A DNA stretch of 64,000 nt from Spirochaetia bacterium (GCA_965198005.1 CBDAOI010000004.1:640001-704000); one strand, 5' to 3'. Positions 1 to 64,000 are shown, numbered from the stretch's first letter. Notes: generated from the sequence alone by a model not told the origin. Made by a program: numbers and translations.

Positions 1-119
1 TATGGGACAGTCCCAACCCATGCTTGAAGTCCTTAATGAGATTCTCTTGGTTGCCCCGACCCTGCGCGATCCGCAGCACCGCCGTGTTGCTGCGCGTCGA
101 GTTGGTCACTACGATCCAG

Positions 120-701
120 TAGACGTACTGCCGGATAGCGTCCTCGACGGTCTGTCCGGTGAGCGGGTTCTTCAACTCGACGGTGAAGATCGGCAGGCCG
201 TTGAGGAACAGCACCAAGTCCAGGCTGTTTTCGGTGCCGGCGCTGTACCGCACCGGCCGCGCCACCGCGAAGAGATTCGCCGCATACAGCCGACGCGTCT
301 CCTCGTCAACGCGCTCGCCGGCCGGAACCACGCCAGCCGAAACGTGGAGCCCATGTCCTTCACGCCGCGCCGCAGCACGTCGAGCGAACCCCGGCGCTCG
401 ACCTCGGTCGCCAAGCGGCGCAGAAACCGCTCCTTCACCTGCGCGCCGTGGTGCTGCGAAAGCTTCTGCCACTCCTTCGGTTGCGTGGCCAGCACGAAGT
501 CCACCACATCATTCGGCAACAAGCACAAGTCCCGATCGTAGTCTTCCGAGCAACGTCGGCGGTAACCGCCCGGCTGCATCCTGTCGTAACCAAGGGCTCC
601 GGACGCTCGCGCATCTCGGCCCCGCCTGCCGCGATCTCATCGGGACTACGCCACAGCAGCGTCGCCTCAATTGCATCCTCGAAAACCCGCTCAGAAATCA
701 C
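120..701 (-). pseudogene. hsdR: Type I restriction endonuclease subunit R, frameshifted N-terminal fragment
   Basis: Stitched frames read ISERVFEDAIEA...YDRDLCLLPNDVVDFVLATQPKEW...DLVLFLNGLPIFTVELKNPLTGQTVEDAIRQY (HsdR nuclease motif). At least two frameshifts; ends before the helicase motifs. Confidence 0.85.
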
Positions 702-1059
702 TAACCCTCTACCTTTGGCACGTGAGCACTCTCTATGGTCACCGTCAATGGTTAAGGCCAACTACATGAGTCAAAGTCAAAGAGCTGATACGATGATACC
801 CACTATACCCGCGGAACAACCTAAGCTGTGGCGAACCATGGCATAATCGAGGTCTATTCCACACCACGATACCCACCCAGAGCCGGAACCGAAATATGCC
901 ACACCATCTCGCTGTTCAGTGGTCATCCGACGGCGGATTTATGTCCAGCGCAGCCAGAGCCGTGGCCAAGTCCGTCATACGACTGTTCCTAAACCACTCT
1001 TCTTCACGCCAAGGGTGACGCTCAATGAACTCCTCTCCCAGTGCCACGAGCAGCATATC

Positions 1060-1230
1060 CTCTCGTTTCAAGTCGCGTATGTTGATTCCACGAGTAGTGG
1101 CACCAAGAGAACCTGACGATAGTTGGTGGAATACGGCCATGGAACGTAGCGTATGAAGCAACCACGGTCCGCATGCGGCTGCTGTGTAGGACACTCGAGC
1201 GGCATCCTGCGTTAGACCTACCGAGCAGCG
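1060..1230 (-). pseudogene. hsdS: Probable type I specificity subunit (HsdS) target-recognition-domain fragment
   Basis: Within ORF 916..1323, LTQDAARVSY...LLHTLRS...SLGATTRGINIRDLKR resembles HsdS. It lies between hsdM and hsdR on the same strand. Confidence 0.55.
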
Positions 1231-1407
1231 TGACCATCCGGCGACCAGTATCGAAGGTGCGGTCCTGGACATGCGGGGGCTCACACTACCGGACCAGATC
1301 TGGTAAGCGGTCTGGCCTCGCATTGTGCCGGTTCAGCCACCGTATCTGTCGTTTCGGAATCTATTTGAGTTGTTACGTGCTTCCGTCGCATCGGCGTCGG
1401 GCGGATT

Positions 1408-2469
1408 TCATTCGAGTTCATTCAGCATCCTATTGAGTTCTCTTTTTCCAATCTTGTCGCCTGTTTTCTTTTCTCCGGTGTACTCTATGAACTCCTTCGG
1501 ATGCACAAATACCCAAAGGCCGGTCCTCCCCCGGTATCTTTTCTTTGCGATCTCACCACGCCTTGGGTCATCCACTTGGTCAAGCTTGAGTCTTTTCTCC
1601 TTGTCCTTCTCAATTCTTCCACGAGAGCCTTTGACCCTCTCCCAATCACCAGTCTTTCTGTTCTTCTTCACGAGTACCCACTTGGCAGGACGCATGCCAG
1701 TTTTTTGCCGATATCCGGTCATCATCGCGGCGATCTCCGCCCGCAACTCCTCTCTGGCGTACGTCTCGGATCCGAACGGCGCGTAGTCGACCAAGGTCAG
1801 CCGCTTCAGGCGGCTGGAGTGGCCAGTTGCGTGCCCTAGCTCATGCAGTGCCGTGTGTGTATATGCGGCCTGCGACCGGAACTGCTTCGGCTCCGGCAAC
1901 ACCACCCGATCGGTCGAGAGTTCATAGTGTGCGTCATCGCCGGCTATGTGGTCGACCCGGATGCCGCTGTTGCGGATCAGGGCCTCGGCGCGCCTGTGTC
2001 CTTTCCACTTCGGCGGCGCGGCTGGGAGTGGTCGCAATCGCAACCGTTCGGTCTGTTCGACGTTGAAGACGTAGTTGAGCTTTTCAAACGGCCGCTCGAC
2101 CCGTTCCAGTCTCGGCCTTCCTTTTGCGTCGAGTACGGGGTTGCCGCGGTCATCTCGGGCCAACTTGAGCCAACTATATTGCCAATACCAGATCGGCGAG
2201 CCCGACTCCCCCTTACGGACGCTCCCACCGGCTTTCTGGATCTGGAGGAAGCTACCCCAGCGCGGGTCGCGGTACCCACGAGCGAGCGCCACCATCGCGA
2301 GGTATACGGCGTTGCCGCCACGGTAGTCGTGTCCGCTGCTGAAGTTGCTGGGCGCGTGCCAGATCCAGGGCTTCTGCCACGGGGCCGTCCCCTCCTTCAG
2401 AGCTGTGATGATGCTGTCAGCGAACTGCTTGTGGTACTCGTCCGCATTCTCTTGCTGCTTTGCCATCAC
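1408..2469 (-). CDS. ardC: ArdC-like antirestriction/ssDNA-binding protein with zincin domain and a foreign C-terminus
   Basis: IITALKEGTAPWQKPW, YRGGNAVYL, DPRWGSFLQIQ, YVFNVEQ, HELGHATGH, YAREELRAEIAA. After about 1715 the sequence becomes purine-skewed and Lys-rich and no longer resembles ArdC. Confidence 0.85.
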   Translation of the reverse strand: MMAKQQENADEYHKQFADSIITALKEGTAPWQKPWIWHAPSNFSSGHDYRGGNAVYLAMVALARGYRDPRWGSFLQIQKAGGSVRKGESGSPIWYWQYSWLKLARDDRGNPVLDAKGRPRLERVERPFEKLNYVFNVEQTERLRLRPLPAAPPKWKGHRRAEALIRNSGIRVDHIAGDDAHYELSTDRVVLPEPKQFRSQAAYTHTALHELGHATGHSSRLKRLTLVDYAPFGSETYAREELRAEIAAMMTGYRQKTGMRPAKWVLVKKNRKTGDWERVKGSRGRIEKDKEKRLKLDQVDDPRRGEIAKKRYRGRTGLWVFVHPKEFIEYTGEKKTGDKIGKRELNRMLNELE

Positions 2470-2789
2470 CGTCCCTCAATGTCGCCCTCCGTCCTGGAAA
2501 CTGACCGGCCGATGCGTACGTAGATCGGACGTTGTGTATCGTCGTCGAAACATCGAGACATATCTTTGATTATTGGCGAAACACCAATTCATCGCAAACA
2601 CCTTGTGGCGCCTCTCTCTCGAACGGGCGGGAACGCCACAAGCGGGTAGTTGAGGTTGACACTATGATCCGTCAAGCACCAGATATCAGATCGGTCGGCC
2701 GCGGACCGACGCGCTGGCCTTGATCAACAGGCCGGTCACGGGAGGCGGATGCACGTCGGCTGCGGACTCGCGGGGTACACAGGGCGCTG

Positions 2790-3050
2790 CATGTGCCGGT
2801 GACGGTGGTAGGGACGCAAAGTAGCCTGAGATCCGCCGGCTCCGCACCACACCCCAGCGCGAACGGTACGATGTGGTCGATCTCGATCCGGTAGCCGGAA
2901 CCGCAGCGCCGGCCACTGGCGGTCGACGTAGCTGGAGCAACCCCGGTCGCGCGGTGCTTCGCCGCCGAAGGACGCTGCGCCGCCCCGCAGTACGGCGGTC
3001 GCGATTCCCGCGTTGCACCGGCGGTGCCGGCGCCGGAGCGGCGCTGCCAC
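2790..3050 (-). pseudogene. HNH endonuclease remnant
   Basis: RDRGCSSYVD and RRCGSGYRIEIDHIVPFALGCGAEPADLRLLC occur in different frames. Confidence 0.65.
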
Positions 3051-3681
3051 GACGAGCCTCCGCGGTTTGCGCCCGCCATGGCGTGATCCGCGCTCTGAGC
3101 GGGCCGCTTCATCGCCGCCGAAGCGGAGGTGTGCAGGCCCCGCACGTCCGCGGCTGGTGCGCCGCCGTCCTCGCTATATGCATGCCGCTTCAGCGCCGAA
3201 GTGCGACCACTGTCGATGTCGTGCGCCTGCGGCGCCGTTCGTTTCGCCACTTCGCCGGCGAACTGGCACCGCTGCCGTGCGCCTGCGCGCCGGCCGCTGG
3301 CTGGCCGATGCACCGTGGTCCTGGGTATGTGCACTCTGCTTCGCCGCCGAAACGGTACCGCCGAGGATACCGTGCGCCCGCGCGCACGTTGCGCAGTGAT
3401 CGCCGGCGGGGGATCACCGGCTCCGCGGCACGGCAGCGACGGCACACATGCCGCGCGCCGTCGACCGATTCGCCCTGTTCGTTTCGCACGCCGCACTGCG
3501 CTGGCGCCGTCTCGCCGCGCCCCTCACCTACCGCCACCGGCGGGCGCGCGGCTCCTTCCCTGGGCCGGTGGCGCGGGCTCCTCTGCGCCGCCCGCGGGGC
3601 GGGCGGCCCGGATCATAGCGGTCCCGCGCGTATCGCGTCAGCAGGAACTGAAACTCGAGCCCGGTGTCGTGCTCGCTCCAA

Positions 3682-3829
3682 TGCCGACATTAACTCATCG
3701 CCGTTGATGCGGCAACCATAAAATGACGGCACGGTAGCTGTGGATGGCGGTATTTGTTGGCTGACCTACTCCAGGCAGGTTCTCGCCACCAGAAAATGTC
3801 GGCATCGTGACGCAAGTGCCGACATTTTC
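3682..3829. repeat. Four copies of an AAAATGTCGGCA-like motif, including a perfect 13-bp inverted repeat
   Basis: gaaaatgtcggca (3792-3804) and tgccgacattttc (3817-3829); further copies tgccgacatt (3682) and aaaatgacggca (3720). Confidence 0.7.
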
Positions 3830-3860
3830 ATCGTGGCAGGGGCTTCGGGGTGGGCGCCGA

Positions 3861-5781
3861 TCACCACACGGGCCCCCGGCGTCTCCTCATGCCCTGGCTC
3901 CCGCGTGGGTGATGTCGGCCAGCATCCGTACGCTCCGGGTCAGGTTCCGGCGCGCCGTCGGCGGCGCGGCAGATCTCGGCCGTCTCGTCGCGCTCGGCCA
4001 GAGCCGTCAGGATCGCCTTCTTCATCGGGGCCGGCAGCTTGGTCTCGGCCTGCCGGGCCGCGGCGGCAAGCTCTGCAAGGAACACGGACCGGTCCCGGAA
4101 CAGGGTGCCCGTCATCGTTTGGAGCATGGTTACTATGGCATGCTGCTGGGCGCGACCCGCGGCCTCCTCCCGGGAGCGGACCTCCGGGTCCCGCTTCTTC
4201 GACGTGGCCAGATTCCGAAAGCCCCTTTGCTGGTCGAGGCGTGCGATGCGCTCCGCGCTCGCCTGGAAGTTGAGCCGCAGCGGTCGTTCGACGGTGATCT
4301 TGCGGTAGCCGAACCGCGTGGTCGGGAAGATGCGGCTCACGGCCACGGCCTCCTCGGTACCGTCCTCGGTTACCGGCCGAGTCGCGCCGTCCTCGAAATC
4401 GGAGAGCAGTTGGAGCACGTCGGCGGCCTTGTCGGGCGGGACCTGGCGCCGCTTGTCACCGAGGCTGCGGCGCATTCGGGGACCAGAACGAGGTGGCGTC
4501 GATCAGTTGCACCTCGCCCCGGCGCTCCGGTGCCTTGCGGTTGGTGAGCAGCCACACGTAGGTGGCAATGCCGGTGTTGTAGAAGAGCTGCTCGGGCAGC
4601 GCCACCAGCGCTTCGAGCAGATCGTGCTCCAGCACGTAGCGGCGGATTTCGCTCTCGCCGCTGCCGGCGTCGCCGGTGAACAGGGGCGAGCCGTTCATGA
4701 TGATCGCGATGCGGGCGCCACCCTACTCCGGCGCCTCCGCGTGGGCGAGCGTGTGCAGCAGGAACAGGGTCTGCCCGTCGCTGATGCGCGGCAATCCCGC
4801 AGCGAACCGGCCAGCCGAACCGCGCTGGTGCTCGGCTTCGACCGCGCTCTTGTCGCGCTTCCAATCCTTGCCGTAGGGAGGATTGGTGATCAGGTAGTCG
4901 AACGGTCGCCCGGCGTGGCGGTCGTTGGACAGCGTGCTGCCGTAGGCGATGTTGTCCGCGTCGCGCCCGGTCGGGTCCTTCATGAACCTGTCCGACTTGG
5001 AGACCGCCCAGGTCTCGGGGTTCACTTCCTGGCCGAACAGGCTGATCTCGGCCCGCGCGTTGATGGCGGGACGCAGCAGTTCGCCGTCCACGCGCATGCC
5101 GCTGGTGACGTGCTCCTTGGCGATCATCAGCATGCCGCCGGAGCCGCAGCACGGGTCGTACACCGAACGCACGACACCGGGACGGGCGATATGGGCGACA
5201 TCGCCGGCGAGCATGAGGTCCACCATCAGGTGGACGACGTCGCGCGGGGTGAAGTGCTCACCGGGGTTCTCGTCCAGGGCCTCGTTGAAGCGGCGGATCA
5301 GCTCTTCGAAGATCGTGCCCATGGTCGCGTTGTCGATCAGGTCGGGGTGCAGATCGACGCTCTTGAACCGCTCCATCACCTGGAACAGCAGACCCGCCTC
5401 GTCGAGCTTGCTGACGGTGTTGTCGAGGTCGAACTTCTCCAGCACCTCGCGCATGTTCTCGCTGAAGCCGGCGATGTAGTTCCTGAGGTTGGCGGCGAGC
5501 TGCGGCGCGTCCGCGACCAGCTTGTCGAAGTCGTAGCGCGAGGTGTTGTAGAACTCCAAGCCCGAGGCGATGCAGAGCTGGCGGTCCAGCGTCTGCAGGC
5601 CGCGCTGCGTCAGTTCCGCCTGCCGGCGAAGCACCGCCTCCTTGGTGGGGGCGAGCACGCAGTCGAGCCGGCGCAGCACGGTCAGCGGCAGAATGACGTC
5701 CTGGTACTTGCCGCGCTTGAAGCTGTCGCGGATCAGGTCCGCGACGCCCCACAGGAAGCTGACGATCTCGCTATGGTTCAT
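3861..5781 (-). pseudogene. hsdM: Type I R-M methyltransferase subunit M, disrupted
   Basis: [51 protein letters not shown]. In-frame TAG at 4723-4725, frameshift near 4480, abnormal short C-terminus. Confidence 0.92.
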
Positions 5782-5965
5782 GGGCTTCTCACGCCACGCC
5801 CGTGGTGACGGGCGTCACGGTAGCGACGGCTTTGTCGCCGGTCAACGAGACCGTGCTGCGGATGCTGCGGACCGCACACTCTCTCTCGAACCCGCGCGGA
5901 GCACGCGGTCGAGCCGGCGTAGCGCAGTCGTGGTAGAGTTACAATCCGTGGTGGAGATAACCCGC

Positions 5966-6607
5966 ATGATTCGGGAGACGGTCCTCATCGGCTACCTTCC
6001 CAAACGAATCGTCGACGGCACGGGGAAAGCCTATGCGCCGCAATTTCCAGGAGTGGAAGAGATCTGCAGCGTCAGCGAGTGTTTCTCCAAGTCGCCGCCC
6101 GAGTGGGAACAGTGTTGGCTGCACAACACGGACACGTGGCTGTTCGACGGCCCGGGGGCGGCTTGGTGGGTGGTGCCGGAGAGGGAACGGGAGCGCTACC
6201 GGCTGTACGCGTACCGGCTGCTGCTGGCCCTGTTCCACGAGTCGGGGAAGGAGACCGAGCATCCGCTGCCGGAACTCAAGGTCGCGCCGATCCCGCGTCA
6301 TTTCACCCGTATCGGCTACGACGCGGTCGAGCGGTACGTAGGGGACGCCCATAAAGGGGGCCCTGCACCGCCGGCCTTCTTCTGTTCACCGCTGTCCTGC
6401 AACCTCATGGCAGAGGAGTACCCGGCAAATCGGTACTGCCTGGTCGACCACCTGGACACGGCGCTGGCGATGGCGCGCGACTTCGCCACCGGCAACTGCG
6501 AGCCCGGACCCTACTGCGTCGTCGAAGTCTGGACGCAGGAGCCTCGGCACCGCCGCGATCAGGTCGAAGTAGGCACCAGGCCGACCCGCTCGATCTTGCC
6601 GCGCTGA
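5966..6607 (+). CDS. Hypothetical protein, Cys-rich (213 aa)
   Basis: GGAG upstream of ATG 5966; globular composition with EICSVSEC, CSPLSCN and EPGPYCVVEV motifs. Confidence 0.7.
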   Translation: MIRETVLIGYLPKRIVDGTGKAYAPQFPGVEEICSVSECFSKSPPEWEQCWLHNTDTWLFDGPGAAWWVVPERERERYRLYAYRLLLALFHESGKETEHPLPELKVAPIPRHFTRIGYDAVERYVGDAHKGGPAPPAFFCSPLSCNLMAEEYPANRYCLVDHLDTALAMARDFATGNCEPGPYCVVEVWTQEPRHRRDQVEVGTRPTRSILPR

Positions 6608-6629
6608 CTGGCCACTTCGCCGTTGGTCA

Positions 6630-6700
6630 CAGTGCCAGGGCGACTGCCGGCGATCCATGGCGACCCCTTCGACCGCATCCAGATCGCACAACGCCCGGTA
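6630..6700 (+). pseudogene. VapC/PIN toxin internal fragment
   Basis: LPAIHGDPFDRIQIAQ matches the PIN-toxin HxDPFDRxxIAQ motif. Confidence 0.65.
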
Positions 6701-6734
6701 GCTGTGGTCCAGCTTGACGGAGCGTTCCGTGAGG

Positions 6735-7025
6735 CGCGGCGACGTCGAACTGGGAATCAGCGCGCCCGTGGAGCCGGGGGTGGCCGACAGCGGCGATCCG
6801 GAATTCGATCTCGCCGCCTTGTTCGATGCCCTCGGTGCGGCCGCGTCCGCCGCGGACACGGCGCTGATGGTGATCGTCGACGAACTGCAGTACGTCCCGA
6901 AGGCGGAGCTGGCCGCGTTGAGCGCCGCCTTGCACCGTGCCGCGCAGCGGCGGTTACCGATTCTCCTGGCCGGCGCTGGATTGCCGCAGTTGCGGGCTCA
7001 GGTAGCCGAGGCCAGGACCTCTTGA
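6735..7025 (+). pseudogene. AAA ATPase internal fragment
   Basis: Walker B region ALMVIVDELQYV...LLAGAGLPQL; no Walker A and truncated at both ends. Confidence 0.7.
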
Positions 7026-7050
7026 CGTGCTCCACGCGTGGGTGTAGCGT
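7022..7050 (+). promoter_or_regulatory. Sigma70-type promoter of the desaturase gene
   Basis: TTGACG-N17-TAGCGT, 10 nt before ATG 7061. Confidence 0.55.
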
Positions 7051-7060
7051 AGTCGAACGG

Positions 7061-8350
7061 ATGCGCATGATGCGTGACGACGCCACCCGGCGCTCCACCG
7101 GTTCAGTTGCAGCGCCCCAGGACCGTCGCCCCAGTCCCCCGCCTGTGAGGGGGCAGTCGACCGTGGCTGCGGCGCGCCCGTTCGAGTTCGCGCCGCTCGA
7201 CGAGGTTCGACAGAACCTGCGGGTGAAGTGGTACCGCTCGCCGATCGACCCGGCGACGCTACGCCGCCTGATGCAGCGCAGCGACCTGCATGGGGCGCTT
7301 CAGGCCTTGGGCCATCTCGGCCTGTTTGCCGCTACCGGCACCCTCACCGCCTATTTCTTCACGCAGGCGACGTGGCTGCCGTTTGCCCTGGCACTATGGT
7401 GCCATGGCAGCTTCGGAGCGTTCATGTTCATCGCAAATCACGAGTTGGGCCATGGCACCGTGTTTCGTACCAAGTGGTTGAATCGTCTGTTCCAGAGCAT
7501 CTTCAGCGTGCTGTCGTTCTGGAACCCGCACGAGCACGATCTGAGCCACATCTACCATCATCGCTATACGCTCTACTCGGATGGTGACCGCGAACTGCCC
7601 GGCCAGTACTACAGTCCCGGCGTAGTGGTGCACCCGTGGCTGCTGAACATCCGGCCGTGGCGGGTGATTCAGTTGCTGACCTTCAGCTTCGCCAGCCTCC
7701 GCCACCTGACGATGTCCACGCTGCGCCTGGCCACGCGGCGCTACCGGATGAAGTTCACCGGCATTTTCGCCAGCGAGTGGGCCAGCGCCCTGTTCGCGAC
7801 GAGCCCGGAGATCGAACGCAAGGCGGTGCGTTTCGCACGGATCACCATCGCCTTCCACGTCGCCGCGTTGGTGGTCGCTGCGGTGCTCGGGGCGTGGTGG
7901 CTGCCGATCGTCTTGACCGGCTCGGTGGGCGTCGGCCGCTGGTTATTCGAATTGATCGTGATGCCGCAGCACTTCGGACTGATGGACGGCGTCCCCGATT
8001 TCCGGATGACTACCCGCTCGATCAAGCTCAACCGGTTCACCTCGTTCCTGTACTGGCGCATGAACTGGCATGCCGAGCACCATATGTACGCTGGCGTGCC
8101 CTGCTACAACCTCAAGAGGCTGGCCAAGGAGATCGCCCCCGACATGCCGCGGCTGCGCACCCTGTGGCAGGCGTGGGCGGAGATGATCCAAAGCGCCAAG
8201 CGCCAGCGGCACGACCCGAACTATCAGTACCGGACGCCGCTGCCGCCGACCGCCCATCCGGCGGTATTGAGCGAGGATGAGGTCGTACTGCCGGAGGGCG
8301 AGCGGCTTGCCGCTGAGGCCTCCATCGGCGACTTGGCACACAAGAGGTAA
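7061..8350 (+). CDS. Membrane fatty-acid-desaturase superfamily protein
   Basis: Three His boxes (HELGH, HIYHH, HAEHH) plus hydrophobic segments. Exact start uncertain. Confidence 0.85.
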   Translation: MRMMRDDATRRSTGSVAAPQDRRPSPPPVRGQSTVAAARPFEFAPLDEVRQNLRVKWYRSPIDPATLRRLMQRSDLHGALQALGHLGLFAATGTLTAYFFTQATWLPFALALWCHGSFGAFMFIANHELGHGTVFRTKWLNRLFQSIFSVLSFWNPHEHDLSHIYHHRYTLYSDGDRELPGQYYSPGVVVHPWLLNIRPWRVIQLLTFSFASLRHLTMSTLRLATRRYRMKFTGIFASEWASALFATSPEIERKAVRFARITIAFHVAALVVAAVLGAWWLPIVLTGSVGVGRWLFELIVMPQHFGLMDGVPDFRMTTRSIKLNRFTSFLYWRMNWHAEHHMYAGVPCYNLKRLAKEIAPDMPRLRTLWQAWAEMIQSAKRQRHDPNYQYRTPLPPTAHPAVLSEDEVVLPEGERLAAEASIGDLAHKR

Positions 8351-8359
8351 TGGCACGTA

Positions 8360-9743
8360 CACGTTCACGTCTCGGCGCTGCTGGTGCTGCGGGATCTGCT
8401 GAACAGCGGCGCGCAGGGCGACTTCCGCTGCGTGTACGCCAACGTCGAGGCGGGCCAGGCGATGCGCGAGAACGTGGCGGAAGGCATGCGCACCGTACTG
8501 TCCCAGTTTGCACTCAGGGCGAGCCTGACGCTGGGCGACGACACGCTGGAGCGTATCTGTCGCGAGGCCATGAACAGCGCCGGACCAGGTGGCGCACTGA
8601 GCGTGACGCTGAGTCGCTGGGCCGCTGCCGACCGCAAGCCGCTGGTGCGGCTGATCGACGAGATCGACGCGCTGGTGGGCGACACCCTGCTGTCGGTGCT
8701 GCGGCAACTGCGTACGACCAGCGTCCGGCCGCCTTCCCGCACACCATCGTCCTGTGCGGGGTGCCTGACGTGCGCGACTACCGCATCCACTCGACTGCCG
8801 AGAACCGGCTGGTGCTCGGCGGCAGCGCCTTCGACATCAAGTCCGAATCGCTGCGATTGGGCGACTTCTCGGAGCAGGAGATAGGGGCACTGCTGGGGCA
8901 GCACACGGCGGCGACCGGGCAGGCGTTCACGGCGGAGGCGGTGCGGCTGATCCTGACGCGGACCGCCGGGCAGCCGTGGCTGGTGAACGCGCTGTGCCGG
9001 GAGGCATGCTTCGAGGACGAGGTGGGGCGTGACCGCGCGCGCCCGGTCACGGCCCACGCCATTCCGGAGGCGCAGGAGCGGCTGATCCTGCGCCGCGACA
9101 CGCATGTCGACGATCTGGCGCACAAGCTGCGCGAGGAGCGCGTGCGGCGCGTGGTGGAGCTGGTCGACCGAGGACGTCGCCTACGTCTGCGACCTGGGGC
9201 TGGTGGCGCAGGACGCCGCCGGCACGCCGCACATCGCCAACCCGATCTACGCCGAGGTGGTGCCGCGGCATCTGAACTACGCGGTGCAGGCAGGGCTGCC
9301 GCAGCAGATGGCGTGGTACGTGGGCGCGGACGGCGGGCTGGACGTTGAGGGGCTGATCGCGGCGTTCCAGGAGTTCTTTCGCGAGCACTCCGAGCACTGG
9401 GTACAGCGTTTCGAGCAGTACCACGAGGCCGGCCCGCAGTTGCTGCTGCAGGCGGATCGAGCGGGAGTACGCGCTGGGGCGCGGGCGCACCGACCTGCTG
9501 ATCGTGTGGCCGCAGGGCGGGCGCGAGCGCCGTTTCGTGGTGGAGTGCAAGGTGCTGCGCAAGGGGTTGGAGCGGACCATCGCCGAGGGGGTGGAGCAGA
9601 CCCGCGGCTACGTCGACCGGTGCGGGGCGGAGGCGGGCCACCTGATCGTGTTCGACCGCGCGCCGGACCGAACCTGGGCGGAAAAGATCTTCCGCCGCGC
9701 GCCGGCGGGAGCTGGCGTGCCGGTCACGGTCTGGGGGATGTAG
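8360..9743 (+). pseudogene. AAA-like ATPase with C-terminal PD-(D/E)XK-like domain, multiply frameshifted and deleted
   Basis: Pieces CVYANVEAGQ, LIDEIDALVGDTLLSVLRQLR, TAGQPWLVNALC, IANPIYAEVVPR and RFVVECKV in different frames; Walker A missing. Confidence 0.8.
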
Positions 9744-9849
9744 CGCCAAGCTCTGGAGGAGCACCGTGCCGCGTCGACTTCCCCTGCGCCTGCTCGATCA
9801 ACGCGGAGGGCAGCTTCCTTGTATCTGCGCGCCTCGCTGTTTCGTTACG

Positions 9850-9987
9850 CACGTGGCGCTGCCCGCGGCCGAGATCGAGCGGCGCCTGGCCGCCCTGCCG
9901 GAGCGCCCCATCCCCTACAGCCGCGGCGCCCTGGCCAAGTACGCGCGCTTGGTCTCCTCCGCCAGCCGCGGCGCCATCACCCACTAG
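9850..9987 (+). pseudogene. ilvD: Dihydroxy-acid dehydratase C-terminal fragment
   Basis: EIERRLAAL...YSRGALAKYARLVSSASRGAIT is the typical IlvD C-terminus. Confidence 0.7.
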
Positions 9988-10072
9988 GGCCGCTGTCTCC
10001 GGCGGCTCGGAACCTCGATGAAGAACACCGCCGTTGCGACGTTTTGTCGCGACACGATGGGGAGGAACAACC

Positions 10073-10405
10073 GTGCGAAATATTGAAGTATTCTCGGTGC
10101 GGGACCTTCGGTTGCGTTCCAGTGAACTGGTGCGCGATGCCGAGGGCGGGCAAGTTTCGATCATAACCAAGCGCGGTAAGCCCGCCGTACTGGCGCTGCC
10201 CTTTGGTGGCCGCCTGCTTGACCTGGGCGTCGACAAGGACTTGGCGATTACCCTGTTCGAGCGCCGGCTCCTCACTCTGGGCAAGGCCGCGAAGCTCGCC
10301 GGTCTCACCCACGACGCGTTCATGGACATGCTCGGGGCGGCCGGCATCGTGGCAGTCGACTATCCCCCGGAGGAATTGGACGAGGAGCTGCAAGTCGAGA
10401 TCTGA
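10073..10405 (+). CDS. Antitoxin, Phd/YefM-like N-terminus plus UPF0175-like C-terminus
   Basis: GGAGG then GTG; FSVRDLR...IITKRGKPA; LTLGKAAKLAGL...FMDMLG; directly upstream of a PIN gene. Confidence 0.8.
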   Translation: MRNIEVFSVRDLRLRSSELVRDAEGGQVSIITKRGKPAVLALPFGGRLLDLGVDKDLAITLFERRLLTLGKAAKLAGLTHDAFMDMLGAAGIVAVDYPPEELDEELQVEI

Positions 10406-10410
10406 CCGCG

Positions 10411-10570
10411 ATGATCGTGTCGGACGCGGGCCCGCTGATCGCACTATTGCGAATTGGGCAGCTTCTCTTCCTCCGCGCGCTGTTCGGGGAGGTTGTGATA
10501 CCACAGAACGTTCTGCGCGAGCTGCATCTCGATGAGCCGCGTGTCGGCGCAACTGCAGTGGCCGAAGAGC
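10411..10570 (+). pseudogene. PIN toxin (DUF3368-like), truncated
   Basis: MIVSDAGPLIALLRIGQL...LFGEVVIPQNVLRELH, then loses similarity after about 52 aa. Confidence 0.75.
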
Positions 10571-10877
10571 AGCAACGTCGCCGGGGTGGTGGCGCGCAGC
10601 TTCGGCATCGACCAGCGCCGGGTGGGTGTAGCCGGGGGTCACACAGCAGCGCTGCGCTCCTCCGCTCCACGACGTCGGCGGGTGTCGCGCTACCCCTCCG
10701 AGCGGTGCGCAAGCGGCAGCGAAGGCGCGCCCGTTGTAACGGGCAACCAGACATATAGGCGTCTCAACGTCCGCCGCCGGGTGCCGGATCGACGGCCCCG
10801 GCGACACCGCGGTGGCGTGACACTACGCCCACGAAGCGGTAGAGTCCGAGGAGAGCGGAGGCGCCGGAGAGGTGTAC

Positions 10878-11324
10878 GTGAGTACAGAGTTGATCGGGCT
10901 ACTTGGCTCCACGATCGCCCTCGGCGGTCTGCTGTTCGCCGTGGGCCGCGCCATTCGCGGCGACCTGAAGGCCGAAGTAGGGGCCATTCGCGGCGACCTG
11001 AAGGCCGAAGTAGGGGCCCTGCGCGGCGACCTGAAGGCCGAAGTAGGAGCCATTCGCGGCGACCTGAAGGCCGAAGTAGGAGCCCTGCGCAAGGGGATGG
11101 GCGCGGGCGATGCCGCACTGAGCGAGGAGATCGGTGCCCTCCGCGCCGAGATGAAGGCCGACCATCAAGCGCTGCGCGCCGAGATGAAGGCCGGATTCGG
11201 AGAGCTCAATACGCGGGTTGGCGGCGTCGAGCAGCGGCTGTCGAAGGTGGAGGGTGTAATCGAGGGTCTGTTTTGGAGCAACCGGAACGAGCCCCCCGAC
11301 AGACCGGGCGAGGGCGTCGCCTGA
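10878..11324 (+). CDS. Small membrane-anchored coiled-coil protein with 11-residue repeats
   Basis: GGAGAGG RBS; N-terminal hydrophobic helix; (AIRGDLKAEVG)x4; C-terminal RLSKVEGVIEG. Confidence 0.75.
   Translation: MSTELIGLLGSTIALGGLLFAVGRAIRGDLKAEVGAIRGDLKAEVGALRGDLKAEVGAIRGDLKAEVGALRKGMGAGDAALSEEIGALRAEMKADHQALRAEMKAGFGELNTRVGGVEQRLSKVEGVIEGLFWSNRNEPPDRPGEGVA
10950..11090 (+). repeat. Coding 33-bp tandem repeat, about 4.3 copies
   Basis: gccattcgcggcgacctgaaggccgaagtagg(g/a) at 10950, 10983, 11016 and 11049. Confidence 0.95.
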
Positions 11325-11439
11325 AGGCGGTGGCGTCGCCTGCAGCCGCGTGTGTGCGTGCGGCCTCTACTACCGGGGGAGCCGGGGATTCGGGCTACCG
11401 GTCCGACAGGGAGCTCAAGAATTGGGCCGTTGGGCCGTA

Positions 11440-11719
11440 GGCCGATTCGTGGTTGGCGTCCTCGGGAGCGGAGGTTATGATCACCGAGGGTGGGATCCAC
11501 GGGAGCGGAGGTTATGATAGGGTGGGATGCAGTCAATCGCGACATCGCGACTACATCTGGGTATGGCTGTGCCTCACCTGCGGGGGGCTTGAGTGACCTA
11601 TAACACGTCAACGCTTATGACACTCTGTTCCCCTGACAGCCGCTCGCCGAGATTTGCTGAAAATCAGCTCGCGGCGGGCTTGCTTAATGGTGAGGAGTCC
11701 CCCCCCCCCCCCCCCCCCC
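11440..11719 (+). promoter_or_regulatory. Leader module A copy 1 (promoter block ending in C21) upstream of SBP cassette 1
   Basis: Near-identical to 45956-46185. TTGGCG-N17-TATGAT at 11453-11481, with cgggagcggaggttatgat duplicated; 21 C at 11699-11719. Confidence 0.85.
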
Positions 11720-12071
11720 AAGTATTTGCACGAGAAGCACTAAGACTAGTAGCCAGGTAAACGCTCGGGCTGAACGCGCGGCGCGCGCGCGCCAGGTCGC
11801 GTTCACCACCGCGTCCCCGACCACCTGCACAGCATGCCGCCGGCGTTGCCGGCCACTCACATTCGCCGCGCCGCCCCTCACCGCCCCGCCCGGCGTTCCG
11901 GGCTCCGGTACGCGCGCGCGTTTGAGGAGGTGCCGTGTGTAGGATGCAGAACTGACTCGGAACCCGGGCTGGCGCCCTCGCTTCCTGGTCACCTGCGAAT
12001 GCAGGCATGCCTCGAAAGCGGGCGAGGGGTCGGCAGTGGAAAGCAGAGCTTTCGAACGACAGGAGATCATT

Positions 12072-13904
12072 ATGAGCATTTTGAACAACGGAATGACCAA
12101 AGCGTGCCTCGCGGTACTGTGCGGTCTCGTCCTGACCGCAACCGGCCTATGGGCAAGCGCGGCCGGGGAACAGGAGCCGGCCGCGGCGATGGAGAAGGAA
12201 ATGGTGACGGACCCGTCCACCGGCGAGATGGTAACCGCGCCGGAGTATGGCGGCACACTTACCTTCGCCAATAAGCTGGCGACTGTGTATATCGACAGCT
12301 TTTACGGCGGCTTCGCCGGTTCCACCCAGTCCGGCTTCACGGAGAAGCTCGGCATCGCCAAGTGGGAAATAGATCGGAACGTGTTCAACCTCCAAAGCGG
12401 CTACGTTCCTCTTTCTGTCATACGAGGGTCGCTGGCCGAGAGCTGGGAACAACCCGATCCGACCACCTACATCTTCCACCTCCGCGAGGGCGTTCACTGG
12501 CATGACAAGGCACCAATGAATGGCAGAGAATTGACCGCCGAGGACGTAGTATTCAACTGGCACCGCATGATGGGCATGGGCGAGTTTGCTGAAGCCGGAG
12601 GGAGCCCCCATCAAGGGCAGATCACCGCTATACCATTTGAGTCGATTACGGCTACCGACCGGTATACGGTTGTCTTCACGACGACGGAGGCACAACAGGA
12701 TACCCTGCGGAATCTCGTCATCCACCACGCCGCTTGGGTATACCCGCCCGAGGTAATCCAGGAACACGGCGATATCCAGGACTGGAGGCATTCGGTCGGC
12801 ACCGGGCCCTACATGCTCACCGACGTCGTCGAAGGCGTCTCTATGACCTTCACCAAGAATCCTGACTACTGGGGCTTCGATGAAAAGTATCCGGACAACC
12901 GATTGCCCTACATTGACGAGTTGACGGGCCTGATCATGACCGAGGAAGCGACCATTGTGGCTGCACTTCGCTCCGGCAGCATTGATTACATCGGTCTGCC
13001 GGGCGGTGGCGGCGCTTTCCTGAGCTCTATCGATCAGGCAGAGAGCCTCCGAGAAAACAACCCGGAGCTCGTGCTGACCGCGTGGGCGTATCGCTCTGAG
13101 AATGCTGTTCAGTTCAAAATGATGGAGCCCCCCTTCAACGACGTCAACGTGCGCGCGGCAATGCAAATGGCATTGGACCTCGAATCAATCAACGATACCT
13201 ACTACAAGGGGTTCGCAGACACGACGCCGCGCACGAGGATTGGCGATGCGCTAGCGGGTTATACCGTCCCGTTTGACGAGTGGCCCGAGGACCTCAAGGG
13301 AGAGTACGCGTATAACCCGCAAGAGGCGGAGCGGCTCCTCGATGCGGCCGGGTATCCTCGCGGCGCAGACGGCATGAGATTCGAGACCGACTTGTCAATC
13401 ATTGACCTCCTGGATGTCGACTACTATCAATTGGCCGCCGCGTACTGGAAGGGAATCGGCGTTGACGTCGGGATCATCTTATTGGACCGACCTGCCTTCA
13501 TCGCCGCGTCGCAAGGACTTACCTATGAAGGTATGTCAAGTACGGTATCAGCCTATGATTTTGATGCATTGGAGGCGATAAGAGGTTACCACTCGAGCTC
13601 GGTAGGGAAGTCCGGGACCGGAGCGAGCCAAACCGGACTCCAGGACCCGGTTTTCGACGCCTTGTTTGATGCGGCTCAAGCCGCTGACAACGTCGAGGAG
13701 CAGCAGAGGGTGGTCAGAGAGATCGATCTGTACCTTGCAAAGAACCATCTGCTGGTGTGGAGTCCCAAGCCTCCGCAGTTCAACGTGAACCAGAGCTGGG
13801 TCAAGGGTTACAACGGTGAGATAGACCTGGGATGGGGCGACCGTAACGCCGTATTCTCCCGCATTTGGATTGACCAGGACCTGAAGCGGGAAATGGGCCA
13901 CTAG
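12072..13904 (+). CDS. ABC transporter substrate-binding protein, family 5 (OppA/DppA-like), paralog 1
   Basis: AGGAG RBS; signal peptide; PEYGGTL, LAESWEQPDPTTYIFHLREGVHWH, VGTGPY, PPFNDVNVRAAMQMALD. Confidence 0.95.
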   Translation: MSILNNGMTKACLAVLCGLVLTATGLWASAAGEQEPAAAMEKEMVTDPSTGEMVTAPEYGGTLTFANKLATVYIDSFYGGFAGSTQSGFTEKLGIAKWEIDRNVFNLQSGYVPLSVIRGSLAESWEQPDPTTYIFHLREGVHWHDKAPMNGRELTAEDVVFNWHRMMGMGEFAEAGGSPHQGQITAIPFESITATDRYTVVFTTTEAQQDTLRNLVIHHAAWVYPPEVIQEHGDIQDWRHSVGTGPYMLTDVVEGVSMTFTKNPDYWGFDEKYPDNRLPYIDELTGLIMTEEATIVAALRSGSIDYIGLPGGGGAFLSSIDQAESLRENNPELVLTAWAYRSENAVQFKMMEPPFNDVNVRAAMQMALDLESINDTYYKGFADTTPRTRIGDALAGYTVPFDEWPEDLKGEYAYNPQEAERLLDAAGYPRGADGMRFETDLSIIDLLDVDYYQLAAAYWKGIGVDVGIILLDRPAFIAASQGLTYEGMSSTVSAYDFDALEAIRGYHSSSVGKSGTGASQTGLQDPVFDALFDAAQAADNVEEQQRVVREIDLYLAKNHLLVWSPKPPQFNVNQSWVKGYNGEIDLGWGDRNAVFSRIWIDQDLKREMGH

Positions 13905-13922
13905 CTGTCCATTGGCTACGGA

Positions 13923-13959
13923 AAGGGGAGCTGGGACACTCGGAATCCCGGCTCCCCTT
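13923..13959 (+). terminator. Post-SBP stem-loop, shared by all four cassettes
   Basis: aaggggagctggga...tcccggctcccctt; homologues at 48814-48844, 55067-55098 and 62684-62729. No clear U-tract. Confidence 0.65.
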
Positions 13960-14019
13960 CTCATTGACATCGCTGCGCGGTTAGCTGGCAAGTGACACGA
14001 AAGCGATGAGGAGGATTGC

Positions 14020-14982
14020 ATGAGGGTCTACGTCTTCCGGCGGCTGTTGCTCATGATCCCCACACTGTTCGTGTTGAGCATGCTGGTCTTTTTCTCGGTC
14101 CGTTTCATCCCCGGCGACATAATCGACGCCATGTTGGGCCGGATGAACTACGTCGGCGCTTCCGCGGCGATTGACCGTGACACGCTCGAGCACATGCTGG
14201 GATTGGACGTGCCGGTGTACGTGCAGTATGGACGCTGGATAGGAGGTATTCTCCTGGAAGGGACCCTGGGCACGTCACTGTGGGGCGATTGGACGGTGGA
14301 GGAGAAGATACTCGGGAGGTTGCCGGTAACCGTCGAGCTCGGCGCCATGGCGATCCTCATCGGGCTGCTGATCGCGCTGCCGGTCGGCATCTACTCGGCG
14401 GTCCGCCAGGATACCGCCGCCGACTACGTGGGGCGCTCGGTCGCCATCATCGGCCTGGCGACGCCGAACTTCTGGCTGGGCATCATGGTGATGATCTACC
14501 CGGCGCTGTGGTGGGGCTGGGCGCCGCCGATGAGGCTGATTCCGTTCACGGCCGACCCGCTGGGCAACCTCGGAATGTTCCTCATTCCCAGCCTGATCCT
14601 GGGGACCGCCATGGCTGCCGCCACCATGCGGATGACGCGCACCATGATGCTGGAGGTGCTGCGGCAGGACTACGTCAGGACGGCGTGGTCCAAGGGTCTC
14701 AAGGAGCGGCTCGTTGTAATGCGACATGCCGTCAAGAATGGGCTGATCCCGGTGGTGACGCTGGTAGGACTGCAGCTTCCCATCCTGCTCGGCGGCGCGG
14801 TGATCATGGAGAACATATTCAACCTTCCCGGGTTGGGTAATCTCCTGCTGCTGTCCTTAGGCGACCGAGACTACCCGATGGTCTCCGGCATAAACCTGCT
14901 GTTCGGCACCGGGGTCGTGGTGTTCAATCTGCTCATCGACCTCATTTATCCCTATCTAGACCCCAGGGTCACCTATAAATAA
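14020..14982 (+). CDS. ABC transporter permease (OppB/DppB-like)
   Basis: MRVYVFRRLL, RTMMLEVLRQDYVRTAWSKGL, LDPRV. Confidence 0.95.
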   Translation: MRVYVFRRLLLMIPTLFVLSMLVFFSVRFIPGDIIDAMLGRMNYVGASAAIDRDTLEHMLGLDVPVYVQYGRWIGGILLEGTLGTSLWGDWTVEEKILGRLPVTVELGAMAILIGLLIALPVGIYSAVRQDTAADYVGRSVAIIGLATPNFWLGIMVMIYPALWWGWAPPMRLIPFTADPLGNLGMFLIPSLILGTAMAAATMRMTRTMMLEVLRQDYVRTAWSKGLKERLVVMRHAVKNGLIPVVTLVGLQLPILLGGAVIMENIFNLPGLGNLLLLSLGDRDYPMVSGINLLFGTGVVVFNLLIDLIYPYLDPRVTYK

Positions 14983-15912
14983 GTGGGAAAGACGGGGAGC
15001 GTTCGCGAGCCAAAGCGGCGTGCCGGGCTGGCTCATTTCTTTGCCAGGATGTGGCGGGAAAAGCCACTGGGTACGATGAGCGGGATAGTTGTCCTGATGC
15101 TGGTTCTTATCAGCATCTTCGCCGATGTGCTGGCTCCCTATGGCTATACGGAAGTGAATCCGGCAGACCGCCTGCAGGGCGCATCGGTGCAGCATCCGCT
15201 GGGCACCGACCAGTTGGGGCGGGACCTGTTGAGCCGCCTGCTCTACGGGGCTCGTATTTCGCTCATTGTCGGTTTGTGCGCCACTTCCATCACGGTTGCG
15301 GTAGCCGTCCTGGTGGGCGGAAGTTCAGGATTCGTCGGTGGAAAACTGGACCTGGTCGTGCAGCGGGTGGTCGATGCCTGGATGGCGTTTCCGGGACTGC
15401 TGCTGTTGTTGACGGTAATGTCGATCGTGGGCCGGGGAATGCTGCAGATCATAGTGGTGCTCGGCATAACCGGGGGCATTCCCGCGTCGCGGATAGTGCG
15501 CGGAGCGGTGATCGGGGTCAAGGAGAGCACCTATTTTCTGGCGGCAGAGTCCATTGGCCGCAAGCAATGGGAGACGCTCGTGCGGCACGTGCTGCCCAAC
15601 ATCGCGGCTCCGGTAGTCATCATCTTCAGTATCAACATCGGAGCGGTGATCATCGCCGAGGCCAGCTTGAGTTTCCTGGGATTCGGTCTGCCGCTGGAGG
15701 TTCCGAGCTGGGGCAGTCTGCTCAGCCGAGACGGGCGCAAGTACATGGAGCAGGCGCCCTGGCTGGCGCTGTGGCCCGGTCTGTGCCTGACCATTCTGGT
15801 CTACAGCCTGAACATGTTCGGTGATGCGCTGCGCGACCTGCTCGACCCCCGGCTGAAGGGCGGCATGGGTCGTATCGGCACGCACGGCGTGCCAACTAGG
15901 CGCGGCGGGTGA
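14983..15912 (+). CDS. ABC transporter permease (OppC/DppC-like)
   Basis: HPLGTDQLGRDLLSRLLYGARISL, RHVLPN, EASLSFLGFG, GDALRDLLDP. Confidence 0.95.
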   Translation: MGKTGSVREPKRRAGLAHFFARMWREKPLGTMSGIVVLMLVLISIFADVLAPYGYTEVNPADRLQGASVQHPLGTDQLGRDLLSRLLYGARISLIVGLCATSITVAVAVLVGGSSGFVGGKLDLVVQRVVDAWMAFPGLLLLLTVMSIVGRGMLQIIVVLGITGGIPASRIVRGAVIGVKESTYFLAAESIGRKQWETLVRHVLPNIAAPVVIIFSINIGAVIIAEASLSFLGFGLPLEVPSWGSLLSRDGRKYMEQAPWLALWPGLCLTILVYSLNMFGDALRDLLDPRLKGGMGRIGTHGVPTRRGG

Positions 15913-16591
15913 GAGGGTCGCCCGCGAACTGCGCCGGCGCGCGCGCTGGCCCACTGGCGCACGCGAACTGTGGTGACCGGAGCCCGGCAGACTGGTAGTG
16001 CGGGCTCTCGTCATCCCGGCGCGGATGGGGACAGGAACTGACGCGCCGAGCGGGAAAGAACAGCTGCGCAAGCAGGGACGGCACCCTCGGTTCGAGACCG
16101 TTCTCCCGCAGGCTCGCGGCCCAGGAATCGAGATAATCCGCGAACGTGCGGTTGGCGGCGGCGTCCCACAGGTTCAGTCGTGCGCAGTCGCGCCACAGGG
16201 CAGGGTGGTCGAGGAACGCCCTCAGCAAGAGCACCGCCACCGCACCGGTCAGCGCCCGCGCACAGCCGGCTGCTTCCAGCGTCGCGCTGTTGTCGGCCAG
16301 CCACTGCGGCGGAGCATCGGGTGCTGAGTACCGGGCCGCGACGTACTCGGCATACTTCACCAACTCCGGCGCGAAGCGCGTCGCCTCCGCGACCCCGGGT
16401 GGCGGATCGTCGATCCAGGTCACCGAGAGCCGATGCAGCACGAACAGCGAGGCCAGCTCGCACAGGCACTCCTCGAACCAGCGGTGCCTGTGCGCGGTGT
16501 GCCGATCGGAGTTGATCATCAGGTGACACAGCTCGTGCGCGAACTGGTACACGTACTGACACCAGAAGGTGTCGCGGGCGCTGATCCGCAT
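15896..16591 (-). CDS. Hypothetical HEXXH zinc-metallopeptidase-like protein, probably 5'-truncated
   Basis: YQFAHELCH followed by WFEECLCE; no convincing RBS. Confidence 0.6.
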   Translation of the reverse strand: MRISARDTFWCQYVYQFAHELCHLMINSDRHTAHRHRWFEECLCELASLFVLHRLSVTWIDDPPPGVAEATRFAPELVKYAEYVAARYSAPDAPPQWLADNSATLEAAGCARALTGAVAVLLLRAFLDHPALWRDCARLNLWDAAANRTFADYLDSWAASLRENGLEPRVPSLLAQLFFPARRVSSCPHPRRDDESPHYQSAGLRSPQFACASGPARAPAQFAGDPLTRRA

Positions 16592-16675
16592 CTGGTAGGG
16601 CCGAACCTGCGCCGAGGAGGTGGTGCTGGCGGCCTCGACGCCTGATTCGTGCCGACACGTACACGTCCCCGAGAC

Positions 16676-16704
16676 TTGACGGCAGCCAGGCGGGCGGCTA
16701 CTGT
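16676..16704 (+). promoter_or_regulatory. Promoter of TA operon (predicts a leaderless mRNA)
   Basis: TTGACG-N17-TACTGT, 6 nt before ATG 16711. Confidence 0.6.
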
Positions 16705-16710
16705 GAGCGA

Positions 16711-16965
16711 ATGAAGAATATCACAGTTTCTGTGGATGAAGACGTCTATCACAGAGCACGGATGTGGGCTGCCGAGCGACGGACTTCGGTTTCGGCGATA
16801 GTGGGGCAGATGCTGATAGAATTCGCGGCCGAGGAGACTCGCTTCGAGCGGCTGCGTCGTGAGGAGTGCGAGTTGCGGGAACGCCTCCGGAGCCGTGGGG
16901 TCAGGTTCGCGGCATCCGACCGGCTCTCACGGGATGCGCTGCACGATCGCCATGCGCTTCGTTGA
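16711..16965 (+). CDS. Ribbon-helix-helix antitoxin (VapB-like)
   Basis: MKNITVSVDEDVYHRARMWAAERRTSVSAIV; overlaps the PIN gene. Confidence 0.85.
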   Translation: MKNITVSVDEDVYHRARMWAAERRTSVSAIVGQMLIEFAAEETRFERLRREECELRERLRSRGVRFAASDRLSRDALHDRHALR

Positions 16966-17371
16966 CACCAACGTTCTGCTCTACAGCGTGAGCACGGATC
17001 CGGCGGAAGCGGGCAAAGCCGCCGCCGCGGTTGGGTTGCTGGCCGACGAGGACCTCTGTCTCTCCGTTCAAGTGCTGCAGGAGTTCTATGTCCAAGCCAC
17101 GCGGCTGACTCGCGCCGATCCCCTGCCGCACGATGACGCGGTCGCGTTCATCGACACATGGCAGCGATTCCGGGTGCAGGAGATGTCGGTTGCGCTGATG
17201 CTGGAGGCGCTCGCGGCGGCCAGGCGCTGGCGCGTGTCCTACTGGGATGCCGCGATTGTCGAAGCGGCGAGGATACTCGACTGTGACGAGTTGTTGACCG
17301 AAGACCTGAATGCCGGTCAGGTGTTCGACGGGGTGACGGTGGTCAATCCGTTTCCCCGACTTGATCGTTGA
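16952..17371 (+). CDS. PIN-domain toxin (VapC-like)
   Basis: FVDTNVLLY, SVQVLQEF, SYWDAAIVEAA, LLTEDL. Confidence 0.92.
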   Translation: MRFVDTNVLLYSVSTDPAEAGKAAAAVGLLADEDLCLSVQVLQEFYVQATRLTRADPLPHDDAVAFIDTWQRFRVQEMSVALMLEALAAARRWRVSYWDAAIVEAARILDCDELLTEDLNAGQVFDGVTVVNPFPRLDR

Positions 17372-17374
17372 CGC

Positions 17375-17585
17375 GACATCACCGCGCCGGTCATCGTCGT
17401 GTTCTCGATCACCATCGGCGGCGTCATCATCGCGAGGGGCGCAGTTTCATGGAGATGGCGCCGCGCCTGGCGATGTGGCCCGGTCTTGCGCTGACTGCTA
17501 CGGTTTACAGTTGAACTTGTTCGGCGACGCGGTGCGGGACCTGCTTGATCCGAGGTGGCGAGGTGGCGTGGGCCGTCATGGCCGT
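17375..17585 (+). pseudogene. 3' remnant of a further OppC-like permease
   Basis: ITAPVIVVFSITIGGVII / REGRSFMEMAPRLAMWPG / NLFGDAVRDLLDPR; internal deletion and frameshifts relative to the intact paralogs. Confidence 0.8.
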
Positions 17586-17656
17586 CAATCCCCGCTTGCC
17601 GCTTCAGGCGATTTCTCCGATGATAGGAGGGACCGAGCATCCGGGAGGAGGTGGAC

Positions 17657-18610
17657 GTGGCGCCACGTTCGAGTTGGAAGGGATTCGTCAGGCTGAGTCT
17701 CGTGTCGGTGCCGGTAAAGGCGTATACCGCCAACGATACCGGCGTGCAGGTACGCCTCAATCAGCTCCACGCCGAGTGCAACAGCCGCATCGCCTACAAG
17801 AAGGTGTGTCCCCAGCACGGCGAGGTAGACAGCGACCAGATCACCCGCGGCTACGAGTACGCCAAGGGGCAGTACGTCGTGATCGACGATGACGAGCTGG
17901 ACAAGCTGCGCACCGCGGGTGACCGCTCGGTCAACATCGAGGGGTTCATGGCCCCGGGGGAGCTGGACGCCGTGTACCACGCCGGCCGCACCTACTATCT
18001 GGTGCCGGACGGTGCGGTCGGGCAGAAGCCGTACGCGCTGCTGGTGCGGAGCATGCAGGAAAACAACGTGCACGCGCTGGCCCAGGTGGTGATCGCGCGG
18101 CGCGAGCAGCTCGTGCTGCTGCGCCCGATCGGCAACGTGCTGGCGATGACCATGCTCAACCACCAGATGAAGGTGAAGGCGGCCGCGTCGTTCGAGGACG
18201 AGGTGGTGGCGGCCGACTGCAGCGCCGCGGAGGTACAGCTCGCCGCGACGCTGATCAACGCCTCCCGGCTGCAGGAGTTCGATTACGCCCGATACACCGA
18301 CCGCTACGTCGAGAAGCTCACGGAGCTGATCCAGCTCAAGGTCGAGGGCGAGGAAGTGGTGCAGGTGGCCGATACCGAGGAGCCGAAGATCATCAATCTG
18401 ATGGAGGCGCTGAAGAAGAGCGTGGCCGAGGCGCAGGGGGCGGCGCCGGCGAGCGACGCGGCGGCGGACGCGGCGGACGGTAAGGCCGCGCCTGCGCGCG
18501 GCGCGGCGGGTGGCCGGAAGCAGGCGCCGAGCGCCAAGGCCCGGCGGCCGCCGGAGGCGGCGGAAGCGGACGTGGCCGCGGCCGCGGACCGCGCGCAGCA
18601 GGCCGGGTAG
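17657..18610 (+). CDS. ku: Ku, NHEJ DNA end-binding protein
   Basis: GGAGGT RBS; RSSWKGFVRLSLVSVPVK, RGYEYAKGQYVV, YYLVP, KIINLMEALKKS. Confidence 0.95.
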   Translation: MAPRSSWKGFVRLSLVSVPVKAYTANDTGVQVRLNQLHAECNSRIAYKKVCPQHGEVDSDQITRGYEYAKGQYVVIDDDELDKLRTAGDRSVNIEGFMAPGELDAVYHAGRTYYLVPDGAVGQKPYALLVRSMQENNVHALAQVVIARREQLVLLRPIGNVLAMTMLNHQMKVKAAASFEDEVVAADCSAAEVQLAATLINASRLQEFDYARYTDRYVEKLTELIQLKVEGEEVVQVADTEEPKIINLMEALKKSVAEAQGAAPASDAAADAADGKAAPARGAAGGRKQAPSAKARRPPEAAEADVAAAADRAQQAG

Positions 18611-18657
18611 CCGGCGGAGCGCGCCCCATCGACCGCCTGCCGGCGACGTTCGCCCCG

Positions 18658-19554
18658 ATGCTGGCCAAGCCGGGCCGGCCGTTCGATTCGGCGCGCCACC
18701 TGTATGAGGTGAAGTGGGACGGCATCCGGGCCATCGCCCTGGTCGAGGGCGGCGGCTACCGGCTGCTGAGCCGCACCGGGCACGACCTCACCGACCGCTA
18801 CTCCGAACTGGCCGCACTCGCCCGGCTGCCCGCCGGCACCATGCTGGACGGTGAGGTGGTGGTGCTGGAGAACGGGATCCCCAACTTCGAGGCGGCGTTG
18901 CGGCACCGCCGCCGGAGCGGTGCGGCGGCGTCCCAACCGGCTCCCCGGTACATGGTGTTCGACCTGCCGTACCGTTCGTTCCAGTCGACCATGGACCGGC
19001 CGCTGCTGGAGCGCAGGGCGCCGTTGCCGGAGCTGGTGGACGGCTGCCGTTCGCCTCTGGTGATCAGTTCCGACGGCTTGGTCGGCGCCGGCATCCGCTT
19101 CTATCGCGAGGTGTGCGCGCGCGGCATCGAAGGGGTGATGGCCAAGCGCGTCGACAGCCGCTACCTGCCGGGCAGGCGTACCGACGCCTGGATCAAGATC
19201 AAGCGGCGCCTGCATCTCAACTGCGTGGTGCTGGGATACTTGGACAAGGAGGGGGATGACTTTCAGAGTCTGATCGTGGCTACCGACCGGGGAAACGGGC
19301 TGCGCTACGCGGGCCGGGTCGGCACCGGATTCACCGCCGCCCAGCGCGGTGCGCTCAAGCGGGTGCTGGTGCGCCGGCGGCGCGCCACCGGGCTGCTGCC
19401 GGTGGCCGACCAGCCTGCCCTGCGGCAACTGCCGGACCCGGTGTGCTGGGTGGACCCGGTCGTGTTCTGCGTCGTCTCCTGCCTCGAATTCAGCAGTTCC
19501 GGGGTGATGCGGGCGCCGGTATTCGAGGGGCTGGTGGAGGAACCGGCGCCATGA
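18658..19554 (+). CDS. Stand-alone ATP-dependent DNA ligase (LigD-ligase/LigC-like: adenylation plus OB domains)
   Basis: Motif I EVKWDGIR, LDGEVVV, YMVFDL, EGVMAKR, WIKIK; OB domain YAGRVGTGF...MRAPVF. Start uncertain. Confidence 0.9.
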   Translation: MLAKPGRPFDSARHLYEVKWDGIRAIALVEGGGYRLLSRTGHDLTDRYSELAALARLPAGTMLDGEVVVLENGIPNFEAALRHRRRSGAAASQPAPRYMVFDLPYRSFQSTMDRPLLERRAPLPELVDGCRSPLVISSDGLVGAGIRFYREVCARGIEGVMAKRVDSRYLPGRRTDAWIKIKRRLHLNCVVLGYLDKEGDDFQSLIVATDRGNGLRYAGRVGTGFTAAQRGALKRVLVRRRRATGLLPVADQPALRQLPDPVCWVDPVVFCVVSCLEFSSSGVMRAPVFEGLVEEPAP

Positions 19555-20810
19555 ACGCGGACCCCGCGCCGCGGCTGCGCAACCGGGAGGTCGCCTTTAC
19601 CGGCCGCCTCGCCTCCATGACCCGCGACGAGGCCGCGGGCCGGGTGACCGCGGCCGGCGGCAGGGTGGTGGGCACGCCGGGTCCCGACACCGCGTGGCTG
19701 GTGGTGGGGCAGGGGGGCTGGCCGTTGCGCGGCGACGGCCGGCCGACCGCCAGCATGCTCCGCGCCCGCTCCCTCGAGCAGCAACCACGCGCGCGCCTGC
19801 AGGTGGTCTCCGAGACCCGGTTCCTGGAGCTGCTCGGCCTGGACGAGAAGGTGGAAGACCTGCAGCGCCTGTTCACCACCGTCCAGCTCGGCCGCATTCT
19901 CGAGCTGCCGACGCGGGAGCTTCGGACCTGGGTGCGGCGCGGGTTGATCCACCCGGTCAAGGTGGTGAATCGCCTGGCCTGGTTCGATTTTCGGGAAGTG
20001 GCGATGGCGCGCGCGCTCCACTCGCTGACCAGCGCCGGAGTATCGCCGGCGCGGATCAGCCGCAGCATCCGCGAGCTGTCGCGCTGGCTGCCGGACGCGC
20101 AGCGCATGTTGACCCGGTTGGAGACCTTCGCCCACGGCCGCGGCCTCGGCATCCGCCTGCAGGACGGACGGCTGGCCGACCCCGCGGGCCAGTTCCTGCT
20201 CGACCTGCATCGCGGCACGTCCGACCCGGCGGGGCCGTTGATTCGCGCGTTCGATCCGCGCGCGGCGGCCGCGGATCACGCTGATGCCGCACCCGGCGCC
20301 GCGGACGGGGAGGGGGACGCCGCTTCGGCAGCGCCCGGCGGGGTGGCCGAGGAGCTGTTCGGGCAGGGGGTGCAGGCGGAAGATCGCGGCCAGTGGGAGC
20401 ATGCGCTGAGCCTCTACGAGCGGTCCCTGGAGGCGGGCGGACCCGACCCGGAAACCTGCTTCAACCTGGGCAACGTGCTGTACGAACTGGACCGCAAACG
20501 GGACGCGGCCAAGCGCTACCTGCAGGCGGTCGAGCTCGATCCCGAGTACGTCGAGTCGCTCAACAACCTCGGCAACGCGCTGGCCGATAGCGGCTGGCTG
20601 ACGGAGGCGGTCAATGCCTACCGGCGCGCGCTGCGCGTGGAGCCGGACTACGCCGACGCGCACAGCAACCTGGCGGAGACCCTGGTGTACCTCGGCCGCT
20701 ACGACGATGCGCGCGAGCACTGGCACGCCTACCTGCGGCTCGACCCGCACAGCTCCTGGGCGCGCGCGATTCGGGAACTGATCCGCAACCTCCCCACCGG
20801 CCCCGGCTGA
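19551..20810 (+). CDS. BRCT plus MerR-like HTH plus TPR-repeat protein
   Basis: GGAGG and ATGA overlap with the ligase stop. BRCT: VAFTGRLASMTRDEAAGRVTAAGG...WLVVG. HTH: LRTWVRRGLIHP...FDFREV. About four TPRs (FNLGNVLY, LNNLGNALA, HSNLAETL). Confidence 0.85.
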   Translation: MNADPAPRLRNREVAFTGRLASMTRDEAAGRVTAAGGRVVGTPGPDTAWLVVGQGGWPLRGDGRPTASMLRARSLEQQPRARLQVVSETRFLELLGLDEKVEDLQRLFTTVQLGRILELPTRELRTWVRRGLIHPVKVVNRLAWFDFREVAMARALHSLTSAGVSPARISRSIRELSRWLPDAQRMLTRLETFAHGRGLGIRLQDGRLADPAGQFLLDLHRGTSDPAGPLIRAFDPRAAAADHADAAPGAADGEGDAASAAPGGVAEELFGQGVQAEDRGQWEHALSLYERSLEAGGPDPETCFNLGNVLYELDRKRDAAKRYLQAVELDPEYVESLNNLGNALADSGWLTEAVNAYRRALRVEPDYADAHSNLAETLVYLGRYDDAREHWHAYLRLDPHSSWARAIRELIRNLPTGPG

Positions 20811-20834
20811 CGCCCGCCTCGCGGTGCGCCTCAT

Positions 20835-22010
20835 TCAGCCCGGATCATGGGTCATCTCCAGGATATCGGAGAATGACCGGTCCGGGGTGAGCGCGCGGAA
20901 AAAGGGCTCGCACGGCAGACACAGCACGCCGCGTTCCCGGATGCGGCGCGGACCGCGGTACAGCAGCAATGGTGTTGCCATGGGGTAGTCCTGCGTGAAG
21001 GCCCGCAGCCCGCTGAAGTCGCGCGGATGGAGTGTCGCGCTGTGCTTGACTTCGATGGCGAACAGCCCGCTCTCCCCGTAAAGCACGAGGTCGACCTCGT
21101 TGCCGGCGCGGGTGCGCCAGAAGCTGAGGGTGTCGTCGCGGTTGGCGTAGGCGAGCCAGGCTCGCAGATGCTGGGCAACCAACCCCTCGAGAGCTGCTCC
21201 CGCAAGTTCTTCGGGGCGGTCGAGCGGCCCCCGCGGCCGCAGCGAACGAAACAACCCGGCGTCCATCAGGTACAGCTTGGGGTGCGTGGTCATGCGCCGC
21301 CGCGCGCGCCGGGTGAACACCGGCAGGGTGAACGCCAGCAGCAGGTCGCGCAGCACCTCGACGTAACCCGTCGCCACCTTGCGCTGCACCTCGCACTCAC
21401 GGGCGAGATTGGACACGTTCAGAACCCCGCCGTGACTGAAGCTCACGGCTTCGAGAAAGCGAGAAAACGCGCCGATGTTCCGCACCAGCCCTTCCGCCTG
21501 TACCTCCTCGCGTACGTAGAGGGCGGCGTATGAGCGCAGCGCGGCGTCCGGATCGGGCGCGTCGACGACCAGCGGTATCAAACCCAGCGTCAGGGCGCGG
21601 TTCAGGCTGAAGCCGGCACCCAGCTCCGCCGCCATGAACGGATGCATGGTCGTGAGCACCGCGCGCCCGGCGAGCAGATCCACGCCGGTGCGATGCAGCT
21701 TGCGGGCGCTGGATCCGGTGAGCACGAAGCGCCGACCCTTGTCGAGCTCGATCAGTTGGTGCACGACCTGCAGCAGTTCCGGCACCCGCTGAACTTCGTC
21801 GATGACGATCGGATTGCTGCCGGGATTCGCCGCGACGGTGTGTCGCAGCCGCTCCGGCGCCGCCCCGTAGAAGCGCGTGTTCTCCGGATCGATCAGGTCG
21901 ATTATCAGGGCCTCCGGGTAGCGGTCGCGCAGCCAGGTCGACTTGCCCGTACCGCGCGGGCCGAAGAGGAAGTAGCTCGCCGGCGGCGGCCGGTAGAATC
22001 GCGCCAACAT
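20835..22010 (-). CDS. AAA_14-type ATPase with DUF4143 domain
   Basis: GPRGTGKS, VIDEVQR, LTGSSA, PKLYLMDAG, EVDLV...AIEVK. Own promoter TGGACA-N17-TAGCGT (22045-22017), 6 nt before the ATG. Confidence 0.9.
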   Translation of the reverse strand: MLARFYRPPPASYFLFGPRGTGKSTWLRDRYPEALIIDLIDPENTRFYGAAPERLRHTVAANPGSNPIVIDEVQRVPELLQVVHQLIELDKGRRFVLTGSSARKLHRTGVDLLAGRAVLTTMHPFMAAELGAGFSLNRALTLGLIPLVVDAPDPDAALRSYAALYVREEVQAEGLVRNIGAFSRFLEAVSFSHGGVLNVSNLARECEVQRKVATGYVEVLRDLLLAFTLPVFTRRARRRMTTHPKLYLMDAGLFRSLRPRGPLDRPEELAGAALEGLVAQHLRAWLAYANRDDTLSFWRTRAGNEVDLVLYGESGLFAIEVKHSATLHPRDFSGLRAFTQDYPMATPLLLYRGPRRIRERGVLCLPCEPFFRALTPDRSFSDILEMTHDPG

Positions 22011-22095
22011 GGGGCGACGCTATCCGCTGTGTGACAATCTGTCCAGTGCGATGCCGTTTTGGGTCGAAAAAAGGCATTTCGATACCCATAATGCG

Positions 22096-24192
22096 TCAGC
22101 GGCTGGCGAGATACTCCTGCAGGCGCTCGATCGCGGGGGCGAAGTCCTGCGGTTCGGTCAGCGTGGCGCGGAACCGGTCGCCGCGCCGCGCCAGCAGGGA
22201 CGGGGTGGTGCCGATGGTGTACCGGCTCGGGTGCAGGTCGCCATCCAGCTCGTCCCAGTCCAGCGGCATCGACACGCAGGCGCCCGGCACCGGCCGCACC
22301 ACGTACGGCGGTACCACGGTGGCGCTCCGGCGGTTCTGGAGGAAGTCGACGTATACCTTGCCGCCGCGGCCGCGCGGCAGCCGTTCGACGCTGGCGAGGT
22401 CGGGCTGCTCGCGCGCCACCACGCGCGCCACGGCCTCCATGAACAGGCGCGCCTGATCGAAGCTGTAGCCGGGCACCAGCGGCAGGTACAGGTGCAGCCC
22501 GGAGGCGCCGGAGGTCTTGACCGCAGGCTCCAGACCGATGCCGCGCAGCACCTTGCCGGCGGTCCGCGCGACCCGTACCGCCGCCGCGAAGCCCGCCTCC
22601 TTGGCGTCCAGGTCCAGCACCGCGAAGTCGGGGCTCTCCAGGCTGCCGCGCCGCGACAGCCACGGATGCAGCTCGATGCTGCCGAGGTTGATCAGGTAGA
22701 TCAGGGTCTCGAGGCCGTTGCACACGAACTGCCGGTCGTGCGCGGCGTCGACCTCCACCAGTTCCACCCAGTCCGGCACGCCGGCGGGGGCCTGGCGCTG
22801 GAAGAACGACTTGCCCTCGATGCCGTCGGGAAAGCGGTTCAGGTGCACCGGCCGGTCGCGCAGGTAGGGCAGCAGGTACTCGGCCACCTGCTCGTAGAAG
22901 CGCAGCAGGTCGCCCTTGGTGTACCCGTCGCGCGGCCAGTAGACCTTGTCCAGGTTGCTCAGCGGGAAGCGTGCGCGCCGCCGGCGGCGGTGGCTGGCGG
23001 CGCGCGCCAGCGCGGACTGCAGCTCGAGGCCGCGCGCGGCGTGGTCCGCGCGCAACCGGATCCGGCGCCAGTCGGCCTGCGGGCCGGCACGGTAGCCGCT
23101 GTGCGCGCGTTTCGCCACCAAGCCGTGAAACCCGGCCGCCGCCGCGGAGGAGGCGAGCTGTTCGCCGCTGCCGGTGACGTGGTCGGCGTAGAGCAGCGTC
23201 CGCATCTCGGGAAGCAGGGCGCGCAGCAGTTGCTTGCGCTCCAGCAACGGCACCGCGCGCAGGTCCCATTCGTCGTAGTGCAGCAGGTCGAACGCGTAGT
23301 AGGTCACGGGCGCGCCGGCGCCGCCGGCCGCCCAGGCGTCGAGCGCGGCGCGGGACGGACGTCCGTGTGCGTCGAGCGCCACCAGCACGCCGTCCAGCAG
23401 CGCCTGCTCCGCCCGCACCCGAGCCAGATCGGCCGCCAGCACCGACTGGGCGCGCGGGTGCAACTCCAGCTCCGATCCGTCCGCGGCGGCCAGCGCCGGC
23501 TGCGCTCCCTGCACGCAGGCGAACGCCCGCAGCCCCTCGAACTCCAGCTCGAAGATCCAGTCCGGATCGGAGAACTGACCGGCGGCTGCCCCGGCGCGCA
23601 TCGCCTGCGGCCGGCGCGGCAACGGCGCAGCGCAGGCGCGCGCATCCAGCACCGGCAGCGGCTCGTCCGCGCCGCGGGCGTACCGGTCACGCGCCTTGAA
23701 CAGCAGCCACTCGTCCGCGCCGCCGGTACGCACCAGGTGCCACTCGCCGCGCAGCCGGCGCCCGCGCAGGATCACCTTCACTTCGCCCGTGGCGAGCGCC
23801 GCTTCCAGCCCGGCGGCCCGCACCACCTCGTACGACCCGCGGTCCCAGATCAGCATCGTCCCGGCGCCGTACTGGCCCGGCGGGATCACCCCCTCGAACG
23901 TCCGGTAGCGCAGGGGATGGTCCTCGGTCCGGACCGCCAGGTGCTTGACCTGCGGGTCGTAGGAGAAGCCGCGCGGCACCGCCCAGCACACCAGCACGCC
24001 GCCGGCGGCCAGGCGCAGATCGTAGTGCAGGCGGCGCGCCTCGTGGCGGTGGATCACGAACGTACCGGCCGTCTCCACCGCCTCCGCGGCCTCCGGCGCC
24101 GCGGCCGGCGCGGGCTCGAACCGAGGCTCCGGCGTGCGGGGAAAGTCGCGCCGGGCGTTATACTCTGCTGGGGAGCGGGACATGCGGGCCAT
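22096..24192 (-). CDS. ligD: LigD-like protein: phosphoesterase, degenerate ligase and primase-polymerase domains
   Basis: PE: HEARRLHYDLRL, WAVPRG, TEDHPL. POL: LSNLDKVYWP, RFPDGI, VLDLD, KTSGASGLH, VDFLQN. Ligase motif I reads ELEFEG, with no Lys. Confidence 0.92.
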   Translation of the reverse strand: MARMSRSPAEYNARRDFPRTPEPRFEPAPAAAPEAAEAVETAGTFVIHRHEARRLHYDLRLAAGGVLVCWAVPRGFSYDPQVKHLAVRTEDHPLRYRTFEGVIPPGQYGAGTMLIWDRGSYEVVRAAGLEAALATGEVKVILRGRRLRGEWHLVRTGGADEWLLFKARDRYARGADEPLPVLDARACAAPLPRRPQAMRAGAAAGQFSDPDWIFELEFEGLRAFACVQGAQPALAAADGSELELHPRAQSVLAADLARVRAEQALLDGVLVALDAHGRPSRAALDAWAAGGAGAPVTYYAFDLLHYDEWDLRAVPLLERKQLLRALLPEMRTLLYADHVTGSGEQLASSAAAAGFHGLVAKRAHSGYRAGPQADWRRIRLRADHAARGLELQSALARAASHRRRRRARFPLSNLDKVYWPRDGYTKGDLLRFYEQVAEYLLPYLRDRPVHLNRFPDGIEGKSFFQRQAPAGVPDWVELVEVDAAHDRQFVCNGLETLIYLINLGSIELHPWLSRRGSLESPDFAVLDLDAKEAGFAAAVRVARTAGKVLRGIGLEPAVKTSGASGLHLYLPLVPGYSFDQARLFMEAVARVVAREQPDLASVERLPRGRGGKVYVDFLQNRRSATVVPPYVVRPVPGACVSMPLDWDELDGDLHPSRYTIGTTPSLLARRGDRFRATLTEPQDFAPAIERLQEYLASR

Positions 24193-24292
24193 GGACGGCA
24201 GTCAACTACCGTAGCGCCGGGCCCGCGCGCGTTCAAGACGGTAGAGCAGGCAGAGCAGGCAGAGCAGGACAGCAGGACAATAGGTGCGGAAG

Positions 24293-24823
24293 ATGCAACA
24301 GGTGCGGGAGGTGCAGCAGCAGAATCCGGTCGGCGGCGGGGGGTGGCCGGCGCCCTATCTTGAGTTCCTCGCCCGCTACCGGGCCGGCGCGCACTGGTCC
24401 GCGCACGAGGTGCTGGAAGACCTCTGGCGGGCCACCGAGGAGCCGCAACGGCGCCTGTTCTACCAGGGGTTGATTCAGCTCGCGGCGGCAATGGTGCACG
24501 CCGAGCGCGGCAACCTGCGCGGCGTGCAGGGTCTGCTGGCGAAGGCGGCGGCGAAGCTGCGGGCGGTGGCGCAGCCGGCGGGGGCGCAGCCGGCGGGGGC
24601 GCAGCCGGCGGGGGCGCATCCGGCGGGGGCCGGTGCCGGTGCGGCCCGCGGCGCGGTGTGCACCTACCAGGGGCTGGACCTGGTCCGGCTGCTGCAGGAG
24701 ATGGAAGCGGCGGCCGGCGCGGTGCGGGTCGCGTCCGCCGCGGTACCGCCGGGCGCGTTCGACTGGCGCCGCAAGCCGCGCCTGGAGTTGCCGGAGGCGC
24801 GGGCCGGAGGGAGCGACCGGTGA
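24293..24823 (+). CDS. DUF309 family protein
   Basis: AHEVLEDLW...YQGLIQLAAAMVH; contains a 15-bp (AQPAG) tandem repeat near 24570-24630. Start uncertain. Confidence 0.8.
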   Translation: MQQVREVQQQNPVGGGGWPAPYLEFLARYRAGAHWSAHEVLEDLWRATEEPQRRLFYQGLIQLAAAMVHAERGNLRGVQGLLAKAAAKLRAVAQPAGAQPAGAQPAGAHPAGAGAGAARGAVCTYQGLDLVRLLQEMEAAAGAVRVASAAVPPGAFDWRRKPRLELPEARAGGSDR

Positions 24824-25830
24824 CCGCCGCGCGCGCCGATCTTGATGGGCGCGGTGAGCCGGAGCCGGCGCTGCCCGATCTGGCCGCGGTGCGGGCCGCG
24901 GCAGCGCGCATCGCCCCGTACGTGCACCGGACGCCGGTCGTGACCTCGGCCCAGCTCGACGCCGCTACCGGGGCGCGGCTGTTCTTCAAGTGCGAGAATC
25001 TGCAGAAGGTAGGTGCGTTCAAGATCCGCGGGGCCACCAACTTCGTGCTGCAGCTTGCCCCCGCCACGGCGGCGCGTGGCGTGGTGACCCACTCCTCCGG
25101 CAACCACGGGCAGGCGGTGGCGGCCGCGGCGTGCAGGCGCGGGGTGCCGGCTACGGTGGTAATGCCGCGCAGCGCGGCCCCGGTCAAGCGGCGGGCGGTG
25201 GCGGACTACGGGGCGCGCGTAGTGACCTGCGCCGACGGCGACCAGGCGCGCTCCGCCGCGGCCGCCGACCTGGTCGCCCGCACCGGCGGCACGCTGATCC
25301 ACCCCTACGGTCATCCGCAGGTCGTGGCCGGGCAGGGGACGGTGGCGCTGGAGCTGCTGGAGCAGGTGGGGGAGCTGGACGCGGTGGTGGTGCCGGTGGG
25401 CGGCGGCGGCTGCCTGAGCGGGATCGGCGTGGCCGGGCGCGCGCTGCGCCCGCGCCTGGAGCTGTTCGGCGTGGAGCCGCAGCGGGCGGACGACGCCGCG
25501 CGGTCGCTGGCCGCCGGCCGGATCCTGCCCAGCCTGCACCCGGACACCGTGGCCGACGGACTGCGCACCGCGCTGGCGCCGCTCACCTTCCGCATCCTGC
25601 GCGCGTGCGAGGTCAGGATCCTGACCGTGACGGAGGAACAGATCATCGACGCGATGCGCACCATCTGGACCCGGCTGAAGCTGGTGGTGGAGCCGTCGGC
25701 CGCGGTCGGGCTGGCCGCGGTGTGCGCCCACCGCGCGCGGTTCCGGGGCAAGCGGGTGGCGCTGGTCTTGACCGGCGGCAACGTCGACCTGGACCACCTG
25801 CCCTGGCCGGGAGCGGGAGCCGTCCGCTGA
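24820..25830 (+). CDS. PLP-dependent serine/threonine dehydratase or racemase family protein
   Basis: FKCENLQKVGAFKIRGA, HSSGNHGQ, VPVGGGG, EPSAA, LTGGNVD; GTGA overlap with the upstream gene. Confidence 0.92.
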   Translation: MTAARADLDGRGEPEPALPDLAAVRAAAARIAPYVHRTPVVTSAQLDAATGARLFFKCENLQKVGAFKIRGATNFVLQLAPATAARGVVTHSSGNHGQAVAAAACRRGVPATVVMPRSAAPVKRRAVADYGARVVTCADGDQARSAAAADLVARTGGTLIHPYGHPQVVAGQGTVALELLEQVGELDAVVVPVGGGGCLSGIGVAGRALRPRLELFGVEPQRADDAARSLAAGRILPSLHPDTVADGLRTALAPLTFRILRACEVRILTVTEEQIIDAMRTIWTRLKLVVEPSAAVGLAAVCAHRARFRGKRVALVLTGGNVDLDHLPWPGAGAVR

Positions 25831-25886
25831 CCCGGATCGGGTCCCCGGCCGCGCGGCTCGCCGGGAGGCTCGCGGCGGTACTCGCC

Positions 25887-26873
25887 GTGTTGCTCGCCAC
25901 GGCGGCGCTCCTGCTGCTGGCAGGTTGCGTGACCCCGGACCGCCGGCCCGCCGCCGGACGCGCGTTCGAACGGGCGTTCGCATGGACGCACCGGGGCCGC
26001 CCGTACCGCCTCGAGCTGAAGCTGCGTTCCGACGTGTACGAGGAGTTCAGGCGGAGAGAGCGGACGCGCGAGTACGATCTGTTCGCTTCCGACCTCTCCG
26101 GCAAGCCGTTCGTGCGGACGATCACCCGCGGTCTGCGCGACTACGCGCGCGCCAGCGGCCTGACCGAGGAGCAGGTTCCCTACTTCGTCGTCGCCTTTGT
26201 CCAGAATCTGCCCTACACGTCGGATGACGTAACCACCGGCTTCGACGAGTATCCGCGGTTCCCCTACGAGACGCTCTACGACAACGGCGGCGACTGCGAG
26301 GACACCTCGATCCTGGCGTCCGCGCTGCTGCACGAGCTGGGCTACGGAGTCGCCCTGCTGCGGTTTCCGGACCACAACCACGTGGCGGTGGGCGTGCAGT
26401 GCCAGCCGGCCGCCGGCAAGTCCTCCTACACGCACGGCGGCGTCCACTACTGCTACCTGGAGACGACGGGAGAGAACTGGGAGATCGGCGAGGTCCCGCC
26501 CGACCTGCGCGGCCTGACCGCGGTGGTCACGCCGGTGGTCGAGCGGCCGGTCCTGCGGGTCGACTTCGATTCCCGCTCCGAGTATCTGCCAGCCACCGGC
26601 ACCACGGTCGAGGTGGCGGCGTCGGTGACGAATCTGGGGTCGCAGACGGCACGCCGCACCGTGATCCAGGTCGCGTTGCAGACCCCCGCAACGGGCACGA
26701 TCGCAGACTCCGAACGGAGCCGGCAATTCACCCTGGCTCCGGACCAATCCTACGCCTACGAGGTGACCGGTCTGCGGCTGGCGACCGGCAAGGAATTCAG
26801 GATCTACGTGCGCGCCTGGGCCGACAACGCGGCCCCCGCCGAGGCCGTGAGCGACTGGATCCGGTGGGATTGA
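25887..26873 (+). CDS. Lipoprotein with transglutaminase-like cysteine-protease domain and C-terminal beta domain
   Basis: Lipobox LAGC; EYPRFPYETL, GDCEDTSIL, HVAVGV, YLETT. Start uncertain. Confidence 0.75.
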   Translation: MLLATAALLLLAGCVTPDRRPAAGRAFERAFAWTHRGRPYRLELKLRSDVYEEFRRRERTREYDLFASDLSGKPFVRTITRGLRDYARASGLTEEQVPYFVVAFVQNLPYTSDDVTTGFDEYPRFPYETLYDNGGDCEDTSILASALLHELGYGVALLRFPDHNHVAVGVQCQPAAGKSSYTHGGVHYCYLETTGENWEIGEVPPDLRGLTAVVTPVVERPVLRVDFDSRSEYLPATGTTVEVAASVTNLGSQTARRTVIQVALQTPATGTIADSERSRQFTLAPDQSYAYEVTGLRLATGKEFRIYVRAWADNAAPAEAVSDWIRWD

Positions 26874-26895
26874 CAGGCGCGCGGCGGGTCAAGAG

Positions 26896-27030
26896 TCACG
26901 CCCTCGCGCGCGGCGGGAATCTTTCGTACAACGCTTCGAGTACGGCCAAGCGCTTATCGACGCCGTTCACGTCGCGACGCAACTCGTGCACGTCAGTGCT
27001 CAGCGCTGACACCGCCGAGCGTACCGCGTT
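26896..27030 (-). pseudogene. C-terminal remnant of a small coiled-coil protein
   Basis: ALSTDVHELRRDVNGVDKRLAVLEA resembles the C-termini of 10878..11324 and 30339..30656; no membrane anchor. Confidence 0.45.
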
Positions 27031-27100
27031 CGAACGCTGCCGGCGGGCAACGCGGTGCATTGCCTCGCGCCCGATTGCGCGGTAGCCTGTAGCGAGCGCC

Positions 27101-30100
27101 GTGTCTACTACGATAACATCGACTCCTGAACGGCCCGCCGGGGCCGCCCATTCGCGCGCGGCGGTCCAGAACGTGGCCGACTTCCTGGCGGACCTGGAGC
27201 CGCAGGTGCGTGGTGAGTTGCGCACCGACACCTACAGCCGGCTGCTGTACAGCACCGACGCCAGCATCTACCAGGTGATGCCGCACGCCGTCCTCATTCC
27301 GCAGAGCATGGAGGACGTGCACGCCGCCGTGACCTTGGCCGCCGAGCGCGCGATCCCGATCGTGCCGCGCACCGCCGGCTCCAGTCTGGCCGGGCAGGCG
27401 ATCGGGGAGGCGCTGATCATCGACTTCTCGCGCCATCTCGACCGCATCGTGGAGCTGAACGCCGAGGAAGGCTGGGTGCGGGTGCAGCCGGGCATCGTGC
27501 TGGACGAGCTGAACCTGTACCTCAAGCCGCACGGCCTGCAGTTCGGACCCGATCCCGCCAGCAGCAACCGCGCCGCGATGGGCGGCATCGTGGCCAACAA
27601 CTCCACCGGCGCGCACTCCATTCTCTACGGCATGACCGCCGACCACGTGCTGGAGCTGGACACCATTCTCAGCGACGGCAGCGGCGCCCACCTGGGGCCG
27701 GTGGCGGCGGACGCGTTCGACCAGTACGCGCGCCGGCCCGGGCTGGAGGGGCGGCTCTACCACGGCGTCGCCGAGCTGGCGCAGCGCAACGAGGACACCA
27801 TCCTGGCCGGCACGCCCCGCCACTGGCGCCGCTGCGGCGGCTACAACCTGGACCGGTTCGTCGACGGCGCGGCGTTCCGCTACCCGCGCGACCCGCGCTT
27901 CAACCTGGCCAAGCTGATCTGCGGCTCGGAGGGCACGCTGGCGGTGATGACCGAGCTGAAGCTGGGCGTGGTGCCGCTGCCGCGGCGCACCGGCCTCGCG
28001 GTGGTGCACTTCGACAGCCTGTACGAGGCATTGTCGGCGGTGCCGCCGATGCTGGAGACCGGCCCGAGCGCGATCGAGCTGCTGGACAACCTGGGGCTGA
28101 CCCTGTGCCGCGGCGTGCCGCAGTACGCGCGCCTGCTGTCCACCTTCGTCGAAGGCGATCCCGACTGCGTGCTGATCACCGAGTTCTACGGCGGCACCGA
28201 GGCGGAAGTGCGCGCTTCGGTGGACAAGCTGCAGCGGCGCTTGGCGCGCCAGGGGGTCAGGACGCGCACCGTGGCGGCCATCGATCCGGCCTTGCAGCGC
28301 AACGTGTGGGCCGTGCGCAAGGTGGGGCTGGGGCTGATGATGAGCATCAAGGGTGACTACAAGCCGATTCCGTTCATCGAGGACGCGGCGGTGCCGCCGC
28401 AGCACTTGGCCGACTACGTGACGGAGATTCAGCGCTTCTGCGGCGAGATCGGCGTGCAGCGCGTGGCCATGTACGCGCACGCCAGCGCCGGCTGCCTGCA
28501 TATCCGGCCGCTGATCAACACCAAGCTGGCCAGCGACGTGGAACGGCTGCCGCGGATCTCCTCGTTCGCGGTGGAGTTGCTCGGACGCTACGGCGGCGTC
28601 TGGTCCAGCGAGCACGGCGACGGCCGCGCGCGCAGTTGGCTCAACGAGCAGTTCTTCGGGCGCGAGCTGTACCAGTTGTACCGCCAGGTGAAGGGGCTGT
28701 TCGATCCCGTCGGCATCCTCAACCCCGGGCAGGTGGTGGACGCGCCGCCGATGACCCAAGACCTGCGCTACGGGGCCGACTACCGCGCGCTGCAGCAGCC
28801 CGAGCATCTCGACTTCAGCACCGACCAGGGGTTCGAGCGCGCGGTCGAGATGTGCAACGGCGCCGCCATCTGCCGCAAGAAGACCGAGGGCACGATGTGT
28901 CCCTCCTTCATGGTGACGCGCGAGGAGGAGCACAGCACGCGCGGCCGTGCCAACCTGCTGCGCGCGGCGCTGAGCGGCGAGCTGCCGGCGGAAGAGCTGA
29001 CCGGCGCGCGGCTGTACGCCGCGATGGACCTGTGCATCGAGTGCAAGGCGTGCAAGGCGGAGTGCCCCTCGTCGGTGGACATGGCCAAGATCAAGTTCGA
29101 GTACTTGGCGCGCTACTACGAGGCCAACCCGGTGCCACGCCGGGTGCGGTTCTTCGCCGACGTCGCCCGCACCAGCCGGGCCGCCAGCGGCTGGCGCGCG
29201 CCGCTGGTCAACGCGCTGAACGGCGCCGCCCCGGTACGCTGGCTGCTGGAGAAGGCGCTGGGCATCAGCCGCGCGCGCACCCTGCCGCGGTTCGCGGCGC
29301 GCCCGTTCACGCGCTGGTTCGCCGGGCGCGCGGCGGCCCGCGCCGGCGACAACCTGGAGCTTCCGGGCGGAGCGCCGCGGGCCGACGATGCCGCCGCTAA
29401 GCGGCCGGCGCCGACGGCCAACGGCCACCCGGGCGCGCGTCCGCCGCGGCCGGGCGCCAACGGGGGCCCGCCCACCGCCGCCGCCGGGGGCGTCACCCGC
29501 GACGTGGTGCTGTTCAACGACACGTTCAACACCTACAACGACCCCGAAGTGGCGATCGCCGCCACCGAGGTGCTGGAGGCCGCCGGGTACCGCGTGGTGC
29601 TGCCGGGCCACTGGTGCTGCGGCCGGCCGATGGTGTCCAAGGGGCTGATGGAACCGGCGCGCGCGGCCGCCCGCGCCACCGTCGAGCGGCTGCACCCGCT
29701 GGTCGCGCGCGGGATGCCGGTGATCGGCCTGGAGCCGAGCTGCATCCTTACGCTCAAGGACGAATACCTGTCGCTGCTCCCCGACGACCCGCGCGTGCGG
29801 GAGGTCGCCGATGCCGCCGTCACCTTCGAGGAGTTCGTCGCGGCGGAGGCTGCGGCCGGGCGCTTCAACCTGCGGTTCCGGCCGCAGGCGGGCCGCGTGC
29901 TGCTGCACGGACACTGCCATCAGAAGGCGCTGGTCGGGACCGGCGCCAGCCACCGTACGCTGGAGCTGGCCGGCTTCACGGTCGAGGAGGTCGACTCCGG
30001 CTGCTGCGGCATGGCCGGCTCCTTCGGCTACGAGGCGGAGCACCTGGACCTGTCCCTGGCCATGGCCGAACGGCGGCTGCTGCCGGCGGTGCGCGCCGCC

Positions 30101-30226
30101 GCGCAGGACACCCGGATCGCCGCCGCCGGCACCAGTTGCCGCGCCCAGATCGCCCACGGCACCCGGCGCAGCGCCCTGCACCCGGCCCAGCTCCTGCGCC
30201 AAGCCCTGGCCCCCGATCGGCCCTGA
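27101..30226 (+). CDS. FAD-binding (Fe-S) oxidoreductase, GlcD/GlcF-like fusion (2-hydroxyacid dehydrogenase family)
   Basis: YSTDASIY, GSEGTL, HASAGCLH, SEHGDG, CIECKACKAECP, CCG motifs. Confidence 0.92.
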   Translation: MSTTITSTPERPAGAAHSRAAVQNVADFLADLEPQVRGELRTDTYSRLLYSTDASIYQVMPHAVLIPQSMEDVHAAVTLAAERAIPIVPRTAGSSLAGQAIGEALIIDFSRHLDRIVELNAEEGWVRVQPGIVLDELNLYLKPHGLQFGPDPASSNRAAMGGIVANNSTGAHSILYGMTADHVLELDTILSDGSGAHLGPVAADAFDQYARRPGLEGRLYHGVAELAQRNEDTILAGTPRHWRRCGGYNLDRFVDGAAFRYPRDPRFNLAKLICGSEGTLAVMTELKLGVVPLPRRTGLAVVHFDSLYEALSAVPPMLETGPSAIELLDNLGLTLCRGVPQYARLLSTFVEGDPDCVLITEFYGGTEAEVRASVDKLQRRLARQGVRTRTVAAIDPALQRNVWAVRKVGLGLMMSIKGDYKPIPFIEDAAVPPQHLADYVTEIQRFCGEIGVQRVAMYAHASAGCLHIRPLINTKLASDVERLPRISSFAVELLGRYGGVWSSEHGDGRARSWLNEQFFGRELYQLYRQVKGLFDPVGILNPGQVVDAPPMTQDLRYGADYRALQQPEHLDFSTDQGFERAVEMCNGAAICRKKTEGTMCPSFMVTREEEHSTRGRANLLRAALSGELPAEELTGARLYAAMDLCIECKACKAECPSSVDMAKIKFEYLARYYEANPVPRRVRFFADVARTSRAASGWRAPLVNALNGAAPVRWLLEKALGISRARTLPRFAARPFTRWFAGRAAARAGDNLELPGGAPRADDAAAKRPAPTANGHPGARPPRPGANGGPPTAAAGGVTRDVVLFNDTFNTYNDPEVAIAATEVLEAAGYRVVLPGHWCCGRPMVSKGLMEPARAAARATVERLHPLVARGMPVIGLEPSCILTLKDEYLSLLPDDPRVREVADAAVTFEEFVAAEAAAGRFNLRFRPQAGRVLLHGHCHQKALVGTGASHRTLELAGFTVEEVDSGCCGMAGSFGYEAEHLDLSLAMAERRLLPAVRAAAQDTRIAAAGTSCRAQIAHGTRRSALHPAQLLRQALAPDRP

Positions 30227-30338
30227 GACCGCGCCGCCGCACCGCCGCACCGCCCCGCGGTTGAAGCACGGCGGAAGATCGAGCCGTAGAACGGTGGTGT
30301 GGTTACGCGTTACACTGGGCAGGCACCGCTGAGGTGCG

Positions 30339-30656
30339 ATGATGAGTCCTGAACTGGTCGGCATCCTGACCGTCGGCGTAGCGTTGGCGGCACTGAACCT
30401 GACGACCCTGCGCACCCTGCGTACGGAGCTCCGCACCGACCTTCGAGGGCTGCGTGGCGAGTTGCGCGGCGTGCGCGATGAGTTGCGTGGGGACATTCGC
30501 GCTCTGGACGACCGGATGCGGGGCCAGGAACGGTCGACGGCAAGACTGGAAGGCCTGCTGGAAGGCCTGCGCGAGGCAGTCGTGGTACGGGCCGGTCCAT
30601 GGTCGAGCGCCGGTGGACCTGCGCGCGCCGACAGCGACGAACAGGCTCACGGGTAA
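30339..30656 (+). CDS. Small membrane-anchored coiled-coil protein
   Basis: GAGGTG RBS; MSPELVGILTVGVALAAL, coiled coil, ARLEGLLEG; same architecture as 10878..11324. Confidence 0.7.
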   Translation: MMSPELVGILTVGVALAALNLTTLRTLRTELRTDLRGLRGELRGVRDELRGDIRALDDRMRGQERSTARLEGLLEGLREAVVVRAGPWSSAGGPARADSDEQAHG

Positions 30657-30683
30657 CATCCAATGGCGGCGCGGCGCGCGGCG

Positions 30684-31385
30684 CTATCCGGTTGACCGGG
30701 GTAGCAGGTAGCCGCGGCCGTAGCCGCGCACCAGGTGGCTGGCCAGCCAGCGGCCGCGGCCGTCGCGCGGAGAGCCGCGCTGGCGCATCGGCGCGTTCAG
30801 GGCACGGGCATCGGGATGGCGGAGGTTCATTCGTTCGATGGTCACGCCCGTGCGGATGTGGTTGTGCACGTAGCTGATGGTGCCGTCGGCTGCGACCGCC
30901 ATGACCATGCCCACGTGGGTCAACTCGTCGTTCCAGCGCTCATCGCCGTTGCGGTCGAAGGTGTTGTCGAAGAACACGACGTCACCGGGAGCGGGGTGCT
31001 CCCAGGCGCGCGCCGGGTAGTACAGCGCGTGGCGTTGCATCATCTGGTAGACCCGGTGCACGCCGCTGCCGGTGTAGCGCTCGAAGTGCGCGTCGAGGTT
31101 GATGCCGGCGGCCGCGTAGACCGCCAGCACGGTACCGGTGCAGTCGTCGTTGTACCGGGTGCCGCCGACGTAGAGCGCGTCGCGGCCGACCAGGTCGTGT
31201 CCGGCGGCCACCAGGTTGCGCTGGCGCGCGTCCATCCGGCGTACGTCCGTCTGCGGTGCTTCCCGGCCCGCGGGCGCCGCCGCCGGCAGACCGCCGAACG
31301 GCGGTGGCGAGCTGGCGCACGAGCACAGCGCCGCGATCAACGCCGCTCCCACCAGTGCCGGACCCGGTTTTACCCACACCTTCAC
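30684..31385 (-). CDS. NlpC/P60- or CHAP-like lipoprotein
   Basis: Signal peptide ending in Cys; DCTGTV, PGDVVFFDNT, HVGMV. Confidence 0.8.
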   Translation of the reverse strand: MKVWVKPGPALVGAALIAALCSCASSPPPFGGLPAAAPAGREAPQTDVRRMDARQRNLVAAGHDLVGRDALYVGGTRYNDDCTGTVLAVYAAAGINLDAHFERYTGSGVHRVYQMMQRHALYYPARAWEHPAPGDVVFFDNTFDRNGDERWNDELTHVGMVMAVAADGTISYVHNHIRTGVTIERMNLRHPDARALNAPMRQRGSPRDGRGRWLASHLVRGYGRGYLLPRSTG

Positions 31386-31513
31386 AGTATTGGTATCGGC
31401 ATTCGGGCCGCCGACCGGCAGGTGCCGCCGGTGCCGCCGTGCCGCCCCGGGCCGCCGGTGGACGGCCGCCGCCTTCGGCGCTAGGCTGATTACTGGAGGT
31501 ACGTCGCACCGCC

Positions 31514-34261
<2,748 letters not shown>

Positions 34262-34305
34262 AGCGACCGGTCGCACGACCGGTGGGCATGGTGGCGCTTC
34301 GGTAG

Positions 34306-34773
34306 TCAGCGGAGGCCGGGAGCGGCGAGCTGGCGCAGCGCCTCGTACACCACCACCGCCACCGCGTTGGCCAGGTTGAGCGAGCGCAGGCCGGGGCGCA
34401 TCGGGATGCGGGCGGTGGCCGGCGCATGGCGCACGCGCAGCTCGGCGGGCAGGCCGGCGGTCTCGTTGCCGAACAGCAGGTAGGCGCCGCGCCGGTAGGC
34501 GAGGTCGGTGTAGCGCCGCCCGCCGTGGGTGGTGAGCAGCACGAGCTGGCCGCCGGGCGCGGCGGCCGCGGCCAGCACCGGCTGCAGGTCGGCGTGGGTG
34601 CGCACGGTCACCTCGGACCAGTAGTCGAGGCCGGCGCGGCGCGCGGCGCTGTCGGTCACGGCGAAGCCGAGCGGTTCGATCAGATGCAGCTCCGCGCCCA
34701 CCGCGGCGCAGGTGCGGGCGATGTTGCCGGTGTTCTGCGGGATCCGCGGGCGGTAGAGGACGACGTGCAGCAC
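34306..34773 (-). CDS. trmL: tRNA (cytidine/uridine-34-2'-O)-methyltransferase
   Basis: PRIPQNTGNIARTC, RRAGLDYW, FGNETAGLP, RSLNLANA. Confidence 0.93.
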   Translation of the reverse strand: MLHVVLYRPRIPQNTGNIARTCAAVGAELHLIEPLGFAVTDSAARRAGLDYWSEVTVRTHADLQPVLAAAAAPGGQLVLLTTHGGRRYTDLAYRRGAYLLFGNETAGLPAELRVRHAPATARIPMRPGLRSLNLANAVAVVVYEALRQLAAPGLR

Positions 34774-34789
34774 CGGCCCGCCCGGTCCG

Positions 34790-35752
34790 TCAGTCGGCGA
34801 GCACACCCGCGTACAACGAGCTCGACAGGTAGCGCTCGCCCGAATCGGGCAGCACGACCACGATGGTGCGGCCCTCGAACTCCGGCTCGTGACCGATGCG
34901 CACCGCCACCGCGGTGGCCGCCCCGCACGAGATGCCGGCCAGGATGCCCTCTTCCAGCGCCAGCCGCCGGGCGAAATCCAGCGCCTCGTCGTCGCTCACC
35001 GTCTCCACCCGGTCCACCACCTCGAGGTCGAGCGTGTCCGGCACGAAACCGGCGCCGATGCCCTGGATCTTGTGCACGCGCGGCTCCAGTGGCTGGCCGG
35101 CCAGGGTCTGACTGATTATTTGGCTGTCGTCCGGCTCCACCGCCACCGACGTGATCGCCTTGCTCTGGGTGTGCTTGAGGTAGCGCGACACGCCGGTGAT
35201 GGTGCCGCCGGTGCCGACCCCGGCCACCAGGCAGTCGATCTCGCCGCCGGTGTCGCGCCAGATCTCCGGACCGGTGGTGCGTTCGTGGATCGCGGGGTTG
35301 GCCGGGTTCTTGAACTGCTGCAGCAGCAGGTAGCGGTCGGGGTCCTGCGCCGCCAGCCGTTCGGCGCTCACCACGGCGCCCTCCATCCCCTCGTAGGCGT
35401 CGGTGAGGATCAGGCGCGCTCCGAACGCGCGCAGGATCTTGCGCCGTTCCTCGCTCATGTTGTCCGGCATGGTGAGGGTCAGGGGGTAGCCGCGCGCCGC
35501 CGCCACGAACGCGAGGGCGATGCCGGTGTTGCCGCTGGTCGGCTCCACCAGCTCCACGCCGGGGCCGAGCAGGCCGCGTTCCTCGGCGTCCCACACCATC
35601 GCCGCGCCGATCCGGCACTTCACCGAATAGGCGGGGTTGCGGCCTTCGATCTTGGCCAGAATGCGCGCGCGCGCGCCGTCGGTCACGCGATTGAGCCGCA
35701 CCAGCGGGGTGCCGCCGATCGCCAGGGTGTTGTCGCGGTAAATGTTCGGCAT
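34790..35752 (-). CDS. cysK: Cysteine synthase A
   Basis: [51 protein letters not shown]. Confidence 0.96.
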
Positions 35753-35958
35753 CGGGTAACCGGGCCAGCTCGGGCGTCAGTCGCACCTGATGTGGTAAAC
35801 GAGTTGCCCCGCCATTGCAAGCGCGCACGACACCGCAGACGCCGCAGAAGCACCATACGACACCCGCGCGACCGTTCTGCGCCTCCTGGAGCCTCCTGCC
35901 TGCGACAGGGCCGATCGGTCCGTGGCATAGTAGGAAGGCACACGGATGGGATAGAGCC

Positions 35959-37353
35959 ATGCCAATCGACGCGCCGCGTTTCTGGGAGCAGATCCGTCGA
36001 CTGTTGCAGTCACGCGGGCAGTCGGATGTCGCGGCCACTGATACGCAGGTCGTGCGCAACACTGGCATCAACAGCTTGTACCCAGGCTGGTGGCGACGCT
36101 ATGCCAGTTCGCGGACAAACGACCGCGACGAGATCATCCTGACCAAGCTGAAGTTCCTCAAGGATGACCGACACGGAACGCTGTGCGCGACCGTTGGCGG
36201 AGTGTTGCTCGGCGCGGACGAGCCCCGCGAGTGGCTGCCGAACGCGTACATCCAGGCCGTGTGCTACGACGGGACCCGCATGGACGGCAACCGACAACTC
36301 GACGCCCAGGACATCGGCGGGCCGCTCGACCGGCAGATACGAGACGCAATGCGGTTCGTCGTGCGCAACCGGCGCGTCGCGGCGTGCCAGCGACCGGCCC
36401 GTAGCGACGTGCCCCAGTACAGCGAACGCGCGGTGTTCGAGGCCGTGGTGAACGCCGTCGTTCACCGGGACTACGCGGTTGCGGGGTCGAAGATTCGGCT
36501 GTTCATCTTCGACGACCGCCTGGAGCTGTACTCGCCGGGCGGACTGTGCAACTCCATGACGACCGACGACCTGCGCTCGAGCCAGTTCACCCGCAACGAG
36601 CTCCTGGCCTCGCGGCTCGGACAATGCCCCGTGGGCGACGTGCCCGGTGCCGGTGGCCGGCAGTACTTCATCCAACGCCGCGGCGAGGGGGTCGCCGTTA
36701 TCGAGGACGAGACGTTCGCGTTGTCCGGGAAGAAGCCCGAGTTCGAGTTGCTCGGCGAGCGGGAGTTGAAACTCGTCCTGCCGGCTGCAAGCCCGCCTGT
36801 GCCGGACGGAATCGCGGCGCGTGTAGCCGTCCGGCATGACGCTACAGGAGAACCGCTTGAGGGCGTACACGTGCTGCTGATCTATCCCAACAAGACTTGG
36901 CTGGAGGCGCGTACCGATGCGTTCGGACACGCGGACTTCCACCTGTACGCGCGGCTGCCGATGACCGTGCTATGCGCAGCGCCGAGGTTCACGGCCCGGG
37001 TGGCGAGCGACCATGTGCCGGATGGACCGCTTGAACTGCGGATGCGGCCCGCGCCGGACGGCGGCTCGCTGATCATCCCCAACCGGACCGGACACCTACC
37101 CGGTATCCGGGGACGGCTGAACCCCATGCTCGACAAGCTGGACCGAACCTACCTGTACGCTGACAACGTGGCAATCAATGACGGACTCCAACAACCGGTC
37201 CACTTCAAGCTCAACGAAGCAGTTCGCCTGACCGATTCGATGGGCGCCGGCGCCACGTTGTGGTTTCGCGAGATGCTGGGCTCGTCCTGCGTGTTCGACT
37301 ATCGCTACGCCCCGGCATCACCGGCCGCGAGCGGCACCGGTCTGAACGCCTGA
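35959..37353 (+). CDS. RecG-C-terminal-like (HATPase_c_4) domain protein, apparently lacking the usual N-terminal AlbA/Schlafen domain
   Basis: AVFEAVVNAVVHRDY, DDRLELYSPGGL, RNELLA, RRGEGV. Start uncertain; may be a truncated gene. Confidence 0.7.
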   Translation: MPIDAPRFWEQIRRLLQSRGQSDVAATDTQVVRNTGINSLYPGWWRRYASSRTNDRDEIILTKLKFLKDDRHGTLCATVGGVLLGADEPREWLPNAYIQAVCYDGTRMDGNRQLDAQDIGGPLDRQIRDAMRFVVRNRRVAACQRPARSDVPQYSERAVFEAVVNAVVHRDYAVAGSKIRLFIFDDRLELYSPGGLCNSMTTDDLRSSQFTRNELLASRLGQCPVGDVPGAGGRQYFIQRRGEGVAVIEDETFALSGKKPEFELLGERELKLVLPAASPPVPDGIAARVAVRHDATGEPLEGVHVLLIYPNKTWLEARTDAFGHADFHLYARLPMTVLCAAPRFTARVASDHVPDGPLELRMRPAPDGGSLIIPNRTGHLPGIRGRLNPMLDKLDRTYLYADNVAINDGLQQPVHFKLNEAVRLTDSMGAGATLWFREMLGSSCVFDYRYAPASPAASGTGLNA

Positions 37354-37453
37354 AACTCGCAGATCGTTGACAGACAACGCATGTACCCATGGTAAGCTGG
37401 AGTGACGATTCCATCTACGGGAGCCGCTCCCATCCAAGCCCGGAGCGTGCCGA

Positions 37454-37972
37454 CTAATTCAGGCCCGGGGCAGACGGCGGCGGGGGGATGATTTCTTTCC
37501 GCATCAACCACTCGTCGATCAGCTTGTAGATTTCCGCGATCTCGTCGTCTGAACGTCCGTGAGCATGCATCCAATCCTCGAAAGGTCGTTCACCTGCAAT
37601 CATGCGGCTGAGCAGATCCCGAACGTCGGTCTCCGACACGCCGCACGCATCGATCCGCACCTGTCCGCTGGCAGGGATGACACCATCGGCGGTCAAGTCC
37701 AACAGCGCACGTCGATTCTCTCGAACCAATTGATCAAGGCAGTCGCTGACAGCCGCCCTTCGGGATGGGATGAACCGACGCATTTCCATCTGCCTGTCGA
37801 GATGCTCCCTGACCCTGGCGATCCCACCCCTGGCAAGCCAGCTTCTCAGATTGTCCACGGAACTACCGACCGAACGGAAGCGGTCGTGCTTCATGACTTC
37901 GAGTGCATATCGGAAACTACCCCGAAAGAACTCCTCCCAACCGTCACGTTCCAGATGCTCGATCAGGGCCAT
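37454..37972 (-). CDS. Hypothetical protein (172 aa)
   Basis: GGAGG RBS before ATG 37972; MALIEHLERDGWEEFFRGSF...; globular composition. Confidence 0.7.
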   Translation of the reverse strand: MALIEHLERDGWEEFFRGSFRYALEVMKHDRFRSVGSSVDNLRSWLARGGIARVREHLDRQMEMRRFIPSRRAAVSDCLDQLVRENRRALLDLTADGVIPASGQVRIDACGVSETDVRDLLSRMIAGERPFEDWMHAHGRSDDEIAEIYKLIDEWLMRKEIIPPPPSAPGLN

Positions 37973-38185
37973 GTAACTGTCCTCCTGGCGCCGTGCGGCT
38001 GCCGATCGTGAGCGGTATCTGCCGTCTGATGCCAACGATAGATACCTCAAACTCACAGTACGCAGGAATTGCACCACATCATACCACGGCCGGATGAAAG
38101 GGTCTACCGGACCCGGGACGGATCGGCGCGGACGTGCGTTGACAGACGGGGCGGATGCCCCTACGGTGGGTTGCGGGACGAGGCG

Positions 38186-38839
38186 ATGTTGAGATTTGCG
38201 GAAGAGATCATGCTGCTCCTGCTGGATGACGACGGCGGCATGTTTGTGCGCGCGCCGGAGATGTCGCTGCACTGCGCCCTGGCGGGGGCGGTGCTGATGG
38301 AGCTCGCGCTCGAGAACCGGATCGACACCGATCCCGAACGGCTTGTGCTGATCGATTCCACCCCGGTCGGGGACGACCTGCTCGACGCCACGCTGCAACG
38401 GATCGCGCAGGCGACGGCGACCAACGACGCCCGCTACTGGGTCGAGCTGCTGGCCGAGGAGGCCGGCGAGATTCGCGAAGCGGCGCTCGGCCGTCTCATC
38501 GAGCGCGGCATCCTGCAACTCCGGAACGACCGCTTTCTGTGGGTCTTCCGGTCACGACGCTACCCCGTGGTCGACGGCAAGGCGGAACGGGAGGTGAAGC
38601 TGCGGATCATGGAGGTGTTGTTCAGCGACCTGATCCCCGATCCGCGCGACGTGGTCATCATCGGCCTCGCGGACGCCTGTGGCCTGTTCCGCGAATTGCT
38701 GCCGCGGCGGGAGCTGCAGCGGGTCCGGTCGCGTATCGAGCAGGTGCGCAAGCTCGACCTGATCGGGCAGGCGGTGTCGCAGGCGGTCTGGGAAATCGAA
38801 GCGTCGATCGCCCTTGCGATGCGCCCCATGATCATGTAG
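38186..38839 (+). CDS. GOLPH3/Vps74 (GPP34) family protein
   Basis: FAEEIMLLLLDD, LAGAVLMELAL, TPVGDDLLD, RRYP. Promoter TTGACA-N17-TACGGT at 38139-38167. Confidence 0.85.
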   Translation: MLRFAEEIMLLLLDDDGGMFVRAPEMSLHCALAGAVLMELALENRIDTDPERLVLIDSTPVGDDLLDATLQRIAQATATNDARYWVELLAEEAGEIREAALGRLIERGILQLRNDRFLWVFRSRRYPVVDGKAEREVKLRIMEVLFSDLIPDPRDVVIIGLADACGLFRELLPRRELQRVRSRIEQVRKLDLIGQAVSQAVWEIEASIALAMRPMIM

Positions 38840-38913
38840 CGACTCCGGCGGCCGCGCGCGCTGCCTTGCCCCTCCGGCCCGCCCGGCGCTACTCTCATAC
38901 GTACCCACCGTCT

Positions 38914-40464
38914 ATGCCTGCCGACGCCAGTCAATCCGACCAGTCCGACCAGTCCGCCCCCGGCGCCGTGCCCCGTACGCTGGCCGAGTTGCGGGCGGCC
39001 GGGTACCCGCAGCGGCGCACGGTCAAGGAGGAGATGCGCGCCAACCTGGTGCGCATGCTGCACGCCGGGACCGACCTCGGCGCGCTGTTCCCCGGCATCC
39101 TGGGTTACGAGCAGACCGTCCTGCCGGGGCTGGTGAACGCCATCCTGTCGCGCCACGACTTCGTCCTGCTCGGTCTGCGCGGCCAGGCCAAGACGCGCAT
39201 CCTGCGCAGCCTGGTGCGGTTCCTGGATGAGCGCATCCCGGCGATCGCCGGCACCGACCTCAACGAGAATCCATTCGCTCCGATCACGGCGCAGGGGCGC
39301 CGGCTGCTGGCCGAGCATGGCGACGCCACCCCGATCCGCTGGATCGGGCGCGACCAGCGCTACCAGGAGAAGCTGGCCACTCCCGACGTCACGATCGCCG
39401 ACCTGATCGGCGACGTCGACCCGATCAAGGCCGCCACGCAGCGCCTCTCCTACGCCGACCAGGGCGTGATCCACTACGGCATCGTGCCGCGCACCAACCG
39501 CGGCATCTTCGCCATCAACGAGGTGCCGGACCTGCCGCCGCGGATCCAGGTGGGGCTGCTCAACATCCTGGAGGAGAACGACTTCCAGATCCGCGGCTTC
39601 CCGCTGCGCATCCCGCTCGACATCTGCATGGTGTTCTCCGCCAACCCCGAGGACTACACCAACCGCGGCAACATCATCTCACCGCTCAAGGACCGCATCG
39701 ACTCCCAGATCATCACCCACTACCCGCAGGACATGGAGCACGCGCTGGCCATCACCCGCCAGGAGGCGTGGGAAGGGCGCCGCGGCGCCGCCCGCATCGA
39801 AGTGCCGGACTACTTCCGCGAGTTGATCGAGGACGTGGCGTTCGAGGCGCGCGAAAGCGAGTTCGTGGACCAGAATTCGGGCGTGTCGGCGCGCATGACG
39901 ATCGCCCTGCTGGAGAACGTGATCTCCAACGTGGAGCGGCGCTGCTTCAGGCATGGCGACCGCGTGGCCTGTCCGCGGCTGTCCGACCTGCAGCAGGCGC
40001 TGCCGGCGATCACCGGCAAGCTGGAGCTGGTGTACGAGGGCGAGCAGGAGGGGCCGGCGCTGGTGGCGCGCAAGATCATCGGCCAGGCGGTGCGGCGCAC
40101 CTTCCGCCGCTACTTCCCCAAGCCGGACGTCAAGGTGCGCGAGCCGGAGGAAGAAGCGGACACCTCGTCGCCGTACAGCCCGGTCGTCGCCTGGTTCGCC
40201 GAGGGTAACACGCTCGAGACCTCGGACGACCTCACGTACGGCGAGTACCGGGGGCGTCTGGAGCAGGTGAGCGGGCTGCGTGACCTCGCCGCGGCCGGCC
40301 TGAAGATCGGGGCGGAAGAGGAACTGGGGCTGGGGATGGAGCTGGTCCTGGAGGGGCTGCATCAGCACTCGATGCTGTCCAAGCGCGACCTCGACAGCGC
40401 CACCTCCTACCGCGACATGCTCAAGGCGATGTTCGACCAGATGAAGGACGAGGAGCGCGACTGA
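38914..40464 (+). CDS. Magnesium-chelatase/MoxR-like AAA+ ATPase
   Basis: LGLRGQAKT, EKLATPD, RGIFAINEVPDL, ANPEDYTNRG. Confidence 0.9.
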   Translation: MPADASQSDQSDQSAPGAVPRTLAELRAAGYPQRRTVKEEMRANLVRMLHAGTDLGALFPGILGYEQTVLPGLVNAILSRHDFVLLGLRGQAKTRILRSLVRFLDERIPAIAGTDLNENPFAPITAQGRRLLAEHGDATPIRWIGRDQRYQEKLATPDVTIADLIGDVDPIKAATQRLSYADQGVIHYGIVPRTNRGIFAINEVPDLPPRIQVGLLNILEENDFQIRGFPLRIPLDICMVFSANPEDYTNRGNIISPLKDRIDSQIITHYPQDMEHALAITRQEAWEGRRGAARIEVPDYFRELIEDVAFEARESEFVDQNSGVSARMTIALLENVISNVERRCFRHGDRVACPRLSDLQQALPAITGKLELVYEGEQEGPALVARKIIGQAVRRTFRRYFPKPDVKVREPEEEADTSSPYSPVVAWFAEGNTLETSDDLTYGEYRGRLEQVSGLRDLAAAGLKIGAEEELGLGMELVLEGLHQHSMLSKRDLDSATSYRDMLKAMFDQMKDEERD

Positions 40465-41552
40465 TGAACTTCCAGTACCTGAAGTGGGACGAGTCGCTGG
40501 CCGCCGCCCTGCAGAACTTCTCGAACCTGATGAGCCTGTTCAACTTTCTGCTGCTGCAGGCGAGCGGCGACGTGGACCGGGTGCTGCAGTGGATGAAGTA
40601 CCTGCAGCGCCGCGGCTTCATCGATCCGCGGTTCGATCTGGAGGAGTTCCGCGAGCAGCTTGAGCACCAGGCGATCATCCAGCCCGACGGCGAGGGCTAC
40701 GCGCTGACCGCGCGCGGCGAGCAGCAGATCCGCAAGGAATCGCTCAAGCTGGTGTTCAACAACCTCAAGAAGGGCGGCTTCGGCCAGCACCGCACCCCGC
40801 ACACGGGCGACGGCGGCGAGCGCCTGCCGGAGACCCGGCCCTACCGGTTCGGCGACGCGATCACCCAGATCGACGCCTTCGCCACGATCAACAACGCGGT
40901 GCAGCGGGGTGGGGTGGAGGACATCCAACTCGGCGAGCAGGACTTCGAGGTGTTCGACACCGAGCACACCTCCTCCTGCGCCACGGTGCTGTTGATCGAC
41001 CTGAGCCACAGCATGATCCTGTACGGCGAGGACCGCATCACGCCCGCCAAGCAGGTGGCGCTGGCGCTGTACGAGCTGATCAGCAGCCAGTACCCCAAGG
41101 ACAGCCTGCACGTCGCCTACTTCGGCGACGACGCGCGCATGATCGAGGTGCGCGACATCCCCTATCTCAAGGTGGGGCCGTTCCACACCAACACCAAGGC
41201 GGGGCTGCAGCTCGCCCAGACCGTGCTGCGCAACCAGAAGCACCCCAACAAGCAGGTGTTCATGATCACCGACGGCAAGCCGTCCGCGATCTTCGAGAAC
41301 GGCCGCCTGTACAAGAATTCCTTCGGCCTCGACCCCAAGATCGTCAATCAGACCCTGGAAGAAGCCGCCGCCTGCAAGCGCCAGGGGATCGTGATCACCA
41401 CCTTCATGGTCACCGAGGATCCCTATCTCGTGCAGTTCGTCGAGGAGCTGTCCCAAGTCAACAGCGGCCGCGCCTACTACTCGTCGCTCGACAACCTGGG
41501 CAACTACGTGTTCGCCGACTACGCCAAGAACCGCCGCCGCAACGTCCGGTAG
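40464..41552 (+). CDS. VWA-domain protein, partner of the AAA+ ATPase
   Basis: MIDAS motif LIDLSHSM, TNT, MITDGKPS; overlaps the ATPase stop. Confidence 0.9.
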   Translation: MNFQYLKWDESLAAALQNFSNLMSLFNFLLLQASGDVDRVLQWMKYLQRRGFIDPRFDLEEFREQLEHQAIIQPDGEGYALTARGEQQIRKESLKLVFNNLKKGGFGQHRTPHTGDGGERLPETRPYRFGDAITQIDAFATINNAVQRGGVEDIQLGEQDFEVFDTEHTSSCATVLLIDLSHSMILYGEDRITPAKQVALALYELISSQYPKDSLHVAYFGDDARMIEVRDIPYLKVGPFHTNTKAGLQLAQTVLRNQKHPNKQVFMITDGKPSAIFENGRLYKNSFGLDPKIVNQTLEEAAACKRQGIVITTFMVTEDPYLVQFVEELSQVNSGRAYYSSLDNLGNYVFADYAKNRRRNVR

Positions 41553-41912
41553 CAAGGGTCAACGGGGCTAGGTGGGGTGGACGGCCGCCCGGGCGCAGGC
41601 GCGTGACCACCTGCGCCGCCGCAGGCGCGCATCCCGACTGGGAGTGACTGGCGGGAGTTGGCGGAGGGTGCCGGGGCACTGAAGGGGCTGCGCAAGTACA
41701 AATCGGTGGACAACCTGCTGCGCACGCTCTTGATCCATCTGGGCTGCGGGCACTCGTTGCGTGAGACCGTGGTGCGGGCGCGGCAGGCGAATCTCGCCGA
41801 TCTGTCCGATGTAGCTCTGCTGAAGCGCCTGCGGAAATCAAAGGACTGGTTGTACGCCCTGTGCGTTCGGCTGTTTCAGGAACACGGCATCGCGGTGGCG
41901 ACCGACGGGCGG
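41553..41912 (+). mobile_element. IS4-family-like transposase 5' fragment
   Basis: WRELA...LLRTLLIHLGCGHSLRET...LSDVALLKRLRKS; begins right after the VWA stop and is cut before the DDE core. Confidence 0.7.
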
Positions 41913-42642
41913 TGACCTCGGTGCGGGCTGGGTTCTGGAGTTGTGGGAGAAGGCTTCGACGCCGGCGGAGGCAGCGCGGGTCCGGAAGGCGTCGGTCGCG
42001 GCCATCCTGAAGCGCAACCGCATCCGGCGCCATGATGCTGTCAGTGTGCTGCGCATCCTGCGGCAGCAGCCGCTTGAGGTGGGCCGCGGGACGATAGCGG
42101 CGGCTACGGCGCACATCGCGAGCGTCATCGTCCGGCTGAAGCTGGTCGACCAGCAACTCAAACAGGCGCACAGCCGGCTCGACGAACTGCTGGCCGAGAT
42201 TGTGGCCGCCGACGACTCGGGTGAACCAGAAGCGCAGCGTGACGCCGTCATCCTGCGTTCGATGCCCGGTGTTGGTCGGATCGTGCTCGCCACGCTGTTC
42301 GCGGAAGCCTCACAGTTGCTGGCTGAGCGAGACTACCGCAGTTTGCGGATTCTGACCGGGGTGGCGCCGGTGACCAAGCGGTCGGGGAAGAGTTGCCAGG
42401 TGAGCATGCGCCGTGCCTGCAACCAGCGGCTGAGCAACGCGATGTATCACTGGGCGCGGGTGGCGATCCAGCACGATCCGGTGAGTCGGGAGCGGTATGC
42501 GGCGCTACGAGCGCGCGGGCAGCGCCATGGCCGGGCGCTGCGTACGGTCGCGGACCGGTTGCTCGCGGTGGCGTGCGCGATGCTGCGTGACCGCACGCAG
42601 TTTGATCCACAGCACCGGGCACCGCGACCGCTGACCGCCTGA
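41913..42642 (+). mobile_element. IS110-family transposase 3' fragment
   Basis: ILRSMPGVGRI, GVAPVTKRSGKS, RRACNQRL, YAALRARG; N-terminal DEDD domain absent. Confidence 0.85.
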
Positions 42643-42714
42643 TGGGGGAAGGTGGGCCGGGCGAGGGGATAATCCGAACCTGTTACGTAACGGAGCGTAA
42701 CGGGAAGTAGAGCA

Positions 42715-43002
42715 GTGGCAGTAAGTAACGCGGAACGACAACGGCGCTATCGAGAGCGCCGCAAGGCAGCGCAGCCCCGGGTGCAGTACCGCAGGCCGCA
42801 AGACCGCAGGTCCCGACCGCAACGCTGGCAGGATGCGGTAGGCACCCTGCTCGACCTCCAGGGTGAGTATCAAGCGTGGCTCGACCACTTGCCCGACAGT
42901 CTCCAGGAGTCCGCGGTCGCACAGCGGCTGGAGGCGATGTGCGGGCTTGATCTTGCCGAACTGGAGAGCGTCGAGCCGCCGCGCGGGTATGGGCGCGACT
43001 GA
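42715..43002 (+). CDS. Small basic hypothetical protein, possibly DNA-binding
   Basis: SNAERQRRYRER...WLDHLPDSL...PPRGYGRD; upstream palindrome gttacgtaac (42682-42691) and repeated cgtaacgg. Confidence 0.65.
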   Translation: MAVSNAERQRRYRERRKAAQPRVQYRRPQDRRSRPQRWQDAVGTLLDLQGEYQAWLDHLPDSLQESAVAQRLEAMCGLDLAELESVEPPRGYGRD

Positions 43003-43192
43003 GGGGGGCTCTGCAGCCCGCACCTCACGTCGTTCCTGACCTGCAAGCGCTGATCAGTGCCGGTCTCGGATTGATGTTCGAGGTGGCACACGGGAGCCGG
43101 GTGGCGGACCGCGCGGTGTCAGCGGTGTCAGCGGTGGTGGGAAACGGCTTTGACGGGCACCTTGCGGGATTCCGGGGGGTGCCCTGGGGTAT

Positions 43193-45108
43193 GAGCGCCA
43201 GGCTAACTGGCATATGACAGAGGGTGAAAGTCCCTCGGAACGAAGGAGCAGCCAATCCACGTTTCTCCGCGAGCCGTGCGTTGGCACCTGCGAGGGTGCA
43301 GGCGAAGCGTCGGCAGCGGTGCGTGCGGGCAGAGTTATGGAGCGCCGCAAAATACGACATCTGGAGTGCCGAGACTCTGTACTCGGTCGAAGGCAACACC
43401 GGTCGAGCCAGTATGGTGAGGATCGACCGGGCTCCACGGCGTCGAAGAACTCAGGCACGTGCGTACGTCATATACCGGGACCTGGGAGGTCTTCGGGTCG
43501 TCCCGGCGAGTCGTCGCCGGGACCGCGGAGGGAAGGCGTGAGGCTGGACCAAAGATGAACGACCCGAAGGAGTCGGACATGGGCATAGTAGCGGCGAAGC
43601 CGGCGAACAAGGGAGCGCAAGCGACTGCGGAGACGGTGGAGCGAAGGCCCATGACCAACGGGAATTCGCAAGGTCAAAGCACGGGCCGGACGCAGAGTCG
43701 GGCAACCGTGACACAGGCGGCCGAGCGGATACGGCAATTCGTAAAGAGAGAACCGCAGGAGAAACTCACTGCGCTGCTGCACCACGTGACGCCGGAAGCG
43801 CTGCGGGTGGCCTATTACGCGCTGAAGCGTGAAGTGGCCCCGGGGGTGGACGGGATGACGTGGCGGGAGTACGAGACGGGGTTGGAAGTGCGCTTGCACG
43901 ACCTGCACCGGCGAGTACACACAGGAGCGTACCGAGCGACCCCGGTACGGCGGGTCAACATCGACAAGCCGGACGGAGGCACACGACCGCTGGGGGTGGC
44001 CGCGCTGGAGGACAAGATCGTCCAGAAGGCCGTGGTGGATGTGATCCTGACACCGATCTATGAGGAGGAATTTCTCGGGATCAGCTATGGGTTTCGACCG
44101 GGGCGCGGGGCACACGATGCGTTGGACGCACTGGCCTACGCCATCGAACGGCGCGAAGTGAACTGGATATTGGACGCGGACATTCGCGCCTACTTCGACA
44201 CGATCTCGCGGGACTGGTTGATCAGATTCCTGGAGCATCGGATTGGAGATCGGCGGGTGCTGCGGCTGATAAAGAAGTGGCTGCGCGCTGGGGTACTGGA
44301 AGAAGGCCGACAGATCGACGCGGGGCGGGGTACAGCGCAAGGGTCGGTGATTTCACCGATGCTCGCGAATATATACTTGCACTACGTGTTGGACCTGTGG
44401 GTCACCAAGAAGTGGCGGCCGCAGGAGGCGCGCGGAGACATGATCATAGTGCGCTACGCAGATGACTATGTCGCCGGGTTCGAGCATCGTGACGATGCGG
44501 AACGCTTCCTGCGGGAACTGAAGGAGCGATTCAGAGGCTTCGAGCTGGAACTGAACGCCGACAAGACCCGACTCCTCGAGTTTGGACGGTATGCCGAAAG
44601 GAACCGCCGAGCACGTGGGGAAGGGCGACCGGAGACGTTCGACTTTCTGGGTTTCACGCATTATTGCAGGAAGGACAGGAAAGGACGCTTCGGGCTGGGG
44701 CGGAAGCCAATTCGGAAGCGGATGAATCGTACGCTGAAGAGGATCAAGATCGAGCTCCGCAGACGAATGCATGATGACGTGATGGAAACCGGGCGCTGGC
44801 TGGGACGGGTACTGCGCGGATGGCTCAACTACTACGCGGTACCCACCAGCTACCGCTACCTGCACCGATTCGTGTGGCGTCTGCGAGGAATCTGGGTAAA
44901 GATTCTACGCCGGAGGTCCCAGAAGGACCGATTCTCCTGGGCTTGGATGCTGGCGATCAGCATCAAGCTGTGGCCCCAACCCCGAATCGTACACTCATGG
45001 CCGGACCGGCGATTTGCCGTCAACCACCGAAGGTAGGAGCCGGATGGTTTAACGACCACGTCCGGATCTGTGCGGGGGGCGTCGGGTAACCGGCGTTCCT
45101 ACCGCGAC
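43193..45108 (+). mobile_element. Group II intron, complete (1916 nt), endonuclease-less; class E-like by recollection
   Basis: 5' GAGCGCCAGG; domain V gagccggatg...cacgtccggatc; domain VI ending ctaccgcgAC (45108); EBS1 candidate gtactc (43379-43384) pairs with exon gggtat. Confidence 0.9.
43555..45036 (+). CDS. ltrA: Group II intron reverse transcriptase/maturase
   Basis: APGVDG, RPLGVAALEDKIVQ, SYGFRPGR, ADIRAYFD, GTAQGSVISPMLAN, RYADD, FDFLGF, GWLNYY; no HNH tail. Confidence 0.96.
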   Translation: MNDPKESDMGIVAAKPANKGAQATAETVERRPMTNGNSQGQSTGRTQSRATVTQAAERIRQFVKREPQEKLTALLHHVTPEALRVAYYALKREVAPGVDGMTWREYETGLEVRLHDLHRRVHTGAYRATPVRRVNIDKPDGGTRPLGVAALEDKIVQKAVVDVILTPIYEEEFLGISYGFRPGRGAHDALDALAYAIERREVNWILDADIRAYFDTISRDWLIRFLEHRIGDRRVLRLIKKWLRAGVLEEGRQIDAGRGTAQGSVISPMLANIYLHYVLDLWVTKKWRPQEARGDMIIVRYADDYVAGFEHRDDAERFLRELKERFRGFELELNADKTRLLEFGRYAERNRRARGEGRPETFDFLGFTHYCRKDRKGRFGLGRKPIRKRMNRTLKRIKIELRRRMHDDVMETGRWLGRVLRGWLNYYAVPTSYRYLHRFVWRLRGIWVKILRRRSQKDRFSWAWMLAISIKLWPQPRIVHSWPDRRFAVNHRR

Positions 45109-45439
45109 CTCCCTGGGTTTGGAAGGCCGTCAGGGGGCCGCTATGAGGCCGACTCGGACGCCGAGCGGCCCGCTGCCGGCCAATCGGCGGTGAATGCCGG
45201 CCCTGAACGGGTCCGAGTGCCGAGATCGTCGCCGCGGCGGCGCTCATGCTGCCGCTCCTGTCCGAGCAGCCTCGAACTCAACCGGCGAGCGGCTCGCGGT
45301 TGCACCTCCGGAGGGCCGCGACGGCCGCAGCAACGGCCCATTCCCCCCGCGCGCGGCGACTGACGGAGCGGCGGCTTGACGCTCGAGGAGGTCTGCCGTC
45401 GCTAGTAGCTGGTCCTGGAGGTGGCTGCGACCCGACCAG

Positions 45440-45675
45440 GCTGGGCTGCCGGCGGTGGCGGCGCGGTCAATACGGAGCCAGCGGTGCCGGGAATCGGCGT
45501 TGACGGGTGTTGCAGGGGGTACCCCAGGCTTACCCCCGAGCGGCTGGAAGGCCCTCAGCGGGCCGCTGTGAGGCCGACGTGGACGGTGACCGGCCTGCGG
45601 CCGGCCACATCGCCGGCGAATGACGGCTCCGGAGGGGCGATGCGCCCGAGTCGGCGCCGCGAGGGGCTCTCGGCT
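45440..45675 (+). repeat. Intron-free copy of the degenerate repeat that hosts the intron
   Basis: Aligns with 43100-43192 joined to 45109-45245 (cagcggtg..gggaa.cggc.ttgacggg; tggaaggcc.tcag.gggccgct.tgaggccgac). Confidence 0.75.
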
Positions 45676-45729
45676 GCCGCGGCTGCCTGAAAGAAATCTC
45701 AAGAAACTTCAATTCGCCTGTTTTTTCTG

Positions 45730-45758
45730 TTGATTGGTTGCCGCAGGGGTGGTATACT
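45730..45758 (+). promoter_or_regulatory. Strong sigma70-type promoter
   Basis: TTGATT-N17-TATACT with TGn extension and upstream A/T tracts. Confidence 0.7.
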
Positions 45759-45788
45759 GAAAGTCTCAGGTTTGAACGGATGCAAAAG

Positions 45789-45929
45789 ATGGCTGAAAAC
45801 ACTACTCAGCGCTGCCACCGGTTAGCGGCAGCGCAACCGGCGCGTCCTACCCTTGCCCCCCCCCGGAATCCTTTCGCGGCGGGGGTTGGCAAATGGTGGG
45901 GCCCCCTCCAGACTGTCTCTTCAGGCCAT
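45789..45929 (+). ncRNA. Putative structured RNA of unknown family
   Basis: Closing stem atggctgaa/ttcaggccat encloses hairpins gcgctgcc/ggcagcgc and ttgcc-ccccc/ggggg-ttggcaa; lies just after the promoter. Confidence 0.35.
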
Positions 45930-45955
45930 TGACTGCCGTTCACCGAGGATTGCTG

Positions 45956-46185
45956 GGCCGATTCGTGGTTGACTGTCCACGGGAGCGGAGGTTATGATAG
46001 GGTGGGATGCAGTCAATCGCGGCATCGCGACTACATCTGGGTATGGCTGTGCCTCACCTGCGGAGGGCTTGAGTGACCTATAACACGTCAACGCTTATGA
46101 CACTCTGTTCCCCTGACAGCCGCTCGCCGAGATTTGCTGAAAATCAGCTCGCGGCGGGCTTGCTTAATGGTGAGGAGTCCCCCCC
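45956..46185 (+). promoter_or_regulatory. Leader module A copy 2 (promoter block ending in C7)
   Basis: Near-identical to 11440-11719; TTGACT-N18-TATGAT at 45969-45998. Confidence 0.85.
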
Positions 46186-46195
46186 AGCTTTTCGA

Positions 46196-46771
46196 ACCGA
46201 GAAACAACTAACCGCTCCGGCTGATCGCCCCGCACGCGCCGTCGCCTTCACCGTCGCTGTACCTATCGGTGGCGCCGGCTCGGTCCATCGTCGAACCCGC
46301 ATGCGGGCCGCCAGCGCGCTTCCCGGCGACCGTAACCGTCCCGGATCCCCGCCCGCGACTGACTGCCGGCAAAACCCCACGCCGGCGTCGCCGGTCAATC
46401 AGACTCGCTGCTTCGCCGACCACCACCCAGTGTGGGGTTGTGACGCAGGTGCCGACGTCCGCCGAGCGGACGGTGCTTGCATGATGGGGCGCGCACGCGC
46501 CGCGCGCAGCGCACCCCACAACACGGCAAGCACCCAGACCAGGCCCTATTCTGCGTCAATTGCCGAAATCTACAGAAAACGGGGGTGCAAAATGATACTC
46601 AAAGAACCTTACGCGCGCGCGGCGTGAGCCGGGGTGAACCCGCAGAGTCACACGCCGCGCGCTCTTATCGTATTGGACTCAGACTGGCCGTCCGCGTTGC
46701 GGGCCCGAGCGTAGCCAGCGAGCGCAAGTCGCTCCGCAATACTCTCGAAAAATCTACATACGGAGAAACGT
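46196..46771 (+). repeat. Leader module B copy 1
   Basis: Colinear homology with 52647-53218 up to the SBP start codon. Confidence 0.85.
46592..46627 (+). CDS. Putative 11-aa leader peptide MILKEPYARAA
   Basis: GGGGGTG SD-like site; conserved with 53022..53057; stop codon lies at a 12-bp hairpin (46615-46626/46651-46662). Confidence 0.5.
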   Translation: MILKEPYARAA

Positions 46772-48583
46772 ATGAACATTGTAAGAATTAGAATGACCTT
46801 CGCGTTTGCGCTGGTCCTCGTAATGACCGCGACCGGCGTCTGGGCCGCCGGCAGCAGCGACAGCGACGGGTCAGCCGCGGCCGAAAAGGAAATGGTGCGC
46901 GACCCCACCACCGGCAAGATGGTGACCGCGCCCGAGTATGGCGGAACAATAACCTATCCCTACAGTGTAATTCATGAGACTACTGACCCCCATGCTAGCG
47001 GCCACTTTGCGAGTGACATCGACAGCGTTAATCAGAAGCTTGCCGTCCCGGACTGGGGAATAGATAGGGACAAACTTGACTACAGAAGCGGTTACGTCAG
47101 TATGGAGTTCTATGTAGGGCAGTTGGCTGAAAGTTGGGAACAGCCTGACCCACTGACTTACATCTTCCACATCCGCCAGGGCGTTCACTACGCCCTTGAT
47201 CCAGACAGTGAGGCCAGCCGCTTAGTAAACGGACGGGAGCTCACAGCCGATGATGTCGTATATTCCATTCAGCGTCATACCGCTCAGGGCGACTTCACCG
47301 AACGTCCGGTCCGGACTTACGAGATGATCAACCTGCCATGGGAATCGATAGAGGCCACGGACAAATATACGGTTGTTATCAAGATGAAGGAGTTCTCCCT
47401 CATTGCGCTAAGGGCTATCATCACCGAAGACACAGGTTGGATATTACCCCCCGAGGTAATCGAGAAATACGGGAACTATGAGGATTGGAAGAACGTGGTC
47501 GGCACCGGGCCCCTTATGCTGACTGACTGGACCGAAGAGGTCTCTAAAACCTGGACCAAGAATCCTGACTACTGGGGCTACGACCCCAAATACCCGCAGA
47601 ACGTCGTGCCCTATGTTGACCAGATAAGGGCCCTGTATATGCCAGAAAGAGCAACAGCTCTGTCGGCACTACGTACGGGTAAGATTGATTTTAGCGGCAA
47701 CGTTCCCCTTCTCAGAACTCTCGACGACGTAAAGAGTCTCCAGCGGACCAACCCCGAAATCACGGTGACCACTACTTTCGCGACTGCTACGACTGTTTTT
47801 ACTATGAACACGCACAAGCCGCCCTTTGACGACATCAGGGTACGCCGCGCAATGCAGATGGCACTGGACCTTAAGGAGATCAGCGATACCTACTATGGCG
47901 GTTTGGCAAGGTGGGAACCTCAGGGCGGGGTAGGGAAAGCCGTCGTGGGGTATAACACCTCATTTGATGAGTATCCCGAAGAGGTCAAGCAATACTATAT
48001 CTATGACCCGGAAGGTGCCGAGAAGCTGCTTGATGAGGCTGGATATCCGCGAGGCGCGGACGGCGTTCGACTCAAGGTCCACCTGCACCACCGCGACGTT
48101 TCGGATTTAGCCTATACAGAAATAGCTGTCAGCTACTGGCGTGAGATTGGCATTGATGTAGATGTTGGTATATACGACACGCCTTCTTGGGTAGCAGCCA
48201 GAGCAGACACTACTTTGTATGAGCTAGCCACTAGCTACCAGGCCTTTACTTTTAACCCTGAAACCTGGGTAACCTATTATCGCACGGATTACAAACATCG
48301 GAGCGAATACATAGGCGGATACCAGAGCCCTGAGATGACGGCCCTGTATGACGCCTTTTTTGCCGCTAAAACCGTTGAGGAGCAGCAGAGGATATTTAAA
48401 GAGTTTGATATGGAGGTCGGCATAAGGCGGCACAATCAAGTATGGGGTCCTATAGCCCCACGGTTTATTCAAGCCCAGCCGTGGGTTATAGGCTATAACG
48501 GTGAAGACACTGGAAATCGTCCTCGTCTCGCCCTCGTCCACCTTTGGATTGACCAGGAGATGAAGGAAGCAATGGGTCATTAG
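46772..48583 (+). CDS. ABC substrate-binding protein family 5, paralog 2
   Basis: GGAG RBS; signal peptide; PEYGGT, LAESWEQPD, VGTGP, PPFDDIRVRRAMQMALD. Confidence 0.95.
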   Translation: MNIVRIRMTFAFALVLVMTATGVWAAGSSDSDGSAAAEKEMVRDPTTGKMVTAPEYGGTITYPYSVIHETTDPHASGHFASDIDSVNQKLAVPDWGIDRDKLDYRSGYVSMEFYVGQLAESWEQPDPLTYIFHIRQGVHYALDPDSEASRLVNGRELTADDVVYSIQRHTAQGDFTERPVRTYEMINLPWESIEATDKYTVVIKMKEFSLIALRAIITEDTGWILPPEVIEKYGNYEDWKNVVGTGPLMLTDWTEEVSKTWTKNPDYWGYDPKYPQNVVPYVDQIRALYMPERATALSALRTGKIDFSGNVPLLRTLDDVKSLQRTNPEITVTTTFATATTVFTMNTHKPPFDDIRVRRAMQMALDLKEISDTYYGGLARWEPQGGVGKAVVGYNTSFDEYPEEVKQYYIYDPEGAEKLLDEAGYPRGADGVRLKVHLHHRDVSDLAYTEIAVSYWREIGIDVDVGIYDTPSWVAARADTTLYELATSYQAFTFNPETWVTYYRTDYKHRSEYIGGYQSPEMTALYDAFFAAKTVEEQQRIFKEFDMEVGIRRHNQVWGPIAPRFIQAQPWVIGYNGEDTGNRPRLALVHLWIDQEMKEAMGH

Positions 48584-48866
48584 GGGTTTTGAGCAGCCGA
48601 CAAGACTGCATTTTAGCCGGGGAAGGACCGGCCGTACCAATTGCCCGTCCGGGATGAGAGGGGGGCTTCGCGGAAACGTGGACTAAACGTGGACTATGGT
48701 GGAACTAGGTTTCTGCCTGCAATCGAAAGAGCGAGGTGGTTATGAATCTCTGCCTAAGGCTTGCGCGCGCCGCGATTCTACCCGGCCACCCCTTGTGGCT
48801 GACTTAGGGAAAAGGGAGCTGGGGGGGCAAACCTCCCGGCTCCCATACTCCTAGAGAGGGCAATTT

Positions 48867-49197
48867 GTCATTTCTGGCGAAGACTCGGAATCCAGAATAC
48901 GCAACCATATTTGACGTTACTCTGGATTCCCGCTTTCAGGGGGATGGTGCCTTCACCAACGATGGGCTACAGGTGTTCTATCGAGTGATCCTTGAACCCT
49001 GGACAGGGGGAATCAAGGCGGACACCCCTTTGAACCCCCGTTTCAAAAGGGGTTTCACCCCTCTGGACTCCCAAAACGGTGAGAGGCGAGTTTCTTGGCA
49101 GGGGTCATTGGCACCTTAGAGAGTGCCGCGCCCTTCAGTGGAAGGGGCCGGAAAGACGTGGAAGGTGGATTGCGGTTTTCACCGCAATGACGGGGGA
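48867..49197. repeat. REP-like palindromic intergenic block, copy 1
   Basis: gtcatt...ggaatccag/ctggattc units plus a block (about 49007-49190) nearly identical to about 55215-55400. Confidence 0.75.
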
Positions 49198-49244
49198 AAT
49201 GGGAATGACGAGAGAGGGGTGGCAATCACAAGGAGTAGTGTGAC

Positions 49245-50207
49245 ATGAGAGCCTATATCATCAGGCGGTTATTGCTCATCATCCCCACCCTGTTTGTCCT
49301 CAGCATTCTCGTCTTTCTCTCGGTCCGCTTCATCCCCGGCGATGTAATAGACGCAATGGTGGGTAGGATGGAAGCCGAGGGGGGCGGCGGCGAGCTTGAC
49401 CGTGAAGCTATGGAGCATATGCTGGGATTAGACCTGCCTGTGCACGTGCAGTATGGACGCTGGATCGGCGGCATCCTCCTGCACGGCACCCTTGGAGAAT
49501 CACTGTTTCGCGGTTGGCGCATCGAGGAGCGCATGCTGGGACGACTGCCGGTCACCGCCGAGCTCGGGCTGCTGGCCATCCTCATCGGCCTGGTCATTGC
49601 CCTGCCGGTTGGCATCTACTCGGCGGTGCGCCAGTACACGGCCGCCGACTACGTGGGACGGTCGGTCGCCATCATGGGGCTGGCGACGCCCAATTTCTGG
49701 CTGGGAACGATGGTGATGATCTACCCGGCCATCTGGTGGGCATGGTCGCCGCCGATGGAGCTGATCCCGTTCGCCCAGGACCCGCTGGGCAACCTCGGCA
49801 TGTTCCTCATCCCCAGCCTGATCCTGGGCACCTACCTGGCGGCCAGCACCATGCGCATGACGCGCACCATGATGTTAGAGGTGCTGCGTCAGGACTATAT
49901 CAGGACCGCCTGGGCCAAGGGTCTGCTGGAGCGGTCGGTGATCCTGCGCCACGCGGTCAAGAACGCCATCATCCCGGTGGTGACGCTGGTGGGCATGCAG
50001 CTGCCGATTCTGGTGGGCGGCTCGGTCATCATCGAGAACATCTTCAACCTGCCGGGGCTGGGGCGGATGATGCTGGCTGCGCTCAACAACCGCGACTACC
50101 CGGTGGTGTCGGGGGTGAATCTGTTCTTCGCCACGGTGGTGGTGTTCGTCAACCTGCTGACCGATCTGCTGTATGCGTCGCTGGACCCGCGGATTCGCTA
50201 CGAATGA
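49245..50207 (+). CDS. ABC permease (OppB/DppB-like)
   Basis: MRAYIIRRLL, QDYIRTAWAKGL, LDPRI. Confidence 0.95.
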   Translation: MRAYIIRRLLLIIPTLFVLSILVFLSVRFIPGDVIDAMVGRMEAEGGGGELDREAMEHMLGLDLPVHVQYGRWIGGILLHGTLGESLFRGWRIEERMLGRLPVTAELGLLAILIGLVIALPVGIYSAVRQYTAADYVGRSVAIMGLATPNFWLGTMVMIYPAIWWAWSPPMELIPFAQDPLGNLGMFLIPSLILGTYLAASTMRMTRTMMLEVLRQDYIRTAWAKGLLERSVILRHAVKNAIIPVVTLVGMQLPILVGGSVIIENIFNLPGLGRMMLAALNNRDYPVVSGVNLFFATVVVFVNLLTDLLYASLDPRIRYE

Positions 50208-50240
50208 GGCAATGAGGCAGTGAGGCAGTGAGGGAAGCCC

Positions 50241-51191
50241 GTGGGTGATGTATCACAGCTGACGCCGGCCGGCGCCGAGCCGGCCGCTGGGGCGGCTGCG
50301 GCTGGGCAGGCTGGAGCGCGGCGGTTCTTCGGCCGGCTGGTGCGTGAGCAGCCGTTGGGCACCGCCGGCGGCATCGTCATCCTGCTCCTGGTGCTGGTCA
50401 GCATCTTCGCCGATGGGCTGGCGCCCTATCGCTTCGAGGAGATCCATCTGCGCGACCGTCTGCAGGCCCCCTCGGCTCAGTACCTGCTGGGCACCGACCA
50501 CGTGGGGCGCGACCTGTTGAGCCGCCTCATCCACGGGGCGCGGCTGTCGCTGACGGTGGGGCTGGCCGCCACGGCCCTCAACGTCGTGGTGGCGGTGCTG
50601 ATCGGCGGCACCACCGGCTTCATCGGCGGGCGGCTGGACCTGGTGACGCAGCGCTTCGTCGACGCCTGGATGGCCTTCCCGGGGCTACTGTTGCTGCTCA
50701 CCATCATGTCGATCGCCGGCCGCGGCATGGCGCAGATCATCATCGTGCTGGGGGTGTCGGGCGGCATCCCCGCCTCGCGGGTGGTGCGCGGCGCGGTGCT
50801 GGGGGTCAAGGAGAACGTCTACTTCCAGGCGGCGCAGGCGATCGGCAGCTCGCGTCGGCGCTCGCTGCTGCGCCACGTGCTGCCCAACATCGCCGCGCCC
50901 ATCATCATCATCTTCAGCATCAACGTCGGCGGGGTGATCATGTCGGAGGCGGCGCTGAGCTTCCTCGGCTTCGGGCTGCCGCCGGACATACCCAGCTGGG
51001 GCGGTATGCTGAGCCGCGAGGGGCGGCAGTACATGGAGATTGCGCCCTGGCTGGCGCTGTGGCCGGGGCTGTGCCTGACCGTGGTCGTCTACAGCCTCAA
51101 CATGTTCGGTGACGCGGTGCGCGATCTGCTGGACCCGCGGCTGCGAGGCCGCCTCGGCCGCTACGGCGCCGCCGCCTCGGCGCGGCCATAG
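50241..51191 (+). CDS. ABC permease (OppC/DppC-like)
   Basis: LLGTDHVGRDLLSRL, RHVLPN, GDAVRDLLDP. Confidence 0.95.
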   Translation: MGDVSQLTPAGAEPAAGAAAAGQAGARRFFGRLVREQPLGTAGGIVILLLVLVSIFADGLAPYRFEEIHLRDRLQAPSAQYLLGTDHVGRDLLSRLIHGARLSLTVGLAATALNVVVAVLIGGTTGFIGGRLDLVTQRFVDAWMAFPGLLLLLTIMSIAGRGMAQIIIVLGVSGGIPASRVVRGAVLGVKENVYFQAAQAIGSSRRRSLLRHVLPNIAAPIIIIFSINVGGVIMSEAALSFLGFGLPPDIPSWGGMLSREGRQYMEIAPWLALWPGLCLTVVVYSLNMFGDAVRDLLDPRLRGRLGRYGAAASARP

Positions 51192-51855
51192 GCCAGCTCA
51201 CCCCGAGCTGAGGTCGCCCGGCCATCGAGGCGTTGGACGCCGGCGGTGCAAACGGCAAGGGGCACCGATTGATCACCTCTACCCCGACGCCGAGATTCTT
51301 GATGCCGACCGTTCGCCCGGGCCGGGATGACGCCGGCCTGGCGCCACGGATGGCATGCAGCTCCCAGGACCGCGACAGGGACGTCGTGGGCTGGGAGCGG
51401 TGGTTGCTATTTTCCGGAGGCGCGCCCGGAACGCGCCCGACCAGGTCGGCGAGCGCCGGACTGTGTATGGGCGTGACCTGGCCGGTCAGCCCGAAGCAGC
51501 GCCTGGCATCATTTTGTCGGCGCATCATCTTGCACCGCAGACCGAGTCGGCGAACTGCATAAGTAGCTCATCACACGACTGACGCGTCGTCCGTTCCTGG
51601 GCCCGGTCAGACGCAATGCGCCGCCCGCACAGACACAGGCGTTCCCGCGCCATGGAGGACAAGCGTGCGGCTGCCCTGTGCGCAGCGGCTGTGCTCGGAC
51701 AGCTTGGGGCGCGTCCGGAGGGAGCTGCATTTCCGGCATCGCGACGCCGAAACTGACTCGACCAGCGCGCCAGGTATTCGCCGGGGCGACCGTCGGCTAG
51801 GCGGCGCGCCCGAGGAAGTGGCCTCGTTGGGAGACTTGGTTTGCAGCCCGATCTG

Positions 51856-52272
51856 TCAGCTCACCTCTTTCTCGAGCCGTTGGCTGATATATTCCAACAC
51901 CGCGGCGGCCATCAGACCCGATCGAGAATCACCGGTCTCCTTCGCATAGTCGTCCACCCGTGACAGAACTCGCTCGGGAATGGTGACGTTGATGCGCCGT
52001 GCTTTGCCACTCACCCTTGAGAGGTCCACGGTCACCATGGCCCATATGCCGTCGCTATAGTCAGCGTTGGCCTGATGTGACTCGATCTTTGTTGGCTCCG
52101 GAACGGGCTCGCGATCCAGGAGAAGCCCCTCTACATGAGTGATGATGGCCTCGGCGGCATTCGTAAGGGCATCGTCCATCGTTCGGCCAACGGAAAAACA
52201 GCCCGGGAGATCCGGCACTGTCACGCCAAAGTCACTGTCCGCATCCTTGTGGATCACGACCGGGTAGTTCAT
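51856..52272 (-). CDS. hicB: HicB antitoxin
   Basis: YPVVIHKD..FGVTVPDLPGCFSVG, C-terminal RHH RINVTIP; ATGA overlap with hicA. Confidence 0.93.
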   Translation of the reverse strand: MNYPVVIHKDADSDFGVTVPDLPGCFSVGRTMDDALTNAAEAIITHVEGLLLDREPVPEPTKIESHQANADYSDGIWAMVTVDLSRVSGKARRINVTIPERVLSRVDDYAKETGDSRSGLMAAAVLEYISQRLEKEVS

Positions 52273-52463
52273 CGTTCTCTCCAGTCCCACCCAGCCTGGC
52301 GAAAGATGCTCTTCAGCGTACCGATGGGCAGATCCGCGTTAGGGTGGGGCACCGTGACCTTTCCCTTCTTCTCCGGATGTTTGAATTGGTAGTGGCTCCC
52401 TCTGACGTTGTGCAACAGCCAACCATCCCGACGAAGAAGCCTGATTATCTCACGGCTTTTCAA
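52269..52463 (-). CDS. hicA: HicA toxin
   Basis: KSREIIRLLRRDGW...RGSHYQFKHP..GKVTVPHP..DLPIGTLKSI; TTG start. Confidence 0.93.
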   Translation of the reverse strand: MKSREIIRLLRRDGWLLHNVRGSHYQFKHPEKKGKVTVPHPNADLPIGTLKSIFRQAGWDWRER

Positions 52464-52484
52464 CAGTGTGTATACTACACACTG
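52464..52484. promoter_or_regulatory. Probable HicB operator
   Basis: Perfect 9-bp IR cagtgtgta-N3-tacacactg abutting the hicA start. Confidence 0.65.
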
Positions 52485-52559
52485 AAGCGCCATGATGACA
52501 GTCAGCGCAGTGACGGGTTGCCGGTGACCTTCGCTCACCCCGGTGACCCCCACGAGTCG

Positions 52560-52588
52560 TTGACGGCGCGCCGCGCCTATGCTAGCGT
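52560..52588 (+). promoter_or_regulatory. Promoter of SBP cassette 3 leader
   Basis: TTGACG-N17-TAGCGT; overlaps gtgcctcacctg, which also occurs in module A. Confidence 0.6.
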
Positions 52589-52646
52589 GCCTCACCTGGG
52601 GTTCGACGGATGGTCATGAAGGGTCACGATGACAGGCAGCGCAGTG

Positions 52647-53218
52647 ACCGAGAAACAACTAACCGCTCCGGCTGATCGCCGCGCACGCGCCCCCGCGCAC
52701 GCCGTCGCCTCCACTACCGCCGTAGCTATCGGTGGCACCGGCTCCGTCCATAGCCGAACCGGCATGCGGGCCGCCCACGCCGTTGTCGGCGACCGCGACC
52801 GTGCCGGATCCCCGCCCGCGACTAACTGCGCGCAAAACCCACCGCCTGCGTCGCCGGTCAATCACCCTCGCTGCTTCGCCGGCCACCGCCGCGCGTGGCG
52901 TTGTGACGCAGGTCCCGACGTCCGCCGAGCGGTGGGCGTTTGCATGATGGGCCGCGCACGCGGATCCCATCTTACGTCAGCCATCTGGCAGGGCACCCTG
53001 TGCCCCAAGAAGGAGGTGAAGATGATACTGAAAGAACCGCACGCGCGCGCGGTGTGAGCCCGGGCGAACCCGGTGAGTCACACGCCGCGCGCTTCAGCCA
53101 TTTGACTCAAACTGGCCGTCTGCATTGGCGGGCGCGCCCGCTGTTGCGGGCATAAGAGTAGCCAGGGAGCGCAAGTCGCTCCGCAATACTCTCGAAAAAT
53201 CCACATAGGGAGAAACCT
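52647..53218 (+). repeat. Leader module B copy 2
   Basis: Colinear homology with 46196-46771. Confidence 0.85.
53022..53057 (+). CDS. Putative 11-aa leader peptide MILKEPHARAV
   Basis: Consensus SD AAGGAGGTG just upstream; two synonymous and two missense differences from the other copy. Confidence 0.55.
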   Translation: MILKEPHARAV

Positions 53219-55030
53219 ATGAACATTGCAAAAATTAGTATGACCTTCGCGGTAGCGTTGGTCCTGGTGCTGACCGCAACCGGCCTCTGGGCCGGTGGCG
53301 CAGAAGACGAGCCGGCGGCCGCTGCCGACAAGAAGTACGTGACCGACCCCACCACCGGCAAGGTGGTGGTGGCGCCAGAGTACGGCGGGACATTAACCTA
53401 TGCCTGGGGTGGAAGAGTAAGCGATAATCAAGACCCCTTTGTTGTTGGCATGGAAGCGGGCTGGCTCATAGACGGTGTTAATGAGCGACTCGCCATCGGG
53501 GACTGGGCAATAGATAGGGACGAATTTGACTTTAAAACGGATTATACCGAGTTTTTTGCCTTAACATGGGGTCTGGCGGAAAGCTGGGAAACGCCCGACC
53601 CACTGACTTACATCTTCCACATCCGTCAGGGCGTTCACTACGCCCTTGATCAAGACAGTGAGGCCAGCCGCTTAGTAAACGGGCGGGAGCTAACTGCCGA
53701 TGATGTCGTATATACCTTGCAGCGTAATAACGTTCTGGGTGACTTCACCGAACGTCCGCAGAGGTCTTTTGCGGTTATCAACCTGCCATGGGAATCGATA
53801 GAGGCTATCGACAAATATACGGTTGTTATGAAGATGACGGAGCCATCCCCCGGTGCACTAATGACTATCATCAGCGAACACATGCAGTGGATACTACCCC
53901 CCGAGGTAATCGAGCAATACGGCGACTATAGTGATTGGAAGAACGTGGTCGGCACCGGGCCCCTTATACTGACTGACTATGTCGAAGGCGTCTCTAAAAC
54001 CTATACCAAGAATCCCAACTACTGGGGCTACGACGAAAAATACCCGGAGAACCGCTTGCCCTATGTTGACGAGATAAGGGCCCTCCTTATGGCAGAAGAA
54101 GCAACACGTATATCGGCACTACGCACGGGTAAGATTGATATATTACAACACACCGGCGGTGCTATAAGATCCCTCGACGTGGTAAGGAGCCTCCAGAAGA
54201 CCAACCCCGAAATCGAGGTGCACACTTATTACCAGCGGGCGTTTCAGTCTTTTACTCTGAACATTCGCAACGCGCCCTTTGACGACGTCAGGGTGCGCCA
54301 CGCACTGCAGATGGCACTGGACCTCGAGACGATTAACGATACCTACTATGCCGGTTATGCAAGGTTGGAAGACCCTAGGTGGAATAGCACCAAGGGGTAT
54401 TACACCCCCTTTGAAGAGTGGCCTGAAGAGCTCAAGCAATACTACAGGTATGACCCGGAAGGTGCTGAGAAGCTCCTTGATGAGGCTGGATATCCGCGCG
54501 GCGCGGACGGCGTTCGATTCCAGACCACCCTGCAGCACCGCGACGTCATAGATTTGGGCTATGCGGAAATAGCTGCCGGCTACTGGGCTGATATTGGCGT
54601 TGATCTAACGATTAATGTTCTTGACCCGCCGACTTATGTGGCTAATAGAGGAGAACATAATTATGAGATGTCCAAAGGCGACATGGCGTTTTCTGGGAAC
54701 CCTGCCATATTCATAGGCTTTTATCGCGCGGACACCCTATTTCTGCGCGAATGGTTGGGCGGAGTCGAGACCCCTGAGCTGACCGCCGCCTATGATGCCT
54801 TTTTCGCCGCTACCACCGTTGAGGGGCAGATGAAGGCATTTAGAGAGTTTGATATGGCCCTGGTTAAGCAGCACAATCAGATATGGGGTCCTCTGGCTCC
54901 ACAGTTTCAGGCGAACCAGCCGTGGGTCGAAGGTTTTAACGGTGAATTCGGGATAGGAGAGCTGCAGTATCATACCATCCTCGCCCGCCTCTGGATTGAT
55001 AGTGAGCTGAAGGAAGCAATGGGTCATTAG
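53219..55030 (+). CDS. ABC substrate-binding protein family 5, paralog 3
   Basis: Same motifs as paralog 2, to which it is closest. Confidence 0.95.
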   Translation: MNIAKISMTFAVALVLVLTATGLWAGGAEDEPAAAADKKYVTDPTTGKVVVAPEYGGTLTYAWGGRVSDNQDPFVVGMEAGWLIDGVNERLAIGDWAIDRDEFDFKTDYTEFFALTWGLAESWETPDPLTYIFHIRQGVHYALDQDSEASRLVNGRELTADDVVYTLQRNNVLGDFTERPQRSFAVINLPWESIEAIDKYTVVMKMTEPSPGALMTIISEHMQWILPPEVIEQYGDYSDWKNVVGTGPLILTDYVEGVSKTYTKNPNYWGYDEKYPENRLPYVDEIRALLMAEEATRISALRTGKIDILQHTGGAIRSLDVVRSLQKTNPEIEVHTYYQRAFQSFTLNIRNAPFDDVRVRHALQMALDLETINDTYYAGYARLEDPRWNSTKGYYTPFEEWPEELKQYYRYDPEGAEKLLDEAGYPRGADGVRFQTTLQHRDVIDLGYAEIAAGYWADIGVDLTINVLDPPTYVANRGEHNYEMSKGDMAFSGNPAIFIGFYRADTLFLREWLGGVETPELTAAYDAFFAATTVEGQMKAFREFDMALVKQHNQIWGPLAPQFQANQPWVEGFNGEFGIGELQYHTILARLWIDSELKEAMGH

Positions 55031-55133
55031 GCGTTTCGCCCCTTATGGCTGACGTCAGGGGAAAAGGGGAGCTGGGGGGCTTAAGCCTCCCGGCTCCCAC
55101 ACACGATGTCATTGCGAGGCGCGCTTTCTTACT

Positions 55134-55455
55134 GTCATTCCTGGCGGAGACCCGGAATCTAGAAAACGCAACCATTTGAAATTACTCTGGATTCCGCCTT
55201 TCGGCGGAATGACGGGGGAATCAAGGGGGACACCACCTTGAACCCCCGTTTCAAAGGGGTTTCACCCCTCTGCACTCCCCAAAGCGGTGAGAGGCGAGTT
55301 TCCCGGCAGGGGTCATTCGCACCTTAGAGAGTGCCGCGCCCTTCAGTGGAAGGGGCCGGAAAGACGTGGAAGGTGGATTCCGGTTTTCACCGGAATGACG
55401 CGAGCCTGCCCCGTACCTGATACGGGGTTGGGATATATACCGCAATGACGGGGAA
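55134..55455. repeat. REP-like palindromic intergenic block, copy 2
   Basis: gtcattcctggcggagacccggaatctag...ctggattccgcctttcggcggaatgacg plus the block shared with 49007-49190. Confidence 0.75.
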
Positions 55456-55475
55456 ATGGCAAGGAAGAGTGTCAC

Positions 55476-56002
55476 ATGAGAGCCTACATCATTCGGCGGC
55501 TGCTGCTGGTCATCCCCACGTTGTTCATTCTGAGCGTGTTGGTGTTCCTGTCCGTCCGCTTCATCCCCGGCGACGTCATCGACGTTATAGCCGGTCGCAT
55601 GGCATTCACCGGAGGCGGCCAGCTCGACCGCGCGACCATCGAACAGCGGCTCGGCCTTGACCTGCCGATCCACGTGCAGTACGGCCGCTGGATCGGCGGC
55701 ATCCTCCTGCGCGGCACCCTCGGCGAGTCGCTGCTGGGAGGTTGGCGCATCGAGGAGCGCATGCTGGGACGACTGCCGGTCACCGCCGAGCTCGGGCTGC
55801 TGGCCATCCTCATCGGCCTGGTCATCGCGCTGCCGGTGGGCATCTACTCGGCGGTGCGCCAGTACACCGCCGCCGACTATGTGGGACGGTCGGTCGCCAT
55901 CATGGGGCTGGCGACGCCCAACTTCTGGCTGGGAACCATGGTGATGATCTACCCCGCCATCTGGTGGGCGTGGTCGCCACCGATGGAGCTGGTGCCGTTC
56001 GC
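55476..56002 (+). pseudogene. OppB-like permease, 3'-truncated
   Basis: Matches the paralogs up to PPMELVPF, then switches to unrelated sequence. Confidence 0.9.
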
Positions 56003-56167
56003 TACTATCCGGGACTTTCGTACGTAAACATTCGGTTCACTGGTATCCCCGAGGGTAGTGAGTAAGCGCGCTGGCGCGCTGAACGGTAACCACTGACACT
56101 CAAGTTTCTGAAATTTCGACTGGACACTCCCGAATTCGGGTGTTAGATTCTTGTAGGCGAGAGCTGG

Positions 56168-57820
56168 ATGAGGGGAACTGCTCGGCACACTGACGAGGAA
56201 CGGCGCGGGGAGCGCTGCGCGGGGGGATGTGTCCACGTGGTAGCGAAACTGCGGCGGGAGAACCTGGAGCTCAAGCAGCAGGCGGGGTACTACCGGGCGC
56301 TGCACCGCAAAGCGGTGGCGCGCGAGCGGCGACTGAAAGAGCAGCTGAGCGGGGTGCGGACGAAGGCCCGGGAGTTGCGGCAGCAGCTGCGGGAACGGCG
56401 GGCGCGGCGCAACAACAAGAGCGAGAAGCGCGCCAAGAGCGGCAGCGGCAGCAGCGGCAGCGAGGCGGCGGCAGCGCCGCGCCCGCGGGGCCAGCAACCC
56501 GGGTCGAGTGGGCATGGCCGGCGCGACCACTCAGCGCTGCCGGCGCAGGAGGAACACCACAAGCTGGAGCCGAACGCGCGCTGCTGTCCCCAGTGTGGCG
56601 GGGAGTACGGCGCGGCCGGCAGCGAGGACTCCGAGGTGCTGGAGATTGAAGTGCGCGCCCACCGGCGGGTGATCAAGCGCCAGCGGTACCACTGCAGTTG
56701 CGAGTGCGCCGGGGTGCCGCGGGTGCTCACCGCGCCGGCGCCGCCACGGCTGATTCCGAAGGGGATTCTGGGGGTCTCGATCTGGGTGCAGGTGCTGCTC
56801 GACAAGTACCGCTTTCACCGACCGACCTATCGGCTGCTGGAAGACCTGAGCACGCATGGCCTGGAGCTTGCGCAAGGCACCGTCACCGACGGCCTGAAAC
56901 GGCTGGCGCCGCTGTTTGCGCCGCTGCTGGAGGCGCTGCGCGCGCGCAACCTCCAGGGTGACCACTGGCATGCCGACGAGACCGGCTGGTACGTGTTTGA
57001 AGCGACTGACGAGCAGGCTGGCCAGCGCTGGTGTCTGTGGGTGTTCTGGGGTCGTGAGGCGGTGGTGTTCACCCTTGATCGGACGCGCTCGGCGCGGGTG
57101 CCGAAGGAGCATTTTGCGGGGGTGGCGGGAGGCATCGTGAGTGTCGACCGGTATTCCTCCTACAAACGGTTGGCCAAGGACACCCCGCTGGAATTGCAGT
57201 ACTGCTGGGCGCATGTTCGACGCGATTTTATCCGCGTGGCCGAGAAATGGGACGAGCACCGGGAATGGGGCGAGCAGTGGCTGGAGCTGATCGGCGAGCT
57301 GTATCACTTGAATGCTGTACGCCTGCCGGTGTGCAACGACCCCGTACAGTGGGCTGCGGCCGACGCGGCGCTGCGCGCGGCGGTGACAGCGATGGCGCAG
57401 CGGTTGGAGCGCGAACTGGCACAGCCGAAGCTGCATCAGGTGCGCAAGAAAGTGCTTACCAGTCTGCGCAACCACTGGTCAGGGCTGATCCGGTTCGTCG
57501 ACCAGCCCGCTATCCCGATGGACAACAATCAGGCCGAACGCGCGTTGCGTGGGCCGGTGGTGGGGCGCAAGAACTACTACGGCTCGGGGGCGACCTGGAG
57601 CGGTGAGTTGACCGCCACGCTGTTCAGCCTGTTCCACACGCTCGAGTTGTGGCAGATCAACCCGCGCATTTGGCTGACCGAGTACCTGAATGCATGCGCC
57701 GCCGCCGGCAGTCGGGTGCCGGAGGACTTTGAGCGCTTCCTGCCCTGGAACCGCCGCGACCGGCAAGCACCGCGCGCCTCGCCAGCCCCGCCAGGGGCTG
57801 CCCCGCAGCGCGCCGCCTGA
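56168..57820 (+). CDS. IS66-family DDE transposase (TnpC-like)
   Basis: Coiled-coil N-terminus, CPQCGG zinc finger, WHADETGW, VSVDRY, CWAHVRRDF, DNNQAERALR. Confidence 0.93.
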   Translation: MRGTARHTDEERRGERCAGGCVHVVAKLRRENLELKQQAGYYRALHRKAVARERRLKEQLSGVRTKARELRQQLRERRARRNNKSEKRAKSGSGSSGSEAAAAPRPRGQQPGSSGHGRRDHSALPAQEEHHKLEPNARCCPQCGGEYGAAGSEDSEVLEIEVRAHRRVIKRQRYHCSCECAGVPRVLTAPAPPRLIPKGILGVSIWVQVLLDKYRFHRPTYRLLEDLSTHGLELAQGTVTDGLKRLAPLFAPLLEALRARNLQGDHWHADETGWYVFEATDEQAGQRWCLWVFWGREAVVFTLDRTRSARVPKEHFAGVAGGIVSVDRYSSYKRLAKDTPLELQYCWAHVRRDFIRVAEKWDEHREWGEQWLELIGELYHLNAVRLPVCNDPVQWAAADAALRAAVTAMAQRLERELAQPKLHQVRKKVLTSLRNHWSGLIRFVDQPAIPMDNNQAERALRGPVVGRKNYYGSGATWSGELTATLFSLFHTLELWQINPRIWLTEYLNACAAAGSRVPEDFERFLPWNRRDRQAPRASPAPPGAAPQRAA

Positions 57821-57825
57821 CGCTG

Positions 57826-58707
57826 GTGCGCTACTGCGGGCGCACCTTCAGCGCGCAGGAGCTGGAGTTGATCCGCAGCCTCATGGCCGAGCATCCGGGC
57901 CACCATCGGCTGGCCCTGTCGCGGCTGGTCTGCGAACGGCTCGACTGGCGGCGCCCCAACGGGGGACTGAAGGATATGAGTTGTCGGGTCGCCCTGCTGC
58001 GCATGCACCGTGCCGGCCTGATCCAACTACCCCCACCACGGCAGGCCTGCTACAACGGCCGCCTGCGGCGTCGCCGCACGCCGCAGGCAGAGCCCCAATC
58101 ACCGATCACCGGCAGCCTCCAGGGGCTGTCCGAACTGCACCTGCGCCCGCTCGCCACGGGCGCCGAAGCGGCGCTCTGGCGCGAGTACGTGGACCGCTAC
58201 CATTACCTCGGCTACACCCCGCTGGCGGGAGCACAACTGCGCTATCTGGTGCTCAGCGGGCCGCAGGTGCTCGCCGTGCTGGGGTTTGCCGCCTGCGCCT
58301 GGAAGGTGGCGCCGCGCGACCGGTTCATCGGCTGGAGTGCGGCCCAACGCGAGGCCCGCTTGCCGCTCGTGGTCAACAACGCCCGCTTCCTGATCCTGCC
58401 GTGGGTGCAGGTCAAGAACCTCGCCTCCTGGGTGCTCGCGCGCAGCTGCCGCCGGTTGCCGGAGGACTGGCACAGCCGCTACGGCTACCGCCCCCTGCTG
58501 CTGGAGACCTTCGTCCAGTCCGATCGGTTCGTCGGCACCAGCTACCGTGCCGCCAATTGGATCCACGTCGGGCAAACCCAAGGCCGCGGCAAACTCGATG
58601 TCCACAACCAACACGCTCTGCCCAAGAAGGACATCTGGCTCTATCCGCTCCGCCGCGATTTCCGCCGCCGCCTCTGCGCCCCGCTCGATCCTCACCCCAA
58701 CCAGTAG
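57826..58707 (+). CDS. DUF4338/DruA-like domain protein (IS passenger)
   Basis: RYCGRTF, WREYVDRYHYLGY, RDRFIGW, VVNNARFLILPW, LLETFV, GTSYRAANWIHVGQTQGRG; stop codon lies inside the IRR. Confidence 0.85.
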   Translation: MRYCGRTFSAQELELIRSLMAEHPGHHRLALSRLVCERLDWRRPNGGLKDMSCRVALLRMHRAGLIQLPPPRQACYNGRLRRRRTPQAEPQSPITGSLQGLSELHLRPLATGAEAALWREYVDRYHYLGYTPLAGAQLRYLVLSGPQVLAVLGFAACAWKVAPRDRFIGWSAAQREARLPLVVNNARFLILPWVQVKNLASWVLARSCRRLPEDWHSRYGYRPLLLETFVQSDRFVGTSYRAANWIHVGQTQGRGKLDVHNQHALPKKDIWLYPLRRDFRRRLCAPLDPHPNQ

Positions 58708-58720
58708 ACCGAATATTTAC

Positions 58721-58851
58721 TTTCGTACGAACGCATCTTCGGTGAGATGGACGACCTGCCCCTGCGCGATGAGGTCTGGCCCGCCTTCCTTCGCGACAAC
58801 GCGATCTCGGTGTTCGGGTTGGAGGACGTGCTGGCGATGTCCGCGTCGTGA
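58721..58851 (+). pseudogene. Amidohydrolase-like C-terminal fragment (continues from 56003-56023 across the IS)
   Basis: The reconstructed empty site reads YYPGLSYERIFGEMDDLPLRDEVWPAFLRDNAISVFGL. Confidence 0.6.
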
Positions 58852-58942
58852 GGTTGCGCCGCAGGCCCCCGCGCTGCAGGCCCAGGCCCCGCCCCGCCCC
58901 GCCGCATAGACATTTGCGACCACACCTGGCAGATTCTACCGA

Positions 58943-60234
58943 GTGACAAAGTACCCCGACATGTTTCGCGTACGCCAGAAGCTCGAACGCCCGACCCTAG
59001 ACGACATCCCGGCGACCGTCGCCGCCGAGCTGGCGCGGCTGCAGCTCGAGCGCCAGGTGCGCAGCGGGCAGCGCGTGGCCATCACCGTGGGCAGCCGCGG
59101 CATCGCCAACATCGAGATCATTACCCGCGCCATCGTCGACCACTTCAAGGGCCTCGGCGCGCAACCCTTCATCGTGCCGGCCATGGGCAGCCACGGTAGC
59201 GCCACCGCCGCCGGTCAGCGTGCCATCATCGAGTCCTACGGCGTCACCGAGGAATTCGTCGGCTGCCCGATCGAGGCCTCGATGGACACCGTCATCGTCA
59301 CCGAGACGCCCGAAGGCATCCCGGTGCACTTCGACCGGCATGCCTACGAGGCCGACCACGTCTTCGTCGCCGGCCGCGTCAAGCCGCACACCGGGTTCGT
59401 CGGCGACATCGAGTCGGGTCTCATGAAGATGATGCTCATCGGCCTGGGCAAGGCCCGCGGCGCAGCGATCTACCACCGCGCCATCAAGGACTTCAGCTTT
59501 GCCCAGATCATCCGCAGCGTCGCCGGAGTGGTGCTCGAGTCGTGCGCGGTGGTCGGCGGCCTCGGCATCGTCGAGAACGCCTACGACGAGACCGCTCACA
59601 TCGCCGCGGTGGCACCCGGCGAGCTGGAGGCGCGCGAGAAGCAGCTGCTGGTGATGGCCAAGCAGTGGATGCCACGGCTGCCGTTTCGGCAGGCCGACCT
59701 GCTCATCCTGGACGAGATCGGCAAGAACATCAGCGGCTCGGGAATGGACACCAACGTGGTGGGGCGCAAGTTCCGCTCCCACGCAGTGGCCGACGACGAG
59801 TGGCCGACGACGAGTGGCCGAAGATCAAGCTGATAATGGTGCGTGCCCTCACCGAGGAGACCCACGGCAACGGCACCGGCATCGGCCAAGCCGAGTTCGC
59901 AAGCAAGCGCGTGCACGCACAGATCGACATGCAGGCGACGACCATCAACTGCCTTACCGGGGGGTCGCCGATCGGCGCCATGTTGCCGGTCGCCCTCGAC
60001 AGCGACCAGCACACCGTGGACGCCGCGCTGAGCACGCTCGGCCTGGTCGAGCCGCCAGATACGCGCCTGATGTGGATCAGGAACACGCTCCAGGTGGCCG
60101 AGGTCGAGTGTTCGCGTGCCTACCTCGAGGAAGCCTCCACCCGCGACGACCTGGAGATCCTCAGCGACCCGCGCCCACTCCGCTTCGAGCCAGGGCACGT
60201 GCGCGGGTGTGTGGGACCAGACGAACCGCGCTAG
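58943..60234 (+). pseudogene. Lactate-racemase (LarA-N/DUF2088-like) domain protein, frameshifted
   Basis: VAITVGSRGIAN, VPAMGSHG, RVKPHT, ESGLMKM, IGKNISGSGMDTNVVGR; frameshift caused by a 14-bp duplication at 59785-59821. Confidence 0.8.
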
Positions 60235-60254
60235 CCTCGCTGACCGAGAAGTGC

Positions 60255-60451
60255 TTGCACTAACGTGGCCGGCCGGCCATACTCCTCGACGTATGGTGAC
60301 CGACGCCATCCACGCCAGCCGCCGGCTACCGGTGACGCACCGCGGTGGGTCGCGCTTGACACGGATTTGGGCGGGCCTTTATACTCGTCCGCGTATGGGC
60401 ACTGACGCCATCCAGCCCAGCCGCCGGCTAGCGGTCCCCCCCCCCCCCCCC
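60255..60451 (+). promoter_or_regulatory. Tandem duplicated promoter units plus C16 tract upstream of SBP cassette 4
   Basis: TTGCAC-N17-CATACT (60255-60283) and TTGACA-N18-TATACT (60356-60385), each followed by cgtatgg...gacgccatcca..ccagccgccggcta.cggt; 16 C at 60436-60451. Confidence 0.75.
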
Positions 60452-60859
60452 GACCGACTACTTACCGACTTACCGCGCGCCGCTAGCGGTTTAGCCAACC
60501 GCGCGACCACCGACCGCGCGGCGCCGGTGCTGACCGCGGCACCATCGATCCGCGTGGCATACACCCGCCACGCATCCGTCCGTCCAACGGCCGACCATGT
60601 CGGCCGACTCCACCAGTCCACACCAACCGGCTCTGCCGGCAGCAAGAAGCAGATGGCTCACGTGCACCACCGCCACCGGGCGTGGCGGGGCGCATGCATG
60701 CCCTTCGGCGCGGCAGGCGTCAAAGGAGGCACGGGATAAAGGACTAACGCAGCGACCGAGCGGCTGCGGCCGCTAAAGGGAGTCGCCCTCGTTCGACGAG
60801 AGCGGGCGAGGGGCCGGCAGTGGAATCAATGCTCTCAAATTATACCTGAAGGAGTCTCT

Positions 60860-62650
60860 ATGAGACGAACATTTTTTTATAAAGGCGTCGCGATAGTGTG
60901 CGGCCTGGTGCTGACCGCAACCGGCCTCTGGGCCGCCGGCAGCAGCGACACCGACGACTCGGCGGCCGCCGCCGAGAAAGAAATGGTGCTCGACCCCACC
61001 ACCGGCGAGATGGTGACCGCGCCGGCGTACGGCGGGACGTTCACCTACGTCAACAAGCTCGAGCCTGAGAATATTGACCCATATTTCCGGTACATCGCGG
61101 GACACACGATCTCGCTCGTTAATGAGAGGCTAGGCATCGCGAACTGGGCATTAGATAGGGACGAATTTGACTATAGCACAATTTACATCCCTGATTTTGC
61201 CGTAAAAGGGCGCCTGGCTGAAAGCTGGGAAACGCCCGATCCACTAACTATTATCTTCCACATCCGCCAGGGCGTTCACTGGCACGACAAGGCACCGATG
61301 AACGGTCGCGAGCTGACTGCCTCGGATATCGAATTTAGCTGGCAGCGCCTATTGGGACTGGGCAGCGGATTCACCGAACCTGGTTTCGATGTTAACGTCG
61401 GGAACTTCAATGTTGAATCGATAGAAGCCACCGACAAATATACGGTTGTCTTTAAGATGAATTCGATAACCCTCGGTGCGCTGAAGGAAATTCTCATTGG
61501 GAATCACTCTCATATAATGGCCCGCGAGATAGTGGAGCAATACGGCGACGTTACGGATTGGAGGAATGTGGTCGGCACCGGGCCCTTTGAGCTGACTGAC
61601 TGGGTGGAGGGCAGCTCTACCACCTATACCAAGAATCCTGACTACTGGGGCTTCGACGAAAAATACCCGGAGAATCGCCTGCCCTATGTTGACGAGATAA
61701 GGGCCCTGATTACGAAGGACGAAGCGACAGTTCTGTCGTTAATGCGCACGGGTAAGGCTGATTTCATCGGTAAGGCGGGCGCCTCTCAGCTAGCTAGTAT
61801 GGACGCGGCAATGAGCCTTCAGCGGACCAACCCCGAAATGAACCTGTGGCCATATTCAATTCGTTCGCAACACTCTCTTAGTTTTAACGTACAGAGGCCG
61901 CCCTTTGATGACGTCAGGGTGCGCCGCGCAATACAGATGGCAATCGACTTTGAGACAATCAACGCGACCTACTTTCAAGGTTGGGCAGGTACGACACCTA
62001 CGGGGCATGTAGGGAGAGCTCTTATCGGGTATTACACCCCTTTTGCAGAGTGGCCCGAGGAACTCAAGCAAAACTACAGGTATGACCTGAAAGGGGCAGA
62101 AGCGTTGCTCGATGAGGCTGGATATCCGCGCGGCGCCGACGACATTCGATTCCAGACCGTCTTGGATGTCTCCGAGTCCTACGATTTAGACTATTACCAG
62201 ATAGTCATGGAATACTTGCGTGCCATTGGCATTGGTGTAGAGGTCAAGGTACATGACCGAACCGGTTATAGCGCTCGAGAAGATAGGCATGAGGGTCTGT
62301 TTGGTGAAAACTACGACACCGACTATTCTCCCCCCACCGCGTCAATACACCAAACTTACTCGACCGCAGGATGGAACACTCCCAACGTCAATGACCCGGT
62401 TTATGACCCCAAGTATGAGGCCGCCGCAGCCGCTACCACGATTGAGGAGCAGCAGAGGCTGGTTAGAGAGGCAGATATGTACATCATAGAGAAGCACTGG
62501 TGGGTGTCGGGTCCGAGAGTTCCTGCTTTTTCAGTGTCCCAGCCGTGGGTCATCGGTTATAACGGTGAAGCCGAATTCGGAAGCAATGACTACATCTTCT
62601 TATCCCGCCTCTGGATTGATAGTGCGCTGAAGGCAGAAATGGGCTATTAG
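60860..62650 (+). CDS. ABC substrate-binding protein family 5, paralog 4
   Basis: AAGGAG RBS; PAYGGT, LAESWETPD, VGTGPF, PPFDDVRVRRAIQMAID. Confidence 0.95.
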   Translation: MRRTFFYKGVAIVCGLVLTATGLWAAGSSDTDDSAAAAEKEMVLDPTTGEMVTAPAYGGTFTYVNKLEPENIDPYFRYIAGHTISLVNERLGIANWALDRDEFDYSTIYIPDFAVKGRLAESWETPDPLTIIFHIRQGVHWHDKAPMNGRELTASDIEFSWQRLLGLGSGFTEPGFDVNVGNFNVESIEATDKYTVVFKMNSITLGALKEILIGNHSHIMAREIVEQYGDVTDWRNVVGTGPFELTDWVEGSSTTYTKNPDYWGFDEKYPENRLPYVDEIRALITKDEATVLSLMRTGKADFIGKAGASQLASMDAAMSLQRTNPEMNLWPYSIRSQHSLSFNVQRPPFDDVRVRRAIQMAIDFETINATYFQGWAGTTPTGHVGRALIGYYTPFAEWPEELKQNYRYDLKGAEALLDEAGYPRGADDIRFQTVLDVSESYDLDYYQIVMEYLRAIGIGVEVKVHDRTGYSAREDRHEGLFGENYDTDYSPPTASIHQTYSTAGWNTPNVNDPVYDPKYEAAAAATTIEEQQRLVREADMYIIEKHWWVSGPRVPAFSVSQPWVIGYNGEAEFGSNDYIFLSRLWIDSALKAEMGY

Positions 62651-62871
62651 GGGCTTCACCCCTTGTAGCTTAGCTCAGGGGAAAGGGAGCTGGGAGGCTG
62701 TCGCCTGCAGGCGCGCTCCCCAGCTCCCTCATGAGGACCGCGAGGTGCGCGGTTGAAGCGAAACATGTTTTCTGCTGACTCGCCCCCGATGCGTCCCCAT
62801 CAACCACCGCCGGCAGTGCGAGAGCATAAGCTGGACCCGCGGGAGCTCCTTCTCGGCATCGGTTTCATCAC

Positions 62872-63831
62872 ATGAGAGCCTATATCATCAGGCGGTTATT
62901 GCTCATAATCCCCACCTTGTTTATCTTGAGCATCCTGGTCTTCCTCTCGGTCCGCTTCATCCCCGGCGATGTAGTAGACACAATGGTGGCTGAAATGATA
63001 TACGACGTGGGCGGCCACATAGACCGTGAAGCTCTTCTCCATAAGATGGGATTAGACGTGCCGGTTCACGTGCAGTATGGACGCTGGCTAGGCGGTATTT
63101 TCCTGCACGGCACCCTTGGCAATTCACTGCTTGGCAATTATTCGGTAGAGGAGAGGATAATAGGTAGATTGCCGGTGACCATTGCGCTTGGCGGCCTGGC
63201 AATCATCATCGGGCTGGCGATAGCCCTGCCAGTCGGCATATACTCGGCGATTCGCCAGGATTCGGCCGCCGACTACCTGGGGCGTTCGGTCGCCATCATC
63301 GGCATGGCAACGCCTAACTTCTGGCTGGCAATCATGGTCTTGCTCTACCCAGCAATCTGGTGGGGCTGGTCGCCACCGCTGGAGCTGGTTCCTTTCACCG
63401 AAGACCCGCTGGGGAATCTCGGGGTGTTCATCATTCCCAGCCTGATTCTGGGGACGGCCGCTGCTGCAAGCACAATGAGGATGACGCGCACCATGATGCT
63501 GGAGGTGCTCCGGCAGGACTATATCAGAACCGGCTGGGCCAAGGGTCTCAACGAGAGGGTAGTTGTTATGAGACACGCCATCAAGAATGCTCTCATCCCG
63601 GTGGTTACGTTGATAGGCCTGCAGTTGCCTATCCTGGTAGGTGGCTCCGTTATCATGGAGAACATATTTAACCTGCCGGGGCTGGGTCGTCTCTTTGTGA
63701 TAGCACTCGAAGACAGAGACTACCCTGTGGTCTCCGGAATCAACCTGTTTGTTGCCACCGCGGTGGTGCTGTTCAATCTCCTCATCGACCTGGTCTATGC
63801 GTATTTGGACCCGAGGGTTAGGTATGAATAA
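62872..63831 (+). CDS. ABC permease (OppB/DppB-like)
   Basis: MRAYIIRRLL, QDYIRTGWAKGL, LDPRV. Confidence 0.95.
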   Translation: MRAYIIRRLLLIIPTLFILSILVFLSVRFIPGDVVDTMVAEMIYDVGGHIDREALLHKMGLDVPVHVQYGRWLGGIFLHGTLGNSLLGNYSVEERIIGRLPVTIALGGLAIIIGLAIALPVGIYSAIRQDSAADYLGRSVAIIGMATPNFWLAIMVLLYPAIWWGWSPPLELVPFTEDPLGNLGVFIIPSLILGTAAAASTMRMTRTMMLEVLRQDYIRTGWAKGLNERVVVMRHAIKNALIPVVTLIGLQLPILVGGSVIMENIFNLPGLGRLFVIALEDRDYPVVSGINLFVATAVVLFNLLIDLVYAYLDPRVRYE

Positions 63832-64000
63832 TGCGCGGGGCAGGTTTGCGGATTTCTTCATCAGGCTTCTCAAGGAGAAGCCGCTGGGTATTGCCGGTGG
63901 GATTATCATAGTGCTCTTGATTCTGGTGTCGATCTTCGCCGATGTTCTGGCTCCTTATCGCTATACGGAAATGCACCTGGTAGACAGGCTGCAGGGCGCG
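63824..64000 (+). CDS. ABC permease (OppC/DppC-like), partial at the window end
   Basis: MNNARGRFADFFIRLLKEKPLGIAGGII...IFADVLAPY. Confidence 0.9.
   Translation, partial: MNNARGRFADFFIRLLKEKPLGIAGGIIIVLLILVSIFADVLAPYRYTEMHLVDRLQGA

Follow-up and report, generated by a model that had tools for sequence, protein, structure and literature searches.

A BRCT, MerR-type winged-helix and TPR protein encoded beside ku as a strong candidate for an additional factor in the repair of DNA breaks by bacteria

The window analysed here, a stretch of 64,000 nucleotides of DNA from a Spirochaetia bacterium, harbours a run of three genes that code for a Ku homologue, a stand-alone DNA ligase and a protein combining a BRCT domain, a MerR-type winged helix-turn-helix (wHTH) and a TPR array. 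A gene for a LigD-like protein lies downstream in convergent orientation. The features of the locus are as follows.

17657..18610, + strand: ku, coding for a Ku homologue of 317 aa from GTG 17657 (PF02735, 139 bits; TIGR02772 Ku_bact, 244.9 bits, cut-off 150)
18658..19554, + strand: stand-alone ATP-dependent DNA ligase of 298 aa with NTase and OB domains, motif I KWDG intact (PF01068, 97.5 bits; PF04679, 52.1 bits)
19536..19540, + strand: GGAGG ribosome-binding site inside the ligase gene, 10 nt 5' of the ATG of the third gene, read directly in the sequence
19551..20810, + strand: BRCT/MerR-wHTH/TPR gene (the third gene, P0001), 419 aa, single-copy in the genome
19575..19832, + strand: BRCT domain of the RFC1/LigA class, aa 9-94, with TG motif T17-G18 (PF00533, 18.7 bits)
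19863..20075, + strand: MerR-type wHTH, aa 105-175 (PF13411, MerR_1, 33.8 bits, cut-off 21.6, match at aa 109-175)
20076..20225, + strand: family-specific middle piece, aa 176-225, WLPD ... RL.DG.LA.P.GQ.LLDF, with G213 and Q214 invariant in alignments
20349..20786, + strand: TPR array, aa 267-412, about four repeats and a capping helix (TPR_2, 86.2 bits)
22096..24192, - strand: LigD-like protein of 698 aa, with 3'-phosphoesterase, a ligase-like NTase domain without catalytic lysine and without OB domain, and primase-polymerase

The ku frame is also open from GTG 17651, and GTG 17657 is the likelier start because the protein then begins with MAPRSSWKG, in keeping with the Ku consensus MAxRxSWKG. 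A genome-wide search found no second Ku in the 4.9 Mb genome. The ligase scores 215.2 bits against TIGR02779 (NHEJ_ligase_lig), slightly below the cut-off of 227.75, and it ends in a short acidic C-terminal tail, which might conceivably be a ligand of the TPR array. As reported in the first-pass annotation, ku, the ligase gene and the third gene are three open reading frames of the + strand, and the third-gene ATG (19551-19553) overlaps the ligase TGA (19552-19554) in an ATGA at 19551-19554, preceded by the GGAGG. A more upstream start at GTG 19443 was rejected, as the N-termini of homologues align to ATG 19551 instead. Among 36 BRCT-type homologues with a Ku or ligase gene upstream, 18 start no more than 20 nt from the upstream stop; an overlap with that stop was scored in 10, one of which is an artefact, and 4-nt overlaps recur. 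The stop/start overlap is thus a recurrent trait of the family and no local accident.

Neither internal promoter-like sites nor + strand terminator-like sites were found in the 17300-21100 region. One RNA-library contig crosses the junction between the ligase gene and the third gene (19477-19682), a weak indication, as DNA carry-over is possible. In four metatranscriptome runs from a single study, contigs match ku, stretches of the ligase gene and the junction; they leave the body of the third gene uncovered, and contigs cannot show absence of a transcript.

The first-pass annotation regarded the LigD-like protein as a LigD processing enzyme. The processing domains are indeed present, with matches to PF13298 (135 bits), PF21686 (270.4 bits), TIGR02778 (235 bits, cut-off 214.7) and TIGR02777 (176.7 bits, cut-off 144), but the description is incomplete, since a ligase-like domain is there as well. 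The latter scores just 34.5 bits against PF01068 and reads ELEFEG at motif I (aa 215-220, nt 23533-23550), with EFEG where KxDG is expected, and the protein has no match to the OB domain PF04679. The catalytic lysine is also absent from 30 of 31 such LigD-like NTase domains of related loci, and at all 48 loci compared KxDG is retained in a stand-alone or LigD ligase.

The three domain assignments made for the third protein in the first-pass annotation were borne out. Its BRCT domain, proposed to be of LigA type, scores 18.7 bits against PF00533, below the Pfam gathering cut-off of 21.3. The assignment is nevertheless supported because 60 of the 80 homologues are recognised by PF00533 at E<=0.01 (the best at 9e-11) and because a profile of aa 1-230 finds, among solved structures, RFC1 (2ebu/2k6g, E 1.1-1.2e-6) and LigA (2owo, 5.9e-6; 1l7b, 1.9e-5). 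Moreover, when 400 further genomes from the window's phylum were searched, this profile gave 10 matches, none of which extends beyond its positions 2-96; the open frames that contain them are either as long as LigA (about 683 aa) or 277-416 aa in length. G18 is invariant in an alignment of 80 sequences; position 17 is T or A, and R25 is R, H or Q.

Like the single DNA-binding BRCT domains of RFC1 (p140), LigA and PARP1, that of the third protein has the TG motif, and RFC1 and LigA are the best solved matches of aa 1-95. Unlike them, it is N-terminal in a non-enzymatic protein and carries a family-specific GWPL..DG insertion; among 34 Ku-linked BRCT forms, position 17 is T in 22 and A in 10. 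RFC1 uses a basic residue as its third ligand of the phosphate; this residue is not conserved in the third-protein family. [quoted passage not shown]

The wHTH signature PF13411 was matched in all 80 homologues. Among solved structures, GlnR (4r4e, E 1.8e-9) and TnrA (4r22, 7.7e-7) are the closest, with CarH, SkgA and BrlR as further regulators. The third protein thus resembles MerR regulators of the minimal GlnR/TnrA type in having a complete winged-HTH N-domain. It seems to differ from them in having no recognisable long dimerisation helix, and it has TPRs in place of a MerR-type effector domain. Behind the wHTH comes a stretch with a conserved LP(D/G), followed by a beta-like GQ motif. Searches of the middle piece against Pfam and the PDB returned nothing except a weak run-on of MerR/SkgA alignments, those to MerR 5crl and SkgA 7cla extending to profile positions 93 and 123, respectively. 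Past aa 267 only TPR families match in Pfam, with no C-terminal effector domain of known MerR type. The array of about four TPRs is above the cut-offs for TPR_2, TPR_11 (79.1 bits) and TPR_1 (70.9 bits), and it displays a ladder of Asn residues (N305, N308, N338, N339 and N373) which, together with E277, are near-invariant in 55 Ku-linked homologues.

An exhaustive profile search yielded 475 clusters of this family at 50% identity (E<=1e-30), the best 150 matches being 188-561 aa long. No fused forms with Ku or ligase were found among proteins of 735-2095 aa. One apparent ligase-MerR fusion (P0088) was discarded, since it looks like a frameshifted read-through across neighbouring genes. The neighbours of one homologue (P0086) in the ESM structural atlas are its own family's clusters alone, auto-named BRCT/MerR/TPR. 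PADLOC gave no defence-system match for Ku, the ligase or the LigD-like protein, and two weak sub-domain matches for the third protein.

We surveyed the genetic environments of homologues. A Ku gene lies upstream on the same strand at 54 of 80 homologue loci (52 of 76 if loci with less than 3 kb of upstream sequence are set aside), and some NHEJ gene is found within 10 kb at 58 of the 80, or 59 if a LigD-Pol remnant is counted. In a sample of 301 Planctomycetota-type genomes, the family is present in 41, Ku in 39 and both in 23, for an odds ratio of about 19, and in 21 of these 23 genomes ku and the family gene are no more than 4 kb apart on one strand. Homologues that are mostly unlinked to ku or ligase genes, the outcome named in the first-pass annotation as counting against its proposal, are therefore not what the survey returned.

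Three NHEJ layouts display this linkage: ku-lig-gene accompanied by a convergent LigD-like gene, ku-gene in genomes that encode a full LigD at another site (five of five tested), and ku-gene-ligD. The constant neighbour is thus ku. Ku-linked members occur in all parts of the family tree, with identities as low as about 30%, and 21 of 31 BRCT-less members keep the linkage. The Ku proteins associated with the family are 46-75% identical to the window Ku. Those of 16 family-negative genomes of the same phylum, with full LigD or tandem Ku pairs, are 25-37% identical to it. Most homologues bear Planctomycetota labels; in the sample of the window's own phylum the family was found in 1 of 401 genomes, that is in the window lineage alone. 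On the pSymB replicon of Sinorhizobium meliloti, ligD, a ku open reading frame, a 28%-identical homologue and xth stand in a row.

Sizeable numbers of carriers have no Ku. In the same 301-genome sample, Ku is absent from 18 of the 41 family-positive genomes. Among 10 Ku-less genomes tested, none has a LigD-Pol above cut-off and just two have any ATP ligase. The third protein is therefore not an obligate NHEJ subunit. Four Ku-less complete genomes without ATP ligase retain the whole BRCT-MerR-TPR architecture, and both the TG motif and the complete Asn ladder are intact in five of the 10 (G401-G405), so these conserved surfaces cannot serve Ku, ligase or LigD alone. In one deep Ku-less clade of complete genomes (L087-L094), every ladder residue is replaced, which suggests a changed partner, although this single lineage amounts to one event. 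Dependence of the TPR ladder on Ku was considered as a general rule and dropped, the ladder being lost in this one Ku-less clade and kept in five NHEJ-less genomes. At loci without a detected NHEJ gene, the neighbours are varied housekeeping genes (Pfam analysis of 84 ORFs from 21 loci), and likewise in six Ku-less complete genomes (30 ORFs).

Our preferred reading, to which we assign a probability of only about 0.4, is that the third protein might be a DNA-end- or duplex-binding adaptor of a variant NHEJ module. That module would consist of Ku, the stand-alone ligase, the third protein and the LigD-like phosphoesterase/polymerase with its dead ligase domain. The third protein would be made from one transcript with Ku and the ligase, and its translation would be coupled to that of the ligase. 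Its N-terminal BRCT domain, of the RFC1/LigA/PARP1 class, would grip broken or nicked DNA by its backbone or a 5' phosphate, and the winged helix of MerR type would bind the adjoining duplex. An extended peptide of a partner protein would be held by the short TPR array, whose invariant Asn residues form a ladder. A repair partner could thereby be held at, or recruited to, Ku-bound ends.

The adaptor reading is favoured by the linkage to ku seen at the level of loci, phylum sample, layouts and family tree, by gene spacing and by the type of Ku involved. The S. meliloti gene row, the RFC1/LigA class of the BRCT domain and the lack of internal promoter- or terminator-like sites in 17300-21100 also speak for it. 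It is weakened by the facts that the family outlives NHEJ, that its neighbours are then varied, that no fusions were found and that the HTH is closest to those of transcription factors. The first-pass annotation had pictured a scaffold that bridges Ku, the ligase and the LigD enzyme. In such a four-part machine, the third protein would bind 5'-phosphorylated ends and Ku, hold Ku, the ligase and the LigD-derived pseudo-ligase phosphoesterase/polymerase at the break, and be needed for efficient joining, a fuller scheme that we consider rather doubtful. It would make the third protein a bacterial counterpart of XRCC1 or XRCC4/XLF by role, not by ancestry.

HTH and TPR domains are combined in regulators that sense a peptide or a protein, of the Rap/NprR/PlcR or AimR kind. 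The main rival to the adaptor, which is live even if we lean against it, is a transcription regulator, in line with the damage-responsive regulator that the first-pass annotation gave as its alternative. This would be a protein whose MerR-type HTH would bind operators, whose TPRs would sense a peptide or protein and whose BRCT domain would sense broken DNA, controlling its own ku operon and other genes. The MerR_1 signature, above its cut-off in the window protein and found throughout the 80 homologues, and the kinship of the wHTH with GlnR, TnrA, CarH, SkgA and BrlR argue for this possibility. The gene is single-copy and usually last in its operon, like those of some autoregulators, and its conserved residues are intact in NHEJ-less genomes among varied neighbours; control of other genes would explain this persistence. 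However, a crude scan upstream of ku at 52 loci found no conserved palindrome, and the shared motifs are -10-like elements alone (TGCTATAGT, TGGTATCCT). In the same kind of crude scan, readable ku promoters have TTGACA with a 17-18 nt spacer, or an extended -10, compared with spacers of 19-20 nt in MerR-activated promoters; no MerR-type operator or long-spacer promoter was thus detected upstream of ku. Also weighing against a regulator are the stretch behind the wHTH, broken by the conserved LP(D/G), the replacement of the MerR-type effector domain by TPRs, the tight coupling of the gene to the ligase or ku gene and a BRCT domain of the directly DNA-binding class.

The persistence of the family in genomes devoid of NHEJ also fits a general repair or replication helper of a universal partner (e.g. 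the NAD+ ligase LigA, SSB or proteins of the RecA pathway), often encoded near ku but with no NHEJ-specific role. The 18 Ku-less carriers out of 41, the architecture kept whole in the four complete genomes without Ku or ATP ligase and the Asn ladder retained in five NHEJ-less genomes all agree with it. We nonetheless deem it improbable: such a helper would not be expected beside ku in 21 of the 23 genomes that have both genes, nor across three NHEJ layouts. The loss of all ladder residues in the Ku-less clade, again one event in one lineage, suggests a changed partner there and also speaks against it. Finally, the linkage might have no functional meaning, the gene hitch-hiking on a mobile ku cluster. 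The cluster does look transferable, given the rarity of the family in the window's phylum and the predominance of Planctomycetota-labelled homologues. Yet the linkage survives to about 30% identity, through changes of gene order and loss of a domain, with at least eight state changes on well-supported branches. Because of this persistence and of these forced changes, selection for proximity fits better than one shared transfer, and hitch-hiking appears very improbable.

In the available text of PMC7969030, PMC6379672 and PMC7719229, bacterial NHEJ is described as Ku plus LigD. The window resembles the canonical two-component systems of Mycobacterium, Pseudomonas and Bacillus (a Ku homodimer and LigD) in having clustered genes for Ku, a LigD-type phosphoesterase and primase-polymerase, and a LigD-type ligase. 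It departs from them in that the ligase has a gene of its own, only an NTase remnant lacking the lysine and the OB domain is left in the LigD-like protein, and the operon has a third conserved gene. In the literature covered, including the available text of PMC7719229, PMC9226535, PMC10386641 and PMC6379672, no BRCT-MerR-TPR protein is reported with Ku. PMC7719229 points to a supplementary table in which 20 further domains of Ku and LigD proteins are given. Among eukaryotic BRCT scaffolds (XRCC1, XRCC4-ligase IV and the BRCT domains of Pol lambda/mu), XRCC1 is described, in the accessible part of PMC6334254, as a scaffold whose central BRCT domain binds poly(ADP-ribose) and DNA. The third protein may be likened to these scaffolds by analogy, as a non-catalytic BRCT protein tied to ligase and Ku genes. 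In contrast to them, it pairs its BRCT domain with a wHTH and TPRs, and the homology is limited to the BRCT fold class.

In teaching and in genome engineering, bacterial NHEJ is treated as a system of two proteins. The persistence of a third gene beside ku in different phyla and gene orders, and after loss of domains, would imply that this system has an overlooked accessory or control layer. In a large group of genomes the gene is paired with a dead-ligase LigD and a separate ligase. Should the third protein prove to be a regulator, it would be a transcription factor of a new type, linked to DNA breaks. Dupuy et al. call the ku2/ligD2 pathway of S. meliloti its main NHEJ route (available text of PMC6379672); if the pSymB locus is the ku2/ligD2 locus, the homologue of the third gene lies in that main route.

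The first-pass annotation had described a co-oriented row of ku, a ligase gene and a third gene (BRCT, MerR-like HTH and TPR), the last with an ATGA overlap and a GGAGG, and reading of the sequence confirmed this observation on the locus:

ku, open from GTG 17651 and ending at 18610 (+): Ku homologue
18658-19554 (+): ATP-dependent ligase, 298 aa, motif I KWDG intact
19536-19540 (+): GGAGG before the third gene, read from the sequence
19551-20810 (+): third gene, 419 aa, ATG at 19551, overlapping the ligase stop (ATGA 19551-19554), stop at 20810
20835-22010 (-): AAA_14/DUF4143 ATPase gene, convergent on the ku operon
22096-24192 (-): LigD-like gene, 698 aa, convergent, with 3'-phosphoesterase, weak ligase-NTase and primase-polymerase domains

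Starting ku at GTG 17657 gives an N-terminus matching the Ku consensus MAxRxSWKG, and ATG 19551 is matched by homologue alignment. The ligase-NTase match of the LigD-like protein scores 34.5 bits, without an OB domain. The genome holds a single Ku and a single copy of the third gene. The AAA_14/DUF4143 gene, which separates the third gene from the LigD-like one, codes for a protein whose PADLOC match is PDC-S01, a candidate defence family (198.9 bits); as tblastn found no counterpart in any of 80 related loci, it looks like a local insertion, outside the system. Directly 5' of ku, at 17375-17582 (+), the final ~95 codons of a permease gene (ABC, Dpp/Opp-type) persist as a frameshifted remnant. 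Over 123 nt it shares 77% identity with the 3' end of an intact permease gene (14983-15912), and the block separating the two copies may therefore be an insertion. Between them lies a toxin-antitoxin-like pair (16711-17371, +), consisting of an 84-aa protein with a weak DUF6364 match followed by a VapC-like one with a PIN domain (PF01850, 36.5 bits). A 230-aa ORF at 15896-16591 (-) has no family match.

Consensus scans, used alone, detected neither a promoter-like site nor, on the + strand, a terminator-like one inside 17300-21100. Part of this stretch is present in sixteen public runs, among them four metatranscriptomes that come from a single study and carry the label sponge metagenome. Contigs of these four are identical to the window; they cover ku and parts of the ligase gene, and one metatranscriptome stretch (19477-19682) bridges the ligase stop and the third-gene start, a weak hint of co-transcription, with DNA carry-over possible.

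The proposed coupling of the third gene to ku holds beyond this locus. A word-indexed search with its product, P0001, matched >953 proteins, named, where at all, only as 'tetratricopeptide repeat protein', and an exhaustive profile search yielded 475 cluster representatives at E<=1e-30; databases name this family by domains only. In a linkage census of the 80 best genome loci, using tblastn with the window's own proteins, Ku lies upstream on the same strand in 54 (52 of the 76 loci having at least 3 kb of upstream sequence), and some NHEJ gene is found within 10 kb in 58, to which a LigD-Pol remnant in locus L004 is additional. With one ku in a 5 Mb genome, we estimate that chance alone would place it in a given 20 kb stretch well under 1% of the time. 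Three layouts were found: ku-lig-gene with a convergent LigD-like gene (all three in 28 loci, ku-lig in 11 more), ku-gene alone (10 loci) and ku-gene-ligD (5 loci, labelled Phycisphaerae). Five ku-gene genomes encode a full LigD elsewhere, its ligase and polymerase sharing a single frame of about 880-1030 aa. With layouts varying in this manner, ku is the constant neighbour.

We also sampled 301 genomes from the phylum to which one MAG with a homologue belongs (Planctomycetota by its record label). Of these, 41 have the family core (44 matches less 3 that are BRCT-only) and 39 have Ku; 23 have both, and in 21 of these 23 the two genes lie within 4 kb on one strand. Linked members occur throughout a maximum-likelihood tree of 85 core sequences, from which two fragments (L065, L075) and two near-duplicates (L089, L092) were omitted; on this tree 13 changes of the linkage label are required, and starred branches force at least 8 of these. 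Linkage is found in 21/31 BRCT-less members versus 33/49 BRCT forms. Half of the BRCT-type genes with Ku or ligase upstream (18/36) start within 20 nt, and overlap was scored in 10/36, one being an artefact of a frameshifted locus. The window's genus has the third gene in 8 of 10 genomes, and its sister genus the BRCT-less form in 11 of 13. The linkage of the family to end joining is thus real, and the association with ku is both strong and ancient.

The domains assigned to the third protein, namely a BRCT, a MerR-like HTH and about four TPRs, were borne out by Pfam, homologue and solved-structure matches. P0001 matches TPR_2 strongly (86.2 bits) and MerR_1 at aa 109-175 (33.8 bits, cut-off 21.6), the latter being matched in 80/80 homologues. 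Its BRCT (aa 9-94) scores 18.7 bits, under the Pfam cut-off of 21.3. This call is nevertheless supported by PF00533 matches at E<=0.01 in 60/80 homologues (best 9e-11), by a profile of aa 1-230 whose matches include the BRCT structures of RFC1 (E about 1e-6) and LigA (5.9e-6), and by the 10 matches of this profile in 400 other genomes of the window's phylum, which cover only profile positions 2-96 and lie in open frames either as long as LigA (about 683 aa) or 277-416 aa long. The closest solved relatives of the wHTH are GlnR (4r4e, E 1.8e-9), TnrA, CarH and SkgA. It is followed by a family-specific piece, WLPD ... RL.DG.LA.P.GQ.LLDF, in which G213 and Q214 are invariant, then by a variable low-complexity linker and the TPRs. 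In the array, N305, N308, N338, N339, N373 and E277 (hereafter the ladder) are near-invariant; Asn ladders in TPRs bind extended peptides.

The suggestion of a third NHEJ subunit stands as regards linkage but not as an obligate role, since 18 of the 41 family-positive genomes of the phylum sample are Ku-less. Among the five genomes from which unlinked loci came (G401-G405), none has Ku, none has LigD-Pol and one has an ATP ligase. Likewise, Ku-less G448, G475, G561, G675 and G578, with matches in 5.4-7.4 Mb contigs, show an ATP ligase in 1/5 and LigD-Pol over the cut-off in 0/5; these complete genomes keep the whole BRCT-MerR-TPR architecture, among housekeeping neighbours. The family therefore also lives without NHEJ. 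Where tblastn saw no NHEJ gene, Pfam analysis of 84 neighbouring ORFs in 21 loci (including L004) revealed no second shared theme. In L088, L091 and L093, from Ku-less complete genomes of the Planctomycetota-type sample, Pfam identifies a divergent serine hydroxymethyltransferase gene beside the homologue, and the ORF layout of L089 is that of L088. L093 also has a LexA gene two genes downstream of the homologue. Every ladder residue is replaced in the complete-genome Ku-less clade (e.g. YQEETQCHH at positions 277-373), and the L088/L091/L093 clade keeps the BRCT TG motif and wHTH despite ladder loss. G401-G405 keep ENNENN.HN and the TG motif, which makes the residue comparison mixed. The TPR partner therefore cannot be only Ku, ligase or LigD.

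The end-joining genes accompanying the family form a variant. In 30/31 related loci, the motif I lysine is missing from the middle domain of the LigD-like protein (replaced by E, R, A, D, S, L or Q), with EFEG in place of KxDG in the window (23533-23550, -); an intact ligase gene is then always present separately. Among ligases that are separate or LigD-borne, KxDG is retained in 48/48 cases. Our literature search found no description of such pseudo-ligase LigDs. Family-linked Ku proteins are 46-75% identical to the window Ku (44 proteins, at least 250 bits), versus 25-37% for Ku of 16 family-negative genomes of the phylum sample, which is found with a full PE-Lig-Pol LigD (4 loci and one cut at a contig end), in tandem pairs (5 loci), or alone within 3 kb. 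These differences indicate that the family travels with one particular kind of end-joining cluster. Family-linked Ku harbours a near-invariant H..C...C..H pattern, LHxxCNSRIxYxKVCPxHGE (window H40, C43, C53 and H56), which could bind metal. A related C..C pattern is present in other bacterial Ku, and H..C...C..H may thus not be special.

We tentatively read the third protein as a DNA-binding adaptor of this variant NHEJ module (probability about 0.4). A transcription regulator, a somewhat less likely role, would be consistent with an HTH of a transcription-factor family, with the persistence of the family without NHEJ and with an HTH+TPR layout like that of peptide-sensing regulators. However, crude scans found no common palindrome upstream of ku in 52 loci, and ku promoters with 17-18 nt spacers or an extended -10, in contrast with the long spacers of the MerR type. 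Moreover, the MerR-type effector domain is absent, the stretch after the HTH is broken by proline, the gene follows ligase or ku with tight coupling, and the BRCT is of the class contacting DNA phosphates. It is improbable that the protein is a general repair helper, and the linkage is very improbably meaningless hitch-hiking. The third gene is most aptly classed as a new accessory gene, conserved and belonging to a variant NHEJ cluster of bacteria, its mechanism being only proposed.

A full-text literature search, limited to main texts, found no description of a BRCT-MerR-TPR protein with Ku, and the excerpts of PMC7719229, PMC9226535, PMC10386641 and PMC6379672 make no mention of one. On Sinorhizobium meliloti pSymB (CP073680.1; locus L112, 2482-8428), we found an annotated ligD, a ku ORF, a homologue, a small ORF and xth in a row. 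This homologue has 361 aa, is named 'tetratricopeptide repeat protein' and shares 28% identity with P0001 over residues 54-406; Pfam detects TPRs only, and BRCT- and MerR-like parts are putatively recognized by eye, as is a hydrolase-like character of the small ORF before xth. The row from ligD to the exodeoxyribonuclease III gene suggests a larger end-processing operon in Alphaproteobacteria.
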